DNA of 20,272 bases, taken from Armatimonadota bacterium (GTDB lineage Bacteria > Armatimonadota > Armatimonadia > Armatimonadales > Armatimonadaceae). Numbering within the stretch: position 1 is the stretch's first letter; every line of letters begins with the position of its first letter. Below, one piece after another: positions 1 through 20,272 of the stretch. The stretch covers positions 1-20,272 of the forward strand of contig JAYUUO010000310.1 in assembly GCA_043754515.1 (NCBI GenBank), read 5' to 3'. The position numbers and the translations under genes are program-made. The notes under the pieces were generated by a model, which saw only the letters and a program-made list of their open reading frames with translations, was not told the DNA's origin and searched no databases.

Positions 1-99
1 TCGGCAAAACACGTTTTGCCTGTCTAGGCGCGTCCCGCGCCGGACGTCCTTCGGACGGACAAGTTCGGGCGACAATTGACGCCAACCGCGTAACTCCTA
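1..99. mobile_element. Right-hand part of a MITE (copy 1, cut by the window edge), same family as 765-947
   Basis: Ends in CGCCAACCGCGTAACTCCTA (80-99), identical to 928-947. The interior aligns with about 829-947, e.g. tgcctgtctaggcgcgtcccgcgccggacgtc vs tgcctctctagacgcgttccgcgctggacgtc. Confidence 0.75.
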
Positions 100-153
100 A
101 AGTATATTGATGGGCTTCCTCGCTACGCCATACGGAATCCGAGTCTTCTGGCG

Positions 154-624
154 TTGGTTATAGCGGTTTCGGTGGGCATGGGTGGTATGGATTCGGGTTG
201 CAACCGCCCCGGCGCGGTCGGCGGCGCGGGGCAACGGGCCGCCGCCCCGTCACCCGTCCCATCGGTACCGGCTCCCGCCGTCGTCGGCGACTGGACTGGC
301 ACCCAGACCGGGCTTGTGGACGTCAATAGAACCCCGTTTCGATTCGCCGACCGATTTCTGCCGACCGGGACCTACACGCTAAACGGAAGCTGGCAGGGCG
401 TGAACGGCCCAGCCGGACAGACGATGTCCGGTACCTACACCCAGAGCGGGGCGGGTCTCACGCTGGTCGTCACGCGGGATGCTTTCCTCGCCGCCGGTCG
501 GACGACCGAAATGCCCGCTTCGGCACTGGCCGGGTTGATGCTCACCGGCACGATTTCGGCGGATGGCAAGTCGGTTCACGTCGGGAAGGGCGCGGCCGCC
601 GACTACCAGCTGACGCGCAACTGA
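154..624 (+). CDS. Hypothetical secreted protein or lipoprotein, beta-rich; start uncertain
   Basis: Hydrophobic N-terminus, possible lipobox (SGC), Pro/Ala linker, then VVGDWTG...GTYT...GTYTQSG pattern typical of small beta-barrel exported proteins. Confidence 0.6.
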   Translation: MVIAVSVGMGGMDSGCNRPGAVGGAGQRAAAPSPVPSVPAPAVVGDWTGTQTGLVDVNRTPFRFADRFLPTGTYTLNGSWQGVNGPAGQTMSGTYTQSGAGLTLVVTRDAFLAAGRTTEMPASALAGLMLTGTISADGKSVHVGKGAAADYQLTRN

Positions 625-764
625 GAGGCGGCCACGGCTAGGGCAAGACGTAGGCCGTTGCACGTCCCGCGACCACGCTGTAAGGTTAACGTGATCACGG
701 GGTAATACGCCGCGCGTGCGGCGCGGGATTACCCGTGCCCGTGTCGCATGAAGACAGCCCCATG

Positions 765-947
765 TAGGAGTTACGCGATTCGTCAAGGAACGCGGGTTGA
801 AACCCACGTCATCGGCGAAACAAGTACAGTCAAAACTTGTTTTGACGATTGCCTCTCTAGACGCGTTCCGCGCTGGACGTCGGGTACCCGCTTGCGGGTG
901 GGACGAACAGATCCGGGCATCCGAAACCGCCAACCGCGTAACTCCTA
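765..947. mobile_element. MITE (183 bp, copy 2) with 13-bp terminal inverted repeats
   Basis: TAGGAGTTACGCG (765-777) and CGCGTAACTCCTA (935-947) are perfect reverse complements. Internal hairpins at 791-808, 829-846 and 886-899. A second diverged copy lies at 1-99. No clear target-site duplication. Confidence 0.75.
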
Positions 948-1106
948 ACCAAATGGAAGCAGATCGCGACCACGGAGTTGCCCACGCTCTTCGAGCGTGG
1001 TGCCACCAAGGATGAGAAGGTCGAGGCCCAGGAAGGTAAGATCGCCGAGCTGTACCAGGAGATCGGGAAGTTAACCACCCAGGTCAACTGTCTGAAAAAA
1101 ATCTGG
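948..1106 (+). pseudogene. IS3-family transposase OrfA C-terminal remnant
   Basis: Translates as TKWKQIATTELPTLFERG...KIAELYQEIGKLTTQVNCLKKIW, matching the OrfA tail pattern (WK...LF...I.ELY..IG.L......LKK). It ends on an A7 run (1095-1101) at the usual orfA/orfB frameshift position. No start codon and no orfB seen. Confidence 0.75.
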
Positions 1107-1323
1107 TCAAGAAAATCCCCCGAGAGGATTTCTCTGTCTGCAACCTGACGCCTGAAGTGCTGTGGCTACCGCTGTTCGTGACGCGCCCGGACGCGCTGAC
1201 GGGCGCGATTCGCAACCGTGCGTCGCCCGCGAACCCGCTCCGCCGCCATGCTGAAGGCGGGGCGGGGGGGCCGGAATGGGCGCGGGCGTAACACCGCGAA
1301 GACCTCGTGGCGTGGTAATTCTT

Positions 1324-2187
1324 TTACAAGTATGGTGCCAGAAACTCACGCGCCCGCGTCAGGCCGCGCTTCGCGCCGTCCGCCGTGCCGTTGTAGCGGA
1401 AGTCTTCTAGCTCTAGAGATACCATTCCCGTGTATCCGGCGCGGTGCAACCGCCCGCAAACAGCCGCCCAGTTGACCACGCCCTCGCCGGGGATGCAGTA
1501 CCGCCAGTCGCCGCTCCCGAAGTCGGGTGCCCGGTCGAGGGTCGTGCCGAGCGTCCCGTAGCGATACCGTCCCTCGTCATCCATCGCGGTATCCTTGCCA
1601 TGCGCGTGGACGATACGCCCGATGAACTCGTCCAGGAAACGCAGGTAGTCCACGCCGACACGCGCGAGGTGCGATGGGTCGTAGTTGAGGCCGAAGTGCG
1701 CGGACGGTACGGCGGCGAACATCACCCGCAACGTTTCCGGCGTGACCCCGAGCGCGGAGTTGTTCGGGCCGGGCCAGCCCTCTAAAGCGAGCCGGATGTT
1801 CAGCCGCTCCGCTTCCGCGACCACGGCGGGGAAGGATTGCTTCCAGTTCTCGAACGATTCGCGGCGGCTCTGCCCGGCGTTTTTGGGAAACAGTACCAGG
1901 AACGCCCGGTCGCCGCCGAGCGCGTGGATCACACCCAGGGTGTTGGCCACTGTTTCCACCGCGCGGCCCCGTTCGGCGGCGTCCGGCGACAGCAGGTCGG
2001 AGGTTCCCGATAGGTCAACGGTGCCGAGTTGCAAACCAGCGTCGCGGACCGTTTTCGCCGCGTCCGCGTTCGGCCCGCCCAGGTCAATCGCGTCAAATCC
2101 GGTGCTTTTACACCACGCGGCGAACTCTGGTAGCGACGTTTCGCGGACGGTTTCGCCTGGTATACGTAGTCCGATGGGTATGGTCAT
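1324..2187 (-). CDS. Sugar phosphate isomerase/epimerase (xylose isomerase-like / AP endonuclease 2 TIM barrel)
   Basis: Metal-binding motifs LALEGWP, GLNYDPSH, HAHGKD, PGEGVVNW and YTGMVSLELED. Confidence 0.9.
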   Translation of the reverse strand: MTIPIGLRIPGETVRETSLPEFAAWCKSTGFDAIDLGGPNADAAKTVRDAGLQLGTVDLSGTSDLLSPDAAERGRAVETVANTLGVIHALGGDRAFLVLFPKNAGQSRRESFENWKQSFPAVVAEAERLNIRLALEGWPGPNNSALGVTPETLRVMFAAVPSAHFGLNYDPSHLARVGVDYLRFLDEFIGRIVHAHGKDTAMDDEGRYRYGTLGTTLDRAPDFGSGDWRYCIPGEGVVNWAAVCGRLHRAGYTGMVSLELEDFRYNGTADGAKRGLTRAREFLAPYL

Positions 2188-2722
2188 GTCTTGAATCCTT
2201 ATGTATTAGCCCCGACGTTGTTCTCCACGATTTCTAAGCTTAGCGCCTGGTGACCAGGTACTGTTGATCACCGGGAGCACGCGAGGACTACCGTATCGAA
2301 AAGGGCTACAGCATCAGAATACCGTTTTCTAACGAGAATCGGTTCGCATCCCGATCAACCTTTCATCACCCGGACCCCCGCGTTCCCCGCCCGGCGATGC
2401 AAACCACCGGCCCCGTGCCCACCCATCCGCAACACTTGGCGCACCCGTCACGTCGCATCTGCGGATCAGAGAAGCACAAGCCAGCGGCCCGCTTCGCCTG
2501 CGGGCGGTACGTAATCACGACAGACTCAAAAAAAGGAGGTAGGCACTAAAGCTTCGACGGGAGCCGTTTTAGGCCGTAACCGATGTGCTACGGGGGCGTT
2601 ATGAGGATAAGGGAGCGCGAGGACATCGCGCGCGTGCTGGCGCGGGCGGTGATTGACAAGTTTACTGGGCAGGATCGCATCAGCGCGATGGTCCACGGGA
2701 CTCGCGCCGCTGGGTGTCAATC

Positions 2723-3174
2723 ATGAGTAAAATGTATGGCGATCTTTCGTAGTCTGTGGTTCGATCCTGTCCTCAATAGGTTGCCAACGCCGCTCTGCGC
2801 TTGAGGAGAAGGAACTGCACGCCACCGCCTCCTCGCTCGAAGCGTACGAGGTGATGTCGGAGGCAGAATACAAGCGAGCCGTTGACGTAAACGACGGGAT
2901 CCGATCGGGGGAAAAATTAAGCCTCCGGGACACTGACTGGCTGCTGGGAGTCGCGAACCGACCGACGAGTGACCCGTACATCCACGGGTTACGCATGGTA
3001 CACGGGAGTAGGCCCTTCCGAAACTCGAAGCCCGCGCAGTGGCCTCCGGAAAGGAAACAAGCGGTTTTCGATCTACTTTTCGATCTACTTTCTTGTCAGT
3101 GTACTCGATCCTTTGCTACAACCGGTAGCTTTCGGACTGAGTTTGGGAGGCAGATTTCTCGGGCGAGTTTTTGA
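2723..3174 (+). pseudogene. Possible frameshifted lipoprotein gene (ORF track reports only 2851-3174)
   Basis: The frame of ORF 2851-3174 is open back to 2731 and reads NVWRSFVVCGSILSSIGC (lipobox-like). ATG AGT AAA at 2723 joins it if the A4 run at 2729-2732 had one more A. A 12-bp tandem duplication lies at 3065-3088. Confidence 0.4.
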
Positions 3175-3257
3175 AGTATGTTCTCGCGCCACCCTAACTC
3201 CACCCTGTACCCCTTCTCGCGCTCCGTTGCGGCGCGGTTGCCGAACCCCGCGCGCGA

Positions 3258-4754
3258 TCACAGCGCGTTCACGCCCGCCGCGAACGTTCGCGCGTCCACG
3301 ATCACCGTATCCGGCTCCGGCGCGGCGACAACCCCAGTTGGCGTGTCTTCCTCGTCCTCGTCTTCCTCGTCCTTCGCTTGCGGCGGGACGAGGATCACCT
3401 TGACCCCGACGCCGGTGGAGCGGAGTAGTTCGACCAGTTTGCGGCGGCGTTCATCGTACTCCAGGAAGACACATACCACCGAGGTGAGGCGGTGGATCGC
3501 GCCGAGTAGCTCCGGCTCGATGGCGGAGATCGCCTCTTTGCCGGTGTCCTCTACGCCCGCGAGGATGTTTAATATCTCGTCGCGGTAGCCCGTGCCGCGC
3601 CCCACCGTCAGGTGATGGAGCGTCGGCCCCGCCGCGAAAATATCAATCACGTACTGCTCCCGTGCCATGTAATCGGAGATCGCGGCGGACAGCGAAACCG
3701 CCCGCTCCAGCGCGTCGCTCCACGCTTTGGGCGGGTCGTAGGCGCGCGGGCCGTACACCATTCCCAGCCATTTCGCGGAGGGGCGCGGCAGGTAGGTGTC
3801 GAGCACGATACCGACGCGGAAGAAGTACTCCTCGCGCCACTCGCGCACGATGGGCGCGTTCCCGCCGAGCCGCGCCGTCGCCCGCCAGTCAATATCGCGC
3901 GGGGAGTCGCCCTCGCGCCACTCCCGGTTGCCCCAGAACTCGAACGAGTCGCCCTGCTTGGCGAGCATGGCGACGCCGCCCTCCTGCCAGCCGGAGCCGG
4001 ACGGGATCGTGAACTCGCGGAGCGGGGTGAACGATGGGTAAACCGTGAGGGCGGATGGTGCCTCGATGCGCCGGTAGGCGTTCATAAGGCCGAACGGGAA
4101 ATCGGTCTCGACGCGGAATCCGGGCAGGGTGAACACGCCGCGCTTCTTCGCGCGGAGCGTCAGTTGCACGCGAGCCGTCGCGCCCGGATCGAGCGTGCCG
4201 ACCACCGTGCCGGAGACCGGCACTGCGTCCACTTCGGCGGGGAGTCCTACCGGCACTAGGTTGATATCCTGAGCCGGGAACAGCCCACCGCGCCGTAGCG
4301 ATGTCACCTCGACATTCACGAGGAGAGGTTCGCCCGCCGACACGGCAGACACATGCCGCGCTTTAAGGGCGACGCGGGGCGCCGAGATCAGCGCGAAAAA
4401 CCCGGCAACCAGCCAGAAGCACACGGCGTACAGGAACGGGATGTAGGTTTGTATCTCCAGCGATATGGTAGAAAATATAGTCAGAAACAGGGTGGCATAG
4501 AAGAACCAGTGTCCAGCGCGGGTCAGGCGGTGCGTCGCGTACTTCCACCCCCAGCGCGCGAGCCAGCGTCCGCCGGGGGACGAGCCGGGGTAGCGCAAAT
4601 AGATGCGGATGTCCTTGGTCCCGTCGGGCAGGAAGTTAGACACTTCGATGCTGTGCTTCACGGCGCGGACGGCTTTGCGCCACGCCCGAACCACGGGGTT
4701 GCGGGAGCGCGGTCTTTTCGGGGCGGTGTTGATTTGTGGCAGGGCGACGGACAC
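3258..4754 (-). CDS. DUF58 domain-containing membrane protein (MoxR-associated type)
   Basis: N-terminal TM pair, RGVF...DFPFGL, LTVYP and EFWGNREWREGDSPRDIDWRATAR...IVREW motif, followed by vWA-like IVLD and LERAVSLSAAI. Confidence 0.9.
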   Translation of the reverse strand: MSVALPQINTAPKRPRSRNPVVRAWRKAVRAVKHSIEVSNFLPDGTKDIRIYLRYPGSSPGGRWLARWGWKYATHRLTRAGHWFFYATLFLTIFSTISLEIQTYIPFLYAVCFWLVAGFFALISAPRVALKARHVSAVSAGEPLLVNVEVTSLRRGGLFPAQDINLVPVGLPAEVDAVPVSGTVVGTLDPGATARVQLTLRAKKRGVFTLPGFRVETDFPFGLMNAYRRIEAPSALTVYPSFTPLREFTIPSGSGWQEGGVAMLAKQGDSFEFWGNREWREGDSPRDIDWRATARLGGNAPIVREWREEYFFRVGIVLDTYLPRPSAKWLGMVYGPRAYDPPKAWSDALERAVSLSAAISDYMAREQYVIDIFAAGPTLHHLTVGRGTGYRDEILNILAGVEDTGKEAISAIEPELLGAIHRLTSVVCVFLEYDERRRKLVELLRSTGVGVKVILVPPQAKDEEDEDEEDTPTGVVAAPEPDTVIVDARTFAAGVNAL

Positions 4755-4857
4755 GGTTCTTGGGGATTCTCCTGTTCATTCTAACGCACCGCGCGCCGTT
4801 TGGTTTCGCGCCCTCGCCGAATAACGTGTGGAGGGACTGGGTCGCGCGATTGCCCGG

Positions 4858-5376
4858 TTAGTGTTCCGATACAACCCTGAACAACATGCCGTTGTAGAAA
4901 GCCCGATACACTTCCCCTCCCGCCAGCGTCGCACACCTGTCTATGGCCTCGGTTTGGGAAACATCCCGCTTATATACATATCCAATCGCGTAACTGTACG
5001 CGCTTAAGAAATGCGCACTATCTTTCGCGCAGTGCGACAGCGTCCATCTAGTCCGCGAATGCGAATCTTCAATCTGAACTTCGCCGCTTTCTTTGTCTAT
5101 TGTCAGGGGGTCACCTTCCTGTGTCCCCACTATCCAGAACTGCTCTGCGGCGACCGGTTTGGCGAGTGCAATTCCGTGGGGCAGTGACCGCGAGAACAGA
5201 TAGTCGGTACATAACCGGAGGAGCGGGTCAGCCAAATCACCGGAATATCCTGTTTTCCTAGGCCGTAGTGATTCGACTTCTTCCGGTGCTAGCTCCTCGG
5301 GACATCCTTGGGCAGTCAACGCTTCAACCATTGGTGCGCGTGACGATATGTACTCTACAAACTCCAACGCTGTCAT
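4858..5376 (-). CDS. Hypothetical protein, possible SUKH/SMI1-like immunity fold
   Basis: ATG at 5376 preceded by GGAGG; lower GC than the flanks. WIVGTQEGDPLTIDKESGEV...CAKDSAHFL resembles the C-terminal half of SUKH-superfamily proteins. Confidence 0.55.
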   Translation of the reverse strand: MTALEFVEYISSRAPMVEALTAQGCPEELAPEEVESLRPRKTGYSGDLADPLLRLCTDYLFSRSLPHGIALAKPVAAEQFWIVGTQEGDPLTIDKESGEVQIEDSHSRTRWTLSHCAKDSAHFLSAYSYAIGYVYKRDVSQTEAIDRCATLAGGEVYRAFYNGMLFRVVSEH

Positions 5377-5630
5377 CGTAAATCCTCCGGGCAGGGTGGC
5401 GCCTAGTATTTGACGTCCCACGCCCCCGCTCGTTTCGGTCACGGCTTGTAAGCACCGCGATTCGGCGCGAGCGGCGCGGGTTGTGAACCGCCTGTGTTTC
5501 CGCCCCTGGTTCGCCGCTGGTACAGTTAACCGTGGGCCGACTTTTGACGAGCATCCCGGAACGCCGCCATGACCGGTTCGGGTTAGAGTCAACCCCGAGA
5601 TGGTACAACCGGGCAAGGGAAGATTATATT

Positions 5631-6035
5631 ATGACAACTGTTTCACAACGTACGAAACGCTTCGGTGTTGCGATCGCTACCGGCGCGGTGGCTTCATGCC
5701 TCTTGATCGGCGTCGTCACCGCCGCGCAAGCCCAAACGCAGGCTGAGATGAACATCGCCGCCGGCAAGCATAGCGCGGAGGCGGACGCGCGGTTGAACGT
5801 GATCTACCGACGGCTAATGAAGAAGCTACGCTCGCCGGACAGGATCAAGTTGCGTAACGCACAGCGAGCCTGGATTAAGTTCCGTGACGCCGAGGCGACT
5901 TTCCGCGCGGCGGTAGTCGAAGGCGGGACTATGTACCCGACGGTGTACGCGGATAACATCGCTCTCCTCACCGAGGCACGCATCGCGCAACTTCAGGCGG
6001 CGGAAAAATCGTTCATGTCCGACGGCGACTTGTAG
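5631..6035 (+). CDS. Lysozyme inhibitor LprI-family (DUF1311) secreted protein
   Basis: Signal peptide ending AQA, then QTQAEMN...ADARLNVIYRRL...LRNAQRAWIKFRDAE...GGTMY...LTEARIAQL. Confidence 0.9.
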   Translation: MTTVSQRTKRFGVAIATGAVASCLLIGVVTAAQAQTQAEMNIAAGKHSAEADARLNVIYRRLMKKLRSPDRIKLRNAQRAWIKFRDAEATFRAAVVEGGTMYPTVYADNIALLTEARIAQLQAAEKSFMSDGDL

Positions 6036-6783
6036 CCGCGCCCTGATTTACGACACCTCTCCTACTCTGCCCTCCGAACGTGTCGGGCTTCATCGAGACC
6101 ACGCGGCAGTGGTCGCCCCGTCTCAGTTCGCAGACCGCCTCGGCGGCAAATATGATCGTTCGCGTCGTGCCGTTCTCGTCCTTCTCCGCGTGATAGTAGC
6201 TCCCCGACCTGTGCGCGTCCGAGGTCGGGACGCCGCGCCATTCGTGACGCGCATTCAAAACAAACCGGGTCGCGCTCAGCCACCGGATGCTGTCGCTACC
6301 GCCCTTGTAGTAATCGTTCGACGGGGGCGAACCGCCACGCGGCTTGCCCTTCGCGATGTTTATGAGGCGCAGGAGGGGCACCGGGTGCGCCCGACGGTTG
6401 GCGATACGGTAGAGGAGTAATGCGCCGATGTGCCGGACGACCTGATACGACACGGCGACATGGCGTGAGTCAGGGGACCATCGGGCGACGAAATCAGCGG
6501 TACCGTACTCGAACGTGTCCGTCACCTCTGACAGCACACCGAGCTTCTTGTGACCCGGCTCCGCCAGCAGGTACAGGTGGAAATTCTCCTCGCCGCCCTC
6601 GCCGTCACCGTGCGCGGCGATAACGAACCGGTGGTCGGGCGAGGCACCACTGCCGATAGGCGCGTACTCGCCCGGTTTATAAAGATCCGTACGCCGCGCA
6701 TCGGCGGCCAACGCGGCGAGGAGGATGAGGGCGAGGCCGAGACAGCGCGGGGCGAGACGCGAATAGGGGAGGCAGGATAGCAT
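6013..6783 (-). CDS. Hypothetical secreted protein with TolB/WD40-like beta-propeller motifs
   Basis: Signal peptide (LGLALILLAALAADA) and motifs ASPDHRF and RWSPDSRHVAV. Confidence 0.6.
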   Translation of the reverse strand: MLSCLPYSRLAPRCLGLALILLAALAADARRTDLYKPGEYAPIGSGASPDHRFVIAAHGDGEGGEENFHLYLLAEPGHKKLGVLSEVTDTFEYGTADFVARWSPDSRHVAVSYQVVRHIGALLLYRIANRRAHPVPLLRLINIAKGKPRGGSPPSNDYYKGGSDSIRWLSATRFVLNARHEWRGVPTSDAHRSGSYYHAEKDENGTTRTIIFAAEAVCELRRGDHCRVVSMKPDTFGGQSRRGVVNQGAATSRRRT

Positions 6784-6978
6784 ACGAGCAGGATACCACT
6801 GTCGGTGCTACCACCGCTTCACCACGCGGTAATAGTGCGGTTGCCTTATAGTTTGGCCGTTTGTCCGGCGAGCATCCAGTCGGTGGGCAGGTGGGAACGG
6901 TTCACCGTCCGTCGCGCGCCGACCCGCCCACCAACTGGATGCTCGCCGGACAAACGGCCAAACTATAAGGCAATCTCC

Positions 6979-8085
6979 CTACCGAACGATGCCGCATCCG
7001 AACGCCCGCGTCGCCTTCGGCGGCGCGTTCCCGGTCACGACCGCCTCTATCGCGTCCGCAAAATCGTGCGTCTTCGCCTCGCCGACCTCGCGGTGGTCGT
7101 CAATACGGCCCGCGTAGCGGAGCACGTGCGATGCGTCTATCACGAACGATTCGGGGGTGACGCTGGCACCGAAGTGCGTCGCGCACAAGCCGCGCTCGTC
7201 GCGCAGGATGGGGAACGTAAAACCGTTCTTACGGGTGTGCGCGGCGATCTCTTCCGTGGTCTCGTCCTTGTTGGCATACACGCCGACGAGCCGGACATCG
7301 CTCCGACCGGCGTACTTTTTGGCGAACCCGGCGATGCGCCCGTTATAGGCGTTGGAGCAGGGACACTTCGCCGATAGGAACAGGATCGCGGTCGCCTTCT
7401 GCGTGCCGTCACCATAAATCGTCGTCATCGCGCGGGACGGGGCGTTCGCGGCGGGCAGGGAGTAGTCCCCGACCGGCTTGCCGATGCCGTCCGCCCGCGA
7501 CGCTTGAACCTCATCCACGCAACATTTGCTGACGCTAAGTAGCTGTTTACCGTGGTTCGCGACGTCCATCACCGAGCTATCTACTCGAAACTTGACCTGC
7601 CCCGCCGGTGACACCACGAACGTCCGTCGCATCCCGCTCATGACACCAAACCGCTTCGCCAGTAGGCCGTTCGCGTCGAGGAGTAGCGGGAACGGTAACG
7701 TGTTCGCGGCGGCGAGCCTTTTCGCCGCGTCCGCCGTATCCGGGGAGATCACCATCACCTTCGCGCCCGCCATGTCGAAATCGGACGCGGTGCGTGCGAG
7801 CGAGCGGACCTGCGTCACTGTGTCCGCGCTCCCGAAGTCTGGCACGAACGCCAGGAACACGGCGCGTCCCCGGTAGTCGGCGAGGTGCATCGCACGCCCG
7901 TCCTGCGTCGGGAGTACAAAGTCGGGTGCCTCGGAGCCGACAGAGACCACCGACAGCGCGGGACTGGTAGCCACCGGTCTGCCCGACCCCGAGAGCATGA
8001 TGCCCGCGAACACCATGGGACCGGCGAGCGCGATCAGCCCGCCGAGGAGGTACGCGGCGATTCGGATCTTTGGAATGGTTGTCAT
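6979..8085 (-). CDS. Membrane-anchored redoxin with two thioredoxin-fold (AhpC/TSA) domains
   Basis: TM helix, then VGSEAPDFVL...LADYRGRAV...LPFPLLLD (BCP-like). Second domain FLSAKCPCS...FTFPILRD...TPESFVID..LRYAGRIDD...AFGCGI. Confidence 0.85.
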   Translation of the reverse strand: MTTIPKIRIAAYLLGGLIALAGPMVFAGIMLSGSGRPVATSPALSVVSVGSEAPDFVLPTQDGRAMHLADYRGRAVFLAFVPDFGSADTVTQVRSLARTASDFDMAGAKVMVISPDTADAAKRLAAANTLPFPLLLDANGLLAKRFGVMSGMRRTFVVSPAGQVKFRVDSSVMDVANHGKQLLSVSKCCVDEVQASRADGIGKPVGDYSLPAANAPSRAMTTIYGDGTQKATAILFLSAKCPCSNAYNGRIAGFAKKYAGRSDVRLVGVYANKDETTEEIAAHTRKNGFTFPILRDERGLCATHFGASVTPESFVIDASHVLRYAGRIDDHREVGEAKTHDFADAIEAVVTGNAPPKATRAFGCGIVR

Positions 8086-8169
8086 GATGATTGTTCTCTC
8101 TAAGAAGTCACGCGGCGTTGGTCGAGCGTGTCCGGTGCGCCCGACGCCCTCGACCGACACGCGTTCCCT

Positions 8170-8189
8170 GCGCGGGTTGAAACCCGCGC
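8170..8189. repeat. REP-like intergenic hairpin GCGCGGGTTGAAACCCGCGC
   Basis: Perfect 9-bp inverted repeat between co-directional genes; the core CGCGGGTTGAAACCC recurs at 791-805. Confidence 0.45.
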
Positions 8190-8204
8190 TGTTAGTAGAC
8201 CGTG

Positions 8205-8921
8205 CTACCCTCCCGAGCCATTCACCGCGCCGCGAACGACCCGCCGCGCCGCTTCGGGATCGGCCTGAGTCGCCGCGATCTCATCAACCGCGGACTCGAC
8301 CTTTTCCGGGTGCCGCCGCGCGATGATCGCGAGGGAGTCGGCGAAGAACTTTTTCTGCGTCGCCTCGTCACCTAGCACCCAGTCGCACAAAACGATCAGC
8401 GCGGCGTCGTTCTCCGACTCGGCGACTCGGCGTAGCTCCCGGTACCGCGACTCTTCCTGCGTCTCGTACAAGATCGCGTCCACGAACAGCGCGACGGCAT
8501 CAATCGCGGCAGGCTCGTAGCGGTTCGCCGCCAGCAACTCGTTGCCCCGATTTTGCAACTCTTCGTCTGTGAACACCCCGTGCCGCGTGAGCCACTCACC
8601 GAGTGCTAGCAGGTGCTTCCCCTCCTCGTAGCACCAGTGTGTGACGTACCAGGCCCGCCCCCGAGACGAGCGCGTGTGCATCAACATCACCGTCATGTAG
8701 TCAGGGAGGAACAGTTCGGCACCGTAGCAGGACAGAACCGCGTCGGTCAGAGCGTCGCTCGGAGCCTCCGGGTATGCTTCCTGCCAGGGGATCGTGTCCC
8801 AGACATTCCAGAAACGCGCCTCGGCATCCAGGAAGTAAGCGCGATAAAGGGCGTATAATGCTGCCTCGGTCTCGTTGTCGAGCCGCGCGGCGGCGGGGTT
8901 GAATGGTCTAGGTTCGCTCAC
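8205..8921 (-). CDS. Ferritin-like / acyl-ACP desaturase-like di-iron protein
   Basis: WNVWDTIPW, ELFLPDY, HWCYEEGKH (EExxH), YETQE and a second site DEATQ. Confidence 0.7.
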   Translation of the reverse strand: MSEPRPFNPAAARLDNETEAALYALYRAYFLDAEARFWNVWDTIPWQEAYPEAPSDALTDAVLSCYGAELFLPDYMTVMLMHTRSSRGRAWYVTHWCYEEGKHLLALGEWLTRHGVFTDEELQNRGNELLAANRYEPAAIDAVALFVDAILYETQEESRYRELRRVAESENDAALIVLCDWVLGDEATQKKFFADSLAIIARRHPEKVESAVDEIAATQADPEAARRVVRGAVNGSGG

Positions 8922-9054
8922 AAAATGCCTGTGTTCCGGATGCGTCTCGCCGCATCCACTGCTCTTTATGGTACCCCCGCGTTACGCGACACGCAACGCG
9001 CGGTCGGCACTTCATGGTTGCGCCACGAACCGATTTCGTGATAACGGTTATCCG

Positions 9055-9576
9055 ATGTTCCGCCTGTCCCAACTCCTCACTCCGTCACTGATGGTCCGGC
9101 ACGTATCCGAAGTCCCGGCGTCGCTACTCGCGGCGCGGGGGATTCGCGCCGTGGTCACGGATCTTGACAACACGCTCCTGCCCTGGCACGGGGATGATAA
9201 CGCCGCGCCAGAGGTGCTGGCGTGGCTCGGGGATCTGCGTGGCGCGGGGATCGGGGTCTGCCTCGCGTCGAACACGCGGCGGCTGGAACGGCTCGCGCGC
9301 CTCGCGCTCCGCTGGGATATCGCGCACGTGCCCGGCAGCGCGAACAAGCCGGGTACGCGGGGCTTGCGCCACGCGCTGTCGTTGCTCGGCGCGACGCCCG
9401 GCGAATCGGCGATGGTGGGTGACCAGTTGTTCACTGACATACTGGGCGGCAACCGACTCGGCATGTTCACCGTGCTGGTCAACCCGCTATCCGACCGCGA
9501 GTTCGTCGGCACCCGCTACATCTCGCGCAACTTAGAGCGGCTGGTGTTGCGCGACGAACGGGCGCGACCGTTGTAG
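9055..9576 (+). CDS. yqeG: YqeG-family HAD IIIA phosphatase
   Basis: GIRAVVTDLDNTL (DxD motif), ASN, ANKP and MVGDQLFTDILGGNRLG. Confidence 0.92.
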   Translation: MFRLSQLLTPSLMVRHVSEVPASLLAARGIRAVVTDLDNTLLPWHGDDNAAPEVLAWLGDLRGAGIGVCLASNTRRLERLARLALRWDIAHVPGSANKPGTRGLRHALSLLGATPGESAMVGDQLFTDILGGNRLGMFTVLVNPLSDREFVGTRYISRNLERLVLRDERARPL

Positions 9577-9588
9577 CGGGGGCATATT

Positions 9589-11367
9589 TTAGATTATCCC
9601 GTCGGACGGCTCCGGTTTCGGCGTTTCTTTGGCGTCGGCCTTCGCCTTCGCGGATGATTTCGTTGCGGCTCCCTTCGTCGCGTCACCCGTGCTGACACCG
9701 TCTTTGTCGTCCTTCGCCGGTTTGTCCGCCTTCTTAGCGACTTCCTTCACCGGCGCGGGCCGCAGTTCCAGGCGGCTGGCGGTGATCGCGCCGCCCGCGT
9801 AGGTGCCGACGACACGCACCGCGTACGCGTCCGGATCTTTCGCCGCCGTGAGCAGGTCCGTTAGCGCGATGGACTTGCCATCCTTGTCGCGGCAGACGGT
9901 GCCGACGGTGGTGTTCACCGTCCACGACTTACCGGCGGCGGGGGGGACGATGCCATCCCATTCCGCGAGCGGCGCGGACAGGGTGAGTGACTTATCGCCC
10001 ACGGTCTTTGCGACGGCGAGGAGCGACGCTTCGCGCGGGGCGTCGCCCATACTCGTCTTGACGAGACGTACTCGGCTGGCAACCAGAATGCCGGTAGTAG
10101 GCTCGTACTCGCCTTCCGCCTCGGCGTACTCCCCCGCTTTCTTCAGCGCGGAGAACAGCGCGTCTTTCGTGATCGTCAGGCCGCTCGCCGAGCGCATCAC
10201 CGCGCCCTCACCCAGCGTCACCCGGACTGCGGCATAGGCAGGCTCAATCTGGCGCAGGTCGCGGGCGGTGACCGCGAACGAACCCGCGTCGGCGTTCGCG
10301 TCTGAGACGTCACCGGACACGCTGGCGGTGTCGGCCGGCCTCTCGCCGTCCGCAAGCACCGCGACCGATTCGGCGAGGACGCGTTTGGTGTTCGGTTGCA
10401 GGCGACCGTGTACTACCACGCGGATGCCGTCCGTGAGCACGGGGGAGGGCTTGCCGTCGGCGCGGAAGAACGGGGCCGAGGTGCGAAGCCAGACCAGCAG
10501 GTTCTCCCCTTTCGCACCGGCGTCCGGCGTCAGCGCGAACACGCGCTCCGGCCCGTCTCCGCCCGCCGTTGGCTCCGAGACGATTCCGACGAATGTCGCC
10601 GGTTCTTGGCGCGACGGGTCGGTACTGATGCCGCCGGACGCCTCGCGCATGCTCGGCGTCACCCGCCCGTCGGCGAACTTGAAGTTGTCGCGATCAAACG
10701 CCAGTATCAGGTCTTCCTTGCCGTTGCCGAGGTCGCGGGGCCGGTCTATCAACGCCGTCAGCACCGGTCGCCCCTCGTCGTCGCGCCCGACCGCGTCGTC
10801 AATGGGGGTCGGCTTGACCGAGGTATCGCCGCGTTTCAGGAACGTGATGCTCTTGCCGAGCGTGATCCGCGCCCGCTTATACGTCTTTTTGCCGGTCACG
10901 CCGGGCGCCGGAACGCCGCCGAGGAGGGCGACGCGCTCGCCGGTCGCGTCCCGGAGCGTGGCGAGGTCTACCACGCGCCCAGCGTCGTCCGCCCAGATCG
11001 GGAATGTCTGATCGTCGGCGGAAACCAGTTCCACTTTGTAAACAGTCACCCAAACGTGCGCGTAATCCGTCGCCGAGGCGGTGTTCGCCGCGCGCGCGAA
11101 CGTTCCCGGCTTATCTGCCGCGCCGGGCGTCTTGTTCGGGGCGGCGACGTAGTCCGCGAGGAACAGACCGAGGCGTTTCGACGGTAGAACGGAACTGATC
11201 TGCGCCTTCGTCGCGCCGGTCGCGGACGTATCGCCCCCGCGCGTACTGAGAGAAGGTGAGTTCAGACTCTGACCCGTTCCCGCCCCGCAGCCGACGAGTA
11301 ATAAATTGCACAGAACGATCACGGCGGAAATGCCGACAATTAAGGGAATGGGGTGACGAGTGTTCAT
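9589..11367 (-). CDS. Lipoprotein with DUF4382-like N-terminal domain and DUF5666-like repeats
   Basis: Lipobox LVGC, YAHVWVTVYKVEL...VVDLATLRD, repeated (V)xVxGxY...I.ASRV/L beta modules and a Lys/Asp/Ala-rich tail. Confidence 0.7.
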   Translation of the reverse strand: MNTRHPIPLIVGISAVIVLCNLLLVGCGAGTGQSLNSPSLSTRGGDTSATGATKAQISSVLPSKRLGLFLADYVAAPNKTPGAADKPGTFARAANTASATDYAHVWVTVYKVELVSADDQTFPIWADDAGRVVDLATLRDATGERVALLGGVPAPGVTGKKTYKRARITLGKSITFLKRGDTSVKPTPIDDAVGRDDEGRPVLTALIDRPRDLGNGKEDLILAFDRDNFKFADGRVTPSMREASGGISTDPSRQEPATFVGIVSEPTAGGDGPERVFALTPDAGAKGENLLVWLRTSAPFFRADGKPSPVLTDGIRVVVHGRLQPNTKRVLAESVAVLADGERPADTASVSGDVSDANADAGSFAVTARDLRQIEPAYAAVRVTLGEGAVMRSASGLTITKDALFSALKKAGEYAEAEGEYEPTTGILVASRVRLVKTSMGDAPREASLLAVAKTVGDKSLTLSAPLAEWDGIVPPAAGKSWTVNTTVGTVCRDKDGKSIALTDLLTAAKDPDAYAVRVVGTYAGGAITASRLELRPAPVKEVAKKADKPAKDDKDGVSTGDATKGAATKSSAKAKADAKETPKPEPSDGII

Positions 11368-11478
11368 CGCGGCGAGCTCCTGTTCGAACCCCGCGCGTCT
11401 GTTTTCGGGACGGCGCGCAGGAGAATGGCATGGGGATAGTGTATCAAAAAGGAGCGGCAGTTCCCAACGACAAAAACT

Positions 11479-13320
11479 ATGGAATCCACGGAAATAGAGG
11501 CGGCGAAGAGCCGACTAGGCGAAATATGCGTTGCCCTCGGGCAGATCACCCCGGAGCAGCTGGCCGAGGTTCTCGGGCAGCAACGGCAGACCGGACAGCG
11601 GTTTGGCGACATCCTGCGTGACCGGGGGCTGGTCAGCGCACGCGACATCGCGGAGGCGATGGCGACGCAACTGGGCGTCCCGTTCCACGACCTCGAAGTG
11701 GCCGCGCCCGACCCCGCCGTGACTGCGGTCCTGCCCGCGCAAGCCGCGCTGACGTTCGTGATGCTCCCGGTGAGCCGCAAAGGTGACGTGCTCCGCCTCG
11801 CGATGCTGAACCCGGCCGATACCGAAGCACTGGAAGTCGCGGCGCGTCTCACGGGGTTGACGCCGGAACCCGCGCTGGGCGAGGGTGCCGCGCTCCGGCG
11901 CACGCTCAACCTGATTTACGGCAGCGACGACGCCGGGCAGGACGGCACCGCGCTCCTGCTTTCCGCGCTATTCCCCGGCGCGTTCGGTGACGACAACGAC
12001 TACGCGGCGGCGGGCGCGATGGCGGCGACCGGCTCCGCGATGTCGCCGGTCCAATCCGCGATTGAAGTGCTGGCCGCCGCGCCCGTGGGCGACGCACTGG
12101 TGATCGCCGCGCGCGACATGCTTTCCACCCTGCTCGAAGAGGCGATCCAGATCGGCGCGACCGCCGTTTCCGTTGAGCCACAGGGGGGGCACGCCCTGAT
12201 CTCCTACCGTCTGCCGCGACGCCAGCAACGACGCGCCATGCTCCGCTCCGCGCATGCCCTGCCCCGCCCCGCCCATACCGCGCTAATCGCCGAAATAAAG
12301 CGGCAGGCGAACTTAGAAGTGGGGGAGCGACGTCGGGCGCAACGCGGCTGGCTCGGACCCGTCACGGAACCGGGGTTGCCACCCCTCGACACGCGGGTCG
12401 CCCTGCTCCCCGAGCTACACGGTGAGCGCATCACGCTACAGCTCCTGCGCCGCGACCCAGTCGCCCCCGAACTCCTCGACCGCTTCAATCTATCCCCCGC
12501 GCAACGCGAGCTACTCGCCGCGCTCCTGTCGCGGCGCGGCGGGCTGATCCTGGTAACCGGGCAGAACTGGCAGGAGATGCTTTACTCGCTGGTAACGGTG
12601 CTGTCGCAGGACGAGGGCGCGAACGCGCGGACTGTGGTAACGTGCGAACTCGCGGTGCGCTACGAGATCCCGCACACGTCGCAGTGTGTGGTCGAACCGA
12701 TGGAAAGCTCGCCGGAGGCCATGGCTATCGCGGTCGCGAACGCGGTAGACGCGCTACAAGGCCAGGACCCCGACGTGCTTATGGTAAACGCGTCGGCGGC
12801 GCACCCGCGCATCGCGGCGGCGGTTTGTCGCGTTTCGGCGGTCGCGCCCGCGAGTAGCCCGCTGATCCTGGTCGGCATGAGCGCGGCGGGGGACTCGCTG
12901 GACGCGGCGGGGGCGGCGGCCGCATTAAAGCAGGCGGTGGGGGCGGAGGCGGCGGCGAGCGCGCTACTCGGCGTGTTCACCGAACGCCGTTTGCGCCGAC
13001 TGTGTCTTTCCTGCCGCGCGATGGAGGAGGCCGACGAATTGACCGCCGCCCGCCTCGGCATGCGAGTGGGGGACCCGATCTACCGCGCGGTCGGTTGTTC
13101 GCGTTGCGAGAACAGCGGGTATCTCGGTGAGTTCGATGTGCAAGAGGTGCTAACGTGCGACGGCGGATTCGCGCGCCTGCTCCGGGAGAACGTGGACGCG
13201 TGGACGCTGCGTCACTACGCCGCGCGAATGGGGATGGTACCGCTCAAGGAGACCGCCGTCGCGCGGGTCCGCGCGGGCCTTACCTCGGCGGCGGAGGTGA
13301 TGGCTCAGGGAATCGTATAG
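11479..13320 (+). CDS. GspE/PilB-like protein with MshEN N-terminus and degenerate ATPase domain
   Basis: RLGEICVALGQITPEQLAEVLGQQ...RFGDILRDRGLV (tandem MshEN motif), HGERITLQLL, GLILVTG, QDPDVLMV and CLSC...GCSRC..SGYLG. Confidence 0.85.
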   Translation: MESTEIEAAKSRLGEICVALGQITPEQLAEVLGQQRQTGQRFGDILRDRGLVSARDIAEAMATQLGVPFHDLEVAAPDPAVTAVLPAQAALTFVMLPVSRKGDVLRLAMLNPADTEALEVAARLTGLTPEPALGEGAALRRTLNLIYGSDDAGQDGTALLLSALFPGAFGDDNDYAAAGAMAATGSAMSPVQSAIEVLAAAPVGDALVIAARDMLSTLLEEAIQIGATAVSVEPQGGHALISYRLPRRQQRRAMLRSAHALPRPAHTALIAEIKRQANLEVGERRRAQRGWLGPVTEPGLPPLDTRVALLPELHGERITLQLLRRDPVAPELLDRFNLSPAQRELLAALLSRRGGLILVTGQNWQEMLYSLVTVLSQDEGANARTVVTCELAVRYEIPHTSQCVVEPMESSPEAMAIAVANAVDALQGQDPDVLMVNASAAHPRIAAAVCRVSAVAPASSPLILVGMSAAGDSLDAAGAAAALKQAVGAEAAASALLGVFTERRLRRLCLSCRAMEEADELTAARLGMRVGDPIYRAVGCSRCENSGYLGEFDVQEVLTCDGGFARLLRENVDAWTLRHYAARMGMVPLKETAVARVRAGLTSAAEVMAQGIV

Positions 13321-13555
13321 CGGGTGAGTCCGGGGCGCGAGTGCGTGGGTTCGCCCATCGTGCCGCGAGTCCGAGGCGCGGATGGATTAAAAGTGACCGC
13401 CGTCCCCACTTCCAGGCGAACGAGCAAACGAGGGGGTAGGATGGTGGCGGGACATCACCGTGGACGCGGTGGGGCTGATTTATGTGTCCTGCTGGCCGAG
13501 CGTGGACGTCTACCAGCGGGGCCGCTGAGCGATGCGGCCCCGCCCGAAACAGGGA

Positions 13556-15667
13556 CTAGTCCCAGAACCGGTACGTCGGCACGTTCGCTATCGTGCCGAG
13601 GATGTTCCAGATCCCGCCGACCACGAACTGCCCGATCATCAGACCGAAAAAGAATGGCAGGGCACGGCGGAACGTCTTCAGCCCGCCGAACCGCAGTAGC
13701 GTTGCCTTCGCGACCCACGCCATCGTCAGTGGGAGCCAGACGAGGTTCATCTGGTACGACGACGTGACCGCGAACGCCAGCGGGTGGAGCGGGAACCACG
13801 GGAAGTACAGCCGCGCTACCTGCATCGCCGACGCGATCGCGAACCCACCCAGCACCGCGAATAGTTCGCCGGGGTTGCCGTTCACCGGGTTCTGTAGCCA
13901 CCCCGCAATCCGCGCGTACGTCCCGTACCCCTGCGTGAAGCGCACCTGCGCCGTCGCGCCGTAGTGGTACATCAGGTCCAGATAAATCCAGAACGCCGCG
14001 AACGCTGCGAACACGCCACCCGCCATCAGCACTGCGGTCCACGCGCGCCGCTCCTTCGCACCCCCGGCGTCGTCGCACAGTTTGTAGCTTTCTAACTGAT
14101 GCGGCATCGGGTGGGAGCGGTGCGCCTGCGTGAACCATTGCAACATACCGAGCGCGACCAGATTCTGCCCGTCGAACGCGCGGGTGCCGGCGATGCGGGT
14201 CATTAGCATCTCGGGCCCCGTGAAATGTAGGTCATGAACTGGCGTACCGATCTCCGCGCGCATCCGGGTGATCGCGAGTGCCAGCGCGAAATAGACCAGA
14301 AAGAACAGAATCCCGAGCAGGGGTGACAGGCCCATCGTCGCCGTGAAAACCGTCAGCCCCACGAAGCCCGCGAGTCCGCCGAAGACCGCGAGGCGGTACG
14401 GCATCGGCTCACCGGAATCGTCCAACACGCCTTCCTTCCCGCACGCCTTGCGCCAAACGTCGCGCAGGTAGTGCCGCGCGACATAGAGTGACAGGGCGCA
14501 GAAAGACAGGTACGCGCCGAACGCCTGCCCCTCGACATACGGGAAGCGCGGGTTCATGTCCAACGCGAGCGCGACCACGCCTACCTTTTGTAGCTTCCAG
14601 AACCAGTAAAAGACCGGCACGGAGAACAGGAAGTCGAGCGGCATCAGGACGCCGAGGCCGATCACGAACGGGTAAAACGAGAGCGGCACCTCGCCCATCG
14701 CGGACCACGGCGGGCGCGAGAAATATTGGATCAGTCCGGGCATGTCGTTCAGGTCGGTGTACGAATAGCCGTTCCCCGTGTAGCCCATTGCTGGTATCGC
14801 GGGGAAGAAATAGTTCAGACCGTTGAACAGGTCCGGCACGCCCGCGACCAGCACCCCGACCCAGAAGAGCGGGTTTCCAAACAACCCTTTCGCGCTCCAG
14901 GTCACGGGGTCGGCGATCTGAAGCGGCAACTGCACGACGGGAAATGTCAGCCGCTCGTTCTCCGTCCAGGCGCGGCGCAAAATCGCGTTCAGACACAGCA
15001 TGACCCAGAGCAGGAGCGCAACGAACAGCGTCCAGCGGCACACGACCGGGAACCACGCCGCCAGAATCGCCGGTTGCCACACCGAGCCGGAGCCGATGTA
15101 ATACCGGTCGTAGATGGCGGGATCAGAGATCGTTAAATGCTTGGGCAGGAGCGGCGTCACCGCGCCCCAGCCGTTCGCCGCGCTGAAGCGGAAGCCGTAG
15201 GTGATGACCGGGATCAGCACCTGCAACATGTCAATCCCGGCGACGGCGGACGAGATGGCTAGCACCGAGTAGGTCAACAGTAGCTCGCCCGGCGCGAGCG
15301 CGTTCCGCTCCCCGAACTGCTTCGCGAAAAGGCGGTTCAGTCCGGCGACGACGAGCAGGATGAACACAACATGGAACGGGAGCGCGAGCGCGGTCGGGTG
15401 CGTGGCGTTGCGCACCGACTCCATCTGCATCTGCCAGTAGACGCTGACCGGCACGAGAAACAGGCAGAGTAGCAGGGAGCGCACTGTGACGGCGGAAGCC
15501 CGTTTCGGCGCGGCTCCGGGCGGTAGACCCGAACCCGCCGGGCCGACCGCAGATACGGTCGGCCCTACGGGGTCGGTAGGCGAATCACTGACGGTCACCG
15601 CCGCGAGGCGTGCAACACCCCCCGGCGCGGCTACCGGGGGAGCGGGCGGATCTAGTTTCGCGTTCAC
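13556..15667 (-). CDS. Polytopic membrane protein, DUF6785/DUF6784-like (putative OPT-like transporter)
   Basis: Many TM segments with motifs ELLLTY, LRRAWTENERLTFPVVQLP, TRMRAEIG and WFPLHPLAF...LLRFGG...PFFFGLMIG. Confidence 0.75.
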   Translation of the reverse strand: MNAKLDPPAPPVAAPGGVARLAAVTVSDSPTDPVGPTVSAVGPAGSGLPPGAAPKRASAVTVRSLLLCLFLVPVSVYWQMQMESVRNATHPTALALPFHVVFILLVVAGLNRLFAKQFGERNALAPGELLLTYSVLAISSAVAGIDMLQVLIPVITYGFRFSAANGWGAVTPLLPKHLTISDPAIYDRYYIGSGSVWQPAILAAWFPVVCRWTLFVALLLWVMLCLNAILRRAWTENERLTFPVVQLPLQIADPVTWSAKGLFGNPLFWVGVLVAGVPDLFNGLNYFFPAIPAMGYTGNGYSYTDLNDMPGLIQYFSRPPWSAMGEVPLSFYPFVIGLGVLMPLDFLFSVPVFYWFWKLQKVGVVALALDMNPRFPYVEGQAFGAYLSFCALSLYVARHYLRDVWRKACGKEGVLDDSGEPMPYRLAVFGGLAGFVGLTVFTATMGLSPLLGILFFLVYFALALAITRMRAEIGTPVHDLHFTGPEMLMTRIAGTRAFDGQNLVALGMLQWFTQAHRSHPMPHQLESYKLCDDAGGAKERRAWTAVLMAGGVFAAFAAFWIYLDLMYHYGATAQVRFTQGYGTYARIAGWLQNPVNGNPGELFAVLGGFAIASAMQVARLYFPWFPLHPLAFAVTSSYQMNLVWLPLTMAWVAKATLLRFGGLKTFRRALPFFFGLMIGQFVVGGIWNILGTIANVPTYRFWD

Positions 15668-15680
15668 CGGCGGGGGCGAT

Positions 15681-16649
15681 CTAATCCGGGTCGGCCTCTA
15701 TAGTCAGCGGCGAGAGGACCCGACAGAAACCCTCGTAAGCCGATTTGCCCTCCAGAGTCGGGGTATTGGCTTTGCTGTACAGCCATGCGAGATTTATCGC
15801 TTTGGTATGTCCGTCGCAATACAAGGCGTTCATCATGTCACTGTGCCGTGCGACGAAGTTGCCGAGCGTCGTTTTGCCGTGCCACTTTACCGGTGGGTAG
15901 ATGTGCTCCTCGAAAGGCCAAGTGGAGGCGACGAACGCGTACCCGGACACGGTGGACGGGCCGATGGACTCGCCGACCCAGATGGTGGTGGAGGGGACGG
16001 GAATGGCCGCCATACTCAGAACATCCTTCGACGCCTCGATCACCGGTGGATTGTCCTTCTCATCGGCGGTCTCCGGTAGAGCCTCGTCGTAGCCCCAGTA
16101 GGCGTCGTTGATCGCGTACGAACCGTGGTTACGGTTGCTCGTACCCGGAACCGTGTTGTACGGTTTGTATGGTCCCCATTTGGCGTCGCCGGGACCCATC
16201 CTGGAATAGCCGTAGTCGCCCGCGATTACCTCTTTGGGATCGAGGTATTCGTCTTGCGAGGGGCACGTGAAGATCGCGGTGGTTTTCGCGTACGGCTGCA
16301 CGGCGTCCATCCACTGGTATGACTGGTCGGGCGAGCCAGGCCCGTGCGTGTTGTCCTCATCGAACACGCCGTAATAGTGGCTCATCATTGCCTCGTCGAA
16401 ATCCTGGGAATAGATCAGCATGGCGGTGCCGATCTGCTTCATGTTGGAGAGGCACGCGGTTTGGCGGGCTTTATCGCGGGCTTGCGCGAAGACGGGGAAC
16501 AGGATCGCGGCGAGTATCGCTATGATTGCGATCACGACGAGCAATTCGATCAGGGTAAAACCGCCTCGGGTGGCTTGTACAGTGGTAAACGCACCGGAGC
16601 GTTTGAGAAACTTATTCGCACTCACAGGCAGTGACATATGCGTAGACAC
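15681..16649 (-). CDS. Prepilin-type N-terminal cleavage/methylation protein, DUF1559 with H-X9-DG C-terminal motif
   Basis: [45 protein letters not shown]...YSQDFDE and C-terminal [14 protein letters not shown]. Start could be ATG at 16637. Confidence 0.93.
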
Positions 16650-16801
16650 TTTCTAATCGCAAAACAAGAACAGTCGGGTTGGTTGTGAAAGGGTTAGTCG
16701 AAGCGTTCCGCGACTAGGCGAGTGTACCCGCGCGGTTCACGTTTGTGAACACAAAATGGTCCGCGCCAGACGATTTTTTTCCAATAATTTTACCGACGCC
16801 C

Positions 16802-18307
16802 CTACCGCCGCAGATCTTCGAGCGTCGCCTCAAGCCGCTTCAGGTAAACGGACGAGGTTCCCGTGAAGAGGCGGAGGCGTGCGCGCCCACGGCGGATCAG
16901 GCGGTGCAGGGTCGCGGTCGCCGCCTCCCGCGCGGTGGGCGTGATGCCACCCGCAGCTATATCGCCGACGAGATCGGACACGCTCGCGCCCTCCGGCAGG
17001 CGCGGCGCGTCGCCCGTCTCCCCGAGTACCCGCTCGATCCGGTCGCACGCGCTGGCAATCCCGTCCTCGCCCTGCACCTGCCGCCCGACCTCCGCCGCCC
17101 GGATCGCGTATTTCGGATCGTAGAGCAGTTTGCCCAACTCCCGCGCGACCCGGCGTGCCTGATAGCGGATGCGCGGCACGTTGCGCCCGACGCCGAGGCG
17201 GTGGATGCGGTCGGCGTGGTCGGGCTGGTCGTGCGCGAAGGGCACGATGAGTTGCGGCCGCCCGGCGTTTAGAGCCTGCCCTGTAGTGCCGACGCCGCCC
17301 TGATGCACCACCACCGCGGCCCGTTTCATCAGCTCGCCATACGGAGCGTACTCGAACGCCACTACACCGTCTGGTAGCGCACGGTCAGGGCGGTTGCGCG
17401 GGTCTTTGCCGATCAGCAGGATCGCGCGGCGGTGCAACATGCGGGCGGCCTCGGCGGACTGCCGGAAGAAGTCGCCCGCCATCAGCACCGCTGCCGTGCC
17501 GAGCGTGAACAGGATGGGCGGCTCCCCCGCCCGCAGGAACTCCTCTAAAGCGGGTTCCAGGGTCGCTTCCCGGTCGGAAAGGCGGTCGTAAAAGCAAAAG
17601 CCGGTCTGGTAAGCGTTCGCGGGCCAGTCCACCTGTGGTCTGGCGAGCGCGGACGAGAATAGAACGAGCGTTCCGAAAGGCGAGAATTGCCCCTCGAAGA
17701 TCGGGTGTCGTCCTGGTGGCATCCCGAGATCGGCGCGGAGCCGGGGCACCTCCTTCGCCCAGCGCAGGGTGTCAATTTTCGCGAGTTTCACGATCGGCGC
17801 GACGGCACCGGGCGGTAGCTGGTGCATCAGCCAGCCGGTGTGTCCGGGAGTACCGGGCGGGGTCGGCGGGTCGTACACGGACGCGAACACGATGGGTTGG
17901 AGCACGGTGGATAGCCAGGGGATGTCGAACTTCTCGGCGACGATGGGGACGGCGTAGGTGATCGGATGCGAGAGGAGCAGGTCCGCGCCCTGCGCTGCCG
18001 TCACGGCGTCCTCGTACATGAGCCGGAGCGAGGGCATCAGGGTGTCGCGCACCACGGAGCGCGTCCCGCCGCGCCCTTGCATCCAGCGGCGGGCGAGCGT
18101 AGGCACCTGGTCGAACGACGGGAGGTTCGGGCGGAGTGGGAAGAAGTCTAGGCCCATCCCCTCGATTTTCTCGCGGTAGAAGGCGACGGTGGCTATGGCG
18201 GGGCGGTGTCCGCGCGCTTTCAGTCCCTGCGCGAGGGCGATATAGGGGTGCAGGTCGCCGAACGACCCCCAGGTGAAGAGAACGATCCGCTTGCCTTGTT
18301 TGCTCAT
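16802..18307 (-). CDS. Family 1 (GT-B) UDP-glycosyltransferase, sterol glucosyltransferase/RhlB-like
   Basis: GSFGDLHPYIALAQGLKARGH, PILFTLGT and YAPYGELMKRAAVVVHQGGVGTTGQALNAGRPQLIVPFAHDQPDHA. Alternative start at 18346. Confidence 0.92.
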   Translation of the reverse strand: MSKQGKRIVLFTWGSFGDLHPYIALAQGLKARGHRPAIATVAFYREKIEGMGLDFFPLRPNLPSFDQVPTLARRWMQGRGGTRSVVRDTLMPSLRLMYEDAVTAAQGADLLLSHPITYAVPIVAEKFDIPWLSTVLQPIVFASVYDPPTPPGTPGHTGWLMHQLPPGAVAPIVKLAKIDTLRWAKEVPRLRADLGMPPGRHPIFEGQFSPFGTLVLFSSALARPQVDWPANAYQTGFCFYDRLSDREATLEPALEEFLRAGEPPILFTLGTAAVLMAGDFFRQSAEAARMLHRRAILLIGKDPRNRPDRALPDGVVAFEYAPYGELMKRAAVVVHQGGVGTTGQALNAGRPQLIVPFAHDQPDHADRIHRLGVGRNVPRIRYQARRVARELGKLLYDPKYAIRAAEVGRQVQGEDGIASACDRIERVLGETGDAPRLPEGASVSDLVGDIAAGGITPTAREAATATLHRLIRRGRARLRLFTGTSSVYLKRLEATLEDLRR

Positions 18308-18686
18308 ACCGGTAGGTCCCCGCACGGATCCGGCGGCGCGGCTCATCCGCCGTGCGCCAAACGCTGTTTCCTGTCCGTAACCTATTGTACACGAAAGGGC
18401 GTCGTTATGGAAAGGGGCGACTATAGCGGGTAGGGCGAGCGAGTCCTGGGCATGTTGGCAGTTCGGCTGTTTCTAAGGATCGTGTTCCGCGAGTTCGGGC
18501 CGCGAGCGTTTCGGCAGGCTGAACCGGCGGCGAATGTCCCTGGAGGGCGCGGCTCGGGCGACGCCTCGCGGCGGAACGGTTCATCGTCCGCCCCGGCGCG
18601 ACCTGCCGGAAATGTTCACATCCCGACGCGCCCACGTGGGTCTTCGACCCACGTGCCAGCGCGGGGCGGACACCCGCGTGGATAAT

Positions 18687-19421
18687 TCATGCATAGGACG
18701 CGGATGTTTTCCCGACGACGACGCTCTGTTCGGTGGCGTTGGTGAGTCGGAACTCGGCGGCGACCTCCGACTTGTCTATCCGGCTGATCGCGCCGACGTT
18801 GAAAACGCCGAACCCGTTGTCCGCCTTCAGGAGGGAAGCACCGGGGTCTATTGACAATCGGACTACTTGACGCGGTCGCTCGGTCTTCGCGACCGGCGTC
18901 GGCGGGGACGTGTTCCGCGCACCGAATTCCTTCGGATCTGGCGCGGTCTTTCGTAGTCCGAGTGCGTACTATACCCATGCCTCGCGCTCCGCCCCGCGCC
19001 AGTTCCCCTGCGCGATAACGCGGTCGTCTTTGTCAACCAGAACGAAGCAAGGCACGGTGCGGACGTGGTACTTTTTCGCAAGGTCCGTGCGCCACCCTTT
19101 GCCGTCGAAGATCAGCGTGTCGGCGATCCCCTGATCCTTCCGCGCCCTGAGAACGTCTTCGCGCCGGCTTTCGAGGTCTCCCGAAACATATCTTATATCT
19201 AAGCCTTTGTCCGAATAGTTATTACCCAAATCGGTGACGCTCCGGGTATCCCTGTTGCAGGAAGAACACCGTATAGACCGGAAGTTGAGCAGCCGTACTT
19301 TTCTTGGGGGCCGTTCGTTTTGGCGAACAGACGAAACGAACACCAGTGGTGGATTAGCAGGATTATGTGAAGGTGAGAACAAAACACCATATGTGTGCAA
19401 GCTACTGATCATCGTAATCAT
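18687..19421 (-). pseudogene. TlpA-like thioredoxin fused to a DUF1573-like domain, interrupted by stop codons
   Basis: KVRLLNFRSIRCSSC...FDGKGW...KYHVRTVPCFVLVDKD. The same frame continues past the TAG at 18969-18971 into FNVGAISRIDKSEVAAEFRLTNATEQSVVVGKTSASYA* (stop at 18687-18689). Confidence 0.65.
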
Positions 19422-19795
19422 CTACATGTAACTTATCGATGAACTCGCTGAAAGACGACGCGACCACACAATCTATATACCCGCTTGAGGAGTATAGAAT
19501 GTGGACGGGATGACCCGAGCCTTCGTCACTCAGGTAGAGCAAATCCCCCCCGCCGTTCTGGGCGAAAGCTACAGCAGTAACACCCAAGAAGTCAGTCAAC
19601 TGCATTGTGTACACCCAGACACTGGAACGCTCATCTTCGTCCGCCGTTAATGCGAAGAAGTTACTGACGGACCCCTGCCCCAACCGCCCATCGGACAGCT
19701 GGTACTCGAAGACGCGGTACTGTGTGTGGCCTCCGTTGGAGTGCTTCAAGAATCGAACGTAGTCATCCGGCAGCCTGAGATCGTATTTATTTTGG

Positions 19796-20101
19796 GTAAC
19801 TATTCAGCCCCATTTTACACAATATATGGGGTCTGCAACTGCAGAAACACAATATGTAGATCGCCGAATCGCATTTTTACAGTCTACCATAGTGACAAAG
19901 ACCAACCTAAACGATCATCTGCGAAGTCGGCGATTGCGAGCATCAGGAGACTACCATAGTGACAAAGACCAACCTAAACGCGTAACAAGCACCGCGATAT
20001 TCTCACAAATCACCTCTACCATAGTGACAAAGACCAACCTAAACCCCATATGTAGTAGATCGCAACGGTTACACCTCACTACATATGGGCTGAATAGTTA
20101 C
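19796..20101. mobile_element. MITE-like non-autonomous element (306 bp) carrying a CRISPR-like mini-array
   Basis: Perfect 15-bp TIRs GTAACTATTCAGCCC (19796-19810) and GGGCTGAATAGTTAC (20087-20101). 8-bp direct repeat TATTTTGG immediately outside both (19788-19795, 20102-20109). The empty site restores a gene. Confidence 0.92.
19884..20044. CRISPR. CRISPR-like mini-array: 3 repeats, 2 spacers, no cas genes in the window; orientation unknown
   Basis: Identical 29-bp repeat CTACCATAGTGACAAAGACCAACCTAAAC at 19884-19912, 19951-19979 and 20016-20044. Unique spacers of 38 bp (19913-19950) and 36 bp (19980-20015). Confidence 0.8.
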
Positions 20102-20194
20102 TATTTTGGAAGGACTCTATCAGTGAATCGGACACCGAGGAGACGTTTTTATAGTGGTGAAGTTCTAGCTCGGTTAAGTGCGTGTGCCAAAATA

Positions 20195-20272
20195 CATGAC
20201 ATTTAGGATTTACCCGTCGCCGGTGTTTTTCAGAGGAAGCCCCATCAAATGACGGTGGCTCTAAATGTCATG
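20195..20272. repeat. 12-bp perfect inverted repeat closing a 78-bp hairpin at the window edge
   Basis: CATGACATTTAG (20195-20206) and CTAAATGTCATG (20261-20272), with inner CCGTC/GACGG pairing. Confidence 0.55.

What the first reader, a model, noticed from the sequence alone, without database searches (positions are those of the whole stretch)
19788..20109. A mobile CRISPR mini-array: 306-bp MITE with TIRs and 8-bp TSD whose cargo is a repeat-spacer array
Seen: TATTTTGG | GTAACTATTCAGCCC ... 3 x 29-bp identical repeats with 38- and 36-bp unique spacers ... GGGCTGAATAGTTAC | TATTTTGG, with no credible gene inside. Established: TIR plus TSD is the signature of DDE-transposase (or casposase) mobilisation, and mini-arrays are known from phages and Tn7-like elements. 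I do not know of a described IS-type MITE consisting essentially of an array. Inference: a non-autonomous guide-RNA cassette that spreads by a trans-acting transposase and either borrows host Cas proteins or derives from an autonomous element pairing a transposase or novel effector with this array. Spacer acquisition by the element's own integrase is also possible.
Basis: partly seen in the sequence, partly recalled or inferred. Interest (0 to 1): 0.93.

Follow-up and report, generated by a model that had tools for sequence, protein, structure and literature searches.

The report
Off-target CRISPR spacers inside a MITE
A small jumping DNA element, present in several copies in this bacterium, has in one copy been mistaken for a CRISPR array by the cell's own spacer-inserting enzymes and picked up two pieces of a phage, a natural snapshot of a new array arising on a mobile element rather than a purpose-built guide cassette.

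Summary
The anatomy is exactly as described. The element is an IS66 (ISBst12-type) MITE with at least 6 insertions in this genome, but the 4 other copies whose interior can be read are 174 bp, with one 29-bp site and no spacer. Only this copy carries spacers. Both spacers match phage-like contigs that the host type I-B array also targets. They have the same PAM (5'-CCG, 2 of 2; host 7 of 8) and the same lengths, and all 4 mismatches are synonymous. The repeat itself does not match the I-B repeat and was found in no other array. Other isolated duplication-plus-36-nt units occur in the genome, one a perfect self-match with CCG. Best reading: the host Cas1-Cas2-Cas4 inserted two spacers off target into a resident MITE copy (a neo-CRISPR), probably silent. 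There is no evidence that the array form has transposed or is expressed. Earlier, unchecked notes of this scan report off-target arrays in other genomes. What is distinctive here is an acceptor site inside a recently mobile element, with phage-derived spacers.

The parts
19788..19795 (.). left 8-bp target-site duplication (TATTTTGG)
   Evidence: sequence; other copies have their own 8-bp TSDs
19796..19810 (+). left 15-bp terminal inverted repeat, IS66/ISBst12 type
   Evidence: first 12-13 nt shared with the ends of IS66 transposase elements in G000
19811..19883 (+). left body of the MITE; one base (19879) differs from the spacer-less copies
19884..19912 (-). repeat 1 (29 bp), copy of the MITE's single acceptor site; leader-distal if polarity is read from the PAM
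19913..19950 (-). spacer 1, 38 nt; matches a phage-like replication-initiator gene on C172 (3 synonymous mismatches), PAM CCG in register
19951..19979 (-). repeat 2 (29 bp)
19980..20015 (-). spacer 2, 36 nt; matches an ORF on C260 (1 synonymous mismatch), PAM CCG in register; a host I-B spacer targets the same strand about 34 bp away
20016..20044 (-). repeat 3 (29 bp); its right edge is the leader-side integration point by PAM polarity (GGG|GTTT on the minus strand)
20045..20089 (.). hairpin with a 12-bp outer stem, beginning exactly at the edge of repeat 3; part of the MITE's right end, standing where a leader would be
   Evidence: DNA fold
20087..20101 (-). right 15-bp terminal inverted repeat
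20102..20109 (.). right 8-bp target-site duplication

Best explanation
A 174-bp non-autonomous IS66 (ISBst12-group) MITE is moved by an IS66 transposase in trans and makes 8-bp TSDs (copies and empty sites shown; the active transposase is inferred). It contains one 29-bp stretch that the host's type I-B Cas1-Cas2-Cas4 can use as a repeat. After this copy had inserted, the integrase twice put in a PAM-trimmed phage prespacer there, each time duplicating the 29 bp, and so built repeat-spacer-repeat-spacer-repeat (products shown; enzyme inferred from PAM and spacer length). Polarity puts the 'leader' at the MITE's right end, at the foot of a hairpin. The insertions probably happened during adaptation against the phage that the main array was also recording (inferred). 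The array is most likely a silent by-product, a natural neo-CRISPR: its repeat is not the host repeat, no promoter is predicted, and only this one copy has spacers.
For: (1) All 4 other right ends in G000 read left body, one repeat, right end, with no spacer. A complete 174-bp metagenome copy (L026) equals the window copy minus two units, apart from 1 base. The skip-132 form is the only joint in 4 of 4 runs. (2) Spacers of 38 and 36 nt fall in the host I-B range (79 spacers, mode 37-38), not the I-E range (32-33). (3) CGG lies directly 3' of the target (5'-CCG PAM) for 2 of 2 MITE spacers and for 7 of the 8 host I-B spacers that have in-genome targets, out of 79. Background CGG frequency is about 0.03 per position, so about 1e-3 for both (my arithmetic). 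(4) The targets are on the same contigs, C172 and C260; C172 carries a serine integrase, a replication initiator and a methylase. (5) 4 of 4 mismatches are synonymous third-position changes, so the spacers come from a variant of that phage; this includes the terminal base that fixes the duplication at 29 bp. (6) A complete cas6-5-8-7-3-4-1b-2 locus lies beside a 71-repeat array. (7) Of 8 isolated repeat-unique-repeat units found genome-wide at periods 45-110, 7 have inserts of 34-39 nt. C88 has a 31-bp duplication and a 36-nt perfect copy of an adenosine deaminase gene with CCG in register; C259 has an uninserted paralogue on C62. (8) In vitro, Pyrococcus Cas1-Cas2 integrates at non-CRISPR sites bordered by G or C about 30 bp apart, prefers G1-T2-T3 and uses a site only 43% like the repeat (PMC6698737, passages). 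The MITE site begins GTTT on one strand and C on the other.
Against: The duplication is 29 bp, the host repeat 30. In the orientation fixed by the PAM the site is no more like the I-B repeat than shuffles (9-10 of 29, P 0.55-0.74); the weak likeness (13 of 29, P about 0.06) is in the opposite orientation, so why this site was chosen twice is not explained. Both MITE spacers are phage-derived, whereas the one other off-target spacer with a known source is self-derived, which leaves room for selection on function. Spacer 1 differs from the resident phage at PAM-proximal positions 1 and 4, as escape variants would. The other copies lie at contig ends of a collapsed assembly, and 1 left and 1 right end have no partner, so an unseen spacer-bearing copy is not excluded. 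The genome is 92.7% complete, so a further CRISPR system could be missing. 4 of the 5 other candidate units have no identified source. All IS66 transposases in the assembly are broken.
Confidence: 0.8

Rival explanations
1. Same origin, but the array is functional: the MITE copy is transcribed from its right end, host Cas6 or another RNase makes usable crRNAs, and the anti-phage spacers were kept by selection. The MITE family then seeds new working arrays.
For: 2 of 2 spacers hit the phage that the host array fights, with correct PAM. Two rounds took place at one site. The minus-strand repeat ends in ATGG-containing letters like the host repeat's 3' end. Spacer 1 has seed-position mismatches to the resident phage.
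Against: The repeat is unrelated to the host repeat in this orientation and has no predicted structure. No sigma-70 promoter or terminator match in 19650-20272 (consensus scan only). A tolerated perfect self-targeting unit at C88 suggests such off-target units are not active. The seed mismatches are synonymous, as ordinary phage divergence would be.
Confidence: 0.12
2. The MITE captured a leader and first repeat of an unknown CRISPR system (with CCG PAM) and is a dedicated mobile mini-array or solitary-repeat element.
For: TIR and repeat co-occur in every readable copy. The same end sequence is laid in runs of 3 studies. The site took two spacers with one polarity.
Against: The repeat occurs in no other array: 0 of 400 other genomes of the phylum at up to 3 mismatches, 0 hits in GTDB genome contigs and viral contigs; of 3 metagenome hits 1 is a spacer-less MITE and 2 are 20-nt matches without TIRs. 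A related MITE end in the same-genus genome G002 has no such repeat next to its hairpin in the 98 bases that can be read. Viral mini-arrays carry repeats identical or very similar to host repeats (PMC8616872, passages); this one does not.
Confidence: 0.06
3. Assembly artefact, or tandem duplication and recombination without Cas1.
For: The genome is a fragmented assembly; no contig covering the repeat-spacer junctions was listed in the 4 runs laid.
Against: The spacers differ from the in-genome phage by synonymous changes, end exactly at the PAM and have I-B lengths. Misjoins or recombination would not produce this twice.
Confidence: 0.02

Closest known systems
Neo-CRISPR loci from off-target Cas1-Cas2 spacer integration (Nivala, Shipman and Church 2018; paper not held; known from citing passages in 10.1101/148544 and PMC6698737, and from recall)
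   Same: A non-CRISPR site is duplicated at about repeat length around a spacer with the host's size and PAM; several such sites occur in one genome.
   Different: Natural, type I-B with Cas4 rather than E. coli type I-E with up-regulated acquisition; two rounds at one site; the site lies inside a multi-copy, recently mobile MITE; the spacers are phage-derived.
Pyrococcus furiosus Cas1-Cas2 integration at non-CRISPR sites in vitro (PMC6698737, abstract and passages)
   Same: Full-site integration between G/C borders about 30 bp apart, preference for GTT at the border, low overall identity to the repeat.
   Different: In vitro on plasmids and without PAM orientation; here the products are in vivo, PAM-oriented, and 29 bp are duplicated.
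IS66 family, ISBst12 group (ISDge4; PMC12898284, passages) and its MITEs
   Same: TIR of the same type (11 of 14 positions match one ISDge4 end, my count), 8-bp direct repeat; single-ORF relatives of about 1.5 kb in the same genome.
   Different: Non-autonomous, 174 bp; one copy is expanded by spacers.
Viral CRISPR mini-arrays and solitary repeat units/Racrs (PMC8616872 and PMC10651486, passages)
   Same: A small repeat-spacer unit, or a single repeat-like site, on a mobile element without cas genes; spacers target a virus.
   Different: Those mimic the host repeat and often follow a promoter; this repeat does not resemble the host's, no promoter is predicted, and the carrier is an IS-derived MITE.
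IS elements and MITEs inserted into CRISPR arrays (PMC4852346, passages)
   Same: Physical association of a MITE with an array.
   Different: The reverse arrangement: there the MITE splits an existing array, here an array grew inside the MITE.

Membership tests
IS66 (ISBst12-group) MITE | Terminal inverted repeats of the family type | tested here: met
   15-bp perfect TIR; 12-13 nt shared with the ends of an IS66 transposase element at C150; like the ISDge4 TIR
IS66 (ISBst12-group) MITE | 8-bp target-site duplication differing between copies | tested here: met
   4 paired copies with 4 different 8-bp TSDs; 2 ends unpaired
IS66 (ISBst12-group) MITE | Short, no transposase, multi-copy, polymorphic insertion sites | tested here: met
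   174 bp; 5 left and 5 right ends in G000; 3 junctions in L026 at sites that are empty in G000
IS66 (ISBst12-group) MITE | Intact cognate transposase in the same genome | tested here: inconclusive
   The 4 IS66 matches, at 3 loci, are broken or partial; further IS66-type ends lie at contig ends (C98, C244, C294), so a collapsed multi-copy element is missing from the assembly
Neo-CRISPR (off-target Cas1-Cas2 integration) | The site pre-exists as a single non-CRISPR sequence | tested here: met
   4 of 4 other right ends and L026 have one copy; skip-132 joint in 4 of 4 runs
Neo-CRISPR (off-target Cas1-Cas2 integration) | Duplication of about the cognate repeat length | tested here: met
   29 bp against 30 bp for the host I-B repeat; 31 bp at C88
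Neo-CRISPR (off-target Cas1-Cas2 integration) | Inserts have the spacer length and PAM of a resident adaptation module | tested here: met
   36 and 38 nt, CCG in 2 of 2; host 7 of 8; cas4-cas1b-cas2 present
Neo-CRISPR (off-target Cas1-Cas2 integration) | Integration at the site by the host enzyme, shown directly | not testable with these tools
   needs an in vitro or in vivo acquisition assay
Canonical array of the host type I-B system | Repeat matches the repeat of the cas-linked array | tested here: not met
   9-10 of 29 identical in PAM orientation, no better than shuffles
Canonical array of the host type I-B system | Leader with promoter | tested here: inconclusive
   57-bp right end, unlike the C61 and C77 leaders by eye; no sigma-70 match (consensus scan only)
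Canonical array of the host type I-B system | Processed crRNAs and interference | not testable with these tools
   needs small-RNA-seq and an interference assay
Viral mini-array / solitary repeat unit (Racr) | Repeat identical or very similar to a host CRISPR repeat | tested here: not met
   aligned to all three repeat types in G000 without a good match; shuffle test for I-B
Viral mini-array / solitary repeat unit (Racr) | Carried by a virus or provirus | tested here: not met
   carrier is a MITE; 0 hits in viral contigs and in INPHARED phages
CAST or casposon | Encodes Tns proteins or a stand-alone Cas1 between its ends | tested here: not met
   no credible gene inside; Cas1 matches in G000 only at C61 and C138, both beside arrays; same-TIR long elements encode IS66 transposase

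The most novel reading that the evidence does not exclude
This IS66 MITE family is a mobile acceptor for the host CRISPR integrase: every new insertion deposits a site where an array can nucleate, a spacer-bearing copy keeps intact ends and can itself be transposed, and the array yields working anti-phage crRNAs. That would be a transposon-driven route for the birth and spread of CRISPR arrays with a new repeat.
Probability: 0.12. Interest if true: 0.82.

Novelty: new variant of a known kind. Interest (0 to 1): 0.5.

Why it matters
How new arrays with new repeats arise is open; off-target integration was proposed as a source, mainly from laboratory E. coli. This is an unusually complete natural case. 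The ancestral single-site allele exists in several copies; the derived two-spacer allele, the phage targets with PAM, and the responsible cas locus are all in one genome. Because the site lies between intact transposon ends, a newborn array could in principle be copied around the genome, which makes 'MITEs as seeds of CRISPR arrays' directly testable. It is also a caution: a TIR-flanked mini-array need not be a dedicated guide cassette. The phenomenon itself is known, and unchecked notes of this scan report it in other genomes, which limits the surprise.

Tried and rejected
Rfam, E up to 5, on 19400-20272: 0 matches.
Repeat 20-mer: 0 in viral contigs, 0 in GTDB genome contigs; 3 in metagenomes, of which 2 (L025, L027) lack TIRs and a second repeat and are taken as chance. 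Full repeat at up to 3 mismatches: 0 of 400 other genomes of the phylum.
Whole element against 60 relatives: only short end matches in G002. Right-end 24-mer in genome contigs: 2 loci, neither with the repeat in what could be read. TIR at up to 1 mismatch: 12 of 60 relatives; of the 7 non-G000 loci inspected, the 5 G012 loci read like IS66 left ends, and L046 and L048 gave no element. No parent element carrying the repeat was found. L065 was fetched but not analysed.
Spacer cores in viral contigs: 0 and 0. MITE against plasmids and phages: no match.
Sequencing runs: no RNA holder listed, so nothing is known on expression. In one search no contig was listed over the repeat-spacer junctions and no loose end at a repeat edge among the 19 of 24 rows shown (29 of 65 pieces shown). 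The depth over the spacers in X1 fits pieces of the phage targets (my arithmetic on the bins). A filter drops records, so holes prove nothing.
Promoter and terminator scan: 0 and 0.
Rejected as the integrase: type I-E (spacers 32-33 nt); the system of the C112 array (no cas gene among 13 neighbouring ORFs scanned).
Rejected candidate units: C214 (plain tandem duplication); C35 (52-nt insert).
A 30-bp duplication was considered and rejected: it needs a mutated repeat and two PAM slips, whereas 29 bp needs only a synonymous phage variant.
C260 proteins had no PHROG or Pfam match; calling that contig phage-like rests on its being targeted by host spacers and on gene layout by eye.
Literature: searches listed no paper whose title or abstract start describes an array inside a MITE; most hits were seen as listings only and the library lacks most subscription papers. 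Passages of 10.1101/2024.01.18.576133, PMC7054753, PMC13769266 and 10.1101/108332 gave background only. No supplements were read.

Full report
Observation. The element lies in an intergenic, lower-GC end of a 20-kb contig of a 5.13-Mb, 313-contig, 92.7% complete genome. The organism is probably Armatimonadota, inferred from the title of the only genome-contig hit to the element's end. Rfam has no match.

The element is an IS66-type MITE. G000 holds 5 left and 5 right ends. Apart from the window copy, 3 pair by their own 8-bp TSDs (C244/C134, C37/C257, C80/C67) and 2 ends stay unpaired, so there are at least 6 insertions. The first 12-13 nt of the TIR are shared with a 1.5-kb element at C150 that encodes IS66 transposase fragments. 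The ISBst12-group element ISDge4 has a similar TIR, an 8-bp direct repeat and one ORF (PMC12898284, passages). A metagenome contig (L026) has 3 MITE junctions at sites that are empty in G000, which shows recent mobility; that contig may be chimeric through the repeat. All 4 IS66 transposase matches in the assembly are broken or partial. Further IS66-type ends at contig ends suggest a collapsed multi-copy helper, which is inferred and not shown.

The array is the exception. The 4 other right ends read left body, one repeat, right end, with no spacer. L026 holds a complete 174-bp copy identical to the window copy minus two repeat-spacer units, except for 1 base. In Logan contigs of 4 runs from 3 studies the only joint is the 132-bp skip. 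Run X1 has both flank junctions of this very locus, which suggests the site was occupied by the short form before spacers arrived; the joining contig is a collapsed multi-copy node, so this is indirect. Nothing shows the 306-bp form at a second site.

The spacers were made by the host type I-B system. C61 carries cas6, cas5, cas8, cas7, cas3, cas4, cas1b and cas2 (PGING-type models for cas5, cas7 and cas8) beside a 71-repeat array. Its 79 spacers, with C77 and C302, have a mode of 37-38 nt; the I-E spacers are 32-33 nt. 8 of the 79 have targets in the assembly at up to 5 mismatches, all on C172, C260 and C87, and 7 of the 8 have CGG directly 3' (5'-CCG in transcription orientation). Both MITE spacers hit the same contigs, C172 (3 mismatches) and C260 (1 mismatch), each with CGG in register, against a background of about 0.03 per position. 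C172 encodes a serine integrase, a replication initiator and a DNA methylase. All 4 mismatches are synonymous third-codon changes, so the spacers came from a variant of this phage and have not decayed. One of them is the last base of spacer 1, which settles the duplication at 29 bp.

The repeat is not a CRISPR repeat by descent, as far as searched. In the orientation given by the PAM it matches the I-B repeat no better than shuffles (P 0.55-0.74); in the opposite orientation 13 of 29 match (P about 0.06). It has no predicted structure. It was found in 0 of 400 other genomes of the phylum, in no GTDB or viral contig, and in metagenomes only within the MITE or as chance 20-mers. A related MITE end in G002 lacks it within the 98 readable bases. 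No promoter or terminator is predicted.

The host integrase has missed elsewhere. A genome-wide scan for isolated repeat-unique-repeat units at periods 45-110 gave 8 units, 7 with inserts of 34-39 nt: the 2 in the MITE, plus C88, C191, C259, C8 and C138. C88 is a 31-bp duplication around a 36-nt perfect copy of the host adenosine deaminase gene, with CCG in register. C259 has an uninserted paralogue on C62. The other inserts have no source in the assembly and remain candidates. The MITE and C88 both have GGG|GTT at the leader-side junction (n = 2), and in the MITE that junction sits at the foot of a hairpin. In vitro, Pyrococcus Cas1-Cas2 integrates at non-CRISPR sites with G or C borders about 30 bp apart, prefers G1-T2-T3, and accepts a site 43% like the repeat (PMC6698737). 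A 30-bp duplication here would have needed a T border, which may explain 29 (inference).

Mechanism. Shown: a mobile MITE with a single-site ancestor; two inserts with I-B length and PAM; a resident I-B adaptation module; similar units elsewhere. Inferred: the enzyme, the order (spacer 1 first if the right end acts as leader), a link to primed adaptation against the phage, and silence of the array. Confidence 0.8. Against it: why this site was hit twice is unexplained; both spacers are anti-phage; spacer 1 differs in the seed; other copies are seen through a collapsed assembly; expression is untested. A functional array (0.12) and a captured leader-repeat of an unknown system (0.06) remain possible.

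Comparison and novelty. It works like the neo-CRISPR loci of Nivala et al. 2018 (not held; seen through citing passages). It fails membership of viral mini-arrays and Racrs, whose repeats mimic the host's, and of CASTs and casposons. MITEs inserted into arrays are described (PMC4852346), which is the reverse arrangement. My searches (mostly listings, limited library) showed no array grown inside a MITE. Earlier unchecked notes of this scan report natural off-target arrays in other genomes, some in dispersed repeats or dead IS elements; my reading was recorded before I saw them and I did not test them. Verdict: a new variant of a known kind, interest 0.5. The distinctive points are the recently mobile carrier, the phage-derived spacers and the preserved ancestral allele.

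Noticed in passing
window 20175-20272 (runs off the contig): A second small repeated element of about 115 bp with short inverted ends, also on C1, C54, C137, C202, C163 and C42, mostly at contig ends; probably another MITE family, inserted 65 bp from the first.
   Followed up: partly
G000:C88:11110-11207 (L038): 31-bp duplication around a 36-nt perfect copy of the host adenosine deaminase gene (C28:10312-10347) with CCG PAM: a self-targeting off-target unit in an intergenic region.
   Followed up: yes
G000:C259:2347-2433, C191:25887-25984, C8:8966-9073, C138:15515-15603: Further candidate off-target units (duplications of 25, 31, 37 and 25 bp; inserts of 34-39 nt). C259 has an uninserted paralogue on C62; C191 sits in the outer arm of a long multi-copy palindrome. 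No source found for the inserts.
   Followed up: partly
G000:C149:1849-1878 (L040): A solitary, 4-mismatch copy of the type I-B repeat in an A+T-rich stretch with no cas gene found in 3 neighbouring ORFs; could be a regulatory or Racr-like unit.
   Followed up: no
G000:C112:26023-26350 (L008): Orphan 5-repeat array with a 37-bp repeat; no cas gene among 13 neighbouring ORFs scanned.
   Followed up: partly
L004:1374-2639 (G000:C61): Cas1b carries an acidic, low-complexity insertion of roughly 90 residues that splits the profile match in two; whether it affects fidelity is unknown.
   Followed up: no
G000:C172, C260, C87: Phage-like contigs in the same assembly are hit by host I-B spacers, 3 with no mismatch and a correct PAM: a co-binned phage, a sub-population prophage, or inhibited interference.
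   Followed up: partly
L013 and L015 (G002): Related MITE-like ends sharing 24-25 nt of the right end; L013 has its own hairpin but no 29-bp site next to it.
   Followed up: partly
window 19402-19749 (-): SMI1/KNR4-like ORF (weak Pfam match) just upstream of the MITE, which lies about 40 bp from its predicted start.
   Followed up: no
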